Below, piece by piece: positions 1 through 64,000 of a DNA stretch of 64,000 nucleotides. The notes beneath the pieces were generated by a model. That model was not told where the DNA came from and ran no database searches. It worked only from the letters and a program-made list of their open reading frames with translations. Source of the stretch: Terriglobia bacterium (GTDB lineage: Bacteria; Acidobacteriota; Terriglobia; 20CM-2-55-15); the NCBI GenBank assembly GCA_965218585.1, contig CBDCLE010000012.1, forward strand, positions 32,001 to 96,000, in the 5' to 3' direction. The position numbers and the translations under genes are program-made. How positions within the stretch are numbered: position 1 is the stretch's first letter; the number at the start of each line of letters is the position of its first letter.

Positions 1-1037
1 GACAGTGAGGTCACAACGAATCGAGGATTGGCGCCTTTCTCCAGGAACTCGGCCTTGCCGATGACGCGTCGGGTGCAGGTCCAGCTCTTCCGAGTGCGAT
101 ACCGGAAATCGTTAAACACCCGCGCCGGTTTCCCGGTGTCGTTAAACTCGGCTTCGGCCTGACTCATCGATTCAGCGATCTCGCGCTTGAGCCGATCGTT
201 CTTGGCCAGACCCACCACGTAATCGACCTGGTGGGCCTCGCACCAACTCAGCAATTCATCCCGGCAAAAGCCCGAGTCGGCCCGGATGATAATCGACACC
301 TCCGGCCAGCTCTGCCGGATCTGGCCGATGATGCGGTTCAATTCCTCGACGGCGCCGTCCGCACCGTCGACATTGGAGCACCGCAACCGGGCGCATAGCA
401 GATGCTCTCCCGAAAAGATGTAGAGCGGCAGATAACAGTAGTTGCCGTAGTAGCCGTGAAAGAACCGTCCTTCCTGATGGCCATGGATCGGATCATCGGT
501 CGCATCCAGGTCCAGAACAATCTCCTCGGGCGCCGATCCGTGAGCCGCCACAAATGCATCCACCATCCAGCGGTCGATCTTGTCCGGGTCCATGGCAATC
601 TTCTTGTACCGCTCCTTCCCATCGACTTGCTCCCCGGTCAGTTCCAACCGGTTCAGCGTACACTTGCCCGCCAACGCTTTTCCCCGGTCTCGGGCCTGCC
701 GCCGCTTCTCCCCCAGTGGATCGGCCTTATCCACCGCCACGGCCAGCATCGGATCGGTCCGCAGTTGGTCATGATCGTTCAGATCCTCGTAGCCCAGACA
801 GAGTCCGTAGACGCGCTGCCCCAATAACTCGCTCACCGTGTGTTCGATCAACCTCGCGTCCCGGTAATCCCTGAAACACTCGGCCAGTCCGGCGATCAGA
901 CCCGTTCGCTTTTCCACTTCCCTCAACAGCAGAACCCCAGCGTCGGAGGTGATCTTTCCGCCGTCAAAACGCGCCTTCACTTTTCGTTGAAGAAGTCCGT
1001 GAAATTCGAACGTCGTTTGGTTACACTCTGTTCTCAT
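1..1037 (-). CDS. IS1380-family DDE transposase (runs off the window start)
   Basis: Manual minus-strand translation from ATG at 1037: MRTECNQTTFEFHGLLQRKVKARFDGGKITSDAGVLLLREVEKRTG..., ending ...FRYRTRKSWTCTRRVIGKAEFLEKGANPRFVVTSL at the window edge; these are IS1380-type motifs. Absent from the ORF track because it has no stop in the window. Confidence 0.9.
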   Translation of the reverse strand, partial: MRTECNQTTFEFHGLLQRKVKARFDGGKITSDAGVLLLREVEKRTGLIAGLAECFRDYRDARLIEHTVSELLGQRVYGLCLGYEDLNDHDQLRTDPMLAVAVDKADPLGEKRRQARDRGKALAGKCTLNRLELTGEQVDGKERYKKIAMDPDKIDRWMVDAFVAAHGSAPEEIVLDLDATDDPIHGHQEGRFFHGYYGNYCYLPLYIFSGEHLLCARLRCSNVDGADGAVEELNRIIGQIRQSWPEVSIIIRADSGFCRDELLSWCEAHQVDYVVGLAKNDRLKREIAESMSQAEAEFNDTGKPARVFNDFRYRTRKSWTCTRRVIGKAEFLEKGANPRFVVTSL

Positions 1038-1133
1038 AAGGGCCGTCTCCGTTTGGCTTGTTAAACGTTTATTTCAAAACGCTTTATGCCAGACAGGGCG
1101 GCCTTTTCTGGTCCTATCGGTGAAATATGCGGG
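1..1133 (-). mobile_element. IS1380-family insertion sequence, left end visible
   Basis: Transposase above; end sequence CCCGCATATTTCACCG (minus strand, 1118-1133) abuts CTAG at 1134-1137. The other end is outside the window. Confidence 0.75.
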
Positions 1134-1149
1134 CTAGTAGCGGCAGCAG

Positions 1150-1439
1150 ATTACACGGATGTTAGGCAGATTTCACGGATAAAGGCGGCTTTCGCGGGTT
1201 TGATCGATATTAATTTCTTGCCTTCGGCCCCCGGAACGCTCTATGGTGTCGGCATATACACCACTCATCACAGAGGTTGACCGGCGGGACGGGTCCCCAG
1301 CCCGCAGGTTGGCACAGGCCGTCCAACTTGGCCTAACCGACCGACCCGCCGGCATCCTCGTTACACAGATCTCACGGATTCGAGCCAACGATTAGACCGA
1401 TGCGCGCTGAATCCTCGTGATCCGCGTAATCCGTGTAAT
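1150..1439. repeat. Element bounded by inverted arrays of a (T)ACACGGAT-type unit
   Basis: ATTACACGGAT...TTTCACGGAT at 1150-1180 is inverted relative to ATCCGCGTAATCCGTGTAAT at 1420-1439; the same unit recurs at 20683-20767 and about 35081-35105. Confidence 0.65.
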
Positions 1440-1442
1440 TGT

Positions 1443-1958
1443 CTACTCGAACGGATTCTCGTCCGCACTCGGTCCGTATATGGAAGGCAGGGGCACGTTC
1501 AGGAGACGCAGGTAGACCGAGAGTTGGCCACGGTGATGGTACCAGTGGTTGAGCATGACCGTCCGTATGAAACCGATTCGGGGGAGGGCCATCAACTCCT
1601 TACCGTTCTTTGTAGCCCGCCAGGTCGACAGCGCCCGTTCGTCGTCCAGTCCGTCGAGCACCTCCCGCCCTCTCTGCACGCTCTCTTCATAAGCCGCCAT
1701 CAATTCTTCGGTCGAACCGATGGTCGGGTTTTCGCCGAAATCGGGGGCTTCGATCTCATCCATGGCCGCCAGACTACCAACTTCACCGGGCGTGCCCGCG
1801 ACATGCAGAGCCAACTGGCCTAACGACATGGATTTCTCGTGTGGCCTCCAGTCGAGCTTATCACCCGGCACACGCTCCAGAACGTTGCGTGTCGTAGTCG
1901 CTTCCTGGTCGAACTCCATCAGCATTGAATCAACGATACGTGGCACAAGAACCTCCAA
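1443..1958 (-). CDS. DinB/YfiT-family metal-binding protein
   Basis: 171 aa; KSMSLGQLALHVA and NHWYHHRGQLSVYLRLL...P.IYGPSAD motifs. Confidence 0.9.
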   Translation of the reverse strand: MEVLVPRIVDSMLMEFDQEATTTRNVLERVPGDKLDWRPHEKSMSLGQLALHVAGTPGEVGSLAAMDEIEAPDFGENPTIGSTEELMAAYEESVQRGREVLDGLDDERALSTWRATKNGKELMALPRIGFIRTVMLNHWYHHRGQLSVYLRLLNVPLPSIYGPSADENPFE

Positions 1959-1973
1959 TAAACCCTTTCCCCA

Positions 1974-2978
1974 CTAAAAATCATCTTCCATCCGTTTCAA
2001 ATCTCTGGCCTCTCCCATGGCGATCAAGTAGTCGCCGGCTTCCATCCGGATGTCGGAGGCCGGGTTGAACAACATCTCTTTGGACGGCTTCTGGATGGCT
2101 AGTACGATCACACCGTAGACCTGCCGAATCTTTGACTCTTCCAGTGTTTTAGAAACCGTCTTGCTCGAGGACGTCACCGATATCTGGCCAAACTCGAGGT
2201 TATGTCCCGATGCCTTGTTGAAGGCCGAGGCAACATCGAGAAAACGAAGAACATGAGGACGAATGAGCGACTGCGCAAGCCTGTGGCCGATGAATGGATA
2301 GGGCGTAAAGACAGCCGTCGCGCCTGCGGTCCGCAACTTGTCTTCAGCCTGTTCGTCCGTAGCACGTGCGGAAATTGTCAGATCGGAATTCAGTGACCGG
2401 GCTGCCAATGTCACATAAACGTTGTCGGCATCACTGCTGATCGCGACCACCAGACCCTTGGCGTGGTCGATTCGGGCTTCAAGCAGAGTCTCGTCCTGCG
2501 TTGCGTCCGCGATCAGGGTCGGTATGTCTCGATCGATGGCCCACTGGGCGCGTTCCGCGCTGTTGTCGATCACCACGATGCCCGCCCGATTTCGCAACAA
2601 TTCCTCGACAACGCCGCGGCCCACGCGGCCGGCGCCACAAACGATGTAATGGTTCGACACACCACTGAGCATACGATTCCTCCGGCGACGACCAAAATAG
2701 TCTACCAATTCCAGTTTTATGAGCGTATCGGCCAAGATTCCAATAGAGACGAAAACGACCACCACACCCGAGAGCATCAGCATCGAGTTGAACAATCGAC
2801 CTGGCTGACTGAGAGGAGAAACCTCGTTGTAGCCCACCGTGGTCAGAGTGATCAAGGCCATGTAGAAGCTGTCGAACCATGCCCATCCCTCAATCACGTG
2901 GAACCCCAGGGTTCCTAACCCGAGAACGGTGGCTAACAATCCCAAGACGAGCAAGAATCTAGATCTCGAACCAAGCAT
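1974..2978 (-). CDS. Potassium channel with RCK (TrkA-N/TrkA-C) domains
   Basis: 334 aa; TLTTVGY selectivity filter, GAGRVG Rossmann motif, C-terminal TrkA-C. Confidence 0.9.
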   Translation of the reverse strand: MLGSRSRFLLVLGLLATVLGLGTLGFHVIEGWAWFDSFYMALITLTTVGYNEVSPLSQPGRLFNSMLMLSGVVVVFVSIGILADTLIKLELVDYFGRRRRNRMLSGVSNHYIVCGAGRVGRGVVEELLRNRAGIVVIDNSAERAQWAIDRDIPTLIADATQDETLLEARIDHAKGLVVAISSDADNVYVTLAARSLNSDLTISARATDEQAEDKLRTAGATAVFTPYPFIGHRLAQSLIRPHVLRFLDVASAFNKASGHNLEFGQISVTSSSKTVSKTLEESKIRQVYGVIVLAIQKPSKEMLFNPASDIRMEAGDYLIAMGEARDLKRMEDDF

Positions 2979-3137
2979 GAATGTGAAATCCCCGACTCTG
3001 TATATCAGGTTTTCAACAGAATTTCCCGCTCGTCGCGGTTAAACTACAACCTCGTTCCACCTGAGCAAGCTTCCGGCCGTAAAGGTTCTCAGGCTGGGAC
3101 CGGCTCGTGGGAGAACGAGGGACGGCCCGGCACGCTC

Positions 3138-5051
3138 ATGGAAGAAACCACCCTACTCCGCGATCTCACAATCATCTTCGGTGCTGCCGTCATCGTCTCC
3201 TACGCATTTCGCGCCGCCCATCTATCGACAATCACCGGGTTCCTGGTCGCCGGAGCTCTGATTGGGCCCTCTGGGTTTGGTCTGATCGCATCCAACGATG
3301 AGATCCGTCAGATGGAGGAAATCGGCATCATCCTGTTGCTGTTTTCGATCGGCGTCGAGTTTTCGTCCGACAAGATTCGAAACACGATGTGGGTTGCACT
3401 TGCCGGAGGACTGGGACAGGTCGTTTTAACTGGAACCATTGTCGGATTGGTCGCGTTCTGGCTTGGAGCAGAACCCGGAGCGGCGATTCTTCTGGGAATG
3501 GTCGCAGCCTTGAGCAGCACTGTCATCGGGTTGCGCATGCTCCATGAGCGGGGACAGACGCTGTCACCCAATGGGGGCGTCTCACTGGCGATTCTCATAT
3601 TCCAGGACATGACCGTCCTCCCCATGATGTTGTTTCTGCCATTCGTGACCGGTCAGACACCTGCGGGTCCCGCCGCATTGCTCCAGACTCTGGCAGTGTC
3701 GACCGGAGCCGTCTTACTGATTCTCGTCGTGGGCAGGGGCCTCGTTCCCCGCCTGATCGCGAAAACTGTCGAATCGAGGAGCCGCGACCTGTTCATACTG
3801 TCGGTGATCCTCGCGGTGTCTGGAATCGCCTGGATCAGCACCCGCTTCGGCATCAGCGCCGGACTGGGAGCTTTTATCGCTGGACTGGCCATTTCGGAAT
3901 CCGAATACAGTCACCAGGTACTGTCCGACATCCTGCCGTTCAGGGAAACCTTCAATAGTTTGTTCTTCGTTTCCATTGGAATGCTGCTCGACCCTGTTTT
4001 TATCTTCCAAAACGCTATCGTGATTGGAGGAGCGGCTGTACTTATCATCCTCCTCAAGACGACTCTGACGACCGGTGTGATCCGCCTGCTCGGATTCCCG
4101 TGGCGCATCGCTCTTGCTGTCGGTTTGTTGTTGGCGCAGGTCGGCGAATTTTCCATCGTACTTCTTCGAACCGCACAAGACGGTGCTCTAGGGGCCGCCC
4201 TAGAGCAGGCCGTGCTAGCTACGATTCTCGTCACGATGGTGCTGACTCCACTTTCGGTGCGGCTCGGAGAGTGGTTGCGTCCAGCGATGGCGCTGCCCGC
4301 AGCGGGGGAGCCGGTCCCCCTCCTGTCCGATCACACTCTGATCGTTGGATACGGACTGAACGGCCGGAACGTGGCATCTCTGCTCGAGGCGTCGGGCTTC
4401 CCTTACGCGGTTCTCGAGATGAATCCTCAAACTGTGGCCAGCGGTCGTAAGGGAGGCGTGCCGATCTACTACGGTGACGCCGTCAGCGAGTCGGTCCTCG
4501 AGTGGGTGGGCGCGGGAAGGGCCAATGCCATCGTGTTCGCCATCTCCGATCCTGCCGCGACACGTGGGGCCGTTGCCTCCGCGCGCCGACTCAATTCGTC
4601 GGCGCACATCTTCGCCCGGACACGCTATGTATCTGAGATTGAACCGTTATATGCAGCCGGCGCCACGATGGTTATAACAGAAGAGTTCGAGACCTCATTG
4701 ACCATCATCCGCCGACTCATGAACCGTCTAGGGGTGCATCCTTCCAAAATCGACCGTACCGTGCTCGAGATAAGGCAGCAGCACTACGGGGCACTGCGCG
4801 GTTCGCCACCGCCGGTCATCGAAACGGACGCTGCCGTCCGGCTGTTCGAAACAAGGGCTGGAAGTGTGTCTAACGAGATTTCTATCGGGGAACTACAGGT
4901 CCGCTCCAAGTCAGGAGCAACGATCGTAGCAGTGGAACGCGACGGAAAAGTCACCACCAACCCGCGACCCGACTTTGTCCTCAGGGATGGTGACCGGATC
5001 CACCTGATCGGCAGCGAACAGGAAGTAGGCGCAGCGATCGCACTGATCTGA
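3138..5051 (+). CDS. CPA2-family (KefC-like) K+/H+ antiporter with TrkA-N/C domains
   Basis: 637 aa; many TM helices, ALSST and ILIFQD motifs, GYGLNG RCK domain. Confidence 0.9.
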   Translation: MEETTLLRDLTIIFGAAVIVSYAFRAAHLSTITGFLVAGALIGPSGFGLIASNDEIRQMEEIGIILLLFSIGVEFSSDKIRNTMWVALAGGLGQVVLTGTIVGLVAFWLGAEPGAAILLGMVAALSSTVIGLRMLHERGQTLSPNGGVSLAILIFQDMTVLPMMLFLPFVTGQTPAGPAALLQTLAVSTGAVLLILVVGRGLVPRLIAKTVESRSRDLFILSVILAVSGIAWISTRFGISAGLGAFIAGLAISESEYSHQVLSDILPFRETFNSLFFVSIGMLLDPVFIFQNAIVIGGAAVLIILLKTTLTTGVIRLLGFPWRIALAVGLLLAQVGEFSIVLLRTAQDGALGAALEQAVLATILVTMVLTPLSVRLGEWLRPAMALPAAGEPVPLLSDHTLIVGYGLNGRNVASLLEASGFPYAVLEMNPQTVASGRKGGVPIYYGDAVSESVLEWVGAGRANAIVFAISDPAATRGAVASARRLNSSAHIFARTRYVSEIEPLYAAGATMVITEEFETSLTIIRRLMNRLGVHPSKIDRTVLEIRQQHYGALRGSPPPVIETDAAVRLFETRAGSVSNEISIGELQVRSKSGATIVAVERDGKVTTNPRPDFVLRDGDRIHLIGSEQEVGAAIALI

Positions 5052-5205
5052 ACAGCCGCTGGAAAGCCTCCATCCCCATCATCCTGCTATACTTACACAG
5101 TCCGCTCCCCGGATCGATGGTTACCGGCGAAATAATGAGCGACTGAGCGCAACTGAAACGGACATTCGGCTTAGTTAAATAACCGAACCAGACGACAAGG
5201 ACATC

Positions 5206-6621
5206 ATGGAATCGACTAAAACTGATCTCGTAGTGCTGGGAGCGGGGCCCGGCGGCTATGCAGCAGCGTTCTACGCTGCCGACCTTGGAAAGAAGGTCAT
5301 TCTCGTGGAAAAAGACGACCAGTTGGGCGGTGTCTGTCTCAACCGGGGATGCATTCCGTCGAAGGCTCTGCTTCACGCAACCAAGCTCATCTCCGAAACC
5401 GAAGAATCCGCGGATCGCGGGATCGTTTTCTCTTCTCCCGAAATCGACTCGGACAAGCTGGGCGCATGGAAAAACACCGTGGTTCGAAAACTGTCTCAGG
5501 GGGTGGAGCTGTTGGCAAAGACCCGAGGCGTCGAGGTCGTGACCGGGACCGGCAGTTTCGAGGATTCCAACCATATCAAGGTGGTGACAGCGGACGGGGA
5601 CGTTTTGATCGAGTTCGATCACGCCATCGTTGCAACCGGTTCCCACCCTGTGGTTCCCAAACCCTGGGACCTGGGCGACCCCGACATAATGACGTCGACC
5701 GAAGCGCTGGAAGTGTCCATTATTCCGGACACGCTCCTGGTCATTGGCGCGGGGTATATCGGGATGGAACTGGGAACGGTTTACGCAGCCCTGGGCACTG
5801 AAGTGGTCGTCGTTGAAGCTCTCCCATCGATCCTTACGGGTACCGACCACGATCTTTTGCGTCCGGTCCTCCGGCGTGCTCAGGAAGCCTTCAAGGAGCT
5901 GCGGCTCGATACCAAAGTTCAAGGCTTGGCAAGTAGGGGTGATCAGATCCAAGTCGTCACCGAAAGTAACGGTGAAGAAGTGGCCGAACTCTACGATCAG
6001 GTGCTGGTGGCCGTCGGCCGTCGGCCGAACTCAGAAGGGATCGGCCTGGAAAACACCTCCGCGGAATTGATCGAGGGTGGTTTCATTCGGGTCGACGACA
6101 CACAAAAGACGGCGGACTCCAACATCTACGCGATCGGAGACATCACCGGAGGCTTCATGCTGGCCCACAAGGCCTCGAAAGAAGCCCGTGTCGCCGTCGA
6201 ATCTCTTGTTGGCAAGAAAAGTGCCTTTGAAGCTGTTATCCCGGCCGTTGTTTTCACCGATCCCGAAATCGCCTGGTGCGGGCTGACCGAATCGGAAGCC
6301 AAAGAAAAAGGCATCGCGGTTGAGATCGCGAAGTTTCCGTGGGCGGCTTCCGGCCGTGCCATAGCGGTGGACCGGCCCGACGGTTTGACCAAACTCGTCG
6401 TCGAACCCGAAACCGAACGTATTCTTGGCATGGGAATCGTCGGCGTCGGCGCTGGAGAACTGATTAGCGAAGGCGTTGTCCTGATGGAAATGGGAGCTAC
6501 GGTCAGGGACCTGGCCGACTCCGTGCACCCACATCCGACGCTTTCGGAAACTTTGATGGAATGTGCGGAGATGTTCTACGGTCACGCCACGCACGCCGCA
6601 CCTCGCAGAAAACGCGCTTAG
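5206..6621 (+). CDS. lpdA: Dihydrolipoamide dehydrogenase
   Basis: GAGPGGY, GGVCLNRGCIPSK redox disulfide, HPHPTLSE. Confidence 0.95.
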   Translation: MESTKTDLVVLGAGPGGYAAAFYAADLGKKVILVEKDDQLGGVCLNRGCIPSKALLHATKLISETEESADRGIVFSSPEIDSDKLGAWKNTVVRKLSQGVELLAKTRGVEVVTGTGSFEDSNHIKVVTADGDVLIEFDHAIVATGSHPVVPKPWDLGDPDIMTSTEALEVSIIPDTLLVIGAGYIGMELGTVYAALGTEVVVVEALPSILTGTDHDLLRPVLRRAQEAFKELRLDTKVQGLASRGDQIQVVTESNGEEVAELYDQVLVAVGRRPNSEGIGLENTSAELIEGGFIRVDDTQKTADSNIYAIGDITGGFMLAHKASKEARVAVESLVGKKSAFEAVIPAVVFTDPEIAWCGLTESEAKEKGIAVEIAKFPWAASGRAIAVDRPDGLTKLVVEPETERILGMGIVGVGAGELISEGVVLMEMGATVRDLADSVHPHPTLSETLMECAEMFYGHATHAAPRRKRA

Positions 6622-6695
6622 ACGACGCCTGACTAAATGCATTCCACCCGACGCAAACCGAGCCCTGGAGACGCAACGCGGCTGCGTCAATCGTC

Positions 6696-7316
6696 ATGAA
6701 CCTGAACCGCGGTTTCCAGGTCCTTGGGGCGATCACACTCGCGGTCGTCATATTCGTCGCGTTTACACCCCTGGCTAACGTTCTCGGAAACCGCCTGGCA
6801 CCGGCCGAAGAACTGGCGCCCGCTGGCGCGATAGTCGTCCTCGGAGCAGGACAATACTCCGAAGGCCGACTGAACCGTCCGTCTCTGGCCCGGGCCGTTC
6901 GAGGTATCGAACTCTACCAGCTTGGCTACTCGCAGTTGCTCGTCCTTCTCGGTCCCGCTCGATGGGAAGGCTATCCGTCCGAGGCGGTAGTGCGGTGGCG
7001 GCTTGCACGTACGATGCGTGTGGACCCCGACAACCTCATCGTGGAAGAAAACGGGCTCAATACACGAGAAGAAGCCAGACTCAGCCGCGACAGGCTCCGC
7101 CCACTCGGGATCGAGACCATACTCCTGGTAACCGAAGGTCAACATCTTATACGCGCGGTAGAGTTGTTCGAAAACGTGGGTTTCGACGTGTACCCCGTGC
7201 CGGCCAACGACTATTCGACCGGGTCATCCGGCCCCATCGGGCGGATCATATTGATGCAACGAATCCTCCAGGAACAGGCGGCCAGAATCTATTACCGAAT
7301 AGCGGGCTATCTATAA
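6696..7316 (+). CDS. YdcF/ElyC-like (DUF218) protein
   Basis: 206 aa; N-terminal TM, AIVVLGAG, SEA, NTREEA, LVTEGQHLIRA pattern. Confidence 0.8.
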   Translation: MNLNRGFQVLGAITLAVVIFVAFTPLANVLGNRLAPAEELAPAGAIVVLGAGQYSEGRLNRPSLARAVRGIELYQLGYSQLLVLLGPARWEGYPSEAVVRWRLARTMRVDPDNLIVEENGLNTREEARLSRDRLRPLGIETILLVTEGQHLIRAVELFENVGFDVYPVPANDYSTGSSGPIGRIILMQRILQEQAARIYYRIAGYL

Positions 7317-7624
7317 TGGTCCAGCTCTACCTACTCACACTCGTCGCGGCGACTTCTGTGGCGGCCTACGCGCTGGGCCGTCGACGCCTTGGGCTTCGGT
7401 CGAAATTCAGCCATGGAATTCAAAAAACCCTCGAAACGATTGGTATCGCAGTCGCCTTCTTTGTCTTCAACGTCGGTGTCACGGTCGCCGGAATTTTCTT
7501 CGCCCGAAGTCTTGGATTCTTCGTTTCCCTATACATCGCCACCGACAACACACTGATCTTCCTTTCGTTTCTTCAAGCCGTCGTATTTCAGCATTGGCGG
7601 TACGCAGAGGCGGAACACAAATAG
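7316..7624 (+). CDS. Small integral membrane protein (102 aa)
   Basis: ATG overlaps the upstream TAA (TAATG); hydrophobic MVQLYLLTLVAATSVAAYAL... with about 3 TM segments. Confidence 0.7.
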   Translation: MVQLYLLTLVAATSVAAYALGRRRLGLRSKFSHGIQKTLETIGIAVAFFVFNVGVTVAGIFFARSLGFFVSLYIATDNTLIFLSFLQAVVFQHWRYAEAEHK

Positions 7625-7637
7625 CAGGCTGTGCAGG

Positions 7638-8279
7638 TTGAAGCGTCATTCGGGAAAGATCAAGGCAGGAACAGCTCACATCAGTGACGCCGACCCGGTC
7701 ATGCTTCGGCTGATCGGGCAGTGCCCACCGCTGACTTCACTCCGATTGCAGTCTAACCGTTTCGCCGCACTGACAAATTCCATCCTGTCACAGCAGATCT
7801 CAGTCCACGCAGCACGAGCCATTCGATCCCGTTTGACGGAACTGGCCGGCGAGAAGAACTTCACGGCAAGCAGGATCAAGCAGCTTCGACTGAAGAAAAT
7901 TCAATCGGCCGGCATGTCCAGACCAAAAGCTCTTTATCTGAAAGACCTGGCGGACAACGTCCATTCCGGTCGGCTCCGGTTAAATCAGATCGGCCGGAAG
8001 AGCGACTCGGCAGTGATCGAAGAGTTGATTCAGGTCAAGGGAATCGGGGTGTGGACAGCTCAGATGTTCTTGATCTTCGCTCTCGGCCGTCTGGACGTAT
8101 TTCCTCACGGCGACTACGGTGTTCGTGCCGCAATCCAGCACCTGTATGGGCTAAAGGAACTTCCGGATAAGAAAACGTCTTCGAAAATCTCCGAACCATG
8201 GCGCCCGTATCGAACCATCGCCACCTGGTATTGCTGGCGCAGCCATGAACTGAAAGGCGGCACTAGCGGGGGAGTATAG
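7638..8279 (+). CDS. DNA-3-methyladenine glycosylase II (AlkA/HhH-GPD family)
   Basis: SILSQQIS, VKGIGVWTAQM, DVFPHGDYG, WRPYRT motifs. Confidence 0.9.
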   Translation: MKRHSGKIKAGTAHISDADPVMLRLIGQCPPLTSLRLQSNRFAALTNSILSQQISVHAARAIRSRLTELAGEKNFTASRIKQLRLKKIQSAGMSRPKALYLKDLADNVHSGRLRLNQIGRKSDSAVIEELIQVKGIGVWTAQMFLIFALGRLDVFPHGDYGVRAAIQHLYGLKELPDKKTSSKISEPWRPYRTIATWYCWRSHELKGGTSGGV

Positions 8280-8286
8280 GAATTCA

Positions 8287-8387
8287 GCCGAGAGACGCGG
8301 AGTTCGCAGAGAACGCAGAAAGAGCCAATTGCACTCTCCGAAGAAACTAAATCCCGCGGCCTTCGCGACCTCTGCGCCTTTGCGTTA
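8287..8387. repeat. ACGCAGAG/GCGCAAAG-type inverted-repeat element
   Basis: ACGCGGAGTTCGCAGAGAACGCAGA ... CTTCGCGACCTCTGCGCCTTTGCGTT between two convergent stop codons. Confidence 0.7.
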
Positions 8388-8399
8388 AATCCCTTTTCC

Positions 8400-9518
8400 T
8401 TATGCGGCCGAGCGACGGCCGAACAGGCCCCGCCGACGGGATTTCTGCTTCGCGACGACACGGTTCTTTCCCGCCTTCTTCGCCTCGTAGAGTGCTTCGT
8501 CGGCACGGCCGATGATGTCTTCCACCTTCTCTCCTTCAACGAATTCAGCCATGCCGCAGCTGACGGTGAAGCGGATGTGACCGGTGGCCTCACCTGCTTT
8601 ATATTCATACTTGGTCGAAGCGACTTCTTTTACGACTTCCTTGAAGCGTTCCTCGGCCAACTCGATCCCCAAATTGCGTAACAGGATGGCAAACTCTTCG
8701 CCTCCGTAGCGCGCAACCATGTCCCCGGACCGGATGGACTTGCCCAACAGTTGGGCAGCGCCTAACAGAACCCGGTCTCCAACCTGGTGACCGAACTGAT
8801 CGTTGATCTGCTTAAAATCGTCGAGATCAGCCATCACCAGAGTAAATTGGGCTCCAGCGCTCTCGCTCTTCTCCACCCAATCCTTGATCGTGCGATCAAA
8901 GCTGCCGCGGTTGGCGACTTGAGTCAGGGGATCCAGCAGGGAATCCTCTTCAGCACGTTCAAGACGGCGTTGCAGCGTCTCCACGCGGCCCGACAGCTTC
9001 GAGTAACTCTCCTGGTCGGTCTTCTGCTTTTCCTCGACCAACTGGTTCAGACCGTGGGCCTCTGCCCGAATCCGTTCCCTGAGAACCTGCAGATCGGTGA
9101 TTTCCAGCAGGGACTCGAACCTTTCGGAAGAGCCGAGGAGACTCCGATTGAATTCCTCGGACTGACCGGCAAGCTTGCGTACGGTCTCTCTGAGGACATC
9201 GATAATTTCTATGAACTCTATTTCCCTGTTGAGCGAATGCTCACGGGCACGACTGAAAAAATCTTCGCACGCTCGAATACAGGCATCTGCCATAGCCTCT
9301 AGCGCGGCATACTCCGGAGTCGGGCGCTCGCATAGAGCTTTTCTAAACTTGGTCAGCTGAGATCTGAACTCCGGGGTTGTCTTCAGGTGCTCGTTACCAA
9401 CGGCCACGTCCGAAAGCAGTTCGACCAGACGATCCAGAATGTCGGTTACGTCCCCGACAGCATCCAGCCCTCCAGACTTCGCCTGATCTATCTTCAACTC
9501 AACCAATTCGTCCGACAT
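8400..9518 (-). CDS. Diguanylate cyclase (coiled-coil + GGDEF)
   Basis: DPLTQVANR, DLDDFKQIND.FGHQVGD, RSGD I-site and ARYGGEEF. Confidence 0.92.
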   Translation of the reverse strand: MSDELVELKIDQAKSGGLDAVGDVTDILDRLVELLSDVAVGNEHLKTTPEFRSQLTKFRKALCERPTPEYAALEAMADACIRACEDFFSRAREHSLNREIEFIEIIDVLRETVRKLAGQSEEFNRSLLGSSERFESLLEITDLQVLRERIRAEAHGLNQLVEEKQKTDQESYSKLSGRVETLQRRLERAEEDSLLDPLTQVANRGSFDRTIKDWVEKSESAGAQFTLVMADLDDFKQINDQFGHQVGDRVLLGAAQLLGKSIRSGDMVARYGGEEFAILLRNLGIELAEERFKEVVKEVASTKYEYKAGEATGHIRFTVSCGMAEFVEGEKVEDIIGRADEALYEAKKAGKNRVVAKQKSRRRGLFGRRSAA

Positions 9519-9642
9519 GCAGTTCCCCCAAATGGATACGTTCGAATACTGTTTCGGCCTTTTGAATCCGACACTTTAGGAGATCGAAAGACAGAAATGG
9601 CCGGCCGACACAACTCGCTGATTCTATTAGGAGAAAAAGAAT

Positions 9643-9731
9643 AACCGCAGAGGCGCAGAGGTCGCTGAGAGCTCAGAGAAATCGACATGGATTGCATCTT
9701 CAGGAACTCTGCGTCTCAGCGTCTCTGCGTT
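9643..9731. repeat. ACGCAGAG-type inverted-repeat element
   Basis: AACCGCAGAGGCGCAGAG ... CTCTGCGTCTCAGCGTCTCTGCGTT directly beyond the priA stop. Confidence 0.7.
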
Positions 9732-9739
9732 GAAAAAAT

Positions 9740-11719
9740 CTACAGGAGGGAGATGGGGTCAACATCGACGATGACACGGGTCGGGGAGATCTTGTTTTCC
9801 GTTACGTAGGATTGGAGTTGCCCGAGCAAACGATGCAAAGGTTCCCTGGAGGCGGATTTGATCAACAGCTGATGGCGGTAGGTCCGGTTGATCTTTTCCA
9901 GGGGCGCGGCGGCCGGCCCCAGGATCCGAACGGATCGCGTTCTGACGCTGTCGAGGAAATCGCCGATGTCACGCGCAAGGCTGGCCGCTCTTTCCCGGCT
10001 TCGTTCCAGGACCATGACACCGGCGAGAACGGTATACGGCGGATAGAACATCGACCGGCGGAACTGGATCTCGCGTCTGTAGAACTGTTCGAACCTTTGC
10101 GTTGACGCAAGCTGAAACGTGTAGTGGTCAGGAAAATAGCTTTGAATGATTACCTGTCCGGGCACGTCACCGCGGCCGGAACGGCCGGCCACCTGAGTCA
10201 AGAGCTGAAAGGTCCGTTCTGCCGCCCTGAAATCGGGCAGGGAAAGTGCAGCATCAGCTGAAATAACACCGACCAATGTCACCTTGGGAAAGTCGTGGCC
10301 TTTCGCGACCATCTGTGTCCCAACCAGAATGTCGAGCTCTCCGGCTCGAAAATCCTTGAGTATGCGATCGTAGTCTCCGAGGTTGCGCATCGTGTCCCGA
10401 TCGACTCGCCCGATGCGCGCACTCTCGTATCGCTCCTTGAGCAGGGCCTCCAACTGTTCGGTTCCCTCGCCGACATATTGAACGTATTCGCTCTGGCATT
10501 CCGGACAAGTGGTTTCCGGCTTGCGTGTGAGACCGCAGTAGTGGCAGAGAAGCCTGTTGATCGACCGATGGTAGGTCATCGAAACGCTGCAGTCGCGGCA
10601 ATGAAACGAGTAGTTGCAGTGGCGGCAGAGCAAGAACATCGAAAAGCCCCTGCGATTCAGGAGGATGATGGTTTGTTCCCGACGCCCGAGCCGATCTTCG
10701 ATAGCGTCCACGAGCCGCTCGGACAGGACGACCTGCTTGCCCTGATCGGCATATTCGTCACGCATATTGACGATTTCCACGCTCGGAAGGGGACGCTCCT
10801 CGACTCGATCCGGAAGTTGGGCATACACATACCGCTGCGTCTCTGCGTTTCGGAATGATTCCATCGAAGGCGTAGCAGACCCCAGAACAGTGACAGCCCC
10901 AGCCATCTTCGCCCTCATAACCGCGCAATCACGGGCATTGTAGCGGGGCATCTCATCCTGCTTATAACTGCCCTCGTGTTCCTCATCGACAACAATGATC
11001 CCGAGGTTCTCGAGCGGAGCGAACAGAGCAGAACGGGTTCCGATGACGATGGATGCCAGACCCTTGTAAATCCGCAGCCACTCGTCAATCCGTTGCTTTC
11101 GAGTCAGTCCGCTGTGCAGGAGCGCCAAGCGCGAGCCAAACCTCTCGGCGAAGCGCTCACGCAACTGGGGTGTGAGTCCGATCTCCGGAACAAGTACCAG
11201 CGCGGTCTTTCCCCGGCGCTGGTAGTAATCCACACTCCGCATGTAGATCTCGGTCTTTCCGCTCCCCGTAACGCCGTGCAACAGAATGGTATTAAACCCT
11301 TCCCCTTCGGTGATTTCAGCGAAAGCGCTTTCCTGGGCGGGGGTCAATGTCGGAACCGATCCGACCAGGTGGGGTTTCGGCGGGGAACCTTCGAACTGCT
11401 CAAGGTGTTTCGTCGTGATTGCCGGCGGCAAGGCACTCTTGAGCACCTCGCCAAGCGGGGCCATGTAATAGTCGGCTATCCAGCGGCAGAGCTCGAAGAT
11501 GTCGTCGCGGATCAGGGGCTCCGGATCCAGAACCTCCAATATCTGCCGGACTTCCTCTAGCTCAGCGGGCTTCTCCTCCCGGAGTCCGACGACGAATCCC
11601 TGAACTTCTTCGCGCGTTCCAAAGGGAACGGTTACCCTGGCGGGAAAAGGTATTTCGCCTGGGATCTCATAGAGAAAAGTCTGCAAAAACGGAAGGCAGA
11701 CAGCGACATCGGCATACAT
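9740..11719 (-). CDS. priA: Primosomal protein N' (replication restart helicase)
   Basis: GVTGSGKT, DEEH, Cys-rich Zn module, KGHDFP, QVAGRSGR. Confidence 0.96.
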   Translation of the reverse strand: MYADVAVCLPFLQTFLYEIPGEIPFPARVTVPFGTREEVQGFVVGLREEKPAELEEVRQILEVLDPEPLIRDDIFELCRWIADYYMAPLGEVLKSALPPAITTKHLEQFEGSPPKPHLVGSVPTLTPAQESAFAEITEGEGFNTILLHGVTGSGKTEIYMRSVDYYQRRGKTALVLVPEIGLTPQLRERFAERFGSRLALLHSGLTRKQRIDEWLRIYKGLASIVIGTRSALFAPLENLGIIVVDEEHEGSYKQDEMPRYNARDCAVMRAKMAGAVTVLGSATPSMESFRNAETQRYVYAQLPDRVEERPLPSVEIVNMRDEYADQGKQVVLSERLVDAIEDRLGRREQTIILLNRRGFSMFLLCRHCNYSFHCRDCSVSMTYHRSINRLLCHYCGLTRKPETTCPECQSEYVQYVGEGTEQLEALLKERYESARIGRVDRDTMRNLGDYDRILKDFRAGELDILVGTQMVAKGHDFPKVTLVGVISADAALSLPDFRAAERTFQLLTQVAGRSGRGDVPGQVIIQSYFPDHYTFQLASTQRFEQFYRREIQFRRSMFYPPYTVLAGVMVLERSRERAASLARDIGDFLDSVRTRSVRILGPAAAPLEKINRTYRHQLLIKSASREPLHRLLGQLQSYVTENKISPTRVIVDVDPISLL

Positions 11720-11741
11720 ATCGTCAACCCAACGAGGAGAG

Positions 11742-12413
11742 CTACACGGGCCCGCCGAGAGCCGCTCGAATCTGCTTCATGTCTTCCCAGACCTCACGCT
11801 TCTTCGCGGGATTGCGGAGGAGATAGGCGGGATGGAACGTGGCAATAAAACGGACGCCTTCGATATTATGAAAGCGCCCTCGCAATTTCGAAATGGGCAC
11901 TTTCATGCCGAGCATCGTCTGTGCCGCAAACGTTCCCAGACAACACACGATCTCGGGGCGCACAACTTCCAGCTGACGGCGGAGGAACGGACTGCACGTG
12001 TCCACTTCATCTGACTCGGGATTGCGGTTCTTCGGCGGACGGCACTTGAGCACGTTGCAGATGTAAACATCGTCCCTTGTCAGCTCGATCGACTCGATAA
12101 TCTTCGTCAGAAGCTGTCCGGCCCGGCCAACGAAGGGTAACCCCTGACGATCCTCCTCTGAACCCGGGGCTTCTCCAATAAACATGAGGCGCGCATCGGG
12201 ATTACCCGAACCGAATACAATCTCAGTTCTCGACGCTGAAAGCTTGCAGCGGCTGCAATCACCCAGATCTTCGCGTACGTCGTCCAGCGTCATCTGGGCG
12301 TCTATTGGTGGATCAGCCGACGGACCAACCGCAGCCACTTCGGCGACATCGACGTGAGAAATGCCGATGTCTCTGAAAAACTGGAGTTGTCCGGCAATCT
12401 CATCTCGGTTCAT
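11742..12413 (-). CDS. Uracil-DNA glycosylase, family 4 (Fe-S)
   Basis: CSRC, GEAPG, PFVGRAG, KCRPP, HPAYLLR. Confidence 0.93.
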   Translation of the reverse strand: MNRDEIAGQLQFFRDIGISHVDVAEVAAVGPSADPPIDAQMTLDDVREDLGDCSRCKLSASRTEIVFGSGNPDARLMFIGEAPGSEEDRQGLPFVGRAGQLLTKIIESIELTRDDVYICNVLKCRPPKNRNPESDEVDTCSPFLRRQLEVVRPEIVCCLGTFAAQTMLGMKVPISKLRGRFHNIEGVRFIATFHPAYLLRNPAKKREVWEDMKQIRAALGGPV

Positions 12414-12500
12414 TGGAGTGAAGCGCCTTCAGCTATCGTCGATGAGCCGTCACCCGTCGGTCGGTGGCGGCTGAAAGCCAATAGCTGGTAGCCCTGAATG

Positions 12501-13715
12501 CTATAAGAGCGGTATGACCCGATCGATGATCCGGTGGGCCACTTCGACCTTCGACATCAGCGGCAGATCTTCCCGGCCGCCTTTGGAATCTACTATGGTC
12601 GCCCGACTAGTATCACCGTCAAAAGCCGAATCGGGTCCCGAAACAGCATTAACGATGATCAAATCAAGGTTCTTCGACCGCAACTTTTCCAAGCCGAAAT
12701 CGACGTGATTTTCCGTCTCTGCTGCAAAACCGACGAGAACGGTGCCGTTCTTGGCCTTCCCGATCTCACTGAGAATATCGGGGGTAGGTTCGAACTTAAC
12801 GTCCAAACCAGAACCTTTCTTGATCTTCTGGGAAGAGGTGGCGGTAGGTCGGAAATCCAGGGGTGCTGCAGCTTTGACCACGACGTCAGCATCCGGCAGA
12901 TGATTGAGAACGGCATCACGCATCTCTTCGGTAGTTCGGACCCGAATCGTTCCTGGAAATTCCACATCAGTCGGCCCTGAAATCAGAGTAACTTCACCGC
13001 CACGTTCGGTGACGGCCCGAGCCAGGGCGACACCCATCTTGCCCGAGGAACGGTTGCTGATGAAACGGACAGGATCGATGTCCTCGACTGTCGGCCCCGC
13101 GGTGACCAGGACACGCTTACCTTCCAGGTCCCTTCCGTGCTCCAGGGAAGCGACTACATGTTCGACAATCCGGCCGACATCGGCCAATCGACCCGGGCCG
13201 ACTGTATGGCAAGCCATTTCTCCGACGTCCGGAGCGATCACATGCACTCCCCGCCGTTCGAGTACACGCAAATTATCCTGCACAGCCGGATGCTCCCACA
13301 TCTGGGTATTCATGGCAGGAGCGATTACGACGGTGGATTCGAAAGCCAGATGAAAAGTTGTCAGAAAGTCGTTCGCAATCCCCGAAGCCATACGGGCAAT
13401 ACAATCTGCTGTGGCGGGGGCTATGAGAAAGAGATCTACGGACTGGGCCAGGAAGATGTGGTCGAAAGAGCCTTCGAAGGCGTCGCCCGGAGATGCTCCT
13501 TCGAACATGTCGCTATAGACTTTGTTCCCTGAGAGAGCCCCGAACGTAAGAGGTGTCACGAAGCGACGGGCGTTCGGCGTCATTATTACCGTAACGTCGA
13601 ACCCCCGATCCTGGAGCCGGCGAAGGATCTCAGCAGATTTATAACAAGCGATCCCGCCGCTGACTCCAAGCGCGACCTTTCGTTTCTGATCTGTCCTGGC
13701 CACTTTCTCCTTCAC
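12501..13715 (-). CDS. coaBC: Phosphopantothenoylcysteine decarboxylase/ligase
   Basis: GGIACYK, APAMN, TAGPT, DPVRFISNRSSGKMG, GFAAET. Confidence 0.96.
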   Translation of the reverse strand: MKEKVARTDQKRKVALGVSGGIACYKSAEILRRLQDRGFDVTVIMTPNARRFVTPLTFGALSGNKVYSDMFEGASPGDAFEGSFDHIFLAQSVDLFLIAPATADCIARMASGIANDFLTTFHLAFESTVVIAPAMNTQMWEHPAVQDNLRVLERRGVHVIAPDVGEMACHTVGPGRLADVGRIVEHVVASLEHGRDLEGKRVLVTAGPTVEDIDPVRFISNRSSGKMGVALARAVTERGGEVTLISGPTDVEFPGTIRVRTTEEMRDAVLNHLPDADVVVKAAAPLDFRPTATSSQKIKKGSGLDVKFEPTPDILSEIGKAKNGTVLVGFAAETENHVDFGLEKLRSKNLDLIIVNAVSGPDSAFDGDTSRATIVDSKGGREDLPLMSKVEVAHRIIDRVIPLL

Positions 13716-13733
13716 GGCCTCACCCTCTCAAGT

Positions 13734-13928
13734 CTATTTTTTAGCTTTCATGTCAGGAATGGTAAACTGAATCAGGTTTTGCAACACCTCTTGCTGCGCG
13801 ATCTGCGTCGCCTTACGGTCAGGGTCGTCAATCAACGGCCGACTGCCACTTTGTATCTGCCGCGCGCGTAGTGCGGAAAGAATCACAAACCTGTATTTAC
13901 TGTCGATCGTCTCTGGAATCTCTATCAA
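13734..13928 (-). CDS. rpoZ: RNA polymerase omega subunit
   Basis: DSKYRFVILSALRARQI motif; lies between gmk and coaBC. Confidence 0.9.
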   Translation of the reverse strand: MIEIPETIDSKYRFVILSALRARQIQSGSRPLIDDPDRKATQIAQQEVLQNLIQFTIPDMKAKK

Positions 13929-14542
13929 TCCAAACCTCCAAAAGAAGCAATGATTTCACGTATCCGGTCTTCCTGTTGTACCGGCTTCGCCGATCCCGAA
14001 CGCACGATCGCATCCAGAAGCCCGATGGACTCGTCCAACCGGTCGTTAATAACAACGTAATCGTAATCGTTGTACTGCAAAATTTCCTTCTTCGCGAACG
14101 CCAGACGTTTGCGAATCGTTTCATCGTCCTCGAGGCGACGCTCTTTCAAACGCCTCTGTAGTTCCGCGTACGAAGGGGGCATCAGGAAAATCGTCACCGC
14201 CCGGTCAACCTTGCTTTTTACCTGCCGTGCACCCTGGACATCGATGTCCAGAATCACGGCCTTTCCTGACGCTATGTTCTCTTCAACAAACTGGCGAGAC
14301 GTCCCATACAAGTTTCCGTTGTATTCCGCCCATTCGAGAAACTCTTTCTGCCCCACCATGCGATCGAACTCATCCCGATCGACAAAAAAGTACTCGACAC
14401 CGTCTTTCTCGTGCCCGCGAGGAGCCCGGGTCGTGTAGGAAACCGAAAAAAGCAGGTGATCGAACTTCGTGACCAGGTGCTGGAGCAGGGTAGTTTTCCC
14501 GGAGCCCGAAGGCGCAGACACGATGTAGAGATTTCCGCGCAT
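13925..14542 (-). CDS. gmk: Guanylate kinase
   Basis: APSGSGKTT, SYTTRAPR, YGT, LDIDVQG. Confidence 0.96.
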   Translation of the reverse strand: MRGNLYIVSAPSGSGKTTLLQHLVTKFDHLLFSVSYTTRAPRGHEKDGVEYFFVDRDEFDRMVGQKEFLEWAEYNGNLYGTSRQFVEENIASGKAVILDIDVQGARQVKSKVDRAVTIFLMPPSYAELQRRLKERRLEDDETIRKRLAFAKKEILQYNDYDYVVINDRLDESIGLLDAIVRSGSAKPVQQEDRIREIIASFGGLD

Positions 14543-14573
14543 CGGCCAAACTCTTAATATAACCCAGTTGACG

Positions 14574-14663
14574 ATAAAAAGGGGTCAGAGCCCTATTTCC
14601 CTATTTTTAATTGGAATAAATGTAACGGTGAATTGGGGAAATAGGGCTCTGACCCCTTTTTAT
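14574..14663. repeat. 28-bp perfect inverted repeat (REP-like or terminator-like) with a 34-nt AT-rich loop
   Basis: ATAAAAAGGGGTCAGAGCCCTATTTCCC (14574-14601) and its exact reverse complement at 14636-14663; overlaps the yicC stop. Confidence 0.85.
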
Positions 14664-15559
14664 TCAATGTTCTGAACCTGCTCTCGCAGCTTGTCGATTT
14701 CTACCTTGATTTCTATCGCGGCCTCACCAAGGGCCACGCCTGACTGATTCAGACCGGACGTTTTAGAAAGAATGGTCGTAACCTCACGATTCATCTCCTG
14801 CAGGAGAAAATCCAGCCTCTTTCCCGCCTCGCTCTCACGCGACGTAATTCCGCTGAAATGGTCCAGGTGGCTCTCCAGACGCGTAATCTCTTCGGCAATA
14901 TCACTCTTCTCGGCGTGGATAAGCGCTTCGACCTCAAGTCGGCTACTGTCTACGCTCAAGTTCGGCGCCAGTTCTGAAACACGGTCGATCAGAAGCTCCC
15001 TGTAGTGCTGAAGTAACCCTGTGGCCCCCCGACGGATTGTTTCCAGGTTTCCCCGAATGGTTTCGATTCTCCGTTCCAGGTCTTCAACCAGAACCTGACC
15101 TTCCTTCGTTCGCATCTCATAAACCTGCTGAATGGCTGCAATTGAAGCCTTTTCGAGATTTTCGGACAAGGATTCCCGCTCCTCGGAAGTGAGATCGTCA
15201 CCGGACACGCTAATCGCCCCGGGCAGTCTCGAAATGGTTTCCAGCGTCAGCTCACCAGTGATTGGAAAACGGCGTTGGAGGTTTCTGACGAGTTCTACGT
15301 AGGACTCGATGAGCTCGGGATTCGCTTCCATCTGAACCTGTTCTTTCCTCAATTCAATCTTCACGAAAACGTCTACGCGTCCCCGGCGCAACTTACCCGA
15401 TACGGCTTTCCTCACGACAGGTTCGAGACTCTGAAACTCCGCCGGGAGACGGATGTGAAGATCCAGATAGCGGTGATTCACGGTCTTGGCCTCCACAGAA
15501 ATCGTCAGGTTTGGAATCTCGACGCGGCCTGAGCCGAAACCAGTCATGCTCAATATCAT
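14660..15559 (-). CDS. yicC: YicC/YloC family endoribonuclease
   Basis: MILSMTGFG, VNHRYLD, GKRLDFLLQEMNRE, REQVQNIE. Confidence 0.93.
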   Translation of the reverse strand: MILSMTGFGSGRVEIPNLTISVEAKTVNHRYLDLHIRLPAEFQSLEPVVRKAVSGKLRRGRVDVFVKIELRKEQVQMEANPELIESYVELVRNLQRRFPITGELTLETISRLPGAISVSGDDLTSEERESLSENLEKASIAAIQQVYEMRTKEGQVLVEDLERRIETIRGNLETIRRGATGLLQHYRELLIDRVSELAPNLSVDSSRLEVEALIHAEKSDIAEEITRLESHLDHFSGITSRESEAGKRLDFLLQEMNREVTTILSKTSGLNQSGVALGEAAIEIKVEIDKLREQVQNIE

Positions 15560-17343
15560 GAAGGCACATCCTCGAACTGCAGTTGATGAAGCTTCCAGTA
15601 AAGCCCCCTGCGTACAATCAATTCTTCATGTGTCCCCTGTTCCCGGATCCGGCCATCGGAAAGCACAAGAATGCGGTCGGCGCCCCTCACGGTAGACAGC
15701 CGGTGGGCGATGACGATCGTTGTTCGACCTTCCATGAGATTCTGAAGCGCGCGTTGAACGAGCGATTCCGACTCCGCGTCGAGAGAGGAGGTTGCCTCGT
15801 CGAGGATCAGAATCGGCGCATCCTTGAGTAGCGCACGTGCAATTGAGACCCGCTGGCGTTCACCGCCGGAAAGCCGCAATCCTCGCTCTCCGATCACCGT
15901 TTCGTATCCTTCAGGCAAACCGGAAACGAAACCATCGACGAGAGCGGCACGGGCCGCTGCATATATGTCGTCTCCACCGGCCTTGGGATTGCCGTAGGCG
16001 ATGTTCGTCCGAATCGTGTCGTTGAAAAGGATGACGTCCTGCGTCACCATGGCGATCTTGTCACGCAGGGAACGCAACCTGAAGTCCCGAATGCCGATCC
16101 CGTCGATCTCGACACTGCCGCCGGTGACATCGTAAAAACGGGGCAGCAGGTTTACAAGCGTCGTCTTCCCCACACCACTGGATCCCACCAATGCCAAGAC
16201 CTCACCCGGTAGCAAGGTAAAAGAAATACCATCGAGAGTCGTCTGTTCTGGTGAGTACTCAAACCGAACGTCACGAAACTTGATCGCGTGGCGAAATTCA
16301 CCCAGTTGCCGGTCTCCGGGATCGGGCTCGACTTGGGAACCGAGAATTTCAAATAACTTTCCCGACGCCCCTATGGCCTGTTGAAAAGAGTTATTGATGC
16401 CGCTCATTCTACGGATGGGGTCGTAGAGCTTTATCAGAGAGATGATGAAAGCCAGGAACAAACCGACGCTCATCCGCCCAGCCTGAATCTCGTTCCGAGC
16501 ATAGAGGAGAAACCCGACAACAACGAAAATCCCCAGGACTTCCATCAACGGAGACGACAGGGCCCAAGTCAGCCGTTGGCGAATGTTTAACTGGAATACT
16601 CGTGTGGCAGCAGCTCGGAACTTCGCTAGTTCTGCGGACTCCATGGTAAAGATCTTGACGATCCGGTTCCCTGAAAAGGTCTCGAAAAGGATGTTGGCCA
16701 TTCCAGCCATTTCTTCCTGGTTGGAACGGCTCAAACGTCTCAGTCGTCTTCCAAACCACACCGTGGGGTAGAAAACCAACGGCACAAGCACCAGCGAGCT
16801 GATCGCCAGCTTCCAGTCGATCACGAGAATCGCCACGAGAAGAGCCAGGAGGATAGCGCTTTGTTTCAGAAACTCGGCCAGCGTCTCTGATACTGCCGTC
16901 TGGACCTTCTCTACGTCCGCGGAAACGCGGGAAATCAGTTCCCCTGTCGGATAGCGAGCAAAGAATCCCAGCGGCTGAGACACTATCGAACTGTAGACGT
17001 CTGTGCGAAGATCCCGGACGACAGATTGGCCCAGATAGGCTGTCGACGCAACGGATCCGTATTCGGCCACAGCCTTAATGATCGTCGCGACGACCAGGGC
17101 CCCTAGCAACCACAGACCGTATTCCGGTGGCACACTAAACGGGATATCAAAAAACGGAGTTTCCAGAGTCGGTGTTTCGGATTGCTCAAGGATGGTGTCG
17201 AACACCAGGCCGATCAGGAACGGCGACACCGCTTCCAGAACACCCACAACGGCAACCAGGATCAGGGTCACGCTGATCGTCCACGCATACGGTCTCACGT
17301 ACTTGCGAAATTCAGGCAGCGTTGACTGTGTGCCCTCTCTCAC
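15556..17343 (-). CDS. msbA: MsbA-like ABC exporter (lipid A flippase)
   Basis: 6-TM domain plus NBD (GSSGVGKT, LSGGERQR, ILDEATS); LPS gene context. Confidence 0.8.
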   Translation of the reverse strand: MREGTQSTLPEFRKYVRPYAWTISVTLILVAVVGVLEAVSPFLIGLVFDTILEQSETPTLETPFFDIPFSVPPEYGLWLLGALVVATIIKAVAEYGSVASTAYLGQSVVRDLRTDVYSSIVSQPLGFFARYPTGELISRVSADVEKVQTAVSETLAEFLKQSAILLALLVAILVIDWKLAISSLVLVPLVFYPTVWFGRRLRRLSRSNQEEMAGMANILFETFSGNRIVKIFTMESAELAKFRAAATRVFQLNIRQRLTWALSSPLMEVLGIFVVVGFLLYARNEIQAGRMSVGLFLAFIISLIKLYDPIRRMSGINNSFQQAIGASGKLFEILGSQVEPDPGDRQLGEFRHAIKFRDVRFEYSPEQTTLDGISFTLLPGEVLALVGSSGVGKTTLVNLLPRFYDVTGGSVEIDGIGIRDFRLRSLRDKIAMVTQDVILFNDTIRTNIAYGNPKAGGDDIYAAARAALVDGFVSGLPEGYETVIGERGLRLSGGERQRVSIARALLKDAPILILDEATSSLDAESESLVQRALQNLMEGRTTIVIAHRLSTVRGADRILVLSDGRIREQGTHEELIVRRGLYWKLHQLQFEDVPS

Positions 17344-19067
17344 TTTAGCAGCCGATCTCCCAGAGCATCCCGGACGCGCTCTTTGATCTTCTCGTGGTCT
17401 CGCATTTTCAGAAGTCCGTCCGTAAGCTCACGTAGTTCCGTAAGAGAAACAGAACGGATCAGCTCCTTGATACGCGAGTACGCCCCGACATTGACTGAAA
17501 GTGCAGTAAAACCCAATCCGAGCAGAACCGCAGCCGGAAACGGATCGGCAGCGATCTCCCCGCAGACCACAATCGGTTTCCCGGTCGGCTCGACCAGATC
17601 GTGCACCTGTTTCAATTGCCTCAACACGGCAGGATGGAAAGGATTGTACAGGCCCAGACTGGATTGATCCGCACGATCGATCGCCAGCTGGTATTGAATC
17701 AAGTCGTTGGTTCCCAGGCAGAAGAAATCCACCTCCGACGCCATCAAGTCACACGTCTGGGCAGCCGCCGGAGTCTCGATCATCACACCCACGGGAACGG
17801 TTTCGTCAAACTCGATTCCTTTTGAAGTCAGTCTGCGGCGAACGTCAGTAATGATGCGGTTCGCCTCGGAAAGCTCGTCCAGGGTGGACACGAATGGAAG
17901 GACGATCCTTGCATGGCCGTTGGGTGAAGATCGGTATATAGCTCGAAGCTGCTTTCGGAACAGCGACCTGTTCTCCAGCAGAAACCGCAATCCCCGGGCA
18001 CTGGTTGCGTTTATCGTACCGTCAAGACCCTCCCCTCCGCCGATGTCGATCACGCGTATATTGATAGGGAGCTTGCTGGCATTGGACAGCACGTAGGAGT
18101 AATCCTCGACCATCTTGTCTTCGGTGAGCTGTGTGCCCTCGCGAAAGAAATCGAATTCGGTGCGATAGAGACCGATAGCCTCACATTCGTTGGCTACCAC
18201 TGACTGCACGTCGTCCTTGAAGTTGATATTGGCGCCTAAAAGGATCGAGATCCGGTCTTTCGTGACGCATGGTGCGTGCGTCACTCGAGCGAGACGTTTA
18301 CGCGACTTTTCTTCCTGCCTTACTCTCTCCCGGTAGATTTCGAGGGTCTCCTCCGAAGGCGCACGGACGACAACACCTTCATCGCCGTCGACGACGATCA
18401 GTTCTCCAGAGATCAGGCCGCCGAGCACGTCGGCAACGCCTGTCACTGCCGGAACATCCATCGAACGCGCCATTATCGAGGTATGTGACAGCGGCCCCCC
18501 GATTTCGGAAACAAGTCCGACCAGTCGTGGCGATTTCAGTTCGAGCAATGTTGACGGCAGTATTGTTCGGCCGACCAGGATGGTGTGATAGCGAAGGGAC
18601 CGAAACGTCGGTGGCTGATACGAACGCAGATTGAAAAGGAGACGACGGACGACGTCCTCAAGGTCACCACGTCGATCCCGAAGGTAGACGTCATGGACCC
18701 GGTCGTACGCCTCCAGAATCGTTCCACTGACCGATTGGATAGCCCACTCCGCGTTGATGTGGTCACTCTTGATTTTGTCCACGATTCGATCAACGAACAT
18801 TGCGTCTTCGAGAATGAGCAGATGGGCATCGATCAGCATGGTCGAGTCACCGCCACTTGACTGTTCCAGCTTGGTCTGCATTTTTCCCAACTGGGAACGG
18901 GACTTCTCTACAGAACGCCGAAAACTCTCGACATGGGAATCGACTTCGTCCGCTTCCAACGAGTAATTGAGGGTGACCAACTCGGGATCCCATGCGGTCA
19001 CGGCATGACCAAACGCGATCCCTGGAGAGGCCGCGATGCCTTTCAGTTTACGTTCCACTACAGTCAC
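17340..19067 (-). CDS. ptsI: PTS enzyme I
   Basis: GIAASPG, phospho-His SHTSIMARS, IGLYRTEF, GTNDL, CGE. Confidence 0.92.
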   Translation of the reverse strand: MTVVERKLKGIAASPGIAFGHAVTAWDPELVTLNYSLEADEVDSHVESFRRSVEKSRSQLGKMQTKLEQSSGGDSTMLIDAHLLILEDAMFVDRIVDKIKSDHINAEWAIQSVSGTILEAYDRVHDVYLRDRRGDLEDVVRRLLFNLRSYQPPTFRSLRYHTILVGRTILPSTLLELKSPRLVGLVSEIGGPLSHTSIMARSMDVPAVTGVADVLGGLISGELIVVDGDEGVVVRAPSEETLEIYRERVRQEEKSRKRLARVTHAPCVTKDRISILLGANINFKDDVQSVVANECEAIGLYRTEFDFFREGTQLTEDKMVEDYSYVLSNASKLPINIRVIDIGGGEGLDGTINATSARGLRFLLENRSLFRKQLRAIYRSSPNGHARIVLPFVSTLDELSEANRIITDVRRRLTSKGIEFDETVPVGVMIETPAAAQTCDLMASEVDFFCLGTNDLIQYQLAIDRADQSSLGLYNPFHPAVLRQLKQVHDLVEPTGKPIVVCGEIAADPFPAAVLLGLGFTALSVNVGAYSRIKELIRSVSLTELRELTDGLLKMRDHEKIKERVRDALGDRLLK

Positions 19068-19095
19068 GGCACCAGCTTGTCGGGGCCGGTGGCTC

Positions 19096-19359
19096 TCAAC
19101 CCCTCAGATAATCGCAAACGGCCTCCATGGCCGCTTCCTCATCCTCGCCTTCGGCCCGAATCCTTACTCGGGTTCCCTGACCTGCTGCCAGCAGCAGAAT
19201 CGACAGGATGCTTCTGGCGTCGGCGGGTCCACCATCATCCCGATCAGCACGAGAGATGCTGATCTGGGAACGAAACTGTCCTGAAAGCTGTACGAGCTTG
19301 GCCGAGGCGCGGGCGTGCAATCCCAACCGGTGACCGATAACAACTTCGCGCGTCGTCAT
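19096..19359 (-). CDS. ptsH: HPr-family phosphocarrier
   Basis: GLHARAS (His15) and ARSIL (Ser46 equivalent). Confidence 0.9.
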   Translation of the reverse strand: MTTREVVIGHRLGLHARASAKLVQLSGQFRSQISISRADRDDGGPADARSILSILLLAAGQGTRVRIRAEGEDEEAAMEAVCDYLRG

Positions 19360-19766
19360 GACCGGGATCGAGGAGATAGCAACTCGCTGGCGATGTAGAT
19401 GTTGTTCTGACCGTTCTCGCGGACCAGTTTCGCGGCGTCAGCCAGATCAACCTCATCTCCGATCTGGATCAGCTTGATCAGCATTGGCAGGTTGACTCCC
19501 GTCACCACCTCGATCGCACCTTCGTCCAGGAACGTCGACGCGATGTTTGTCGGTGTCCCGCCGAACATGTCGGTCAGCACCAGCACGCCGGATCCGGTGT
19601 CCACCCGCTTGATCGCCTTTTCGACCATGGCCGACGCCATGTCCACGTCGTCGTGCCACCCGATCGAAACCGCGGCCACGTGCTGAATGTCTCCGAGAAT
19701 AGCTTCAGCCGCGTTCAACAGCTCAACCGCGAGCCTGCCATGAGTTACGATAAGACCGCCAACCAT
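19356..19766 (-). CDS. PTS EIIA, mannose/fructose family
   Basis: LIVTHG, LTDMFGGTP, GVNLPMLI. Confidence 0.92.
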   Translation of the reverse strand: MVGGLIVTHGRLAVELLNAAEAILGDIQHVAAVSIGWHDDVDMASAMVEKAIKRVDTGSGVLVLTDMFGGTPTNIASTFLDEGAIEVVTGVNLPMLIKLIQIGDEVDLADAAKLVRENGQNNIYIASELLSPRSRS

Positions 19767-19823
19767 GTATGAATTCTAGCATTTGCGGTCGGCTTTCAGC
19801 AGTCAGCTTTCAGCCCTCAGCTA

Positions 19824-20687
19824 TTACTTCTCTATGTCGCGGTGGATTACTTTAAGGCGGCGTTCAGGTTCGGCCAGAGAAGCAACAGCATTGACGAGCA
19901 TCACAGAACGGTGGCGGCCACCGGTACAGCCAATAGCGACGGTGAGGTAAGACTTCCCTTCCTTCTCGAATTGAGGCAGGAGAAAATTCAACATCGATTC
20001 AAGACGCTCCAGAAAATCCCGCGTAACCTGTTGCTCCTTCATATAGTCGATCACCGGCTGGTCAGCACCTGTCAAAGGCTTCAGATCGGGAACAAAGTAA
20101 GGGTTTGGCAGGAACCGCGCGTCAAAGACCATGTCGGCATCCACAGGAATTCCGTACTTATACCCGAAACTGACCAACGTAACGAGCAGAGGGGCCCGAC
20201 CCTGGACCTCAAAAAGCTGGTCCGCGTAAGCCCGCAGTTCGTGAATCGAAAAGTGGGACGTATCGACAACATGATCGGCCATCGTGCGAATGCCAACGAG
20301 CTGCTCGCGCTCCAGCCCGATAGCCTCACGAACGGGGCGAGTCGAATCGAAAGGGTGCGGCCTGCGGGTCTCGCTGTACCTGCGGACGAGGGCATCATCA
20401 GAGGCATCCAGAAAATAAAGTGAAACGTCGAGGTCGGGAGTTTCTTTCAGTTGGCCATAGATTTCAGGAAACGTCGTCAGCGCGTCCCCTTCGCGAACGT
20501 CGACGACGAGAGCACCCCGATGAACCCCTTCCCCTGATTCCAGGAGCAACTCCGAGAATTTCGTCAGCAGCCCGACCGGAAGGTTGTCGACACAGAAGTG
20601 ACCACGGTCCTCCAGAGCCCGAAGCAGAGTGCCCTTACCCGACCCGCTCGGCCCGGTAATGATGACGAGAGGTGACCGCATGTACAC
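19824..20687 (-). CDS. rapZ: RNase adapter RapZ (YhbJ/YvcJ)
   Basis: GPSGSGK, CVDNLP, ETRRPHP, SFGYKYG, RFLPNP, GCTGGRHRSV. Confidence 0.93.
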   Translation of the reverse strand: MYMRSPLVIITGPSGSGKGTLLRALEDRGHFCVDNLPVGLLTKFSELLLESGEGVHRGALVVDVREGDALTTFPEIYGQLKETPDLDVSLYFLDASDDALVRRYSETRRPHPFDSTRPVREAIGLEREQLVGIRTMADHVVDTSHFSIHELRAYADQLFEVQGRAPLLVTLVSFGYKYGIPVDADMVFDARFLPNPYFVPDLKPLTGADQPVIDYMKEQQVTRDFLERLESMLNFLLPQFEKEGKSYLTVAIGCTGGRHRSVMLVNAVASLAEPERRLKVIHRDIEK

Positions 20688-20792
20688 AGATTACGTTACG
20701 CGGATTACGCGGACAAGAGAAACGCGGTTACGCCAATGACACGGATTGTGACTGGATTACACGGATAAAGGAAAGCTGCCGCGGTGGTAATC

Positions 20793-21335
20793 CTACTGGT
20801 CGGGATCGACCCAGCCGATGTTGCCGTCCTTGCGCTTGTAGACTACATTCAGCCGTTCGGTCTTGGAATTACGAAACAGGAAGAAACCGTTGTCTGAAGA
20901 AGTTATTTCGGTGGCCGCTTCGTCGATACTGAGCGGCTTGATCCCCGCTCCGTCAGACCGGATGATTTCAGGGAGGCGCTCGGCGATCTCCGGCTCGACT
21001 TCGGCTGCCGTCTCAGCCTCAACCACACGTGGGTTTGCCGCTTTCCGGCGTCACTTGAGGTTCTTCGTTTTTGATTTCTGGACTTGCTTCTCAAGCTTAT
21101 CCAGTACGGAGGCAATCGAAGTGTACAAGTCGCTGGTGTCGTCGGTGCTGTTGTGGAAATCGTGACGCGTCTTAAGATTGACTTCCGCTGTGTAACGCTG
21201 ATGCTTCTCGGCGCTCAAGACAAAATGAACTTCTATAATGTCGTGAAGCGACCGCAGTCGCTCCAGCCGATCCAATGCGAACTTTCGAATAGGTTCGGTA
21301 ATTTCCAAATGTCGTCCAGTAAACTCCACTCTCAC
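20793..21335 (-). pseudogene. hpf: Long-form ribosome hibernation promoting factor interrupted by an in-frame TGA
   Basis: The N-domain ORF 21051-21335 (FTGRHLEIT...DLYTSI) and C-domain ORF 20793-21026 (KPLSIDEAA...LNVVYKRKDGNIG) share one frame: ...KNLK*RRKAANPRVVEAE. Confidence 0.8.
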
Positions 21336-21353
21336 CGGGATCTCTCCATTTTT

Positions 21354-22883
21354 TCAGATTCTGAGTCTTCGCTGGTGGGTGCTGGGAATCTTAAGATCTT
21401 CCCTGTACTTGGTGATACTGCGGCGGGTTACGGAGATACCATCTTCCTTCAGCAGGCCCGCAAGTTTCTCGTCCGTAAGCGGCTTATGGGGATCCTCAGC
21501 TTCGATCAACCGCTTGACCTTTAACTTGACCAGTGTAAGAGATGTGCTTCTGTCGTTGGTGCCACTGACTGCTTCAGAAAAAAAGAATCGCAGTTCGTGA
21601 ACACCCTGTGGCGTATGACCAAACTTGTTGGCAACCGCACGGCTCACTGTGGACGGGTGCACGCCCACTTCTTCAGCAATATCCTTGATCATCATCGGCT
21701 TCAATGAATCGATTCCGTTGTCCAGGAATTCATGCTGGTGCTTAACAATAGACTCGCACACCTTGACGATGATGTTCTTCCTCTGCTCGATGTTCTTTAA
21801 GAGCTGGACTGCCGATTTAAAACGATCCTTCACATAGTTACGAACTTCCTTGTTGACCGCAGCTCCCTTGTTGAGCATTTTCCTGTAAGTCTGACTGAGT
21901 CGAAGTTGCGGAACTTCATCCTCGTTCGCAACCACTGTGTATTCGTCACCCACTTTCACGAAGAACACATCGGGCTCGATATGTCGGGCCTCGGGCTTGT
22001 TGTACCTTTGTCCCGGGCGGGGATCGAGCGTCTTGATCAGTTCCAGCGCCTCCAGAACCTCCGGCATAGGCCGTCGGGCCGCCTTGGCGATCTCCTTGTA
22101 TTGATGGTTCTGAAGCTTTCGCAGATGATCGATAACGATCTGCATCGCAACGGGATTATCGTCTTCAAGAAGAGAAAGTTGGATCAGCAGGCACTCGCGC
22201 AAATCCCGGGCCGCGACGCCCGGAGGATCGAAACCCTGAACGGCCAGCAACGCCTTCTCGACATCCTCGAGCGAGTGTTCACCAGATTCAGCGATTTCTT
22301 CCAGAAGAATGGGCATCTCCTGCCCTTTCTCACTCACCGCCGCGAGATAACCGTCTTCGTTGAGATTGCCGATTATCGAGCGACAAGCATCCCGGACACT
22401 CTCGTCGATCACAGCCAGTCCGAGCTGCCATTCCAGATGATCAACCAGGGTGGACGGACGCGCCAGGAAGCTCTCAAAAGAAGGGCGTTCGAAGACCTCG
22501 GTCTCCCTCGGCCGGGAAGCACCATCACTCAGATAATTTTCGAACTCCTGAAGATCGAAATCACGGAATTCATCTTCGGCGGCCGGTTCGGGCTCAGGTT
22601 TTTCAGCAGTGGGTTCTGCGTTTTCCTCGCGCTGCTTCAGCAGTTCGTATCGTTCGTCACCGGCGTCAACCGCTTCTGGCTTCTCCGGGTCTGCTTCTGC
22701 TTCCTGCTCTTCAAGTATCTCGGTGGCTTCCTCAAGGACTGGATTCTCAACGAGTTCTTCAGAGATCATGTCCACCAGTTCCAGCTTGTTGAGCGCCAGC
22801 AAGCTCACCATCTGGACCAGGCCCGGAGTAAGAGCTTGTCTCTGGGTCGGCTTAATGACCAGCCTGTGTTCGAGATACGCCAT
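21354..22883 (-). CDS. rpoN: RNA polymerase sigma-54 factor
   Basis: NPVLE, GVAARDLRECL, HPSTVSRA, RpoN-box-like RRSITKYRE. Confidence 0.95.
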   Translation of the reverse strand: MAYLEHRLVIKPTQRQALTPGLVQMVSLLALNKLELVDMISEELVENPVLEEATEILEEQEAEADPEKPEAVDAGDERYELLKQREENAEPTAEKPEPEPAAEDEFRDFDLQEFENYLSDGASRPRETEVFERPSFESFLARPSTLVDHLEWQLGLAVIDESVRDACRSIIGNLNEDGYLAAVSEKGQEMPILLEEIAESGEHSLEDVEKALLAVQGFDPPGVAARDLRECLLIQLSLLEDDNPVAMQIVIDHLRKLQNHQYKEIAKAARRPMPEVLEALELIKTLDPRPGQRYNKPEARHIEPDVFFVKVGDEYTVVANEDEVPQLRLSQTYRKMLNKGAAVNKEVRNYVKDRFKSAVQLLKNIEQRKNIIVKVCESIVKHQHEFLDNGIDSLKPMMIKDIAEEVGVHPSTVSRAVANKFGHTPQGVHELRFFFSEAVSGTNDRSTSLTLVKLKVKRLIEAEDPHKPLTDEKLAGLLKEDGISVTRRSITKYREDLKIPSTHQRRLRI

Positions 22884-22998
22884 AACTACCTCAGCGGGGA
22901 CAGCCCACTCACCCTTAGCGGATGTTACGGGACGGACACATCATTCTGCAAATCGGGACCATCGTCTTGCCTGAACACGCCATCCGAACTCCTACAAC

Positions 22999-23733
22999 TC
23001 AATGTAGACTAAAATGCTCGCCTAAATAAACCCTCTTGACCTCGTCGTCACTGCCCAGCTCTTCCGGTGTCCCCGAGCGAAAGATCGTCCCATCATTGAT
23101 GATATAGGCGCGGTCTGTCACCTGCAAAGTCTCGCGAACGTTGTGATCGGTTATGAGGATGCCGATCTGCTTCGTTTTCAGATGCTGGATGATCTTCTGG
23201 ATTTCAAGAACGGTGATCGGGTCGATTCCGGAAAAGGGCTCATCCAACAGTATAAATTTGGGTGAAATGACCAACGACCGGGCAATTTCGACGCGGCGTC
23301 GTTCTCCTCCCGATAAAGTGTCGGCCAGATTCTTTCGGACGTGCCCGATACCGAATTCATCGAGGAGTTCTTCCAGACGATCCCTGCGGTCGTTGCCCGA
23401 CAAGGGAAGCGTCTCCAGTATCGCCATGATATTGGCTTCAACACTCAATTTGCGAAACACCGACGCTTCCTGTGGAAGATAGCTGATGCCGTTGCGGGCG
23501 CGAAGATACATCGGCAGGTCGGTAATGTCGTTTTCCGCCAGGCGGACGGCTCCGGAGTCGGGTTGGGTGAGACCAACGATGATGTAGAAAGTCGTTGTCT
23601 TCCCTGCACCGTTGGGCCCCAGAAGACCGACGACTTCTCCCTGTGTGACGCTGATGTTCACGTCCGATACGACGGCGCGGTTCTTGTACGATTTTCGGAT
23701 GTCAATCGTTTCTAAAACCATTCGCTTGTCCAC
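22999..23733 (-). CDS. lptB: LPS export ABC ATPase
   Basis: [35 protein letters not shown]; upstream of rpoN. Confidence 0.95.
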
Positions 23734-23741
23734 CGCACGTC

Positions 23742-25760
23742 TTAATTGTCCACCGCGCGTCGGCTGACAACGCGGCAGTCAGCTTCGCTCTCTACAGTGG
23801 CGTCTCGGGTTTCGACATCAAGTATGAGCTGGCATCCTCTAACAGTGCCGTTGACTGCATCTGAAACTTCAGCGTCCTTCCCAGTCAGGGTGATCGTCTC
23901 GCTTGAACGGACATAGACGGCCTCATCCCCCCGACCGTCAAATTCAGGTCCCATAACGCTCACATCCCCAGTCGCAACAACCTCGTCGGGCTCCCCATCG
24001 GCCAATGTCACATGCAGGTCGGCCGCGTTCAGTTCGACGTTGTCGGAAATGGCGCGGACGCTGCCCGAGTGGTGAAGTGTTCCGCCTTGTTCATCGAATT
24101 CCATCCGGTCCGACCAGAATCGGAGGTCGTCGACGATGGAAACAACCTCATCGGTCGCTTCGAAATTGCCCCGCCTTGGATCGATCTCGATGGTTGAGGC
24201 ACTGACATGCGTCGTTCCACTCCACAATTCAGCCGTTTCAGAGAACGTTACCTGTGTTTGGTTTCCTTCGGCCCGCCCGCTCAAGACCAGTACCGGCTCG
24301 TCGCCATCTGTCCATAACGTCCCGAACGGCTCCAGCCGCCTCGAACGATTCATTCTGGTCATTGAGAACGATTTGGGAGGCGTCCACCTGAAACCCGGCA
24401 TCGGAAATCCTGGACTCACCCGCCAGCAGGACGCGGCGGCCGCCGTCCTGAATCTCGATACGTTCGGCCGATCCCGTCCGGGCATCCTGCACGAACTGGA
24501 CATTCCCAGTCCTGAACCAGCTGCACCAGACTGCCTGTATCCGGGTCAAATCCAGCTTCCGTTCGGTCGCCGTGCAACGATCCGTTCGGCATCTCGATAG
24601 AGGCTGGACGTTCGGTTCGGAAACTTACGATGTCCGCCTGCTCGACCACAAAATAGCTGCCGTCCAGACGATAGTCACCCATCTCTAATACCGAGTCCTC
24701 GGCGGTCTGAACCGAACCGGACAGTTCGTTGCGAATCCAGTCCGACTCCAGACGTTCTCCACCTTCGAGCCGCATCCGTCCATTGCCCGTTGCTTCAACC
24801 GAGGAAAGGCTCCCCATTCGGTCAAAGCTTGCATCAAGCGTGTCCCCACTCAAGAAACGGGCTGATGCCCCTTCCGAGTACTCCAGAGTCGCCTGACCAT
24901 CTGCATGGGCTTCGACCACCTCGCCCAGCGACATTCCAACGGCCAGTTCATTTGCCATCACGGTGAGAAGGCTTGATGGGTCGGATAACTCCGCGGCTAC
25001 ATCCTGCCGGATCCGAATCTGGCTGGGATCCAGGGTGTCCGGAGTCAATGCTATTTCTGCCTCGATACCGGTCACCGTTCCTTTCGAGTTCGTCATGCGC
25101 AGCCCCTCTGAAATCTGAATCAGGTTAGCGTTCTGATCGTACCGCGCTGTTTCAGTCTCCAGCGTGGCACCGTCTGCCATGACGATCCGAACCGCCCCCC
25201 GAACCTCGAGAACGTTCTCTTCCACCAGGAGGGTCATACGATCCGCCCGGCCCTCAAATTGTCCAGGCCGCGTAATTTCAGTGGCTGACAAGGTCGTGAT
25301 CGTTCGGCTCTCATGGTTGTAGGTCATTGCCGCGGTCCGGCCTGACGTGAGGGGGTCCAATTGCATTTCCACGTCCCCATCACACTGGATATCGACCGTC
25401 TCCTGGTCGTAGCCACACTGGTCACCGTGTATCCGACGTTTCCGGCGTGGAACCGTCCTCGCTAAAGAGGACCACCGTCACATCTTCAAGCAGGTTTCTC
25501 CCGTCGGCGAACCCCAGGTTCGTACGAGCCTCCACGGTAAAAGCCGTCCGCCCACCCTCGGTGCGGGAAAACGTGATCTCTTCGGCCAGTTCCGAAACGT
25601 TTTCAACCAGCTTGGGAGGCGGCGGCAGAACAGCTGTTTCCTGGGTGGGGCGGTTTTGATAGTTCCAGACGAGAACACCGATCAAGGCGAGTACGACGAT
25701 AGGGACAGTCACGCGAAGCACGCGCACCAAGTGGTAGGCGTGGATCCTCTCCAGACGCAT
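23742..25760 (-). CDS. LptC/LptA (OstA-like) periplasmic LPS-transport protein, frameshifted into pieces
   Basis: N-terminal TM anchor (25422-25760) then beta-rich pieces (24416-25372, 24238-24549, 23742-24503) directly upstream of lptB; at least 3 frame breaks. Confidence 0.7.
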
Positions 25761-25797
25761 ACTTAAATCGTATCATGTCCGAAGCAAGAAGGGATTG

Positions 25798-25969
25798 ACC
25801 GCAAAGGCGCAAAGACGCAGAGAATTAAGGAGTGACAAGTCGTCCAGGCTAGGAAGCGATAGACTCTGTGGATTCCTAACAACCGTTTCGCTAACACCGG
25901 AACTACCGGCCAAATCAGACGGGATCTAGTGCTGTATCTTCTTCCTTCGCGACTTCGCGGCTTTGCGGT
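25798..25969. repeat. ACCGCAAAG-type inverted-repeat element (about 170 bp)
   Basis: ACCGCAAAGGCGCAAAGACGCAGAG ... CTTCGCGACTTCGCGGCTTTGCGGT; the interior resembles the 48297 copy. Confidence 0.75.
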
Positions 25970-25981
25970 TAAAGATTCCGG

Positions 25982-27738
25982 CTAGTCGTTCCAGATGAAG
26001 ACCTCGAGTTGATCACCCAGTTCCCGTGCTGACGGGGTGAGGATTGTTCGGGCATTAACAATGATCTTGGTGCTGGATCGAGATGCAGACCGGACATCGT
26101 CCTCGCTCACGAACTCTGCAGGAGCAGGGGGGGCTGAAGGCGTGGGTGACTTTGAGGGGCTCCAACTCGTCATAGCTGTTCAACGGAGGCCGAGCTGCCT
26201 CGGGGGTGTTCAACGAAGGCTCAATCTCCGAAGGCTCACCCGAGACTTCCGCCCGGGCGATGGGCGAATTGGGAACCGCGGATGGGGCCTTGCTGTCCAG
26301 CCAACTGTCCACTATGGCGGCAATCTGGTTCCGGCCAACACCGGCAGAATTGGGTTGTGCAGCCGCCTCGACCTTGGGAGCCGCCGATTCCACCTCGCGG
26401 ACTCCGAAAGCGACGCGCTTGAGGTTGATCAGGTGAAGAGGCGATATGTTGTCTGACGTGATGTTTCCGCCGAAGGCACCACAACCGAGAGTCATCGAAG
26501 GAAACAGATTTGTCGTGTAACCGACAGCTCCGAGCGCAGCCGGAGTGTTGACACAGATACGGTAAGCCGGCTTCTGGAGTGCGAACTGCCGAATGACTTC
26601 GTCGTCATTCGAGTGCAAACCCAATGTGTGCCCCAGGCCTCCAAAATTAAGGATATCGATGCACTTCTGGCAGCCCTCCCTCCAATCCTTGACCGTGTAG
26701 AAAGCCAGTACAGGAGAAAGCTTTTCCATCGAAAGCGGGTGGTCACGCCCGACACCACCAGCCATGCCAACCAGGGCCCGCGTTGTGGCAGGAACCTCGA
26801 TGCCTGCCATCTGGGCGATCCTCGGCGCAGATTGTCCTACGATGTTGATATTGAGTGTTCCGCTGGGAGTCTGAATCACGTTCCCGAGACGCGTGGCTTC
26901 GTCTTCGTCACAGACGTATGCACCCTGCCGACCGAGCTCGGCCAGGACCTCATCACGGACGGCCTCGTCAGCGATAAGGGATTGCTCGGAAGAACAGAGC
27001 GTGCCGTTGTCGAAGCACTTTCCGGTCAAAACATGATTCACGGCACGGCCGACATCCGCAGACTGCTCGATATAGGCGGGAACGTTGCCGGGACCCACGC
27101 CAAAGGCAGGCTTGCCTGCGCTATAGGCTGCCCGAACGAGACCCGGTCCGCCGGTTGACAGTATGAGGGACGTTAGGCGGTTCTTCATCAGTTCGTTCGT
27201 GCCTTCCATGGTCGGCGTCTCCATCGAGGACACGACTCCCGGAGGAGCCCCTGCCGCCTCAGCCGCCTCGCGAATGAGACTCACGGTTTCGTTGATTGAC
27301 CGGACAGCGGACAGATGGGGACTGAAGACAATCGCATTACGACCCCTTCAATGCGATCAGCGCCTTGTAGATCGTGGTTGATGTCGGATTCGTGGAGGGA
27401 ATGATGCCGGCAATCACACCAACGGGGCTGGCAACCTCGATAACCCTTTGCTCTTTGTCTTCGTTCACGATTCCAACTGTCTTCAGAGGTCGGATCGCGT
27501 CGTAGACATCGCGCGCGCAAAAGAGGTTCTTTACGGTCTTGTCTTCTACCAGGCCAAAGCCGGTTTCTTCTACGGCAATCTCTGCGAGCGTCCGGGCATT
27601 GGCGATACAGACCTGCGATATCGCCCGGAGGATCGATTCAACCTGCTCTTCGGAGAACTCTTCAAATTGTTTCCAAGCGGCGTGCGCAGCCTCAACGAGC
27701 CGCCGAGCTTCCTGAATGGAATGTAGATCCTTATCCAT
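25982..27738 (-). CDS. BMC-type acylating aldehyde dehydrogenase (EutE/PduP-like) with C-terminal extension; 2 frameshifts
   Basis: MDKDLHSIQEAR, PSTNPTST, TGGPGLV, GVGPGNVP, catalytic GTLCSSEQ, EKLSP, TLGCG; split over ORFs 27337-27738, 26055-27284 and 25982-26173. Confidence 0.85.
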
Positions 27739-27813
27739 AGGTCAGAACGATTGGCTTTCAGTCGTCAACTATCGGCTTTCGGCGGGCGAGATCTGAACAC
27801 TGACAGGCAACAA

Positions 27814-28086
27814 CTAGCTGCTCCCCACCATCCCCTCCACATCCTCATACGGCATGGGAATGACATGGACGGTGACAAGCTCTCCCACCTTCCGGGCAGC
27901 TGCTGCGCCGGCATCTGTGGCGGCCTTCACGGCGCCAATATCTCCCCGGACCCAGACGGCAACATAGCCGTTCAGGGTGTACTCCTTGCCTTCGAGCGAA
28001 ACGTTCGCGGTCTTCAACATGGCATCAGAGGCCTCTACTGCGCCGGTAAACCCAATAGTTTCAATAAAACCGAGTGCTTCTCTCAT
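27814..28086 (-). CDS. Bacterial microcompartment hexameric shell protein (BMC-H)
   Basis: 90 aa; [38 protein letters not shown]. Confidence 0.93.
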
Positions 28087-28190
28087 TGTTCCCGAGGGGA
28101 CAGCCCTTTGATTCCGAGGCTATTAAGAATTCTGTCGCTGGGCGGCCTCGCGGCCGCGGGTACGGTAGCAGAAACAATGAACAAAAGCAA

Positions 28191-28219
28191 TTGACTCCTA
28201 AGTGTCTAATTTATAAGAT
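28191..28219 (+). promoter_or_regulatory. Putative sigma-70 promoter for rodZ
   Basis: TTGACT-N17-TAAGAT ending about 37 bp upstream of the ATG at 28256. Confidence 0.6.
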
Positions 28220-28255
28220 CCTTCCTATCCTTTGAACCGGAGTCGCCGCTTGAGC

Positions 28256-29062
28256 ATGTCGGGATTCGGAAACAACTTCAAATCGGCCCGCGAGACTAAA
28301 AACCTCACCCTTGAAGAAATTGCGCAAGAAACGCGCATCAGTGCGCGTTTCTTGCGCGCCATCGAAGAAGAAACGTTCGACGTTCTGCCCGGAGGTATTT
28401 TCAATCGCGGCTTTGTTCGAACCTACGCGAGTCACGTCGATATCGACCCCGAACAGGCTGTCTCCGAATACAAGGACCTCACTCAAGAATCCAACCCTGA
28501 GGAATCGGAGTCGACGACGAACACCCCTCTGGAAAACTCAGAGGGCCACCTGTTGCCAATTGCAGTAGGGAGTCTCGTTGTGCTCATCGTCCTGTTTTAC
28601 GTCTTTGCATGGGACACGGGGACGCCCACTGAAGCCGCGGTGCCCCAAACCGCCGAAGCCGAACTCTCCCGAAGAGTAGAAGCAACGCCCATTCCGGATA
28701 CCCCTACAGTCGGGCCCACGCGTTCCAACACGAACCGAGCCACACTTCAAACGAATCGAACCACGAGTCGCAACGAGACCGCAAGCGAGGTGCGTGGCGT
28801 CAACGTACAGATAGAGGTTCACGAAGAGACATGGGTTTCAGTAGAGTCGGACGGAGAAGCAATCGTTGAAGGCGTCGTTCTGGGGGCGGGCACGACCCGT
28901 CGCTACTCAGCCAGAGAAGCACTGGAAATGACGATCGGAAACGCTGCCGGGCTGACTCTGAGCATCAATGGCCGCGAAGTCCCCTCTCTGGGGAGAGACG
29001 GCCAGGTCCGGATCCTCACGATCACTCCCAACCGCATCAACGGCCGCCTGATCGGCAGCTAA
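28256..29062 (+). CDS. rodZ: RodZ-like protein (HTH - TM - DUF4115)
   Basis: LPGGIFNRGFVRTYA HTH region, single TM, IGNAAG C-terminal motif. Confidence 0.85.
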   Translation: MSGFGNNFKSARETKNLTLEEIAQETRISARFLRAIEEETFDVLPGGIFNRGFVRTYASHVDIDPEQAVSEYKDLTQESNPEESESTTNTPLENSEGHLLPIAVGSLVVLIVLFYVFAWDTGTPTEAAVPQTAEAELSRRVEATPIPDTPTVGPTRSNTNRATLQTNRTTSRNETASEVRGVNVQIEVHEETWVSVESDGEAIVEGVVLGAGTTRRYSAREALEMTIGNAAGLTLSINGREVPSLGRDGQVRILTITPNRINGRLIGS

Positions 29063-29090
29063 CACCCTCAGACTGCATCGCCTGACCGCT

Positions 29091-29182
29091 CTTCAACACG
29101 AAGACACGAAGCTAACGAAGGTCTGTTTGTCGGCTTTTGACTTAGACACCTCTTGTTCTTCGTGGACTTCCTGTTAAAAATC
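29091..29182. repeat. CACGAAG-type inverted-repeat element
   Basis: CTTCAACACGAAGACACGAAGCTAACGAAG ... CTTCGTGGACTTCCTGTTAAAAATC; near-identical arms at 58875-58973. Confidence 0.75.
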
Positions 29183-29213
29183 TTTTCCACAGTCTAGGAT
29201 ATACTTTGGGGTT

Positions 29214-32001
29214 ATGGCTAAAGCCCTGAAGCCATCTGAGGAGGAACGGATCGTTGTCCGGGGCGCCCGGGTCCACAACCTCAAGAACATCGATTTCGAA
29301 ATCCCGCTCAGTGCTCTGACCGTTGTGACCGGCGTCAGTGGCTCGGGCAAGTCATCGCTGGCATTCGATACCATCTACGCTGAGGGACAGCGGCGCTATA
29401 TCGAGTCCCTGTCCGCCTACGCCCGCCAGTTCCTCGAGCGGATAGAGAAGCCCGACATCGACGATGCTACCGGCATCGCACCCGCCATCGCGATCCGCCA
29501 GAGAAACACAGCCCGCACGCCGCGTTCTACGGTCGGAACCTCGACTGAAATCTACGACTATGTTCGCCTTCTCTTCGCACGCGTCGGCATCACACGCTGC
29601 AGGCAATGTGGAAAGGTTGTGGAACGCGACACGGTAGATCAGATTTTCAACGCTGTTGCCGGCTGGCCCGAGGGCACCCGCTTCTATGTGCTGTTTCCTA
29701 TCCCCCGTCTGGAATCCGAAAACGAAATCGCTGATTGCCTGGGTGATCTCAAGAGACGGGGTTTTGGAAAGGTGTTACAGGACGGTCAAACCTTCGAATA
29801 CTCCCGTCCCGAATCACTCATCGATGCAGACTTCACTCGTCCGAGTTACGTGCTTGTGGACCGCCTGAAAGTTGCACCCGACATACGGCAGCGACTGGTT
29901 GACTCTATTGAAATCTGTTTTCACGAGAATAACGGTGAAGTCGTCATTCAGGAGGCCGAACCGGAAGATGCAAATTCTGGACAGCATCGATTCAGTGAGC
30001 GTTTCGAGTGCAAGGACTGCAACATTCGCTACGAAGATCCGGAACCGAGGCTTTTCTCCTTCAACAATCCGTTCGGAGCATGCTCCCGCTGTCAGGGATT
30101 CGGTAACACCATCGATCTGGACATGAATCTGGCGGTTCCTGATAAAGGGAAATCGCTGGCCGAAGGCGCAATCGTACCCTGGACCAAGCCCCGGTACCGT
30201 CGATATCTGAACGACCTCAAGAAGGAGGCTCTGGAACGGTCGATCCCGATGGATGTCCCCTTCAGAAAACTCGACAAAACCCATCAATCCTTCGTCACCA
30301 AGAAAATCCGGCATTTTTTCGAATACCTCGAGACGAAGAAATACAAACTCCACGTGCGTGTCTTTCTCAGCCGTTACAGAGGCTACACCGTGTGTCCTGA
30401 TTGTAAAGGCGCGCGACTACGGCAAGAGGCACTCGACATCTTTGTCGGAGACACGAACATCGCTGACGTTTCCCACATGTCCACAGCCGAAGCGTTCGAG
30501 TTTTTCAGTGCTCTCAAACTCACCCCGAGCCAGTCAGAGATCGCTGAGCGCATCCTGTGGGAGATCCAGACGCGACTGCGCTTTCTGAACGATGTCGGCT
30601 TGCAGTACCTGACGCTGGATCGATTGTCGTCTACCCTGTCCGGGGGCGAAGCTCAGCGGATCCAGTTGGCAACGTCTTTGGGCTCGACGCTGGTCGGTGC
30701 ACTCTATGTCCTGGACGAACCTTCTATTGGACTCCACGCACGGGATGGAGAGCGACTGATCGACATCCTGAAACGGCTACGGCAACTGGGAAACACGGTG
30801 CTCGTCGTGGAACATGACCGCAACATGATACGTGCTGCGGATTGGCTCATCGATCTCGGCCCCGGAGCGGGAGAGAACGGCGGGAACCTTGTATTTCAGG
30901 GGCCGCTGACCGAATTGGCGGAGACGCCGGCGTCACTGACCGGAAAGTACCTCAACGGCGAACTCAGGATTCCCCTCCCCCGTCAGAGACGGAAACCCGG
31001 AAAGCACAAGTTGTCTCTGACCGGCGCTTCCAAGCACAATCTAAAGAAAGTCGACGTAGAGATTCCCCTCGGACTCATGACCTCGATCACCGGGGTGTCG
31101 GGCTCCGGTAAATCCACTCTCGTACACGACTGTCTTTATGAATCGTTGCGCGCCCACCTCCAGGGAACCGATCCTGACCGGGGATCTGGAAAAGTGGCGT
31201 TCAACCCGAAATGGCTGACAGACGTAGTCCTTGTGGACCAGAGTCCGATAGGCCGGACACCCCGCTCGAAACCCCGTAACCTACATCAAGGCGTTCGATC
31301 AGGTTCGCGATCTTTTCGCGTCTACCGAGCGATCCCGATCCTGCGGCTATACGGCTGGAAGCTTTTCCTTCAATATCCCAGGAGGACGCTGCGAGACATG
31401 CCAGGGGGACGGGACGGTCACGGTCGAGATGCAGTATCTTGCCGATGTTGAACTGGTCTGCGAAGAATGCAAGGGCCATGCGTTACCGGAGCGGCGTCCT
31501 GGAAGTCCTCTACAAGGGAAAGAACATTTACGAAGTGCTTCAAATGACAGTCCGCGAGGCGATTCGTTTCTTCTCCGGAGCCGGCCGGATCACAAAGAAG
31601 CTGACAATGTTGGATGAGGTTGGGCTCGGTTACCTGCGCCTGGGACAGTCCGCGACGACACTTTCTGGTGGAGAAGCACAGCGAGTGAAGCTAGCATCAT
31701 ATTTAGCGAAAGATACGAGTGCCAAAACGCTGTTTATTTTGACGAACCAACGACGGGTCTGCACTTCGACGATATCAACAAGCTGCTGACCGCCTTCCGC
31801 CGTCTGATTCGTGCCGGAGCCTCAGTGCTGATCATCGAACATAATCTCGACGTCGTTAAGTCGTCGGACTGGATTATCGACCTGGGTCCTGAGGGAGGAG
31901 ACGGCGGAGGCAAGGTCGTTGCCCTCGGAACACCGGAGCAGATAGCCCAGTCGCGCCGGTCGGCGACAGGTCGGTTTCTGAAACCCCTGCTGAAGGCATA
32001 G
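29214..32001 (+). CDS. uvrA: Excinuclease ABC subunit A (frameshifted near the 3' end)
   Basis: GARVHNLKN, two GVSGSGKS Walker A motifs, LSGGEAQR twice, Zn fingers; frame breaks near 31270, 31480 and 31740; TAG at 31999-32001. Confidence 0.92.
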
Positions 32002-32005
32002 CGTT

Positions 32006-33279
32006 ATGTGGGTCCAACTTCTACTCGTCCTTTTCATACAGACGCCTTCAGTACAGACGCCTTCAGTCGAGACCCCTTCAGTGGAGACCGCTCCCAATCC
32101 GCTGGAGCTGCTGTATGAGGACGCGATGGTGGCCATGGAGGCCGAGGAATGGGACGAGGCGATATCGAAACTCGAGGCGGTTTCTGCAAGAGGATCCATC
32201 CCACGTCGGTTCCCGTTTTAACCTCGCTGTAGCTTTTGACGAAGCAGACAAACCGACAATGCACTGGAAGCCTACCGCACACTACTCGCCGGTGACGCCA
32301 CGGTCTTGAGGCACGAATGAATCTGGCGATCCTGTTAAACGAAACCGGCCGGCCGGAAGACGCCATAGATGAATCGCCAAAGCGGCAGACCTGCGGCCCG
32401 ACGATCCGGTCCCGGCACTCTATCGGGCACAGTCACTGGATCAAACCAACCGGACGGATGAGACGATCGCGGCATACCGGAGGGTTCTGGAGATCGATCC
32501 CGATCTGGTCGAACCCCACGAACGGCTCGGGTTCATCTACAGAGATACGAACGAGGGGGATCAGGCCGTCGACGAACTGCTCGCGGCAGAGCGCCTGGGA
32601 TCGACAACTCCAGCCGTGTTTGTGGCTTTGGGCGACATCGAGTCGGAACGAGAAAACCTGGATGCCGCGCGCACCCACTACGAACGTGCCGACCAACTTC
32701 TCCCGGGCGACATCGACATTGGTCTCCGCCTAGCCCTGTCTTAAGAGAGCAGGGCGAGGCTTCCGGGGCCATCGCGATCCTCGAAAACCTGGAAGAGGGC
32801 CCGGGCGGTCTGGATTCCATTCTGGCCGAAGCGTACATGGAGAATGAGATGTATGCCGAAGCGCTGAGGCGTTTGAGCGTCTGAGCCGGCAGAACCCGGA
32901 AACCTCCGACTACTGGTACATGTTGGGCCGGGCGTACCTCGAGATCGACATGGAGGACCTGGCGGAAGCTGCCCTGCACCAGGCTATGAGCATTGACCCG
33001 AAACGCCTCGAAGGCTGGGGGTCGCTGGCGGCGATCTACCTTTCGCGCGAAGACTGGCAGAACGCAGGCATCACGCTGCTACAGTACGTCACGCTGGAAC
33101 CGGATCACGCCGATTCGCACTTTGGGCTCGCGCTCTGTTACGACAATTTGGGACAATTTGATCAGGCACTGGTGCACTATAATAGGTTCATGGAGCTCGA
33201 TGATGGATCGGACGATGCGCGTTCTTTCCAAGTCCGGCAGAGGGCTGAATCACTTGAGCGGTATCTCAATGAAAATTAA
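32006..33279 (+). CDS. Secreted TPR-repeat protein (multiple frameshifts)
   Basis: Signal-like N-terminus, QTPSV-type repeats, TPR-like segments (MNLAILL..., MLGRAYLE...HFGLALCYDNLGQFDQA) in different frames. Confidence 0.7.
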
Positions 33280-33774
33280 TAACTTGAGACCCGTGGTCGC
33301 TGGGCTGTTGATCCTCGGGCTGATCGGCTGTTCGAGCCGCCCGAACGTGTTTACCGAACCGCTTGACGAGCGCCTGCGACGGATCAACGAAGAACGGGCC
33401 AGACTCGAGACCACGACCAACCCCGTAACCCGAACCCGAATCCAGATTCGCATATCCGACTTGCTCATCAGCTTCGTGGGAGACGCCGTCGATGTGGGCG
33501 ATGTGGAACTGATCGAAGAGCGCATCGGAGAGTACCGAACGGTCGTCTTCGCCGCACGCGATACGATGGTGAATTCCGGCAGGAATGCTCTGAACGATGC
33601 GAGCGGTTACAGGGATCTGGAGATCGCACTCCGGCAACACGCACGCCAACTGGGCGACATCGGTTCACAGCTGACCTTCGAACCGAGACAACCTCTCGAT
33701 CGACTCATCGAGGAAATATCCGAAGTACGGAAGAAATGCTGGACATCCTTTTCCCGGAGCCCAGCGCGGCATAG
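33269..33774 (+). CDS. Putative lipoprotein (frameshift near the 3' end)
   Basis: MKINNLRPVVAGLLILGLIG-C lipobox; start overlaps the TPR gene end; the alternative frame ends ...MLDILFPEPSAA*. Confidence 0.65.
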
Positions 33775-33785
33775 ACGGCTGACAG

Positions 33786-34393
33786 ATGAAGCTTATTAGA
33801 GGCATTGCCATCGGTCTTCTGGTCGCACTGATCGTGACCCCACCCGCCTGGGCCCAGGACGATTACTTCACCGACCTGGAAATAGACGAGATTCGCGGTG
33901 CCCAACAGATCTCGAGACGCGTTGACGTTCTCCTTCAGATCGCCCAGGTTCGACTGGCCGAACTCGGACTGGCAGAACTGGAACAAGAGGTGGAGAGCAC
34001 GAGCGGAAACAGCCGCATCACCCGAACGATTGTGCGTATTCTGGCCCCCGCACAGCCGATGAACTGGACGCGGCCCAGGAAGAGCTGGAAACCTTTGAAA
34101 ACGATCTGTCCTACTTCACAAGGGCAGAGCTCCTCCGTGGCTATCACCAGGCGCTGGAAGAGACCATGGACAACATCGACGACGCCTACGAGCAAGGGCG
34201 CGGAGACATCCGCGAGCCTCTGAATTCGTTGAAGGACTTCATCGAAGACTCGATTCCTCTCCTCCTGCGATTTGAGGTGGAAAACGAATCGGAAGACATC
34301 GCTCTTGAGGACGCCATCACACAATCCGAACTGGCCCTTGAAGGTGCAGAGGCAGCCCTCGATACCGTTCCGAGAACCGAAAGAGATCAGTGA
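33786..34393 (+). CDS. Exported helical hypothetical protein (one frameshift)
   Basis: Signal peptide (...PPAWA) then DYFTDLEIDEIRGAQ; continues in ORF 34166-34393. Confidence 0.6.
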
Positions 34394-35080
34394 CCGATCT
34401 CGAGTCCGCCTTCCGCAAGATTCATCGCGAACTCAAACCACGCACCCCGGTTCCAAAAATCCAGACAGAGTTCTTCCCTTCTGTTGGCGCGAATCATTCG
34501 GCCACACTTGACGAAGGTGTTCTCCGCGTGCGGGTCAGCGATCTCTTTGCGGACGCACCCGCCGAGATCCTCGAAACGGTGGCGATTATTCTGCTGTCCA
34601 AGCTCTACCGGAAGAAGATCGACGCTGAGTACCACACCGACTACCGTCGCTACACGATGAGTACGGACATGCTCGAGCGCGGCCGTCGGGTTCGATCTGA
34701 AAGAGGTCGGCCTACTCCGACAACTGCCCCTCAGGGAAAGTGCTACGACCTCGGCACCCTCTTTGACGAGATCAACATGGAGTGTTTCTCGGGCGGACTG
34801 CGGAAACCTCAGCTCCTCATGGACCCGGAGGGAGGCCCGGACCGTTCTGGGACGTTACGACTTTGACCAGGACGTGATTTTCATCAGCCGTTTTCTGGAC
34901 TCCGACACCATTCCAGCCCATGTTGTTCGATACATCCTGTTCCACGAGATGCTTCACGTGAAGCATGGAACCGAGATCAAGGGCCTTCGTGAGATCGTTC
35001 ACACGCCGGCTTTCCGACGCGAAGAAAAGCAATTCCCCAACTACCAGTTCGCCCGCGACTGGCTGGATCATAGTACGTAG
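34390..35080 (+). CDS. SprT/YgjP-like Zn metallo-hydrolase (one frameshift)
   Basis: ORFs 34390-34866 and 34763-35080; VVRYILFHEMLH...H motif. Confidence 0.75.
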
Positions 35081-35616
35081 ATCACGCAGATCCGTGTGAT
35101 CCATGTATCCACAGAAGGGCTTTGCCCGCAAATTCGTTCCTGCCCATAAATCATCAGTTCTGCCCGAAAAACCCCACGAGTCCTCTTTATGGCTCTATGC
35201 TGAAAAGCCGCATTGGAAGATGTGGGTGGAAAAATATTGTGAAAATCCTCGCATGCGCTCTCGCCCGCATCGCAGAAGTCTTGGATCGTATCGTAGATGT
35301 GATCCAACCTAGTGTTGAATGACAGATACACGCTGGTGATCTCTTGAAGATACTGTGAGTTCAAGTCCGCTCTTCCACTCACCATCTCCAACTTTGAAAG
35401 AGTGCCTGCCCCAGCGTAGGGGTCGTAATCGGAAGAGAATGCAAAGAGCAATCCCCACGCATCTGCATCTAACTCAGGGTTCCGACTAAAGTCCTGCTTG
35501 CCGGTTTCGAAATTGGTAGACGTGACCCAGTTCGTGCCCGATGGCAAACGCAAGCTCGCTTTCGAAATCCGCGAGTAGTTCCGCTAATGCCAAACTAATT
35601 TCGACCCCGTCTCTAG

Positions 35617-37085
35617 TACTACTGTATTACAAACGAAGCGGTCCACAGAACGGACAACGAGGAAGCTGCTGAATCAGGAAGCGGGCGATGCGAATGCGAA
35701 GCGTGGCAATCGAGCAGGGGTTATGTCGTTCGGGCCGGATCCGGGGTTCCGCGGGGTTTGAAGTGTTTGGGGAGTTTGGGGACGGATAGTCCAACATGCT
35801 CGACAAATGCAGAGGGGGAAAAACGGCTCCGCTCGGCGACCAGGAACCCATAAGAGGCAATACATAAGGTGCCATGATGGTGAAATCCACGCCAGCCGCG
35901 ACCTTCGTAGTGTCCCAGACCGAGTTCCTGCTTGAGTTCCTGATAGTCGCGTTCGATGATCCAGCGCTGTTTGGCCTGACCGGCCAGATCGGAAAGCGAG
36001 GTATGGGCCCCAAGAGTGGAGAGCCAGTACCGGATCGGTTCGGATGCGGTCTTGGGCCACTCGACCAACAACCACTCTTTCGGATGCGGCGAGTGGCGCT
36101 CGTGATCCAGATGAGCGGGACGAATGCGAACTGCGGCGAAACGGGAACGCAGGGTCTCGGAGGTGCCTTCGCGCCAGGAGACGTTCTTCCAACGCTGGGG
36201 AGACAACGAGAGGGCCAGTTGCTTGACCGAAACCGGTTGATGTTTCTTGTTGCGCTGCATGCGGGTCGGTGTCCGTCCGCGGCCGGTCAAGGATTTCGGC
36301 GGCAAGGGACCCTGGCCCGGTTTCCACACGGTCGTGGTGCCTTGCACCCCTAGGACGTAGCTAAGTCCGAGTTCGGTGATGCCGTGCCGGAACTTGTAGT
36401 TGTTGCCGTAGGCCGTATCGCCCAGAACCGGTGCCGGAGCAATGCCGTCATCGACGGCCTGCCGGATTTGTTCCAAAGCAATTTGAGGTTTAGTTTGAAA
36501 TCGAACGTCTTCGGGAATAGCGGCTTTGCTTCGACGTTCCGGATCCTTCGCCCAGGTCTCGGGGAGGTAGAGTCGCCATGCCACCGGCAAGCTGGATTTC
36601 GCTGTCGCCACCGACAGGCTCACCGCCACCCGGCAGTTCTCAGGTTTGCCGACCTGTCCACAGTATTGCCGGGCCACACCCACCGAGTGGGTCCCCTTTT
36701 TCACGAATCCGGTGTCGTCGACAATCCAGGCTTCAATCGGACCGTTGGCTTCCATCGCCCCCAGCGCGTACTGTCGAACTTCTGCCAACAGAGCCGCATC
36801 GTCCCAGGGCGCATCCGCGACCAGATGATGTAGCGACTGGTGCATTCGGCGTACATTATCCGGAGCCAATCGTGCAGCCATCGGCTCCACACTCTTACGT
36901 TTGATCGGCAGCAACAACCCGGTGCAGTACGACTTCAACGGTTCATGACGATCGGCGTGTCCTGCGGCCGACGCCAGGCGTTCCAAATAGGCCGCAAAAC
37001 GTTTTTCCTGAGTGCCTGGCGCCTTCGATTTGGCGCTCATGACCGGATGCTAACATAAAATAGACCGTTTGTAACATAGTAGTAA
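35617..37085 (-). mobile_element. IS701-family element nested in the cargo gene
   Basis: Ends TACTACTGTATTACAAACG and CGTTTGTAACATAGTAGTA; TAG(T) duplicated at the flanks; near-identical copy from 63226. Confidence 0.92.
35721..37040 (-). CDS. IS701-family transposase
   Basis: RKSVEPMA, IVDDTGFVKKGTHSVGVARQYCGQVGK, GDTAYG, RWIIERDYQELKQELGL. Confidence 0.95.
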   Translation of the reverse strand: MSAKSKAPGTQEKRFAAYLERLASAAGHADRHEPLKSYCTGLLLPIKRKSVEPMAARLAPDNVRRMHQSLHHLVADAPWDDAALLAEVRQYALGAMEANGPIEAWIVDDTGFVKKGTHSVGVARQYCGQVGKPENCRVAVSLSVATAKSSLPVAWRLYLPETWAKDPERRSKAAIPEDVRFQTKPQIALEQIRQAVDDGIAPAPVLGDTAYGNNYKFRHGITELGLSYVLGVQGTTTVWKPGQGPLPPKSLTGRGRTPTRMQRNKKHQPVSVKQLALSLSPQRWKNVSWREGTSETLRSRFAAVRIRPAHLDHERHSPHPKEWLLVEWPKTASEPIRYWLSTLGAHTSLSDLAGQAKQRWIIERDYQELKQELGLGHYEGRGWRGFHHHGTLCIASYGFLVAERSRFSPSAFVEHVGLSVPKLPKHFKPRGTPDPARTT

Positions 37086-38082
37086 TAGTGGCGTAGGCGC
37101 TTATTTCCATCTCGGAAGTGACTGTGAGCTCGATGTCATTGGGATTTGGGATATTAGCGCGTACAGAATCATTGCTGACAAGCGAACGAAACACGTTCTC
37201 TATAACGTGCCGATGGGAAGCGGGCCGCGCCGCTGTACCGCTCGGCAGGGACGAATAGACGCCCCCATCGCCTCGAAGGGTCAAAGCGGAAACGTAGCCT
37301 TTTGAAGCTTGGATCAAAACGGACCCGGTGAAATCACCCGGCAAGTCGGGGATGATCTCGCTGAGCAATTTTGCGCTGTGTCCAAATCCAGGTAGTTGTA
37401 CAGATCCATGGAAGGGATTGCCACCGCCGTTCGGTAGGGCGGCAATTTGCATTGATTGTTCAAAGCTGTAGATATTAACTAAGGCAACCCCCAGATCCGG
37501 AGTAGCGGACGAAAAATATTGTGGTGCCGGCAATGATGCAGGAACACTGACCGAATAGAGTACGTTTCCGGCCTCATCCATGGAGCTGTAAGTCGCCGTG
37601 ACTTGAACGAGGTTCGATGCGTAGACGGTTGCCCATCCAACTTGAGGTACTGGACTCGTGCCTCGGCCTGGTGTACTCCAGCATTCCGAAGCGCGGGATC
37701 TCGAACTCGACTGCGTTCCAATACCCATCCTGATTATCGAAATCCAGATAGATATATTCTCCATCGTCTCCTCTGAACCAGACTGTTCCTGTCACGGCTG
37801 TGTGTTTGGATTAGCGATAGTGACTGTGGTGCGCCACCCGCCACCGTCAACGATTTGCGGGATGTAGGACCAAGCATTTGCCGACTCTGGAATGCCAAGG
37901 AAGAATGTTTGAGCCGAATTTGGGTCAGAGAGAGACACAGAAGGGCCAAAACGAGCATGAGCCGTTTCACTGGAGGTTCCTTTTTACCAGGGGAATCGGT
38001 GTTACCGGAACCATTGTTGGTCACCGGGTCGGTTGCCAGACAGAACGCACGCATGTGCGGAATCCCGCCTGTTTCCCGGTAG

Positions 38083-38526
38083 GTGTTGTATTCGGCGGGC
38101 AACCCGGTGATACAGGTCGCGCGAATGCTTCGGAAGGCCATTTCCGAACGAGCCAGAATTGACCGGAAAATTATCGTCATTCAGAACGATCTCGCCAAAC
38201 TTGCCCCACTCTGCGGTATGCCTGAAGCGCAACATCCGCTCGCTGAAATGGGCGTCACCGACGCAGTGCGAAGCATCGTCGGAGCAGCCCCTGAGAAAGG
38301 CGTTGCCACGGCTGGGGTCAGGAAGGTCTCGGCTATGTGTGGCGTGAGATTGCCAGAGTCTAACCCGTTGGCGGCGATTCAGACTGCTTTGAAGCGGCTT
38401 GAATCCAAGGGAGAAATAGAGAGGCGTGAGAGGAAATGGGTCTGGATCAGCAATACAAATCCACCCACGCAGCCGATACCGGAGTGGATGCTCAGGGATC
38501 CTGAAGAGGAAGAAACGGGGGGCTAG
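38083..38526 (+). CDS. Hypothetical coiled-coil plus putative winged-helix DNA-binding protein (start uncertain)
   Basis: 147 aa inside the transposon; heptad-like N-terminal half then GVTDAVRSIV...NPLAAIQTALKRLESKGEIERRERKWVW; fold inferred by eye. Confidence 0.6.
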   Translation: MLYSAGNPVIQVARMLRKAISERARIDRKIIVIQNDLAKLAPLCGMPEAQHPLAEMGVTDAVRSIVGAAPEKGVATAGVRKVSAMCGVRLPESNPLAAIQTALKRLESKGEIERRERKWVWISNTNPPTQPIPEWMLRDPEEEETGG

Positions 38527-38594
38527 CTCAACAGGAGAGAGCACCCGCTTCGTAAGCGGGACCGTTGCGGGTTCGAAGCCCGCGCCCCCATCCA
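38517..38594 (+). tRNA. tRNA-like cloverleaf, anticodon CGT (Thr-type) with a non-Thr, mismatched acceptor stem
   Basis: GGGGGGC TA GCTC AACAGGAGA GAGC A CCCGC TTCGTAA GCGGG ACCGTT GCGGG TTCGAAG CCCGC GCCCCCA T CCA; D, anticodon and T stems pair fully; G1:A72 mismatch; encoded CCA. Confidence 0.75.
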
Positions 38595-38602
38595 AACCGG
38601 CC

Positions 38603-38628
38603 CCGCAGGGTGGTGACACACCCTGCGG
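38603..38628 (+). other. 10-bp perfect hairpin between the tRNA-like element and the transposase
   Basis: CCGCAGGGTG-GTGACA-CACCCTGCGG; no U-tract. Confidence 0.6.
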
Positions 38629-38720
38629 AAGCCATAACCTGCAAGGCGCGTGAAGCACCCGACAGGCAGCAGAACCTCATTGTACTGCCCACGGCCCTTG
38701 CAACGCAAAGGAGATCCACC

Positions 38721-39959
38721 GTGGACGATTCCAGAAAACAACGCGCACTCGAAATCGCGGATAAGTTCAGGATCGCGTCCCAAGACGCATGTCGCTGGAT
38801 GGTTCCTTCGCAGTACGGTACTGGACGCTATTCGGTCACGATCCTCGGCCAAAACTCCCACTGCACCTGCCTGGACTGGGAGAAGCGCCGCCAGCCGTGC
38901 AAGCATGTCATGGCGGTCGAACTCTTCCGTGTGAACAGTGAGCGGATAGGAGACGCCCCGAAGGTCACAGAGGCGATCTATCACACGCCACGACCAACCT
39001 ACAAACAGGACTGGACGGCCTACAACGCAGCGCAAACCAACGAGAAGGACGAGTTTCAGATGCTTCTCTGGGGTTTGTGTCAAGGGCTGAAGCAGCCGAA
39101 GCGGACAGCCGCGGACGACCGGCGCTGCCGATTTCCGATTCGGTATTTGCAGCAGCGTTCAAGGTGTACTCCACAGTTTCCGGGCGCCGGTTCATGAGCG
39201 ACCTTCGGAACGCCAAAGCGTCGGGGGTTTCTTAACCAGCTTCCCCACTACAACTCGATCTTCGACTTGATGGACAACCCCGGATTGACTCAGATTCTTG
39301 AGAACCTGATTACGGAGTCGAGTCTTCCACTGAAATCGGTTGAGCGAGATTTCGCCGTGGATTCGTCCGGATTCTCCACCTGCCGATTCGAGCGGTGGTT
39401 CGATCACAAGCACGGCGGCGATAGGTTCAAGCGAAACTGGGTGAAGGTCCACATCATGTGCGGCGTCAAAACCAACATCGTTACCGCCGTCGAGATCCGT
39501 GGCCGCGAGGCCCACGATGCGCCGTTGCTGCCAGACATGCTGGAATCTACGGCTAAGAACTTCACGATGCACGAGGTTTCCGCCGACAAAGGCTACCTGA
39601 GCGTGAACAACGTGAAGAAGATCGTCGGTTCTGGAGCCGCTCCGTTCATCGCGCTCAAGACCAACAGCCAGCCGCAAACGTCGAGCAAGGTCTGGAATGA
39701 CATGTACTACTACTTCCAGTTGAAGCGAGACGAGTTTCTGGAGCACTACCACAAGCGCTCGAACGTCGAAACCACCTTCCACATGATTAAGTCGAAATTC
39801 AGAGACTCGCTGCGGTCAAAGACCGACCGCGCCCTGGTCAACGAAGCATTGTGTAAGATTCTTTGTCACAATCTTGTAGTCCTGGTTCATGAAGCTCACG
39901 AGCTGGGGGTCGAGCCGATTTTCTGGGCAGAAACCCCGGCTGCCCGAATAAATGCCTGA
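38721..39959 (+). CDS. DDE (IS4/IS5-superfamily-like) transposase with an N-terminal SWIM Zn finger; two compensating frameshifts
   Basis: AAGGAG RBS then GTG 38721; CTCLDWEKRRQPCKH SWIM motif; AVDSSG, SADKGY, YHKRSNVETTF; breaks near 39105 and in the G-run near 39225. Confidence 0.85.
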
Positions 39960-40193
39960 CTTATTTAGTTTTCGGGCAAAGCCCCACAGAAGCTGTGGAA
40001 AAGCCTGTGGAAAGGTCCCTGCTCCCCTTGCCTAAGCACACCTAAAGCTATCGCTTATAGCGTTTTGCACCTTTTCCTGTCACCGGCGTCACTGTTGAAA
40101 AATTCGGTAATTTTTTCGATAGAGGGAAAAATCTGCGTAGGACAGAAAAGACCAATGCAGAGACGCGGAGACGCAGAGGGAAGAAAAACCTAG

Positions 40194-41735
40194 GAGTCTG
40201 CGCGGCAGAAGGACCGAAATTGGGCGGGAATGGATGGAAGATAGGGCATGCCACGAACTTACCGAGCCTATATTCCAGAACAGAGCCTGCTGATGCCACC
40301 GTCGCTGAGCGATTGGCTGGCCGAAGATCACCTGTCGTACTTCATATCGGATGCTGTGGACGCGATGGATTTGAGCGGGTTCGAACAGAGGCATGGAACT
40401 GACGGGCCTGGCAATCAGGCCTTCGATCCGCGGATGATGGTGAAGGTGATGATCTATGGGTACGGGACCGGAGTGTTTTCATCCAGGAAGATCGCAGCGA
40501 AGTTGAGAGAAGATGTGGCGTTCCGGATGTTGGGAGCCGAGAACTTTCCCGCGCACCGAACGATCTCGGATTTTCGCAAACTGCATCTTGAGGAGTTCGG
40601 GAAGCTGTTTGTGCAAGTGGTGATGATGGCGCGAGAAGCGGGTTTGGTGAAGATGGGGACGGTAGCGGTGGACGGAACCAAGATGCGGGCGAATGCGAGC
40701 AAACGCAAAGCGATGAGCTATCAACGCATGAAGAAGCAGGAGACCGAGTTGGGTGAGCAGATTCGGGATCTGTTGAACCGGGCGACCGCGACCGATGAGG
40801 ACGAAGACCAGCGTTACGGCAAGGACCGGCGCGGAGACGAACTACCCGACGGGTTGGCGACCCGTAAGAAGCGTCTGGCCACGATCCAGGCGGCGATGAA
40901 GCGACTCGAGGAACGTCAGATGGCTGCGGACCAGGAAGCCGGACGGAAACCGGGAGACGACGAACCGGGAAGCGGAAAGAAGGGCAAGCCATTCAAACGC
41001 CCCATGGGCGAGCCCAAGCCCAAGGCCCAGGAGAACTTCACCGATCCAGAAAGCCGGATCATGAAGACCTCCACGGAAGGGTTCCAGCAATGTTACAACG
41101 CGCAGGCGATGGTGGATTCCGAGGCCCGGATCATCGTGGCGACCACGGTGAGCGACAATGCGTCGGATGTGGGGCAGTTGGAGCCGACTCTGGATGCGGT
41201 GAACAACAACCTGGGAGAGTCTCCAGGCCGCGTGCTCGCTGATGCGGGGTATCGATCCGAGTCGAATCTGGGGATGTTAGAACAACGCCAAATTGATGGG
41301 TATGTCGCCATGGGGCGGGAGAAGGACCTGGACGATGCCCCCCTCCCGCCACAAGATACCGCGCTTGGTCGGATGACGAGAAAAATGAAATCCCCGTCTG
41401 GGCGTGATCGCTACCGGGCCAGAAAGCACATTGGTGAACCGCCCTTCGGGTGGATCAAATCGGTGCTCGGATTCCGACAGTTCAGTCTGCGAGGTTTGGA
41501 CAAGGTGACCTGTGAGTGGAACCTGGTGACTCTAGCAGTGAACTTACGACGGATGAACGGGAAGATCGAATGGGCCTAATCCGGAAAACCGGGACCGCCA
41601 CCCTTATCACACGGCTTACTACTGGAGTCCGCACCGGTCTGAGTTCATCATAACGGCAGAATCGGTCCGGTCGCCTCCGACAACACGATCAAATCCCAAT
41701 AAATCCAGGTTCTTTCCGCTCTGCCGCGCAGACTC
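40194..41735 (+). mobile_element. IS1182-family insertion sequence
   Basis: 16-bp perfect IRs GAGTCTGCGCGGCAGA / TCTGCCGCGCAGACTC; CTAG duplicated at 40190-40193 and 41736-41739. Confidence 0.93.
40248..41579 (+). CDS. IS1182-family transposase
   Basis: FDPRMMVKVMIYGY, SSRKI, PAHRTISDFR, VDGTKMRANAS, NFTDPESRIM, LADAGY, EPPFGWIK. Confidence 0.93.
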   Translation: MPRTYRAYIPEQSLLMPPSLSDWLAEDHLSYFISDAVDAMDLSGFEQRHGTDGPGNQAFDPRMMVKVMIYGYGTGVFSSRKIAAKLREDVAFRMLGAENFPAHRTISDFRKLHLEEFGKLFVQVVMMAREAGLVKMGTVAVDGTKMRANASKRKAMSYQRMKKQETELGEQIRDLLNRATATDEDEDQRYGKDRRGDELPDGLATRKKRLATIQAAMKRLEERQMAADQEAGRKPGDDEPGSGKKGKPFKRPMGEPKPKAQENFTDPESRIMKTSTEGFQQCYNAQAMVDSEARIIVATTVSDNASDVGQLEPTLDAVNNNLGESPGRVLADAGYRSESNLGMLEQRQIDGYVAMGREKDLDDAPLPPQDTALGRMTRKMKSPSGRDRYRARKHIGEPPFGWIKSVLGFRQFSLRGLDKVTCEWNLVTLAVNLRRMNGKIEWA

Positions 41736-41867
41736 CTAGGTTGTATACATCTTCCCGCATTCACACGTGAAGGGTTCACAACTACTCTATTGCCAACCCA
41801 ACCAAGTTCAGGGAACTCCGAACGTCGGCAACCTGTCTTGTCTTCTCTGCGTCTCTGCGCCTCTGCG

Positions 41868-42908
41868 TTATTTCTTCTTCTCCTTCGAGAGTTCTTCCAG
41901 GATCTTTTCTTTGAGTTCGGCAATTCCTTCGCCCGAAAGCGCGGAGACAAAGAAATCGGCGCCTCCAACCTCGGGCTTCTGCCCGATCAGATCTGACTTG
42001 TTATAGACACGCATCTGGGCGTGCGCCGCACAACCCAGGTCGTTGAGAACCCCATCGACGACTTCGATCTTGTCTGGATAATCGGCGTCGGCCACGTCGA
42101 CGACGTGCAGGATCAGATCCGATTCGGTCACCTCTTCGAGCGTCGCACGAAAAGCCGTCACCAATTCGTGGGGGAGTTTTCGAATGAAACCTACAGTGTC
42201 GGAAACCAGAACTTCAGTTCCCGCACCGAGGCGTATACGTCGGACGATAGGATCCAGAGTGGCAAAAACGCGATTCGAAATAAGCGTGTTCTGCCCGGAC
42301 AGCCTCTCAAACAAGGTCGACTTGCCGGCATTGGTGTATCCGACAAGAGAGACAGTCGGCAGATGGCTCCTCTTTCTCTGGGATCGGTGCAACTGGCGGT
42401 GTTTTCGGACCTGTTCGATCTCCTTCTTCAATTTGGCGATCCGAGTCCGGATTCGGCGTCGATCGACTTCCAGCTGCGTCTCGCCGGGGCCGCGTGTTCC
42501 GATGCCCCCGCCCAACCTGGACAGCAGTTCGCCGCGGCCCGCCAGATGGGAAATGCGATAGCTCAACTGAGCCAGCTCTACCTGTAACTTGCCTTCTCGA
42601 GTCTGGGCTCGGCGGGAAAAAATATCGAGGATCAGGCCGGTCCTGTCGATGACCTTCGTTTCCAGAAGGCGCTCAAGGTTGCGTGTCTGGCTGGGACTGA
42701 GCTCTTCATCGAAGACTACCAGGTCGACCCCTTCCAGCAGAACTTCATCGCGGATCTCGGACGCCTTTCCCTTGCCGATGAAGTAGGTTGGGTCAGGCAT
42801 GTCCCGACGTTGGACGAACTCGGCCACGACGCGGCCACCCGCAGCCGCAGTGAGCTCACGGAGTTCGTCTAAGGACTCCAGTCCCACCAGAATGGCGGTT
42901 TCGCTCAA
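41868..42908 (-). CDS. hflX: Ribosome-splitting GTPase HflX
   Basis: ILDIF, GGIGTRGPGE, GYTNAGKS, FATLDP, DTVGFI, NKSD. Confidence 0.96.
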   Translation of the reverse strand: MSETAILVGLESLDELRELTAAAGGRVVAEFVQRRDMPDPTYFIGKGKASEIRDEVLLEGVDLVVFDEELSPSQTRNLERLLETKVIDRTGLILDIFSRRAQTREGKLQVELAQLSYRISHLAGRGELLSRLGGGIGTRGPGETQLEVDRRRIRTRIAKLKKEIEQVRKHRQLHRSQRKRSHLPTVSLVGYTNAGKSTLFERLSGQNTLISNRVFATLDPIVRRIRLGAGTEVLVSDTVGFIRKLPHELVTAFRATLEEVTESDLILHVVDVADADYPDKIEVVDGVLNDLGCAAHAQMRVYNKSDLIGQKPEVGGADFFVSALSGEGIAELKEKILEELSKEKKK

Positions 42909-42962
42909 TGAGTGTGCTCAGCTATCGGCTGTCAGCCGGAGGCCCACAGGCCGTCGGCCGCT

Positions 42963-43244
42963 TCACGACGCGTCTTGAGGAGGAGGAGGAGGAGGGGGCT
43001 CTCGACGAGGAGGTCCCGCGGGACGCGAGGAAGACCCCTGCCGTGACGTCGTAACGGTTGAGATAGCATGTTTGAAGATCAGCTGGTCCTGGTGATTGGC
43101 CTCCAGGATGACTGAATACTTGTCGAAACCCCTCAGCCGGCCCATGAGCTTTACTCCACTCATCAGAAAAATCGTCACAGGTAACTTCTCGCGACGGACC
43201 GTGTTGAGATAAACATCCTGGATATTCTGAGTTTTGCCTTCCAT
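42963..43244 (-). CDS. hfq: RNA chaperone Hfq
   Basis: [26 protein letters not shown]; miaA-hfq-hflX synteny. Confidence 0.96.
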
Positions 43245-43256
43245 CAGGGAACCCCC

Positions 43257-44234
43257 CTAAAAAGTTGATTGGAAATCCTTGGGCGTCTGGCCCAAGTTTC
43301 CAAGAGTATGGTCAATAAACTGATGGATTCTTTCTCTTATCTGTCCTTCGTCGCCGAATCCATCGAACCAGGTAACGGTATGCTGCTTCCTGAACCACGT
43401 CAACTGGCGTTTCGCATATCGACGCGTGTCCCGTTCGGTCAACATCATCGCGTCATCAAGAGAGATTGTGCCATCGATGTATTCTAAAACCTGACGATAC
43501 CCGATGGCTCGAAACGCACTCGCTTCGGGCTTCACGCCTCTTGCTAGAATGCTCTTAACTTCTTCAACCAGACCCGCTTCGAACATCTGTCCGACACGCC
43601 TCCCGATCCGTTCGTAGAGGGCGGCACGGGGTGGATCCAGCCCGATAATGTTGAAAGCAAAGCCCTTAATGGGGCGACGGGGTGTGGAATCAAGATGGGA
43701 CGAAAGCCTCTGTCCCGTCATCAAACGGACCTCCAGGGCGCGAATCACTTTCGGAAGATCCCGTGGAGCGATGCGTTGGGCCGAGGCGGGATCCAGCCGC
43801 TCCAGCAGCGAGTGGAGATACTCCCTTCCCTTCTCTTCCGCTCTGGCCTGCATGCGAGTCCGCCAGTAGGTCGAGGGCCCTGGACCGTCGAACAAACCTT
43901 CCATGACCGCACGCAAATACAGCCCAGTGCCACCAACCAATATCGGCAACCGGTCGCGATTTCGTATGCCGTCGAGGACCTCTCGGGCACGCCGCTGGTA
44001 GGCGCCGGCACTCGAAGTCTCATCCGGATCCAGGATGTCGATCAGATGATGAGGGACCCGCTGCTGATCGCCTTCAGATGGCTTGGCAGTGCCAATGGTC
44101 AGTTGGCGGAAAAGTTGGAGCGAGTCGTAGTTGACGATCTCACCGTCGAAGGTCTCGGCGAGGTAGATCGCAAGATCGGACTTGCCACTGGCGGTCGGGC
44201 CCGCGATCGCTATCGCAGGGTACATGTGCACCAC
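43257..44234 (-). CDS. miaA: tRNA dimethylallyltransferase
   Basis: GPTASGKS, DSLQ, IGTAKP, GGTGLY, TRRYAKRQLTW. Confidence 0.96.
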   Translation of the reverse strand: MVHMYPAIAIAGPTASGKSDLAIYLAETFDGEIVNYDSLQLFRQLTIGTAKPSEGDQQRVPHHLIDILDPDETSSAGAYQRRAREVLDGIRNRDRLPILVGGTGLYLRAVMEGLFDGPGPSTYWRTRMQARAEEKGREYLHSLLERLDPASAQRIAPRDLPKVIRALEVRLMTGQRLSSHLDSTPRRPIKGFAFNIIGLDPPRAALYERIGRRVGQMFEAGLVEEVKSILARGVKPEASAFRAIGYRQVLEYIDGTISLDDAMMLTERDTRRYAKRQLTWFRKQHTVTWFDGFGDEGQIRERIHQFIDHTLGNLGQTPKDFQSTF

Positions 44235-44238
44235 ATCC

Positions 44239-45978
44239 CTAATATATGCTTTCTATCTCGATTCCCTGATAGTAGGTCTTCAAAATTTCCTCGGCCGATG
44301 CGCCGTCGATCGCCATTCCATAAGCTCCGACCTGACATAGACCGACGCCATGGCCCCACCCCCCACCGAAGAAGCTCATTCCCAGAAGCTCACGACGGGC
44401 GTTGCGCTCCTCATCGATATAGACCAGGCTGTCACGCAAGCCCAGAAGGGTTCTGAGGCGAGAACCTTCGATGACACGCATCCCCTCGGTGCCCCTCATT
44501 TCGACGCGTACGGCGCGACCTGAGCGGCCCCTGGAAAGGATGGCAATGTCATCCAAACGCCCGATGCTCAGGGGGCGGACCGCTTCGTCCAACTCTTCGC
44601 CAGTCCGATGCGTCTCCCAGTCGGCCAGGGGCGAGTAACGATCCGCTGCTGGATCCTCGGGTCCAGGACGGTAAACGAGGGCTTCGATCTGCTCGTCGAT
44701 GATTCGCAGTTCCATACTTTCTCCACCCAGCCAGGCGCCCTGATCGACAGGAATGCGTTCCTCACCGACGCGTCTGAATATAGCCGCATCAGGTGCAAGG
44801 GTCAGTCGTAGGATTTCCGGTCCGATTCTGGTCTCGAAAACTTCTCCGTCCCAGTGAATCAGACGGGCATCCTGCCACTCGAAAGCGTTCTTTCTGAGCA
44901 ACAGGCGAAGAAGGACAGCGTGCATCTCGTTCTCACCGGTTATCGACAAAACTCCCTGCTCCTGGAGAAAGAGGAGGTCCGACTCGGCCGGTATGCCGGG
45001 AAAGAATCGGCTCTTTATGAAGGATGCCAAATCCTCGGCGCTCCCCGCGGAGGGCGAATCCACATCGGCCATACCAAGGAAGCGTCCGGCTGTGGGAAAG
45101 TCGACTACCCCGGCGATTCCCAACAGGCCGTCGTCCCAGTCCTGATAGAGGGTTGTCGACTGAAACAGCATGGGTTCGGGATGTTCGTAATGACAGATCG
45201 TCGATACTAGGTAAGGAATGCTCTCTCCAAATACGTTTTCGGCGTCCTCGGTCTGGCCACCGCACGTCGAACTGTACAGCGCGTTGATCGGCTCTCCTTC
45301 ATACGTCGCAATCTGACCCCGAGTCTCTCGAACAGCCTCGGTGGCAAGAGGGTGCTCGGTATCGAGCCCTCTGTAAACCTGGCAGAAATCCGTGTCACAG
45401 ATGTCGAAGCCTTCGTCTTCGAACTGTCCGAGATTGCGCACAATGTAGGTCCGGGCAGCCACGGACTGGGCCTTCAGTGCCTCAAGCTCTGGAAAGGTGT
45501 CCGGACCGAGTTCGTTGGGAACGACTCCGAGCAGATATTCTTCCAGCGGCAATTCATTGACGAGGGTAAGCGCGTCAGAAGCTCCCAGTACCTCAAGATT
45601 TCCACGATAGGCGTTTCCATTGACGCGCAGCGGCGCTTCGCCGGGGTCAATCGGGATCCGGGCAGTCATTGGTCGGAGAAAGACGCGCTGATCGTCTGTT
45701 TCCACGGCGATACGGCTCTCCAGATCGTCCCTGTCGAAGGGACCCTCGCCCTGACCGATCGCTATGACAATCGAAAACTCGGCCCTCTCGGTGGAGATCC
45801 CTTCCACGACAAACGGGGCGATCGAACTGAGCGTGAATCCCTCAACATTCCGTTCGATGCCGATCCGGACAGTTGGTTCTCCGGGCAGTGACACCTGTGA
45901 CAACAGGACAAACCCCACCATCAACCTGAACCGCCCCAACCAACTCCTCGTAACCTTGAACATATTATTTTTGAACAT
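44239..45978 (-). CDS. SpoIID/LytB-domain peptidoglycan lytic protein (start uncertain)
   Basis: EEYLLGVVPNE, EALKAQSVAARTY, CQVYRG, YSSTCGG, GWGHGVGLCQVGA. Confidence 0.88.
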   Translation of the reverse strand: MFKNNMFKVTRSWLGRFRLMVGFVLLSQVSLPGEPTVRIGIERNVEGFTLSSIAPFVVEGISTERAEFSIVIAIGQGEGPFDRDDLESRIAVETDDQRVFLRPMTARIPIDPGEAPLRVNGNAYRGNLEVLGASDALTLVNELPLEEYLLGVVPNELGPDTFPELEALKAQSVAARTYIVRNLGQFEDEGFDICDTDFCQVYRGLDTEHPLATEAVRETRGQIATYEGEPINALYSSTCGGQTEDAENVFGESIPYLVSTICHYEHPEPMLFQSTTLYQDWDDGLLGIAGVVDFPTAGRFLGMADVDSPSAGSAEDLASFIKSRFFPGIPAESDLLFLQEQGVLSITGENEMHAVLLRLLLRKNAFEWQDARLIHWDGEVFETRIGPEILRLTLAPDAAIFRRVGEERIPVDQGAWLGGESMELRIIDEQIEALVYRPGPEDPAADRYSPLADWETHRTGEELDEAVRPLSIGRLDDIAILSRGRSGRAVRVEMRGTEGMRVIEGSRLRTLLGLRDSLVYIDEERNARRELLGMSFFGGGWGHGVGLCQVGAYGMAIDGASAEEILKTYYQGIEIESIY

Positions 45979-45989
45979 ATTATTTTTTC

Positions 45990-46128
45990 AACGCAGAGGC
46001 GCAAAGACGCAAACGATAAGCCCGTATGTTCCCAAACAAGACTCTGCGAACCCAGCCATTTCAAGCTGATCTTGATGAAGGCAGCCTGATCGGTCTTTTC
46101 TTCCTTCGCGTCTTTGCGCCTTTGCGGT
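45990..46128. repeat. ACGCAGAG-type inverted-repeat element
   Basis: AACGCAGAGGCGCAAAGACGCAAA ... CTTCGCGTCTTTGCGCCTTTGCGGT. Confidence 0.75.
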
Positions 46129-46142
46129 AGTTCTTCCAATCA

Positions 46143-47249
46143 TCAGTTCATGTTGTACAAAAACGTGAACTGCAAGACGAGGTGATCGTCATCATAGTCC
46201 AGGGGTATTCGTGGAAATGGATTGGAGGCTGTTATCGCCGCCGTGGCGGCGCGGTCCAGAGACAGTGTCCCGGAGTTGGCCACGAGCTGCAAATCCGTGA
46301 CATCACCAGTCTTTGTAATCGTGAAAATCAAAACAACCCTTCCCCGGCTCTGTCTCAAACGGGCAGCCTCCGGGATCAGCGAATACCAGTTCACCCGTAC
46401 CCGGTTCACAACCTGGTTCATGTAAGGCCCGAAGTCATAGCCGCGTGTATCGGAGAGGATCGTCGGTTCCTCTGTCGTGAAATCCGGGATCTGGGGAACG
46501 CCCTGTCGAATTCCGGGGCGACGGCCGTCGATGATGGCGCGTCGATCCTCGGCCAGGTTCTCTTCAACGATGCTCTCGGCGCGTTCTCTGAGATCGGGCA
46601 GCAGAAGCGCGTTGGGGTTGGTGTTCTCCGCGAGTTCTGTCAGGTCCTCATCAGAGCCAGGCACCGCCTCTCGTGCTTCCTCAGCCTCGAGGGCGGCCAA
46701 CTCTTCCCCGGCATCCGGGTCGCCCAGTTCCTCCCCCAGTTCTCCCGTTTCTCCCTCGTCCGGACCGATCTCAACGATGGCCAGATCCTCCGATCCCTCA
46801 GGGCCTGGTGGCTCGACTTCGGCCTCGGGCACAGCGTCCGGTCGGGCTCCCTCGGCGATCACGTCGTCCGGACCGATGATGGGAGGCGGAGGCAGAGGGA
46901 CATCCTCTTCTTCCGAAGACGGAGGGGGAGGTGGCGGCGGCGCAGCTTCGACAGCGGGAGGGAGTGCGATTGCCGGCCCGGGTTCGGCCTCCGCTATCTG
47001 TGGCGGTTCAGGGATCGGCACGATGGCCTCGGGTGGCAGGATAAGATCGAATTGTTCGAAACGATTCGTGTCGTACTCCTGGCCCGCAATCCGTATGATC
47101 CGCGTCGGCGTACTCCTCAGGAATTCCGGGTTGAAGAACACGAACAGGAACAGGAGCGCATGCAAGCCAATCGACACGCTCAGGCTTCGCTGCCTCTGCA
47201 ACCCGAATTCGGGTCTGTTCTTCAACTCTAATTGGAGTTCCTGTTTCAT
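46143..47249 (-). CDS. TonB/TolA-like energy transducer
   Basis: N-terminal TM with S..LH motif, Pro/Glu-rich linker, TonB_2-like C-domain (NSG..SLDRAA..AI..SNPF). Confidence 0.8.
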   Translation of the reverse strand: MKQELQLELKNRPEFGLQRQRSLSVSIGLHALLFLFVFFNPEFLRSTPTRIIRIAGQEYDTNRFEQFDLILPPEAIVPIPEPPQIAEAEPGPAIALPPAVEAAPPPPPPPSSEEEDVPLPPPPIIGPDDVIAEGARPDAVPEAEVEPPGPEGSEDLAIVEIGPDEGETGELGEELGDPDAGEELAALEAEEAREAVPGSDEDLTELAENTNPNALLLPDLRERAESIVEENLAEDRRAIIDGRRPGIRQGVPQIPDFTTEEPTILSDTRGYDFGPYMNQVVNRVRVNWYSLIPEAARLRQSRGRVVLIFTITKTGDVTDLQLVANSGTLSLDRAATAAITASNPFPRIPLDYDDDHLVLQFTFLYNMN

Positions 47250-47307
47250 GTGCTGTCTTCACACTTGGGGACTGACTCTTCTGTCCCCAAGCGATGACTT
47301 TTCCTCG

Positions 47308-48270
47308 TCACTGACTTACGCCGTGGACAGAGGTGTCTGTCCCCTGCTCGTTTCGCGACAGATGTGCATCGATCTTTTCAAGGACCAACATAGCCACATC
47401 CAATGCTTTGAGGCCATCCTCGCCACTCACACGCGCGGGGCTCCTTTCCCGAACAGAAGAAACAAACGCCGCCAACTGCTCCTTGAGCGGTTCCCTTTCG
47501 CCTGGTTCCAGCTTTTCCTGACGGATACGCCCTCCATCTAAGGAGAGAACGTAGCCCGTCTGAGACGTGTAATCCAGCGAAACGTAGTCGTTAGGTTGAA
47601 AGAACCTCAGTTTGCGCACCGAATCCGTGCTCACACGGCTTGCCGTCAGATTTGCCACGCAGCCGTCTTCGAACTCCAGACGCACGTTCGCTATGTCCGC
47701 CTTGTTGGAAAGAACAGGTATACCGACAGCCCGGATCTCGGATACGGGAGAATCGACAAGTGCCAAAACGATGTCTATGTCGTGAATCATCAGATCGAGG
47801 ACTACGTCGATATCAAGGCTGCGCATCGAAAACTTGTTCAACCGATGGACTTCGAAAAACTGCGGCCGGGTCGCCACCCGGCAAGCCGCCTCAACCACTG
47901 GATTGAAACGTTCAACGTGGCCAACTTGCAAAATCCGATCTTTCTCCCGGGCGGTCCGGTTCATCGCCCGCGCCTGATCACCATCCTGCGCTATCGGTTT
48001 CTCGACTAACACATCCAGACCATGTTCCAGACAATCGACTCCGATAGACGCATGCATCTCAGTAGGCGCCGCAATGCTGACTGCGTCCACCTGTCCAAAC
48101 AACTCCTTGTAATCGGTGAACGCCTCGGCCCCGTGCTCGGAACCGATCGCCTTGGCCCGATCGCTCAGCACGTCGGCCACGCCGACCAAGTCGACACCGT
48201 CCAACTCGGAATAGATCCGGGCATGATGCTTGCCCAGGTGCCCGACTCCAATGACGCCAACCCTCAACAT
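47308..48270 (-). CDS. Gfo/Idh/MocA-family oxidoreductase (GnnA-like by context)
   Basis: GVGHLG, VEKP, GHVERFNP, DLMIHDID; follows lpxI. Confidence 0.88.
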   Translation of the reverse strand: MLRVGVIGVGHLGKHHARIYSELDGVDLVGVADVLSDRAKAIGSEHGAEAFTDYKELFGQVDAVSIAAPTEMHASIGVDCLEHGLDVLVEKPIAQDGDQARAMNRTAREKDRILQVGHVERFNPVVEAACRVATRPQFFEVHRLNKFSMRSLDIDVVLDLMIHDIDIVLALVDSPVSEIRAVGIPVLSNKADIANVRLEFEDGCVANLTASRVSTDSVRKLRFFQPNDYVSLDYTSQTGYVLSLDGGRIRQEKLEPGEREPLKEQLAAFVSSVRERSPARVSGEDGLKALDVAMLVLEKIDAHLSRNEQGTDTSVHGVSQ

Positions 48271-48296
48271 ATTCAGATCACTACAAAGAGTTTTTC

Positions 48297-48472
48297 ACCG
48301 CAAAGACGCGAAGGCGCAAAGAATAAGAGAGAGATAGGTTGTGTAGGATTCTGCGAAACCAACTCTTGTGGTTCCCAACAACCGCGTTGCTGACCCAACT
48401 ATTTCTGGTCGAGCTAAACCTAGGCAACCTAGTTCTGTCTTTTCTTCCTTTGCGTCTTTGCGTCTTTGCGGT
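48297..48472. repeat. ACCGCAAAG-type inverted-repeat element (about 175 bp)
   Basis: ACCGCAAAGACGCGAAGGCGCAAAG ... CTTTGCGTCTTTGCGTCTTTGCGGT. Confidence 0.8.
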
Positions 48473-48485
48473 AATAACATCGGAT

Positions 48486-49301
48486 TCATTCCACGGCCAC
48501 TATCGTGATGTTGTTTTCGTCCGCGGTGCGGATCAGGTCTTCACGATCGATCATCAGCGTCTTCCCTGCTTCGACGGCCAGAGCTGTTACATTCGATTCC
48601 ATCATTGTAGTGAGCGTTTCTGGTCCCACGACAGGAACATCGAAGCGCAGGTCCTGGTTGGGTTTCGCCAGTTTCACCAGAGTCAATTGCCGGCCGTTAA
48701 CCAGTGAGGCTGCCCGCCGAACCACAGCGTCGGTACCCTCCATAGCCTCCAGGGCGACACACGCCCCATCACACACAACGGCGGACTGCCCGAGATCAAG
48801 CCGGCCCAGTTCCCGGACAATACGACAGCCATAATCCAGATTCTGCTGTTCCTCTTCGGACGGAGTTCTGGCCGACAACACTCCGGGATCTGGTAACAAC
48901 GGGCCCAGAAACGCAGTCGAGTCCATCAGCTGAATGCCCTCTTTCTCAAGAACCTTGGCCACACCACCGATCAGAGAATCTGTCGACTTCGTCGCCAACC
49001 CCGCCAGCATCTGGATCATCTTCAGGTCCGGGACGATACCGCTGAAGATCTGCTTGTGCTTTACCTGCCCCGCCATCACGGCCTGGCTCACGCCTTCGGA
49101 CTTGAAAGTCTTGATCAACTTCCCCAGCTGTCCAAGCGACATCCAATGAACGTTCTCGGATTCGTCTTCAATCTCCGGAAACGTTTCCTCCTTGATGGCC
49201 GCAACAACCATGTCGATACCCTGACTGCGCGCCGCCTCCAGAACCAGAAACGGGAATCGACCATTACCCGCTATGAGACCGACTCTACTTGACGATTCCA
49301 C
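48486..49301 (-). CDS. lpxI: UDP-2,3-diacylglucosamine pyrophosphatase LpxI
   Basis: GLIAGNGRFP, DLGQS, EAMEGTD, KPNQDLRFDVP; start placed at GTG 49301. Confidence 0.9.
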   Translation of the reverse strand: MESSSRVGLIAGNGRFPFLVLEAARSQGIDMVVAAIKEETFPEIEDESENVHWMSLGQLGKLIKTFKSEGVSQAVMAGQVKHKQIFSGIVPDLKMIQMLAGLATKSTDSLIGGVAKVLEKEGIQLMDSTAFLGPLLPDPGVLSARTPSEEEQQNLDYGCRIVRELGRLDLGQSAVVCDGACVALEAMEGTDAVVRRAASLVNGRQLTLVKLAKPNQDLRFDVPVVGPETLTTMMESNVTALAVEAGKTLMIDREDLIRTADENNITIVAVE

Positions 49302-50088
49302 GATCCGACTTCTCGATAAAATCAATGACAATCCGGGTTTCCGGAGAGTCGACCTCACGACGTATCGCCTCGACTGCCTGTGAAGTATTCAGCTTCGACT
49401 GGAGCAGCAGGCGGAAAGCTTTCTTGATGCCGGAAATCTGGTCGGACGAAAAGCCTTTCCTTTCGAGACCGACAGTATTGACCCCGAACGCTTTCGTATT
49501 TCTCGCGCTGACAGATTTCGAAAACGGCAGGACGTCCTTGGTAATGACGGAATATCCGCCCACGTAACCGTGAAAACCGACGCGGCAAAACTGGTGGACA
49601 CCTGAAAAGGCTCCGATCGTGGCGTGATCCTCAATCGTGACATGTCCGGCAAGCGTAGCCGCATTTGCCATGATGATGTCGTTGCCCAGAACACAGTCGT
49701 GAGCCACGTGGGAATAGACCATTAGGAAATTCCGATCGCCGATCCGGGTCTCTCCACCGCCACCCGCCGTTCCGCGATGAACGTTCGCGTACTCCCGGAA
49801 AACATTGTCGTCTCCGATCGACAAAGTCGTTTCCTCACCACTGTGTTTGAGATCCTGGGGTTCGAGGCCGATCGTGGCGAACGGATAAAATCTGTTGTTG
49901 GTTCCGATCTCGGTGGGACCCTCGATAACGACGTGGGAATCGAGGCGGCAACCCGGCCCGACCTTGACGCCGTCGCCGATGGTGCAGTAGGGGCCGACCT
50001 GCACGTCGTCAGCAAGAACCGCCGCCGGGTTGACAACCGCACTGGGGTGGATCGTTGGAGAGGGTACTGGCAAGGGTTTACTCTTCAC
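49285..50088 (-). CDS. lpxA: UDP-GlcNAc O-acyltransferase
   Basis: Hexapeptide repeats, PQDLK, HVAHDC, LAGHV, HQFCRVG. Confidence 0.95.
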   Translation of the reverse strand: MKSKPLPVPSPTIHPSAVVNPAAVLADDVQVGPYCTIGDGVKVGPGCRLDSHVVIEGPTEIGTNNRFYPFATIGLEPQDLKHSGEETTLSIGDDNVFREYANVHRGTAGGGGETRIGDRNFLMVYSHVAHDCVLGNDIIMANAATLAGHVTIEDHATIGAFSGVHQFCRVGFHGYVGGYSVITKDVLPFSKSVSARNTKAFGVNTVGLERKGFSSDQISGIKKAFRLLLQSKLNTSQAVEAIRREVDSPETRIVIDFIEKSDRGIVK

Positions 50089-50537
50089 GGCTGCTTCCCG
50101 ATGGATGAGAGCAGCGTGGCTTCAGCGGCCAGTTCTTCCCCAACGTGAACCTGCCCCTTCATCTTCCAGATGGTGGCTTTTCGGCGGATGATCTCGCCCG
50201 AGATGCGCAACTGGTCTCCGGGAACAATCGGACGACGAAACTTGGCGCCGTCGATGCCCATGAAGTAGACCAGTGAATTCTCGATATCGGATTCTTCGAG
50301 GAGGCCGAGAATTGCCCCAACCTGAGCCATGCATTCGATGGTGAGGACTCCGGGCATGACCGGAGTAGAGGGAAAGTGGCCAGCGAAAAAGGGTTCGTTG
50401 ATCGTAACGTTCTTGAGCGCGACGATCCGATGCCCCCGCTCAACCTCGACAACCCGATCGACCAGCAGGAACGGGTAGCGGTGCGGGAGGATCCGCATTA
50501 TCTCGGCGATTCGCAGCTCCAAAGGTTCTCCTGGCAC
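50085..50537 (-). CDS. fabZ: 3-hydroxyacyl-ACP dehydratase
   Basis: [31 protein letters not shown]. Confidence 0.96.
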
Positions 50538-50646
50538 GTCAGCGTTCGGGATCCGGGTGCGAATAAATTACACCCTCCAAGGGAACGGAATCCCTCAGAG
50601 CTCCCCAGCCCATGGTCCGGCTCCGGGCTGCCAACACACTTCCTCT

Positions 50647-51219
50647 CTAAGGCTCGGGGTCGGGAGCCGCCGCCGGTGCTGCCGGAGGTGCGGGAGGTGC
50701 TTCCGAGCTCTCTGCTGCAGCATCCATACGCCGAATGATCTCGTTCGTGATGTCGATCGAAGGAGCAGCGTAGATCAGGCCGGACTGCTGCGCGGCGACG
50801 TTAAAAATCAGAGTGTACTGCTGCTCATCCGCGTATTCCTGAAAGATTACCTGAGCCTTTTCGAATATCGGCAGCAACAGCTGGTCATTCCTCGCCGACA
50901 TGTCCAGCTCAGCGTCCTCCGAAGCTCGAGTAAGCCGGGTCTGCGTGTTCTGGATGTCGCGATTGAGGTTACCCAGCGCAGTCGCAGAAAGAACCCGCTC
51001 CTGCGTCGCGAGCCGATTCTCCATTTCCGCAAGTTCGGCCTGCATCGTTTCCAGTTCAGCCGACAGCTCGTTGAAATATTCCTCCAGCTGTGCGCTGGCA
51101 ACACGGCCGTCCACGCTTTCAGCAACAACCCTGTCGAAGTTGATCACTGCAACTCTCTGCGCAAGAAGCGAGCCTGGAGTCAACAGCGTCACAAGCAACG
51201 CCAACTTCAAGTACTTCAT
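50647..51219 (-). CDS. skp: Periplasmic chaperone Skp/OmpH
   Basis: Signal peptide, VAVINF, long coiled coil, YTLIF...DITNEII; follows bamA. Confidence 0.9.
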   Translation of the reverse strand: MKYLKLALLVTLLTPGSLLAQRVAVINFDRVVAESVDGRVASAQLEEYFNELSAELETMQAELAEMENRLATQERVLSATALGNLNRDIQNTQTRLTRASEDAELDMSARNDQLLLPIFEKAQVIFQEYADEQQYTLIFNVAAQQSGLIYAAPSIDITNEIIRRMDAAAESSEAPPAPPAAPAAAPDPEP

Positions 51220-51240
51220 CTTTGTTCCCAAAATTTCCTC

Positions 51241-53874
51241 CTAAAATGTCTTGCCCACCGTAAACTTGAATCCCCTCTGTTCTTCCTGCAGGAGAAACCT
51301 CTGTCCGCTGTTGGGCGTCGTCACTGTCCGATCGAGTCTCAACGGATTGTAATAGTAAATCAGCCGGAACGGCGCGTTGATCACCGGCATAAGGACCTGC
51401 AATTCCACACCAGTGCTGGACCTGATTCCGGCGTTCGTTCCGGGAATAAAATTTACGCCGTCCACACGAATGGATCCATCGGGCTGAATCACCTCACGCT
51501 GTAACTGATCTCTGTTAAATGCCCAGCTGTTCCCAATGTCGACAAAGGGCGCCAGTGTCAGCACCTCTCCCGCAATCGGAATTCGATATTCGAGGTTCGC
51601 GACAGCCGTTGTATCCCCACCGACGAACGCAATATCGTCGATCACGATCGGCTGACCTGTAAAGTCGTCCTCCGACTCCCGTGTCACGAAAGCCATGGGG
51701 CTGATCGAGCGAAACTCGAAACCTCGGATATCGAAGTCTCCACCCATGAAGTAGCGCTGAAAAAACGGGGGTCCGGTTCCCGAGAAACCTCTCAGGTGCC
51801 CAACCTGTACGCGAAGCGCCAAAGTATTCCGGAAGTTGTTGATGGGTTTGTAAAACTGATACTCGAAGAACGGCTGGATATAGTTCACGTTACCGCCCAG
51901 GAAACTGCCCGTAAAATTAAAGCTCAAGTTGATGCTCTGACCTCTGGACGGATTGTTCGGATTGTTTACAGTGCTGTAACTGTAAGTCGAAATCAGCGAT
52001 CGCGTCTTGAAGTCGCTGAAGCTGCCGCCGGTCCGGACGAAGTTTTCACGCTCGGACTGCCGCACATTGTTAAAGAAAGCCGCCGTGGCCGGGTTGACTG
52101 CATCGTTCTCGGAATTGTCGAATTGAAAGGTCAGGCCCAGACGCTGGAAGACCCTGAACGGATAGCTGGAAAAAACGTTGAATCCCCGCCGGCTCTGCTC
52201 GTAGTTGAGTCGGTTCTCGAAACCCAATCCGGTCGGCAAATTATCAACGTCAAGACCAAAAATGTCACGCGCCTGGTCGAAGCGATACTCGCTCCGGTAA
52301 ACGGAAAAACCCGCTGAGATCGGACGGTCGAACAGATACGGTTCGGTGAAGCTGAAAGAGAGATTTGTCTGGCGTGTTCCACCCTGGGCTGTCACGCTCA
52401 GTGTCTCGCCAAACCCCAGGAAGTTGTTCGTCGAATAGTCGATCCCAAGGAAACTGCCGCCAATACCGCTGACGCCGCCGCTGAACCCGATCGTGTTTCC
52501 GCCACGCTCTTCGACATTCAGCGTGATATCAACTTCCGCCTCGGTCGGGTTCGGCTGTATGTCGGCCGCATCCGGCGTGATCTCCTCGAAGTAACCCAAT
52601 TGGTTGAGACGAAGCAGGCTCACATCCCAGAGCTGAGAACTGAACAGATCACCTTCCTGCAACATCACCTCGCGGCGTATCACCTTGTCGCGTGTTGTCG
52701 TATTTCCACGGAAGCTGATCCGGTTGACGAAAAACTGGCGGTCCTCATCGATATTGATGTTCAGGTCGACGGTTCGGGTTGGGTCGTCGAAGCCATAGTT
52801 GGGAACCGGAGTAAAATTGATGTACCCGAAGTTGCCATACAGTGTCGTGAGTTGGTCGAATCCTTCGCGCAACTGCGTCTCGTTGAATATATCGCCCGTC
52901 CGGAGTCCCAGAAAGTTCGTCAACTGGTCTTCGGTAAACTGCTCGTTGCCCGTAATGTTTATGTCACCCACCCGGTACTGTTCGTTTTCTTCAACCCGTA
53001 TCGTCAGGAAGAAACGGTCCACTTCCTTCTTCCAGAACGGAAGCGGAATACCCCACGGAAACGAGGGCTTGATAAACGGGAGCGTTCGGCTGATCTTGTG
53101 CGTACGAATCTCCACCTCCGGCTCCAGAACAACGGCCCGGACGTAGCCGTTCTCTCGCAAGAGCATCTGGATCCGGGTAATATCGTCGGCCATTTTCAGC
53201 TCGTGGTAGGTGTCCTGTGACCGGAAGGAAGCGATAGGGCCTGCTTCCTTGAGCAATTCCATCGCACCCTTGATGTCACCGTCAGAAAAGACTTCGTTGC
53301 CAACGATCTCGATTTGCTCGATCTTGATCTTCTCTCCTTCGTCGATGACAAAGGCCACGCCGATTGCGTTGGGGGGAATTTCGTAGGTTTCGATTTCGAC
53401 GGTCGCGTTCTGGCGTCCCTGGCCGGCCAGCAAATCCAGCAGAACGGCTTTGGCTCGTTGCATCCGCGTCTCGTCGTACGGGATCTCCACGCTCAAGCCA
53501 ACGCCCTCGTCGCGAAACCGTTCGAGGATGGACGATTGGGTAACCGAGCTGTTCCCCTCGTAATCGATGGCGCGGATTATGGGCTTTTCTGAAACCTCGA
53601 AGATGACTATCCTGCCGTTGTCTCCGTCCTCTTCATAGACATGAACGTCGTCGAAATAGCCCATGCCATAAAGGGCTCGAATGTCCCGCTGAACCGTAAC
53701 CGCATCAATGGGCTCACCCGGTCGGCTCTGGAGATTGTAGCGGATGGTTTCTGCCGGAACCCTGCGGTTCCCGGTCACCTCGATCGCCTCGATGATGTTC
53801 GGGACCGGAATCTCGAGGACCTGGGGTTGGATGCCGTTAAGAAAAACTGTAAAAAAGACGGCGAAAAGCTTCAT
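51241..53874 (-). CDS. bamA: Outer-membrane protein assembly factor BamA
   Basis: POTRA repeats (GNRRV, GNTTTRDKVIRRE), IRGF, terminal F; GGAGGAGG RBS before ATG 53874. Confidence 0.95.
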   Translation of the reverse strand: MKLFAVFFTVFLNGIQPQVLEIPVPNIIEAIEVTGNRRVPAETIRYNLQSRPGEPIDAVTVQRDIRALYGMGYFDDVHVYEEDGDNGRIVIFEVSEKPIIRAIDYEGNSSVTQSSILERFRDEGVGLSVEIPYDETRMQRAKAVLLDLLAGQGRQNATVEIETYEIPPNAIGVAFVIDEGEKIKIEQIEIVGNEVFSDGDIKGAMELLKEAGPIASFRSQDTYHELKMADDITRIQMLLRENGYVRAVVLEPEVEIRTHKISRTLPFIKPSFPWGIPLPFWKKEVDRFFLTIRVEENEQYRVGDINITGNEQFTEDQLTNFLGLRTGDIFNETQLREGFDQLTTLYGNFGYINFTPVPNYGFDDPTRTVDLNINIDEDRQFFVNRISFRGNTTTRDKVIRREVMLQEGDLFSSQLWDVSLLRLNQLGYFEEITPDAADIQPNPTEAEVDITLNVEERGGNTIGFSGGVSGIGGSFLGIDYSTNNFLGFGETLSVTAQGGTRQTNLSFSFTEPYLFDRPISAGFSVYRSEYRFDQARDIFGLDVDNLPTGLGFENRLNYEQSRRGFNVFSSYPFRVFQRLGLTFQFDNSENDAVNPATAAFFNNVRQSERENFVRTGGSFSDFKTRSLISTYSYSTVNNPNNPSRGQSINLSFNFTGSFLGGNVNYIQPFFEYQFYKPINNFRNTLALRVQVGHLRGFSGTGPPFFQRYFMGGDFDIRGFEFRSISPMAFVTRESEDDFTGQPIVIDDIAFVGGDTTAVANLEYRIPIAGEVLTLAPFVDIGNSWAFNRDQLQREVIQPDGSIRVDGVNFIPGTNAGIRSSTGVELQVLMPVINAPFRLIYYYNPLRLDRTVTTPNSGQRFLLQEEQRGFKFTVGKTF

Positions 53875-53951
53875 TTCCTCCTCCAAGCGACAAACGACAA
53901 AATCGTTTCAAATTGTACTACGACCATGGGTTAAAACCAATGGATAGTGCA

Positions 53952-53965
53952 GCATAAGCCCTGCC
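53952..53965 (-). promoter_or_regulatory. Possible sigma-54 promoter upstream of bamA
   Basis: Minus strand GG-CAGGGCTTAT-GC gives GG-N10-GC spacing; only a partial match to TGGCACG-N4-TTGC. Confidence 0.3.
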
Positions 53966-54115
53966 CACGCGCCCACACCTCCAAATTGCAGCGCCATATC
54001 GCCAGAGCGCGGCAAGGCACAACCGCAAGGGCCAGGCGCACGAATCCCCTGACAATGGTCACTTAGACTTTGCGGGAACCGTTTTGGTGTAAAGCGGGGT
54101 AAAAAATAAGAGGCG

Positions 54116-54191
54116 GGTAAAAGTAGGGACAGGGCACTCTTTTTGCAGCCAGATTTGTGGGCAAAAAGAGTGCCCTGTCCCTACTTTTACC
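54116..54191. repeat. 31-bp perfect inverted repeat, GTAG-type REP-like
   Basis: GGTAAAAGTAGGGACAGGGCACTCTTTTTGC, 14-nt loop, exact reverse complement; 26 bp downstream of the clpC stop. Confidence 0.88.
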
Positions 54192-54217
54192 GAATAGCGG
54201 TGTTTGAAGGTTAACTG

Positions 54218-56656
54218 CTAGATACTCAACGGCACGCCAACTTCTTCCCGATCCTTTGGCCGATACCAGAGCTGTTCGCCATCCCGATACACCTCGACCC
54301 TGGATATGTTCTCGAGGTTGCCCTGGATCAAGGCTTCCGACAACGGGTCCTCAATGTAGCGCTGAATGGCTCGGCGCAGGGGCCGTGCACCGTAGTTGCG
54401 GTCGTGGCACACCTTGTCCAGAATCCACTGCCGCGCTTCTTCGGTCAGGCTGACTTCCAGATGCTTGTGTTCGAGATTTTCGTTCAACTGGTCGATCATC
54501 ATTTCGACGATTCGCGCCAGGTCAGAGTCCGTAAGCGAGTTAAAGATGATGATCTCGTCGAGACGGTTGATGAATTCGGGATTGAACAGACGCTTCACTT
54601 CCACCATCACCGCATCTTCCATCTTGGCTTCGGTAACCTCTTCGCTTGGCGCCTGGAATCCCAGACTCGTGTGCTTGCTCAGGAATCGTGCACCGATATT
54701 GGAGGTCATGATGATGATCGTGTTCTTGAAATCGATCGTGTTACCCAGCCCGTCGGTCAACTGGCCGTCTTCAAACACCTGTAACAGGATGTTGTAAACG
54801 TCCGGATGGGCTTTTTCGATTTCATCCAGCAGGATGACTGAATACGGATTACGTTTGACGCGCTCAGTGAGCTGGCCGCCCTCTTCATAGCCAACGTATC
54901 CCGGAGGAGAACCGATCAGCTTCGAAACCGAATGCTTTTCCATGAACTCGGACATGTCAAAGCGAATCAGGCTCTTTTCGCTGCCGAAGAGGAATTGCGC
55001 CAGAGATCTCGCCATCTCCGTCTTACCAACACCGGTCGGACCGAGGAACAGGAACGATCCCGACGGCCGCGTCGGTGATTTCAAACCGGCACGAGAACGG
55101 CGGATCGCACGTGCCAGAGCGTCAATCGCCTTGTCCTGACTGACAATGCGCCGGTGCAATTCATCCTCGATCCGGCTCAAGCGGAGCATCTCCTCTTCCT
55201 TGATCGAGGTCACCGGGACTCCGGTCCACTTGGATACGACTTCTTCGATGTCCGCACGAGTGGCCACACCCATGCTGGCCGTCTCACTGATGTTGAACTT
55301 TTCGCGGACTCCCTGGAGGTTGTCCCTCTCGACTTGCTCCTGGTTCTTGTAGTGCTCCGCCTTTTCAAAGTCCTTACTCGAAATGGCGCTCTCCATCCGG
55401 GCCACGATGAACTTGATCCTGCGCTGGATATCGGTCATTTCAGAAGGCAGTGTGGCCTGACGCAGCTTGACACGCGCACCGGCCTCATCGAGGAGGTCGA
55501 TCGCCTTGTCGGGAAGGAAACGGTCAGGGATATATCGATTGGACAGATGCACAGCCGCTTCGATGGCTTCGTCCGTGTAGCTGACCATGTGGAATTTCTC
55601 GTAGCGTGACTTGACACCGTGCAGGATGCTTACCGATTCCTGTTCGGGCGGGGCACCGACCTTGATCGCCTGGAAACGGCGTTCAAGAGACCGGTCCTTC
55701 TCGATCGATTTCCGAAACTCTGCCGGTGTCGTCGCACCGATGCACTGGATCTCGCCCCGCGAGAGTGCGGGCTTCAGGATGTTGGCCGCGTCCAGGGAGC
55801 CTTCGGCAGAACCCGCACCGACCAGCGTGTGCAACTCATCGATAAAGACGATCGTGTTGGGGTTGTCGACCAACTCCTTCATGATGGTCTTCAATCTCTC
55901 TTCAAACTGCCCCCTGTACTTTGTTCCTGCAACGATCAATGAAAGATCGAGGACCAGGATCCGCTTGTCGGACAGAAAAGTCGGCACTTCCCCATCGACG
56001 ATTTGCTGCGCCAGGCCTTCGACGATAGCCGTCTTGCCAACACCGGGATCGCCAATCAGCACAGGGTTGTTCTTAGTTCTCCGGCAGAGGATCTGAACGA
56101 CACGATCGATTTCGTTGCTGCGGCCGACCAATGGGTCCAGAACGCCGTCAACGGCAGCCTGTGTCAGATCACGCGAAAACTCACTCAGAAGAGGTGTTTC
56201 CTTGGGCTTGACCAACGTCTGGCGATCGACAACCGAGCGAGCCAATTCTTCGCGAATGGCGTTCAGCCGCAGGCCGCGCTCATGCAGAATTTCGCCGGCC
56301 ACACACTTCTCTTCGCGCAGGATACCGAGCAGAAGATGCTCTGTGCCGATGTGGCGATGGTTCAGACGCTCGGCCTCTTCGGCCGCATAAGCCAGGATCC
56401 GCTTGCACTCGTTGGACAAGGGCAGATCGATCGATGTCGAAACCTTCTCCCGAATCGTCGTCCGTCCCTCGATTTCCTTGCGGATGCTTTCGATGGACGA
56501 CTGGTTGCGCAGGAACCGGTTGGTGAGGTTCTTGTCCTCCCGAATCAGTCCCAGAAGCAGGTGCTCAGTTTCGATCGTCGTGCTGCCAAACTGACTGGCT
56601 TCATATCGCGCGAAGAAGATTACGCGGCGTGCTCTCTCTGTGTATCTTTCGAACAT
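54218..56656 (-). CDS. clpC: ATP-dependent Clp protease ATP-binding subunit ClpC
   Basis: [11 protein letters not shown] Clp-N domain, [19 protein letters not shown]-type middle domain, LGF loop. Confidence 0.93.
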
Positions 56657-56794
56657 GATCTCGTCTTTGGGTTGAGGCCCAGTCCCAGAAGGACTTCAGT
56701 TCTTAATTATCGAGCTTTTTCTTTCAGTTGTACGACTCTAAAGATTCTAAACGATGGCCAAAGTCAGAACAAGGCCCCATCCCCGATGGCCAGC

Positions 56795-57463
56795 TCATCC
56801 TTGGACCAACTTTCCTCTATCTATCTGCCATATCTGGTCACACTTAGCCGCAATCTTTTCGTTGTGGGTCACGATCACCGAGGTCAGGCCACGCTCGGAA
56901 TGGAGCCCCCGGATCACCTCAAATACTTCGCTCCCTGTGTCGGGATCCAGATTCCCGGTCGGCTCGTCGGCCAAAAGGAGTTCGGCATCTCCAACCAGGG
57001 CGCGTGCAATCGCTACTCGTTGTTGTTCCCCTCCGGAAAGCTCCCCGATCTGGTGTTCGAGGCGAGCTCCAAGCCCTACTTGTTCAAGCAATTGACGCGC
57101 ACGTGCCATAGCATCGTCCCGGGTCTTCCCCCTGACCATCAACGGCATGGCTGCATTTTCCGTCGCCGTAAACTCCGGCAGCAGGTGATGAAACTGAAAC
57201 ACAAAGCCCACGTGGTGGTTTCGATATTGGGCCAGACGGATCGGATCGAGTGAAAAGATGTCTTCCTCCCGGAACAGGACCTGGCCCGAAGTGGGAGAAT
57301 CCAGGCCGCCCAGCAAGTGGAGCAACGTGCTCTTACCTGCACCCGAAGGTCCAATCACCGCAATCAGGTCGCCCGATTCTACCCGCAGATTCAGACCCTC
57401 AAAAACAACGATGTCTGAAGCCGGTGTGGCGTATATTTTCGTTAGGTTTACGGCCTCTAGCAT
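56795..57463 (-). CDS. lolD: Lipoprotein-releasing ABC ATPase
   Basis: GPSGAGKS, GFVFQFHHLLPEF, LSGGEQQR, ADEPTGNLD. Confidence 0.92.
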   Translation of the reverse strand: MLEAVNLTKIYATPASDIVVFEGLNLRVESGDLIAVIGPSGAGKSTLLHLLGGLDSPTSGQVLFREEDIFSLDPIRLAQYRNHHVGFVFQFHHLLPEFTATENAAMPLMVRGKTRDDAMARARQLLEQVGLGARLEHQIGELSGGEQQRVAIARALVGDAELLLADEPTGNLDPDTGSEVFEVIRGLHSERGLTSVIVTHNEKIAAKCDQIWQIDRGKLVQG

Positions 57464-57594
57464 TGCGGAAGACGACAGCGCGCTATGTTCCGATTTTGTC
57501 TGAGCGGTTTAGGATTACAGCCCGTTTCCGAGCTGAAGCGGGCGTACTCGGGTTCCGACTGGGAAAAAATCGACCATAGATCCTCGCCTGGAGG

Positions 57595-58809
57595 TCACTC
57601 ATATCTGAGGGCCTCCACAGGTTGGAGCCTGGAAGCCGCTCTTGAGGGATATATCGTGGCGGCGTAGCTGATCAGGACCGCTGCAACAGCCACGATCACT
57701 GAGTCGGACAGGCTGGGTTGGAATGGAACATACGCGATCGAATAGACGTCAGGGGAGATGCTGACCCACTGGTACCGATCGGCCAGATAACTGACTGCGT
57801 TCCCTATGGCGACACCCAAGCCGGTGCCCACAACACCAATGATGACTCCTTGGGCGATGAAGACCTTTCGGATGTTGTCCTGGGTCGCCCCCATCGACAT
57901 CAGTACAGCAATGTCCCGCGTCTTCTCCATTACCATCATCACCAACGTCACGACAATGTTGAGCGAGGCAACGATCACGATCAGGCCGATCGTAATGAAC
58001 ATAACGATTCGCTCCAGCTGCAAAGCCTCAAAGATCGCGGCGTTCTGTGTCCTCCAATCGGTAAACTCCAGCTCTTCGCCAACAGCAGTCACAATTTCGG
58101 GACCTAATACTCCAGACTCATCAATGTCATCGATCTGGACTTCGATCGAAGAAGCGACGTCGTCTTCTCCCAGCAACCGCTGCGCCGCTTCGATCGGTAC
58201 ATAGACATAACCCACATCAAAGTCATAGAGCCCAGAGCGGAAAATACCGGACACTTCAAAGATACGGGAACGCGGCGCAGGGCCCCCTGGAGTGAGAATC
58301 GTTTCCGCGGTCAATGCACGGAGATCGTCCCCCACAAACGAACCCATCGTCAGTGCCAGCTCCTCACCAATCAGAATCGAACGTGGACCGAAATCCTCCG
58401 GTCTGCCTTCGATAAGAGTTTCGAAAACCTCTGAACGCTTCGCTTCCAACTCCGGCACGATACCCTTCATGTATACGCCGCTGCTCTGAAAGCCGTTCGA
58501 CAGCAAGACCTGTTGATAGAGAGCGGGAGCGGCGGCTGTAACGCCATCGACGGATTCGGCACGGCGTGCCGCTTCGATGTAATCGCCAATGCCCTCTCGT
58601 GTAGGTCTCAACAACGTGATGTGGGCCTGTGTCCCCAGGAGCTTCTCTTCAAGGTCCTGTCGGAAACCCGCGTTGATGGCCAGTGCAATGACCAGAGCCG
58701 CAACGCCTGCAGTGACACCAATCACTGAAATGATCGTAATCAGCGACACGACAGCCTGCTTTCGCTTGGCTTTCAAATACCTCAGGGCAACGATGAACTC
58801 AAACCGCAT
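57595..58809 (-). CDS. Lipoprotein-releasing ABC permease LolC/E
   Basis: MRFEFIVALRYLKAKRK, EKTRDIAVLMSMGA, YPSRAASRLQPVEALRYE. Confidence 0.92.
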   Translation of the reverse strand: MRFEFIVALRYLKAKRKQAVVSLITIISVIGVTAGVAALVIALAINAGFRQDLEEKLLGTQAHITLLRPTREGIGDYIEAARRAESVDGVTAAAPALYQQVLLSNGFQSSGVYMKGIVPELEAKRSEVFETLIEGRPEDFGPRSILIGEELALTMGSFVGDDLRALTAETILTPGGPAPRSRIFEVSGIFRSGLYDFDVGYVYVPIEAAQRLLGEDDVASSIEVQIDDIDESGVLGPEIVTAVGEELEFTDWRTQNAAIFEALQLERIVMFITIGLIVIVASLNIVVTLVMMVMEKTRDIAVLMSMGATQDNIRKVFIAQGVIIGVVGTGLGVAIGNAVSYLADRYQWVSISPDVYSIAYVPFQPSLSDSVIVAVAAVLISYAATIYPSRAASRLQPVEALRYE

Positions 58810-58874
58810 CAAGCAATTATATGGGACAGAGTCCCAGCCCCGGTCACGTATTAAGTCATTAAAAACATGGTGAA

Positions 58875-58973
58875 CTTCAACACGAAGACACGAAGGTAAC
58901 GAAGTTGGGATGTCTTTAAGACAAGCAACCTTCGTGGACTTCGTTTCCCTTCGCGGACTTCGCGTTAAAAATC
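58875..58973. repeat. CACGAAG-type inverted-repeat element
   Basis: Left arm 29/30 and right arm 22/25 identical to the 29091-29182 copy. Confidence 0.78.
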
Positions 58974-59038
58974 CCTGACGACGGAATATGGCACAATGTA
59001 GGTTTGGATTTAGGACTGAACAAGGAACAGGGACTCCA

Positions 59039-60847
59039 ATGAATCTCCGTAACATCGCTATCGTCGCACACGTCGATCACGGCAAGACGACACTCGTCGA
59101 CGCCATGCTCTGGCAGAGCGGCACGTTTAGCGAACACGAGGCCGTGCAGGATCGGGTCATGGATTCTATGGATCTCGAGCGTGAAAAAGGCATCACGATC
59201 ATGGCCAAGAACACGGCCATCCGATACGGCGACGTCAAAATCAACATCGTCGACACACCCGGACACGCTGACTTCGGAGGTGAAGTGGAACGGACGCTGG
59301 GAATGGTCGACGGCATCATGTTGCTGGTCGATGCCGCAGAAGGTCCCCTGCCCCAGACCCGCTTCGTCCTGTCCAAAGCCCTGGAACTGGAGCTCCCGGC
59401 CATCGTCGTCATCAACAAGATCGATCGCAAGGACGCACGTCCCGAAGAAGTACTCAATGAAATCTACGACTTGTTCATCGATCTCGACGCAGCGGAGCAC
59501 CAGATCGAGTTCCCTGTTGTCTATTCGATTGCACGGGAAGGCAAGTGCGCTCGCTCGCTCGGGACTGAGCTCACTGACCTGCGGCCCCTGTTCGACACGA
59601 TCGTTGACCATATTCCTGCCCCGTCCGGCGAAGCAGACCGTTCTTTCCAGATGTTGGTCACGACCGTTCAGCCGGACGATTACCGGGGGCCACTCGCCAT
59701 CGGTCGGATTGTCGCAGGGTCCATCCGCGCCCGGGAGAAGGTCGCGCTATGCCACCGCGACGGATCACAGACCCAGGGTGAAGTGACCGAATTGTTCGTC
59801 TACGAGGGCCTGGAACGTGTCTCTGCCGAGGAAGCTGGCCCGGGAGAAATCGTTGCCGTAGCCGGCTTGACGGGAATCGGCCTCGGCGAAAGCCTTGCGG
59901 ACGGCGAGGATCCTCATCCGCTCGCGCCGCTCCACATCGACGAGCCGACGATGTCGATGGAGTTTTCGATCAACGACTCTCCGTTCAGCGGCAAGGAGGG
60001 ACCCTACGTCACCTCACGCCACTTGAGGGAACGCCTCATGAAGGAGGCTCGCAACAACCTGGCTATGCGGGTGGAGACGACTGATTCTCCGGATCGCTTC
60101 CAGGTGTTTGGTCGAGGGGAATTGCAGCTGGCGATTCTGATCGAACAGATGCGTCGCGAAGGTTACGAGTTCTCGGTCGGGATGCCACGCGTCATCACCA
60201 AGAACGTCAACGGAGGCACACACGAACCGTTCGAGCTGGCTATGATCGACACCCCGGAAGAATATATGGGTGTCATCATGCAGAAGCTCGGAACACGGAA
60301 AGGCGTGATGGGGAAGATGGTCAATCACGGTTCGGGCCGCGTTCGCCTGGAATTTGACGTCCCCAGCCGGGGCCTCATCGGATACCGGACCGAATTTCTC
60401 ACAGACACGAAAGGCACCGGGATCCTCACACACATGTTCAATGAGTTCAGGTCGTGGGCGGGTGAAATCAAACACAGGGGAACGGGCGCTCTTGTCGCCG
60501 ACAGGCAGGGACCAGTCACAGGGTACGCTGTCATCAATCTCCAGGAGCGCGGGGAACTCTTCGTCGCACCGACCGATGAGGTCTACCGCGGCATGCTGGT
60601 CGGAGAAAACAGCCGGGACGCCGATCTCGACGTCAACATCACCAAGGAAAAGAAGCTGACCAACATGCGGGCATCAGTGTCTGACACCTACGAGAAGATA
60701 GTCCCGCCCCTCAGAATGTCCCTGGAACAATCCATCGAATTCATCCGTGAAGACGAACTGATCGAAGTCACGCCCAATAGCCTCAGGCTTCGCAAACGCC
60801 ACCTGGACTCGAACGACAGAAAGTACTATGCCAACCGAACAAGTTAG
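59039..60847 (+). CDS. typA: Translational GTPase TypA/BipA
   Basis: [50 protein letters not shown]. Confidence 0.96.
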
Positions 60848-61660
60848 AGCGTGTTAACACTAATGAGCATGAATGTTTTATAATCAGGCATGGAGATCAC
60901 ACAGGAGCAGTATTGTCGCATCGAGCCGGAACTGCCGCGTCAGCGGGGCAACGTCAGTCTTTCGAACCTGACGGTCTTGAACGCCATTTTGTATGTGGCT
61001 GAGCAGGGCTGCAAGTGGCGCGGTCTGCCCAAGCGCTTTGGCAACTGGCACACCATCTACACCCGGATGAACCGCTGGTCCAAGAACGGGGTGCTCGACG
61101 CCGTCTTCGAAAAACTCCAGCGCGAGCAACTGGTGCGCATCCGGGTGGAAGCCGTTTCGATGGACTCGACCATTGTGAAGGTGCATCCCGACGGCACGGG
61201 AGCGTTAAAAAAAACGGTCCGCAAGCGATCGGCAAATCCCGCGGTGGATGGACCACCAAGATTCATCTGGTTGCCGCGAATGCTCGAACGGCGATAACGT
61301 TTGCGCTCTCGCCCGGCCAAGCGCACGACGCCCCGCAGGGCCGCGATCTGCTCGCCGGCCTGGGGCCGTTGCCCGCGCCGCTGCCGCTGCTGATGGACCG
61401 TGCCTACCAGGACGACCAGACCCGCCAATTGGCTCTGGATTTTGGGTGGATTCCCGTCGTGCCGCCCAAGCGCAACCGCCTGGAGCCGTGGGAATACGAC
61501 CGCGTGCTCTACCGCCGCAGGAACGAAGTCGAGAGGCTCTTCCGCCGACTCAAGGGTTTTCGGCGTATCTTCTCCCGTTTCGATAAACTCGACGTCATGT
61601 TCCTCGCCTTCCTTCACTTCGCACTCATCGTCGAGGCACTACGTTAGTGTTAACACACCC
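60847..61660 (+). mobile_element. IS5-family element (IS427-like, two-ORF)
   Basis: IRs GAGCGTGTTAACACTAA / TTAGTGTTAACACACCC (15/17); TA flanking both ends; 814 bp. Confidence 0.9.
60890..61647 (+). CDS. IS5-family transposase OrfA/OrfB joined by a probable programmed -1 frameshift
   Basis: OrfA has GCKWRGLP..FGNWHTIY.R..RW and DST; A-run at about 61207-61214; OrfB has IGKSRGGWTTKIH, DRAY, RNEVERLFRRLK. Confidence 0.88.
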
Positions 61661-61741
61661 TAGTTAGTTCGTTGCATCCAACTGGCAGCTCCAGTCACTC
61701 CGTATCGTCGTTTCTCGGTTCCCTTATTCCTGAAACTAGAA

Positions 61742-62013
61742 GTGGCCTGTACCACCCATATTGGGACCAGCGCCGATGGGTCTTGCGGGCGAGATCGCGG
61801 CGCGAGACGGAAATTGATGTTTTCGCATCCATGACGGCTCGTAACAAAGATATCGCCCGCAACTCCCATCGGCCCGTAGGGTTACGGCGAAACAACATCG
61901 TCTTCGTTGTCGTCCCCTCCTCCGAATGACGGAGCATTTCCTCGTCGCCGACTCCTAAGAATCCAATGCCGTTTGGCCGCAACGCTGGTCCCCATATGGG
62001 TGGTACAGGCCAC
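61742..62013. mobile_element. 272-bp MITE
   Basis: 31-bp TIRs GTGGCCTGTACCACCCATAT(T/G)GGGACCAGCG with 1 mismatch; TAGAA direct repeat at 61737-61741 and 62014-62018; no transposase inside. Confidence 0.85.
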
Positions 62014-62978
62014 TAGAAACGAGAAATCACCACACGAAATCCGATAGTGGGATTGCGTACCCCAGGATCGACCCGGCCGCGAATGGCCGCACGGAGATTG
62101 TTCTCTGCATCGCTGAATGATCCGCCTCGCATTACCCAGAGCGCATCCGCCTCCAAATCGTCGCGATCGTCCGTTGCATCGTAGGGATACGACTGGTAAG
62201 GACTACGGGTTAACTCCCAAACGTTTCCACTCATGTCGGACAGATCGAAAGCACATTCCGGACACTCGAAACTGCCCACGGGCGTAGTGCCCGTTCCTCC
62301 GTAGTTGGCCCGGTCATTCATGGGCTGGTTTCCCCAGGGATAAATGCGACCGTCCGTTCCCCTGGCCGCTTTCTCCCATTCCGCCTCGCTGGGAAGACTG
62401 ACTTGTCCTCCGTCACGGAGTATCTGACCGAGTTCTGATGGCGTCTCGGACCACTCTTCAAGTGTCGCCTCAAGCCATCGTGAATAGGCAAGTGCATCTG
62501 TCCAAGAGACGTTCACGACAGGATGATCTGGCGCACCACGAAGAGTCTGATCGTCGATCGTGTAATCGGTCTCCTCGACGAACGCACTGAACTGCGCAAC
62601 AGTGACTTCAGTCCTGCCTATATAGAATGTCGGAAGGTCCACCATCCCCTGTCGCTCGGTGTCGGACCAGCGTTCGTTTTCAAAGGCCATCCGGTCTGTG
62701 GCAGGGTCGCTTCCCATCACAAACGATCCGGCTGGAATCTCGACGAAACCCAGTAATGCCTCATCCGGAAGATACCAGGCGTCCGTGCGAAACCCGTCCA
62801 GTTCTATCAAATCCTCCCCGGTCAGGATTCGATTTTCGGCCTCGCCGGGTGACGTCGACTGAGCACTCTCGTAGCTCATCCAAAACGCCACAAATACGAT
62901 CATGGCAACTAGAACAGTTATTCCGATGAATCCACGCGGCTTCTTTACCTGTTCCTCACCTACTGTTGAAACTGTCAT
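62013..62978 (-). CDS. Membrane-anchored FGE-sulfatase (SUMF1-like) domain protein
   Basis: TM, IPAGSFVMGS, PVVNVSW, LPSEAEWEKAARG, DMSGNVWE, RGGSF, GFR. Confidence 0.9.
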   Translation of the reverse strand: MTVSTVGEEQVKKPRGFIGITVLVAMIVFVAFWMSYESAQSTSPGEAENRILTGEDLIELDGFRTDAWYLPDEALLGFVEIPAGSFVMGSDPATDRMAFENERWSDTERQGMVDLPTFYIGRTEVTVAQFSAFVEETDYTIDDQTLRGAPDHPVVNVSWTDALAYSRWLEATLEEWSETPSELGQILRDGGQVSLPSEAEWEKAARGTDGRIYPWGNQPMNDRANYGGTGTTPVGSFECPECAFDLSDMSGNVWELTRSPYQSYPYDATDDRDDLEADALWVMRGGSFSDAENNLRAAIRGRVDPGVRNPTIGFRVVISRF

Positions 62979-63225
62979 AGTGAACCAACCGCTCTGTCAC
63001 AGGCAAAACTCCAGCCATGATTGCAGGCCCGATCGTATAGTTCCCGCTCGGGCATCAGCATGAGGTTGGGCCCGCCCTCACGCAGCAACAGCCTGAGGTC
63101 CAACTCGTGAGGGACCTCACGACCGAGTGTCTCCCGGTCCAGCAGATTCACACATCCCGCCTGAAATCTGAGTTCGCACGCCCTTCCGAAATAGCCCAAC
63201 GCGAGTGTTGACTCGGGGTCCACTA
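62975..63225 (-). pseudogene. 3' fragment of a gene interrupted by IS701
   Basis: Open frame VDPESTLALGYFGRACE...ACNHGWSFAC...* begins at the IS junction; its stop overlaps the FGE start. Confidence 0.6.
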
Positions 63226-64000
63226 TTACTACTATGTTACAAACGAAGCGGTCCACAGAACGGACAACGAGGAAGCTGCTGAATCAGGAAGCGGGCGATG
63301 CGAATGCGAAGCGTGGCAATCGAGCAGGGGTTATGTCGTTCGGGCCGGATCCGGGGTTCCGCGGGGTTTGAAGTGTTTGGGGAGTTTGGGGACGGATAGT
63401 CCAACATGCTCGACAAATGCAGAGGGGGAAAAACGGCTCCGCTCGGCGACCAGGAACCCATAAGAGGCAATACATAAGGTGCCATGATGGTGAAATCCAC
63501 GCCAGCCGCGACCTTCGTAGTGTCCCAGACCGAGTTCCTGCTTGAGTTCCTGATAGTCGCGTTCGATGATCCAGCGCTGTTTGGCCTGACCGGCCAGATC
63601 GGAAAGCGAGGTATGGGCCCCAAGAGTGGAGAGCCAGTACCGGATCGGTTCGGATGCGGTCTTGGGCCACTCGACCAACAACCACTCTTTCGGATGCGGC
63701 GAGTGGCGCTCGTGATCCAGATGAGCGGGACGAATGCGAACTGCGGCGAAACGGGAACGCAGGGTCTCGGAGGTGCCTTCGCGCCAGGAGACGTTCTTCC
63801 AACGCTGGGGAGACAACGAGAGGGCCAGTTGCTTGACCGAAACCGGTTGATGTTTCTTGTTGCGCTGCATGCGGGTCGGTGTCCGTCCGCGGCCGGTCAA
63901 GGATTTCGGCGGCAAGGGACCCTGGCCCGGTTTCCACACGGTCGTGGTGCCTTGCACCCCTAGGACGTAGCTAAGTCCGAGTTCGGTGATGCCGTGCCGG
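63226..64000 (-). mobile_element. IS701-family element, second copy (truncated by the window end)
   Basis: Matches about 35626-36390, with identical ORF translations in the track; transposase 3' part at 63331-64000. Confidence 0.93.

Follow-up and report, generated by a model that had tools for sequence, protein, structure and literature searches.

Organization of the locus

The window, that is, the whole stretch of 64,000 nucleotides analysed here, contains at positions 35118–39983 what is most probably a cargo transposon of 4866 bp (~4.9 kb). The features of the element and its borders, with the strand where one applies, are as follows.

35109–35117: target-site duplication, left copy CCACAGAAG; present as a single copy at the empty sites of related genomes
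35118–35134, plus: left terminal inverted repeat, beginning GGCTTTGCCCG (sequence and repeat search); its GGCTTTG start is common to 55 of 77 related loci
35123–35170, plus: three direct TGCCCRNAAA repeats at 35123, 35141 and 35161 (motif scan), putative transposase-binding sites
35200–35617, minus: peptidase gene, 3' part (stop approximate), 89% identical to residues 358–453 of the homolog P0160
35618–37091, minus: nested IS701-family insertion sequence, splitting the peptidase gene (NF033540, PF13546, inverted repeats)
37092–37958, minus: peptidase gene, 5' part, of which 189 aa align with P0160 at 86% identity
38002–38110: long, imperfect hairpin repeat between the divergent genes; matches sRNA-Xcc1 below threshold (32.7 bits; gathering score 53)
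38083–38526, plus: small ORF of 147 aa; coiled coil at the N terminus, possibly a winged helix at the C terminus
38517–38590, plus: tRNA-Thr, anticodon CGU (ARAGORN, Rfam)
38603–38628, plus: 10-bp hairpin 3' of the tRNA, with no U-tract (fold search)
38629–38720, plus: conserved transposase leader, in which AAGGAG precedes a GTG start (sequence read)
38721–39959, plus: transposase with SWIM zinc finger and DDE_Tnp_1 domain, 412 aa once two assembly indels are removed
39920–39978, minus: inverted TGCCCRNAAA repeats of the right end, at 39920 and 39969 (motif scan)
39967–39983, minus: right terminal inverted repeat (sequence and repeat search)
39984–39992: target-site duplication, right copy CCACAGAAG; with the flank it makes the palindrome CCACAG-AAG-CTGTGG

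Element ends and target site

The element is enclosed by inverted repeats that start GGCTTTG and by a perfect duplication of 9 bp, which bears out the clean ends described in a first-pass annotation of this DNA. The left end opens at 35118 with GGCTTTGCCCGCAAAT and the right end closes at 39983 with TTTTCGGGCAAAGCC; in a repeat search of the window, the arms at 35117–35132 and 39969–39984 were 94% complementary over 16 nt. Copies of the TGCCC..AAA motif noted earlier do lie inside the ends. Seven matches to TGCCCRNAAA are present in the 64-kb window, where 1.14 would be expected, a count reached in none of 100 shuffles, and five of the seven are those at the element ends. The offsets of the repeat cores (4/22/42) are found again in 18 of 54 relatives, and the repeats are likely transposase-binding sites. 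The insertion point is a conserved intergenic palindrome, CCACAG-N3-CTGTGG, with a YgjP/SprT-like gene on one side and hflX on the other.

The transposase and its family

The transposase joins a SWIM zinc finger (33.3 bits) to a DDE_Tnp_1 domain (96.3 bits). Its frame, previously thought to need repair, is broken by homopolymer assembly errors and not by real frameshifts: public contigs add a G after 39107 and remove one base at 39223, and relative to the intact 412-aa transposase P0001 the window only lacks one G and has another in excess. By the same evidence, single-base indels in the peptidase gene (35230 and 35505 in the 3' part; 37667, 37795 and 37916 in the 5' part) are assembly errors, and an extra C after 38584, seen in four of four runs, gives the tRNA a perfect acceptor stem and A73. 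The contigs on which these repairs are based may share their sample of origin with the assembly, and so are not fully independent of it.

A search of 6499 candidates returned 5269 relatives of the transposase at E ≤ 0.001, from bacteria and from archaeal assemblies. Fifty-five of 77 related loci were delimited by (G/A)GCTTTG ends and an exact duplication of 8–10 bp (9 bp in 52), and 22 could not be delimited. Bounding homologous elements by their repeats and duplications and cataloguing their cargo had been proposed in the first-pass annotation; the delimited elements measure 2261–8105 bp (median 4594), and all 55 have passengers. These are often restriction-modification genes; among 140 passenger ORFs, N6_Mtase was found nine times, Eco57I seven and Peptidase_M78 four, and PADLOC models of restriction-modification methyltransferases were matched. 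Relatives often stand in tandem arrays with one common duplication. The blastn alignment with the related locus L095 begins at 38569 and runs at 81.6% identity over 1390 nt.

The peptidase gene and the nested IS701

The leftward passenger has a signal-peptide-like start near 37958, followed by an N-terminal domain. Its homolog P0160 carries PF01435, and an HELGH motif was read by eye in its 3' part. The gene would encode a secreted-type M48-like metallopeptidase, as the earlier label of secreted peptidase had it, an assignment made only through homologs and a motif. The gene is split by the IS701-family element proposed at the outset, whose transposase (35721–37040, minus strand) matches NF033540 with 434.7 bits as well as PF13546. 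Its inverted repeats lie at 35608–35635 and 37066–37093, a variant public contig skips 35618–37091 altogether, and 23 near-full copies are present in the genome.

Empty sites and mobility

Two signs of mobility had been proposed, empty sites and circular forms. The first was found in related genomes that do not have the element and carry one copy of the target. All four genomes of the same genus are without an element end here, and in two of them the flanks lie ~68 nt apart with the target present once. Of 16 further genomes of the bacterial family in which the left-flank gene is present, G026 is the only one with an element at the site, and the four other genomes of its genus are without it. 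The empty sites retain one clean target copy and no excision footprint. As for the second sign, neither an excision nor a circle junction is listed in the public contigs. The element, present once in its own genome, is intact and probably still mobile.

The ORF-tRNA module

Between the peptidase gene and the transposase lie a small ORF and a tRNA gene, preceded by a hairpin repeat (38002–38110) of which the genome has five other, partial copies. The ORF matches none of the Pfam, PADLOC or PHROG families; it is a member of a rare and uncharacterised family whose genes are linked to tRNAs lying downstream. It had been called a winged-helix protein and the element's own regulator: the coiled coil is accompanied by a possible but weakly supported winged helix, and the regulatory role is unsupported. 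The RNA, described earlier as tRNA-like, is instead a genuine tRNA gene, called tRNA-Thr(cgt) by ARAGORN at 38517–38594 and scoring 47.5 bits against an Rfam gathering score of 29. It is a divergent copy; a second, unrelated tRNA-Thr(CGT) is encoded in the same genome at C24.

The first-pass annotation had asked whether the ORF and the RNA recur in front of the transposase; in the closest relatives (L095, L096, L008/L009, L022 and L011), the ORF and a tRNA do stand immediately before it. Across the family the arrangement is uncommon: only 12 of 82 loci have a same-strand tRNA in the 700 nt upstream of the transposase, and the ORF family occurs in only seven, each time (7/7) with a same-strand tRNA directly after it. 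Where the module is present, it always sits in one place and orientation shortly before the transposase, which could point to a role in transposase expression and not to pure cargo.

The module tRNAs fold as cloverleaves with 93.9% of cells paired and compensatory changes at 20 of 21 pairs, a result equalled by none of 500 shuffles. Those of the relatives mostly have a long variable arm and varied anticodons, much like the allo-tRNAs published from Acidobacteria, whereas the window tRNA is class I and at most 57% identical to 18 other module tRNAs. The small ORF shares only 28% identity with its counterpart in the closest element, and its homology is seen with phmmer run both ways (E values of 2.9e-6 and 3.8e-6) and with a profile (3.4e-44). 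Because the tRNAs are so divergent and the ORFs only 28% identical, the case for homology of the whole module comes from the ORF.

Interpretation and alternative readings

We consider it probable, at roughly 80%, that 35118–39983 is an intact, probably mobile, non-composite cargo transposon whose ORF-tRNA pair is a passenger and not part of the transposition machinery. The clean ends, the target duplication and the empty site agree with the single-transposase transporter proposed earlier. A single IS5-like DDE transposase with an N-terminal SWIM finger would recognise the GGCTTTG termini and two subterminal repeats per end, and insertion would proceed by a 9-bp staggered cut, the DNA between the ends moving along. 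One passenger would be the gene for the secreted M48-type peptidase, split later by IS701; the other would be the gene for the coiled-coil, winged-helix-like protein, followed by the tRNA-Thr(CGU) gene and the hairpin. In this second passenger the tRNA may be an accessory one, or one that alters decoding, and the protein its partner.

An unlikely alternative takes the ORF, tRNA and hairpin as a module for expression and control of the transposase: transcription starting at an ORF or tRNA promoter would read through the weak hairpin, processing of the tRNA by RNase P/Z would make the 5' end of the transposase mRNA, and the winged-helix-like protein would repress or license transposition. Where ORF, tRNA and transposase occur together, their strand and order are constant and the gaps short, with 126–142 nt from tRNA end to transposase start in the window, L095, L096, L033, L074 and L011, and ~290 nt in L008 and L026. 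The hairpin without a U-tract keeps its place in L095 and L096 with a changed sequence, the transposase leader is well conserved, and the tRNA class differs at the same spot between the window and L095, as if any tRNA sufficed. However, 70 of 82 transposase loci lack a tRNA upstream, so the family needs none. In 401 genomes of the phylum the ORF was found at 26 loci, 10 of them with a tRNA after it and seven with this transposase after it; of 26 ORF loci from metagenomes, 14 have the tRNA and only one the transposase, many of these contigs being short. Since the pair also occurs without this transposase, it behaves as a passenger module and not as a core part of the transposon. A scan of the plus strand, albeit crude, predicted no sigma-70-like promoter.

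Far less probable is that the tRNA-shaped RNA serves as a guide, its anticodon or variable arm picking the target or donor in the manner of IS110 bridge RNAs. Its fixed position, the anticodon-arm sequences that vary among relatives with compensatory stem changes, and the re-use of sites (the same site in two genera; the tandem arrays) would suit such a role. Yet in eight of eight elements the longest word shared or complementary between tRNA core and reconstructed target was no better than with shuffled targets, and the RNAs exceed the Rfam tRNA gathering score and retain tRNA T-loops. Most family members, arrays included, have no such RNA, and the module exists apart from the transposase; the guide reading can be regarded as already weakly refuted.

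Equally improbable is an ancient, vertically fixed insertion, in which the G026 element would be an orthologous copy and the transposase domesticated. The two elements, in different genera, share site, orientation and orthologous duplicated 9-mers, and their transposases (81.6% nt) are more conserved than the flanks (65–74% nt). Against this stand the eight element-free genomes of the two genera, the clean empty sites, the perfect ends and duplication, and cargo that is unlike (4866 versus 2801 bp, with different tRNA classes besides the divergent ORFs).

The least credible reading is a one-off capture of native tRNA, ORF and peptidase genes between a solo end and an ordinary IS, the 9-mer match being coincidental: the element is single-copy in a search of its own genome, and its tRNA and peptidase resemble ordinary host genes, but relatives lack the whole 4.87 kb and have one 9-mer copy, reading of the element sequence revealed no internal left end beside the transposase, every delimited relative, down to the smallest, holds extra DNA, the genome's other tRNA-Thr(CGT) is unrelated, and 400 other phylum genomes hold no close copy of the tRNA (best match 80%).

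Comparison with known systems

The cargo transposon shares its DDE_Tnp_1 catalytic domain with the IS903 group of the IS5 family (IS903, ISSpu16, ISVa2, IS17). The top NCBIfam match of the transposase is an IS5 model, with a score of 114.4 that lies below the curated equivalog cut-off of 140, and its identity to named IS5-like transposases is 24–27%. The GGCTTTG termini presumably resemble the start of the IS903 repeat; ISSpu16 ends begin GGCGTTG. The element can accordingly be described as having an IS5-like transposase, ends in the style of IS903 and a duplication of 9 bp, and its family is large and little described. Unlike the IS903 group (~1.06 kb), the elements here measure 2.3–8.1 kb and carry passenger genes, have three repeat copies per end, frequently form tandem arrays with one common duplication, and encode a transposase (412 aa) to which the SWIM finger adds ~100 N-terminal residues. 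A SWIM zinc finger is combined with a DDE transposase in eukaryotic MULE/MuDR-type transposases as well; the catalytic domain here is DDE_Tnp_1, of the IS4/IS5 type, and the SWIM finger is N-terminal. Transporter insertion sequences (tIS) and unit transposons likewise rely on a single transposase, are bounded by terminal inverted repeats and a target duplication, and enclose unrelated passenger genes.

A 9-bp target duplication is also described for IS903/Tn602 in the part of PMC9282650 available to us. The first-pass annotation had not recognised the family; with its IS5-like transposase and IS903-style ends it is not entirely foreign, and our literature search found no description of such a SWIM-DDE group ('SWIM' and 'passenger' are absent from PMC13343696). 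According to the available portion of a 2019 survey, no passenger-carrying transposons were detected in archaea (PMC6563490), whereas members of the SWIM-DDE family do occur in archaeal assemblies.

An odd tRNA next to a transposon-related ORF has a precedent in Acidobacteria. Mukai et al. 2017, as far as the accessible text goes, describe extra allo-tRNAs that combine long variable arms with many non-cognate anticodons; one allo-tRNA overlaps a 'transposon-related protein' ORF and others lie near toxin-antitoxin genes (PMC5389517). The small ORF family is not named in that portion of the text. The allo-tRNAs and the module tRNAs have their prominent types in common, namely UAU, GUC, Leu and UAA-reading ones. 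The allo-tRNAs are defined there by 8/4 or 9/3 acceptor/T-stems, whereas the module RNAs fit the canonical 7/5 (99.2% of acceptor and 96.8% of T-stem cells paired), and the window tRNA, in contrast to allo-tRNAs, is an ordinary-looking class I tRNA-Thr(CGU).

A cargo transposon with one transposase

The SWIM-DDE element occupies 4866 bp (35118-39983), its left end reading GGCTTTGCCCGCAAAT and its right end terminating in TTTTCGGGCAAAGCC by direct reading, and a repeat search of the window returned terminal inverted-repeat arms of 16 nt that are 94% complementary. The 9-mer CCACAGAAG flanks both ends as a target duplication (35109-35117 and 39984-39992). The motif TGCCCRNAAA has seven copies across the 64-kb window (1.14 expected). 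Five of them lie in the terminal 53-64 nt of the element, where the left end has three in direct and the right end two in inverted orientation. The features between the ends are:

~35200-35617 and 37092-37958, minus strand: putative peptidase gene in two halves, split by an IS701-family element
35721..37040, minus strand: transposase of the nested IS701 (NF033540, 434.7 bits against a cut-off of 150; PF13546, DDE_5, 286 bits)
38002-38110: imperfect long hairpin repeat with a sub-threshold Rfam match
38083..38526, plus strand: small ORF, 147 aa
38517-38590, plus strand: tRNA-Thr(cgt) (ARAGORN; Rfam tRNA)
38603-38628, plus strand: 10-bp hairpin without a U-tract
38721..39959, plus strand: transposase with a SWIM zinc finger and DDE_Tnp_1

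One transposase, inverted repeats and a duplication around unrelated genes, together with an empty site in relatives, bear out the first-pass annotation of a single-transposase cargo transposon; the element is a real transposon of this kind, and the finding reaches further than that annotation could see. No sigma-70-like promoter was predicted on the plus strand of 37900-40050, and neither whole-element excision nor an empty-site or circle joint was found among the joints listed in the contigs of four public runs. To the right of the transposon, after 200 nt, comes an IS1182-family element (40195-41650) with nine full copies in the genome at 99.9% identity or more. For the nested IS701 (35618-37091) the count is 23 near-full copies, at 99.5% or more. 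Both are multiplying in the source genome, where the SWIM element is single-copy.

The product of the leftward gene shares 86% identity with P0160, a 460-aa homolog, over 189 N-terminal aa, and its C-terminal piece is 89% identical to residues 358-453 of the same protein. P0160 matches Peptidase_M48 (PF01435, 32.9 bits against a cut-off of 20.3), whereas the window fragments themselves have no Pfam match. A HELGH motif on the minus strand near 35540 and a signal-peptide-like start were read by eye. The identity to P0160, the M48 domain of that protein and the HELGH motif make the earlier label of ‘secreted peptidase’ a reasonable prediction, reached through the homolog rather than by a direct match. 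To the right of this gene, the ~100-nt hairpin at 38002-38110 scores 32.7 bits against sRNA-Xcc1 (RF02221), for which the gathering score is 53, and has five partial copies elsewhere in the genome (53-113 nt, 72-81% identical). The sub-threshold score and the dispersed copies led us to reject an integron attC cassette site.

Apparent frameshifts are assembly errors

The first-pass annotation had proposed a repair of the transposase frame. The breaks are present in the assembly, but the true gene needs no repair: P0001, the intact 412-aa database form, equals the window’s reading save for a 40-codon stretch in another frame, and the two differ by one missing G and one extra G, each in a G-run. 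Logan contigs of four public runs were aligned to 34900-40300; those of run X1 carry an added G after 39107 and lack one base at 39223, and all four runs carry an added C after 38584. The window and the public short-read contigs also disagree by single bases in homopolymers at 35230, 35505, 37667, 37795 and 37916. These contigs possibly derive from the same sample as the assembly, and their independence is incomplete. The assembly seems to carry systematic homopolymer indel errors that produce false frameshifts. The transposase gene thus has an unbroken frame, and IS701 is the sole interruption of the leftward gene; the intact P0001 and the public-contig corrections rule out a transposase pseudogene. 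A ~90%-identical variant contig (runs X1 and X2) joins 35617 to 37092, giving the peptidase gene without IS701. The element is small and complete, consisting of two ends and one 412-aa protein, and hence amenable to a direct transposition assay.

A family of cargo transposons that form arrays

The catalytic domain of the transposase matches PF01609 (DDE_Tnp_1) at 96.3 bits, against a cut-off of 23. A search with its C-terminal 230 aa gave 5269 proteins at E<=0.001, out of 6499 longer candidates. Most of these relatives measure ~405-420 aa, carry PF01609 and often PF04434, and are named merely ‘transposase’. A scan of species-representative genomes yielded 77 transposase loci in Acidobacteriota (mainly Pyrinomonadaceae), Planctomycetota, Eremiobacterota-type and Chloroflexota genomes, and several archaeal assemblies. 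By a rule that asked for an 8-10-bp duplication without mismatch and for 13 or more of 18 terminal bases matching, 55 of the 77 could be delimited, all with (G/A)GCTTTG ends and 52 with a duplication of 9 bp. These relatives measure 2261-8105 bp (median 4594), none being a plain ~1.4-kb insertion sequence, and passenger DNA flanks the transposase on one side or on both. In 18 of 54 elements, copies of the repeat core stand at offsets of 4/22/42 from an end, matching the spacing in the window element.

The passengers comprise 223 non-overlapping ORFs of at least 80 aa, and the Pfam scan took the 140 of at least 130 aa. The commonest families among these 140 were N6_Mtase (9), Eco57I (7), UPF0020 (5), Peptidase_M78 (4) and HTH_3 (4), and PADLOC models for restriction-modification methyltransferases matched up to 9-13 of them.

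Family members also accumulate side by side. At least two transposase matches are present in 18 of the 77 loci, and 20 of 54 delimited elements adjoin the end of another element across an identical 9-mer (15 on the left, 9 on the right). Tandem arrays of three or more members, with an identical 9-bp duplication between each, occur at five loci (L011, L020, L026, L030 and L069), and L026 also holds 99-bp miniature elements made of two ends joined end-to-end. By the shared 9-mers between abutting elements, new copies tend to go in precisely at the duplication next to a resident one. At L096 (genome G001, contig C9), two members stand in tandem with a common duplication, GAATCCGCT: the larger (6.6 kb) has an intact SWIM-DDE-family transposase and a 510-aa ORF, and the smaller (2.2 kb) a broken transposase, an intact-looking tRNA with anticodon TAC and ORF remnants. 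A very abundant group annotated just as ‘transposase’ drives true cargo transposons, in soil Acidobacteriota and Planctomycetota as well as in several archaeal lineages; these transposons carry restriction-modification and other accessory genes and stack in arrays.

On a quick tree of 81 transposases, sequences from bacterial and archaeal assemblies are intermingled on very short branches; a Korobacteraceae member (L057), for example, groups with two from Methanomicrobia (L061 and L063). Since the archaeal members are from metagenome bins, some may be mis-binned, and the intermixed branches reflect either recent cross-domain transfer or mixed bins.

The insertion site

The element lies between a YgjP/SprT-like gene on the left and IS1182, hflX and miaA on the right. 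The left-flank gene is present in 16 other genomes of the family. None of the four same-genus genomes has an element end at the site: in two the flanks are ~68 nt apart with one copy of CCACAGAA(C/G)TTGTGG, and the remaining two have 170-240 nt of different spacer. In G026, a genome of another genus, a related element of 2801 bp (L095) sits at the exact orthologous position, and its duplication, GCACAGTAA, immediately precedes the same CTGTGGAAAA as in the window. The element is absent from the site in the four genus-mates of G026, and the transposase genes of the window and L095 are 81.6% identical in DNA, against 65-74% for the flanks. We read the two elements as independent insertions into a conserved palindrome, and not as a single old insertion shared by the two genomes. 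The word CCACAG-N3-CTGTGG occurs twice in the whole 4.55-Mb genome.

The target region CCACAGAAG-CTGTGGAAAAG-CCTGTGGAAAGG (window 39984-40030; L129-L141 in relatives) is kept across at least four genera as a convergent intergenic spacer. A replication origin, prompted by DnaA-box-like TGTGGAAA words, was rejected, there being no GC-skew switch across the contig and no box cluster at the site. Elsewhere in the family, seven loci in different genomes (L013, L025, L032, L036, L039, L072 and L044) share a ~20-nt palindromic sequence, ATAATATGTATTATCAGAC, just outside the right duplication, their 9-mers being different, and a second group (L035, L064 and L016) shares another of ~20 nt, GATACTTGGTTACC, outside the right duplication. 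Such sequences may mark either a favoured insertion target or the terminus of another element.

A small ORF paired with a tRNA

The 147-aa ORF has no family in Pfam, NCBIfam, PADLOC or PHROG. Against the PDB, the N-terminal part of its profile matches coiled coils only, and the C-terminal part reaches the winged-helix proteins MecI, MarR and F-112 only at E 0.4-1; the Atlas leads, HARE-HTH (0.88) and AbiEi_4 (0.85), are both below 0.9. The family is rare, with 39 clusters, none annotated, in a collection of 5.8 billion proteins, and it is present in 22 of 401 genomes of the phylum.

Among 82 transposase sources the ORF family was found in seven (the window, L095, L096, L011, L008, L009 and L022), and in all seven the ORF is directly followed by a tRNA; in L011 the pair lies in a neighbouring element, which has its own transposase. 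Of 26 ORF loci in the phylum, the window’s own excluded, ten have a same-strand tRNA just downstream, and seven of the 26 are followed by the SWIM transposase. A further 26 metagenome loci, many on short contigs, gave a downstream tRNA in 14 and a transposase in one. The occurrence of ORF-tRNA pairs without a transposase indicates that the pair is a conserved unit of which the transposon is one vehicle. The source genome also holds a second, distant copy of the ORF (L124, contig C22:178015-178663), with a 91-nt tRNA-like RNA (ARAGORN ‘Ala tgc’) ~170 nt downstream and no SWIM transposase within 1.5 kb.

The first-pass annotation had seen a tRNA-like cloverleaf, and both the Rfam score (RF00005, 47.5 bits; gathering score 29) and ARAGORN, which calls Thr(cgt), predict a genuine tRNA. 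As assembled it reads G1.A72, a mismatch that vanishes with the extra C after 38584, which gives G1-C72 and A73; as reasoned from the sequence, the corrected acceptor stem is GGGGGGC/GCCCCCC, followed by A73, with CCA not encoded. Of the 51 tRNA genes in the source genome, two are tRNA-Thr(CGT); the second, on contig C24, is unrelated in sequence to that of the element. No tRNA more than 80% identical to that of the window was found in 400 other genomes of the phylum.

With ARAGORN, 9 of 78 stretches had a tRNA on the strand of the transposase and no more than 700 nt upstream of it; the opposite strand had none. A covariance model built from seven of these nine gave 26 matches in the 82 sources, 12 of them upstream on the same strand. 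As these upstream stretches hold 2.9% of all strand-bases searched, chance alone would put ~0.75 matches there against the 12 observed, although related loci are not independent. Two adjacent model matches in L035 (8170-8357) lie within its right-hand cargo, on the strand opposite the transposase. Across 19 module RNAs, 93.9% of cells pair, 20 of 21 pairs change on both sides and none of 500 shuffles was as good, in an alignment whose fitting to the cloverleaf model favours this result. Compensatory differences are also present in the anticodon stem between the L095 and L096 tRNAs, and four of five tested relatives’ RNAs exceed the Rfam tRNA threshold.

Most module RNAs are 85-102 nt with a long variable arm, and in most of the 20 listed a G and then CC follow the acceptor stem, as read by eye. 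ARAGORN assigned the anticodons TAT, TAC, GTA, TTA, CCA, TAA, TGC, GCA, GTC, TTG and GTT, and CAA was read from the loop sequence in L106. The window tRNA is the exception, a class I Thr(CGU) tRNA at most 57% identical to the others.

What the module may do

We suggest tentatively, at a probability of about 0.3, that the non-standard tRNA and the coiled-coil/winged-helix-like protein encoded ahead of it make up a two-gene system of their own, hitch-hiking on cross-domain SWIM-DDE cargo transposons that home to junctions beside resident copies and so build cassette-like arrays. The tRNA might be recoding, mistranslating or otherwise toxic, and be checked by its partner or work with it, in addiction, defence or counter-defence. 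If true, this would supply both a partner protein and a genetic setting for the acidobacterial ‘odd tRNAs’, whose function has been unexplained since 2017. The tie between a rare unannotated protein family and extra tRNA genes with unusual anticodons makes their role near mobile elements testable.

Alternatively, the module may drive or control expression of the transposase, a reading to which the fixed ORF-tRNA-transposase order, a short conserved leader and the weak hairpin all point. A module required by the transposon family was rejected: recurrence upstream of the transposase, which the first-pass annotation had put forward as a check, holds in part, with the ORF in seven and the tRNA in 12 of 82 sources, but the other 70 have no upstream tRNA. 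On the quick transposase tree the module does not cluster significantly (73 and 99 of 500 shuffles gave values as low). Two other roles for the tRNA found no support. Against a tRNA that serves codons of the element’s own genes, the transposases of 10 elements show no enrichment of the cognate codon and no in-frame stops, the two elements with UAA-reading anticodons included, and the complementarity to insertion targets expected of a guide RNA is no better than chance in eight of eight elements.

Comparison with known systems

The best NCBIfam model for the transposase is IS5 (NF033579), at 114.4 bits under a curated equivalog cut-off of 140, and its nearest plasmid-encoded relatives are named IS5-like elements at 24-27% identity. 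The terminal repeat of IS903 begins GGCTTTG. The element resembles IS5/IS903 in its DDE_Tnp_1 domain, 9-bp duplication and GGC-type terminal repeats; it differs in measuring 4866 bp with passengers, whereas those are compact, transposase-only elements of ~1-1.5 kb. Target duplications of 9 bp are described for IS903/Tn602 in the relevant section of one account (PMC9282650). According to a 2019 survey, no passenger-carrying transposons had been detected in archaea (PMC6563490). Our literature searches turned up no account of prokaryotic insertion sequences that bear a SWIM domain and carry passengers. The element is an IS5/IS903-like DDE transposon with a SWIM finger, obligatory cargo, array formation and a recurrent ORF-tRNA passenger module.

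The module tRNAs of the relatives recall the acidobacterial allo-tRNAs of Mukai et al. (2017), which, in the sections of that paper available here, carry long variable arms and cover 35 codons with their anticodons, UAU, GCG and GUC being commonest and Leu, Arg and UAA-reading types also occurring (PMC5389517). The same sections place one allo-tRNA pseudogene over a ‘transposon-related protein’ ORF and others near toxin-antitoxin genes, and propose roles as suppressors or regulatory RNAs (PMC5389517). As far as those sections go, the relatives’ module tRNAs are alike in anticodon spectrum and genomic context; the allo-tRNAs have 8/4 or 9/3 acceptor/T-stems, whereas 19 of 19 module RNAs fit the canonical 7/5 form, in an alignment fitted to a 7/5 model, which favours that form.

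Follow-up and report, generated by a model that had tools for sequence, protein, structure and literature searches.

Phages and other mobile elements carry complete tRNA genes that are additional to the set of their host, and IS elements with passenger genes are termed transporter IS. Acidobacteria encode allo-tRNAs as well as irregular tRNAs of the 7/5 and 8/4 type, which come with very diverse anticodons (Mukai et al., 2017, Nucleic Acids Res 45:2776, PMC5389517; review PMC7609411). According to the text of the 2017 study (PMC5389517), allo-tRNAs are characterized by a 12-bp acceptor branch split 8/4 or 9/3, a long variable arm, G73 or U73 and a serine-like identity, and UAU and GUC are the predominant anticodons. 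The same text states that some of these acidobacterial tRNAs are active in E. coli translation, that six allo-tRNA(UAU) variants are inactive in E. coli, and that two G-1 tRNA(GGU) species are charged and not used in translation (PMC5389517). It also links irregular tRNAs and allo-tRNAs to transposable elements and toxin-antitoxin loci, and mentions one allo-tRNA(UAU) pseudogene which overlaps a "transposon-related" ORF (PMC5389517). In turn, tRNA-like structures, i.e., the viral 3' TLS and mRNA operators, are described as lacking parts of the cloverleaf or its conserved bases (PMC9976931).

Here, we analyzed a stretch of DNA of 64 kb from the genome of a Terriglobia soil bacterium (further referred to as the window), in which ARAGORN identified a single tRNA, Thr(CGT), at 38517-38594 on the plus strand. 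We found that it is a true tRNA gene of intact structure, which has a 7/5 cloverleaf with CGU as anticodon and A at position 73 and does not encode the CCA end. We are confident that it is an intact cargo tRNA gene under selection. Our overall reading, which we favor with some reserve, is that of an intact cargo tRNA in a SWIM-DDE transposon, acting in trans as a decoder of ACG.

The transposon and its parts

The features of the locus are as follows:

35109..35117, no strand: left 9-bp target-site duplication, CCACAGAAG, read directly; relatives with an empty site have one copy
35118..39983, plus strand: transposon of 4866 bp, or 3389 bp if the nested IS is subtracted
35612..37088, minus strand: nested high-copy IS with a DDE_5 transposase, interrupting a minus-strand cargo gene
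37734..38180, minus strand: cargo ORF of 148 aa without a family match (from the ORF list)
38083..38526, plus strand: ORF-X, 147 aa, coiled coil and winged-helix-like C-terminus (from the translation)
38517..38590, plus strand: tRNA gene, anticodon CGT at 38551-38553, discriminator A38590 (from ARAGORN, Rfam, public contigs and the homologue L143)
38599..38633, plus strand: strong hairpin directly 3' of the tRNA, without a U-tract (minimum-free-energy fold)
38689..38724, plus strand: leader helix CCACGG:CCGTGG, enclosing the Shine-Dalgarno sequence and the GTG start (fold)
38721..39959, plus strand: transposase, 412 aa, SWIM zinc finger and IS4/IS5-type DDE domain; indels at about 39107 and about 39223 as assembled
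39984..39992, no strand: right 9-bp target-site duplication, CCACAGAAG, read directly

The ends of the transposon, GGCTTTGCCC on the left and GGGCAAAGCC on the right, are inverted repeats, so that both the repeats and the target duplication expected of the IS4/IS5 superfamily are present. The empty site was found in four relatives (G003, G004, G021, and G013), where a SprT-like gene is joined to the conserved hflX-adjacent sequence. In 43 of the 81 loci examined, relatives of the element have the same inverted repeat at their ends, next to a 9-bp duplication with no more than one mismatch.

This map agrees with the first-pass annotation, made from the sequence alone, which had placed the cloverleaf in the middle of an element and denied it the role of an att site. 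Between the tRNA and the ends of the element lie 3.4 kb (left) and 1.4 kb (right), i.e., it is off the boundary, and the duplicated 9 bp are not tRNA sequence. Our first DNA comparison with the G001 relative began inside the T-arm and initially suggested that the element ended at the tRNA, as would be expected of a host tRNA gene that serves as att site or target of insertion. That the element inserts next to tRNA genes is ruled out by the true element ends, the empty sites and the target duplications, which in the 43 loci are unrelated sequences; moreover, no integrase is present (Pfam). A guide RNA directing the transposase to its target was considered as well and rejected, because the duplicated targets contain the anticodon or its complement no more often than by chance (2 of 11 elements, with a chance of about 0.2 each). 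Taken together, a role of the tRNA as att site or guide is extremely improbable.

The transposon is single-copy in the genome. The nested IS (Pfam DDE_5, E 4e-85) is found there in 22 other full-length copies of at least 99.5% identity. Downstream of it the gene order is ORF-X, tRNA, hairpin, structured leader and SWIM-DDE transposase, an order found again in related elements of Acidobacteria. The stop codon of ORF-X falls within the first 10 nt of the tRNA, and ORF-X homologues hold the same position in related elements. In Pfam, ORF-X and its relatives give only weak HTH-type matches; the nearest named clusters include an AbiEi-type HTH, which is a weak lead. The 148-aa ORF and the other cargo ORFs of the window match no family in Pfam, PHROGs or NCBIfam, and a protein atlas returned for the cargo ORFs only acidobacterial hypothetical clusters. 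The transposase starts with GTG at 38721, which lies 126 nt after 38594, exactly as first annotated. It contains a SWIM domain (Pfam, 3.3e-8) followed by DDE_Tnp_1 (PF01609, 2.7e-27), the catalytic domain of the IS4/IS5 type. It is assigned to no named family: the best NCBIfam model, IS5_2, reached 112.6 bits against a cut-off of 140, with only the 230-aa DDE part scored. As assembled, its translation holds one internal stop, the corrected frame is open, and an intact transposase of 412 aa is on record (P0002).

The corrected tRNA gene and its homologue

As assembled, the tRNA is 74 nt long and shows a G1:A72 mismatch, U73 and an in-register CCA, which had been read as marks of a non-canonical tRNA mimic. 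We aligned contigs of public runs from two studies to positions 38000-40000 (X1 and X2 represent one sample, X3 the other study). Every covering contig possesses an extra C behind 38584 (depth 6.07/6.07 in two contigs of X1, 2/2 in X2, and 3.26/3.26 in X3). With this C, ARAGORN predicts a tRNA of 75 nt with a perfect GGGGGGC/GCCCCCC acceptor stem and A as discriminator, TCCA being left as a trailer. A homologue on a metagenome contig, L143, independently reads GCCCCCC-A-TCCAAACC. The public contigs also carry an additional G behind 39107 and omit one base at 39223, and these two positions account for both frameshifts of the transposase; the assembly thus has homopolymer indel errors. The G1:A72 mismatch, U73 and the in-register CCA are therefore an artifact of a 1-nt assembly deletion, and the picture of a mimic drawn from them is unsupported. 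The annotation itself had named correction to a canonical tRNA by reads as the result that would overturn it, and the public contigs provide such a correction in part. More generally, odd tRNAs in assemblies of this kind need a read check. Contigs of an RNA library (X6) cover only 38017-38496 (95-99% identity) and 39920-39984; they may be DNA or derive from a relative, and their missing cover over the tRNA is uninformative.

The cloverleaf itself stands. In addition to the ARAGORN Thr-CGU call, the tRNA as assembled matches RF00005 in a local Rfam scan with 47.5 bits (gathering score 29, E 3.9e-9), over model positions 1-71, i.e., in full length; a whole-window scan at the gathering threshold listed no hit at all, despite this local score. 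The stems of the D, anticodon and T arms are perfect, and the sequence contains U8-A9, a D-loop with GG, a variable loop of 6 nt and a T-loop reading TTCGAAG, all in line with the annotation. After correction, the ARAGORN drawing and a segment table give stems of 7 bp (acceptor), 4 bp (D), 5 bp (anticodon) and 5 bp (T), together with U8, U33, a purine at 37, a D-loop with GG and a T-loop of the TTCRA type. Each of the 21 pairs is then standard, and no conserved loop base is missing.

Comparison with L143 points to selection on structure, which the annotation had proposed. The L143 tRNA has an intact acceptor stem and scores 59.4 bits against RF00005. Relative to the window tRNA, 19 of the 21 pairs are the same, two are changed in a compensatory manner and none is broken, while differences occur at 10 of the 27 unpaired positions that can be compared; between the two transposases the identity is only 59%. 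The pairs were counted by cloverleaf segment with a script, as a MAFFT alignment of four cargo tRNAs of the 7/5 type placed the anticodon arm out of register. We found only two members of this tRNA body, those of the window and of L143. A BLAST search with 38517-38640 in 401 Terriglobia genomes yielded only matches of 57-66 nt and 78-80% identity to host-type tRNAs, namely three tRNA-Arg genes and two short-armed "Ser" calls. A 25-nt pattern of the T-arm and acceptor, with up to three mismatches, retrieved from 401 genomes of the phylum only canonical tRNA-Val with a GGGGGGT acceptor and A73. The scan of metagenomes with the transposase gave no relative above 59% identity and, as the one true homologue of the tRNA, L143.

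These data also bear on the possibility that a captured tRNA is now a functionless relic drifting to decay. The element copy is otherwise degenerate, with a high-copy IS in a cargo gene and no second copy in the genome, and the transposase of the G001 relative is heavily frameshifted, as a relic would have it. Yet the corrected tRNA has lost none of its pairs or conserved loop bases, the public contigs encode an intact transposase, the changes in L143 are compensatory rather than disruptive, and the deviations of a minor variant contig are limited to three positions (38537, 38563, and 38591), all of them unpaired. Decay is a poor fit with an intact cloverleaf and compensatory changes, and we regard a relic as very unlikely.

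The tRNA slot in related elements

We found that a tRNA is repeatedly present at the same place in relatives of the transposon. A same-strand ARAGORN call ends 127-413 nt upstream of the transposase in 16 of the 80 genome loci of the transposase family, and an upstream same-strand tRNA occurs in 6 of the 68 metagenome loci holding enough upstream sequence. From the density of tRNAs in the host (51 in 4.55 Mb), about 0.002 would be expected per locus. All 10 related loci with an ARAGORN tRNA and mapped ends have the tRNA between the left repeat and the transposase, as do two further loci where the tRNA was found by eye. Many members of the family retain the ends and target duplications and possess no tRNA, which indicates that the tRNA is not needed for transposition.

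Acidobacterial sister elements hold quite different tRNAs in this one slot, including 9/3 and 8/4 shapes resembling allo-tRNAs. The tRNAs of L020, L021, L027, and L033 have nine acceptor pairs and three to four T-stem pairs, and that of L040 is 8/4. In the transposase tree, a quick IQ-TREE run, L072 and L083 are nearly identical (end branches 0.019 and 0.015) and nevertheless carry different tRNAs. The window element, with Thr-CGU of the 7/5 type, likewise differs from its sister L092, with Ile-UAU and a long arm.

Among 28 cargo tRNAs, U33 is kept in 26 and A37 in 27, counts that may be somewhat inflated as ARAGORN scoring may favor U33 and R37. In contrast, positions 34-36 are free, with an entropy of 1.5-2.0 bits, and the anticodons span many amino acids. 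A single body can be found with several anticodons: the GGGGGGC body carries CGU in the window and CUG in L143, and a GGCGGG body occurs with UAU, UAC, GUA, and CCA. As for ORF-X, it was considered as an obligate partner of the tRNA and rejected, since an ARAGORN tRNA is located downstream in only 7 of 29 further Terriglobia ORF-X loci.

The position of the tRNA would also suit a cis-acting RNA element, in which the tRNA fold serves only as a cutting signal for RNase P and RNase Z or as an insulator, and is unused in translation. Such a fold would separate ORF-X and read-through transcripts from the transposase mRNA and set the 5' end of the latter. The tRNA indeed forms part of the leader of the transposase, shares its orientation and lies 126 nt before the start; it is followed by a conserved hairpin (kept in five related leaders, with pairs in which both partners have changed) and by a helix that buries the start codon (six pairs kept in four to five of five leaders). 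Any tRNA shape seems acceptable in the slot, and a crude promoter scan predicted no plus-strand site near ORF-X or the tRNA, nor between them. However, a cutting signal needs the acceptor and T arm only, which does not account for the retention of U33 and A37 around a free triplet. Furthermore, the tRNA and the start of the transposase are between 126 and 413 nt apart, ORF-X-tRNA pairs also precede unrelated transposases, and most family members have no tRNA at all. A purely cis-acting role is thus possible and, in our opinion, improbable.

Possible decoding and comparison with known systems

The reading we favor, an intact cargo tRNA acting in trans, would proceed as follows. The tRNA would be transcribed with or just after ORF-X and freed by RNase P and RNase Z, and the CCA enzyme would complete its 3' end. 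The released tRNA would then work in trans and could decode ACG. Its anticodon points to ThrRS and its acceptor stem is unlike that of host tRNA-Thr, so it might be charged with Thr or with a missense amino acid. As for the cargo tRNA being used in translation, we consider the chances to be even.

The identity elements give a mixed picture. Described rules of Thr identity include G35 and U36 (PMC9976931), both present in the CGT anticodon of the window tRNA. The three tRNA-Thr genes of the host all have G1-C72, C2-G71 and T73. After correction, the window tRNA possesses G1-C72, with G2-C71 at the next pair, and A73 in place of the host U73, a position said to contribute not strongly to Thr identity (PMC9976931). 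The claimed disagreement between anticodon and acceptor hence persists at G2-C71 versus the host C2-G71 and disappears at the first pair, which the correction restores. The closest host tRNA shares only 58 of 75 positions with the window tRNA, and the host has its own tRNA-Thr(CGU) on C24; thus, the window tRNA is not a host copy. A second ThrRS was ruled out, as only one copy above the cut-off is encoded in the genome. With the host tRNA-Thr(CGU) and this single ThrRS already present, a Thr-charged cargo copy would be redundant.

Self-regulation of the bldA type was tried and rejected. ACG accounts for 7 codons of the window transposase, a number reached or exceeded in 70 of the 78 others; for most of the 18 cases, the codon read by the cargo anticodon is at or below the family mean. 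Since codon use also follows host G+C content and relatedness, this comparison is to be read as a negative result only.

The all-G acceptor stem, unlike that of host tRNA-Thr, would also be consistent with escape or decoy, i.e., a mobile spare tRNA that resists or sponges tRNA-targeting toxins (toxin-antitoxin systems, defense nucleases or modifiers). Genes of allo-tRNAs are described as often adjoining toxin-antitoxin systems (Mukai et al., PMC5389517), a toxin is described for which the acceptor stem is the basis for selecting tRNA-Gly and tRNA-Thr (PMC11245113), and the AbiEi-type HTH among the ORF-X clusters offers a weak lead. On the other hand, no toxin, nuclease or known defense family was detected with Pfam, PHROGs and NCBIfam in the cargo ORFs of the window and of 10 related tRNA-bearing elements, and slot anticodons that span many amino acids do not fit one target. 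We therefore hold a role in escape quite unlikely.

Beyond the favored reading, it is conceivable, though rather unlikely, that small DDE transposons of Acidobacteria are vehicles for a tRNA pool in which anticodons are switched on a conserved body, and that the window tRNA is a missense decoder of ACG. If so, non-Thr or conditional charging would give horizontally spread low-level recoding or regulated mistranslation.

Among known systems, the window tRNA resembles the tRNAs of phages and other mobile elements in being a complete cargo tRNA gene beyond the host's own set. Here, in contrast, a small DDE transposon is the vehicle, one tRNA has its fixed place immediately before the transposase, and no anticodon match to the element's own codon use was seen. 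The transposon is similar to IS of the IS4/IS5 superfamily with passenger genes, based on DDE_Tnp_1, the terminal inverted repeats and the 9-bp target duplication; in contrast to them, it has an N-terminal SWIM zinc finger, cargo on both sides of the transposase and no assignment to a named family. Like tRNA-like structures, it places a tRNA-shaped RNA in a longer transcript beside a coding region. Yet, the window tRNA retains four arms, the conserved bases and a full-length Rfam tRNA match.

The window tRNA is also close to the tRNAs of Mukai et al., with which it shares the phylum, the status of an extra tRNA, an uncoupled body and anticodon, very diverse anticodons and the link to transposable elements. 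Both UAU and GUC are also found among the cargo tRNAs here, as are sister 9/3 and 8/4 shapes. Unlike allo-tRNAs, the window tRNA is 7/5, with a 6-nt variable loop and A73. It probably represents the irregular tRNA kind reported in Acidobacteria and is probably able to decode; it shows an anticodon/acceptor mismatch and shares its slot with allo-type tRNAs, the comparison with the irregular 7/5 tRNAs being based on the text of that study (PMC5389517). The ORF-X-tRNA-transposase order, the element ends and the slot exchange do not appear in that text, and its supplements may show such loci (PMC5389517). While irregular and allo-tRNAs of Acidobacteria have been known since 2017, their link to mobile elements was then only a remark. 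Here, one such tRNA and about two dozen relatives are assigned to a defined position in a transposon family whose ends have been mapped. Between close relatives, one tRNA is replaced by another in the slot, and the anticodon triplet is hypervariable in an otherwise conserved loop of the decoding type. This turns a loose association into a testable system, consisting of an assembled host genome, a 3.4-kb element and a single tRNA gene. If the cargo tRNAs decode, altered decoders travel from genome to genome with the transposons; otherwise, these tRNAs represent a new kind of tRNA-shaped regulatory cargo.

The tRNA gene and its corrected acceptor stem

We found that the window holds exactly one tRNA call (ARAGORN, whole window), a Thr(CGT) gene at 38517-38594 on the forward strand. 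In a local scan of 501 bases, the Rfam tRNA model matched this stretch over its full length with 47.5 bits (gathering score, 29), despite which scanning the entire window with Rfam at the gathering threshold gave no match. On inspection, the D, anticodon and T stems are perfect, and U8-A9, the D-loop GG, the T-loop TTCGAAG and a 6-nt variable loop are present. The cloverleaf proposed in the first-pass annotation is therefore borne out by sequence, ARAGORN and Rfam alike, as is its position 126 nt before the transposase start (GTG 38721). As assembled, the G-run acceptor stem has G1 facing A72, followed by T and CCA.

Contigs from four public sequencing runs were compared with window 38000-40000. 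Runs X1 and X2 represent one sample and X3 a separate study; X1 is possibly the sample behind the genome assembly, in which case it is not independent, and independent support for the corrected acceptor stem comes from X3 and the homologue L143, a metagenome locus. The contigs differ from the window by three single bases, all within homopolymer runs. An additional C after 38584 is present in every covering contig (X1, depth 6.07/6.07 in two contigs; X2, 2/2; X3, 3.26/3.26), while an additional G after 39107 and one base less at 39223 were seen in X1, the only covering run. The latter two corrections restore the frame of the transposase, whose 412 assembled codons include one stop and an out-of-frame stretch; outside this stretch it is identical to an intact 412-aa protein on record (P0002). 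The extra C is the sixth of the 3' strand of the acceptor stem and restores both the stem and A73; thus G1:A72, U73 and the "encoded CCA" of the first-pass annotation are not real, and the feature is less strange than first seen because its mismatch is an assembly error. The corrected tRNA (ARAGORN) has 75 nt, a GGGGGGC/GCCCCCC acceptor stem, discriminator A and the trailer TCCA. It keeps G2-C71, an all-G acceptor stem, a variable loop of 6 nt and, at position 60 in the T-loop, a G. Elsewhere in the window, a further homopolymer indel error (31439-31451) may account for the splitting of a UvrA-like gene into 29214-31451 and 31439-31789.

The host genome carries 51 tRNA calls, among them an ordinary Thr(CGT) on another contig, and its best match to the window tRNA shares no more than 58/75 positions, so that the latter is extra and not a recent duplicate. 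All three host tRNA-Thr genes have C2-G71 and T73, in contrast to G2-C71 here. Three over-long host calls, Leu(tag) of 93 nt (C4 c105179-105271), Gly(ccc) of 81 nt (C2 158469-158549) and Arg(tct) of 87 nt (C19 34293-34379), may be other irregular tRNAs or tRNAs with insertions.

The transposon and its chromosomal site

The insertion was delimited against empty sites in four related genomes (G003, G004, G021 and G013), where the SprT-like gene lies within a few hundred bases of a conserved non-coding stretch adjoining hflX.

34763-35080: SprT-like gene, flanking the insertion site
35118-39983: transposon, starting GGCTTTGCCC and ending GGGCAAAGCC
39984-40188: conserved non-coding stretch next to hflX, shared with the empty-site relatives

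The direct repeat CCACAGAAG flanks the insertion and is single-copy in the empty sites. Two high-copy insertion sequences are found here, 35612-37088 (DDE_5 transposase, 22 other full-length copies in the genome) and 40189-41740 (DUF772/DDE_Tnp_1 transposase, eight others); both are very active, their copies being 99.5-100% identical, while 37089-40188 is single-copy. Without the nested insertion sequence the transposon measures 3389 bp. It carries two minus-strand cargo ORFs with no family match, one of them split by the nested element, and on the plus strand a 147-aa reading frame (ORF-X), the tRNA, a hairpin and a transposase that combines a SWIM zinc finger with a DDE domain of the IS4/IS5 type. 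Element ends, target repeat and empty sites confirm the earlier view that the tRNA lies mid-element and is not an att site.

The same gene order occurs in G048, a genome of another genus of the family, whose transposase is 86% identical and whose element occupies the same chromosomal site. The transposases of the two genomes are 86-87% identical vs. 62-80% for the hflX segments, which hints at independent insertion or transfer instead of descent. The shared site (35100-35117 and 39984-40040; L092 in G048) comprises a CCACAG...CTGTGG palindrome and, after it, a series of TGTGGAAA motifs reminiscent of DnaA boxes; the family as a whole conserves this stretch, which separates the SprT-like gene from hflX.

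Exchange of tRNAs among related transposons

Among 80 loci of transposase relatives collected from species-representative genomes, 16 have a same-strand tRNA whose end lies 127-413 nt before the transposase (ARAGORN), and two more have one recognised by eye; of 80 metagenome loci, 68 contain sufficient upstream sequence, and six of these have such a tRNA. Host density (51 genes in 4.55 Mb) predicts about 0.002 per locus. In 43/81 loci the element is delimited by the inverted repeat GGCTTTGC together with a 9-bp duplication in which at most one mismatch was allowed; the elements span 2.7 to 6.5 kb, and their duplicated target sequences are unrelated to each other. Wherever ends were mapped in tRNA-bearing loci (10 ARAGORN, two by eye), the tRNA lies between the left repeat and the transposase. 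The elements are thus small, passenger-carrying transposons, with the tRNA as cargo. Its use as an insertion target site is refuted by the element ends, empty sites and unrelated duplications, and a role as guide for the transposase by comparison of anticodons with duplicated targets.

In a quick maximum-likelihood tree of 79 transposases, tRNA-bearing elements account for 18 of 48 Acidobacteriota rows, and the 31 rows of other or unknown phylum include none. One proteobacterial locus (L019) gave a low-threshold ARAGORN tRNA call. The tRNA label needs at least 10 changes across the tree, and at two loci whose transposases are almost the same (L072 and L083) the tRNAs are unrelated and differ in their distance, which implies that the slot is often refilled or swapped. 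Thirteen related elements contain open frames of 600-814 aa on the strand opposite the transposase and its upstream region, spanning the tRNA (e.g., L042:1723-4164 and L021:1786-4137, both minus strand); these are probably shadow ORFs, yet unusually long for 57% G+C.

The slot tRNAs are very diverse. In G048 and G001, which are closest to the window, the slot is filled by a long-arm tRNA of 88 nt whose anticodon is UAU or UAC; in other elements it holds GGAG-type long-arm tRNAs with GCA, UAA, UAU, GUA, GUC or CCA. Four have 9 acceptor pairs and only 3-4 T-stem pairs, one is 8/4 (acceptor/T-stem pairs) with GGU, and several are window-like short-arm 7/5 tRNAs. One cargo tRNA with a Val(gac) call (L179:989-1064) combines alanine identity marks, G3:U70 and A73, with a valine anticodon. 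At L035:2548-2723, tandem tRNAs (76-nt Gly(tcc) and 94-nt Cys(gca) calls) precede the transposase, an arrangement like the published "polycistrons of irregular tRNAs".

ORF-X proteins, with a coiled coil and a winged-helix-like part, were found in 49 of 401 Terriglobia genomes searched, a tally that includes the unpublished genome G336, counted there only. At transposase loci with ORF-X the tRNA follows directly in 10/11, and at 29 further ORF-X loci in seven; the gene that comes next frequently encodes an IS1-like transposase and in one case a Mutator-type transposase. In the host itself, a second copy heads an identical gene order in which the transposase belongs to another family:

C22:178015-179640 (L137): second ORF-X locus
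C22:178573-178661: 89-nt irregular tRNA, Ala(tgc) call, after this ORF-X and followed by an ORF of 281 aa that weakly matches an IS1-type DDE domain

Given its occurrence before IS1-like, Mutator-type and SWIM-DDE transposases, ORF-X-tRNA looks like a module preceding transposases of several families.

Selection, function and relation to allo-tRNAs

The L143 tRNA is the sole true homologue found of the window tRNA. Its transposase is 59% identical to the window's, and the tRNA (74 nt, 149 nt upstream, 59.4 bits with the Rfam model) agrees in its acceptor stem (GGGGGGC/GCCCCCC), discriminator A73, T arm and TCCAAACC trailer; its anticodon, however, is CUG where the window has CGU. A segment-wise comparison with the window tRNA in its corrected form shows 19/21 pairs identical, none broken and two compensatory (G10-C25 to A-T, C31-G39 to G-C), with differences at 10 of the 27 unpaired positions that could be compared; a minor X1 variant contig differs from the window at three unpaired positions only. 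The selection on structure suggested earlier is thereby upheld, and the feature is very probably an intact cargo tRNA gene under selection. A captured tRNA that is now a relic would accord with the nested insertion sequence but not with the intact fold, and seems highly improbable.

The main rival is a cis-acting processing or insulation signal. A hairpin after the tRNA is kept with compensatory changes in five leaders, and a second helix spans the transposase start codon:

38689-38724: CCACGG/CCGTGG helix enclosing the Shine-Dalgarno and burying the transposase start, conserved in the window and four related leaders

The leader is clearly regulatory, the helix probably acting as a translational brake on the transposase. 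However, this leader is present whichever tRNA precedes it, most family members lack a tRNA, and the 28 cargo tRNAs keep a decoding-type anticodon loop in which only the triplet varies: U33 occurs in 26 and A37 in 27 (ARAGORN scoring may favour U33 and R37 slightly), with an entropy of 1.5-2.0 bits at positions 34-36. This argues for the anticodon being read and against a mere cutting signal, which we consider unlikely. A decoy or escape tRNA, with circumstantial support, is more doubtful still, and self-regulation via a rare codon is unsupported by the codon use of the transposases.

On the reading that we favour, the window tRNA would be released by RNase P and RNase Z, receive CCA and be able to decode ACG. 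Threonine identity lies in the anticodon and in acceptor-stem pairs varying by species, with little weight on position 73, as the review PMC9976931 states; ThrRS, encoded once in the host genome, is therefore the likeliest charging enzyme, an assignment left uncertain by G2-C71.

What is new here is the mapped transposon, a fixed slot whose tRNA is rapidly exchanged, the partnership with ORF-X and a 7/5 body occurring with two anticodons, none of them described among the literature matches listed, supplements of Mukai et al. aside. The window tRNA belongs to a phenomenon already published. The 9-acceptor-pair and 8/4 slot tRNAs have the shapes that define allo-tRNAs (8/4 or 9/3; Mukai et al., 2017). 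In that paper (PMC5389517), allo-tRNAs have 35 anticodons, with UAU, GCG and GUC predominant, some were shown in E. coli to insert Ser or Ala, further irregular tRNAs were charged yet unused, or inactive, and links to transposable elements and toxin-antitoxin loci are suggested; their anticodons are varied, as are those of the cargo tRNAs described here.
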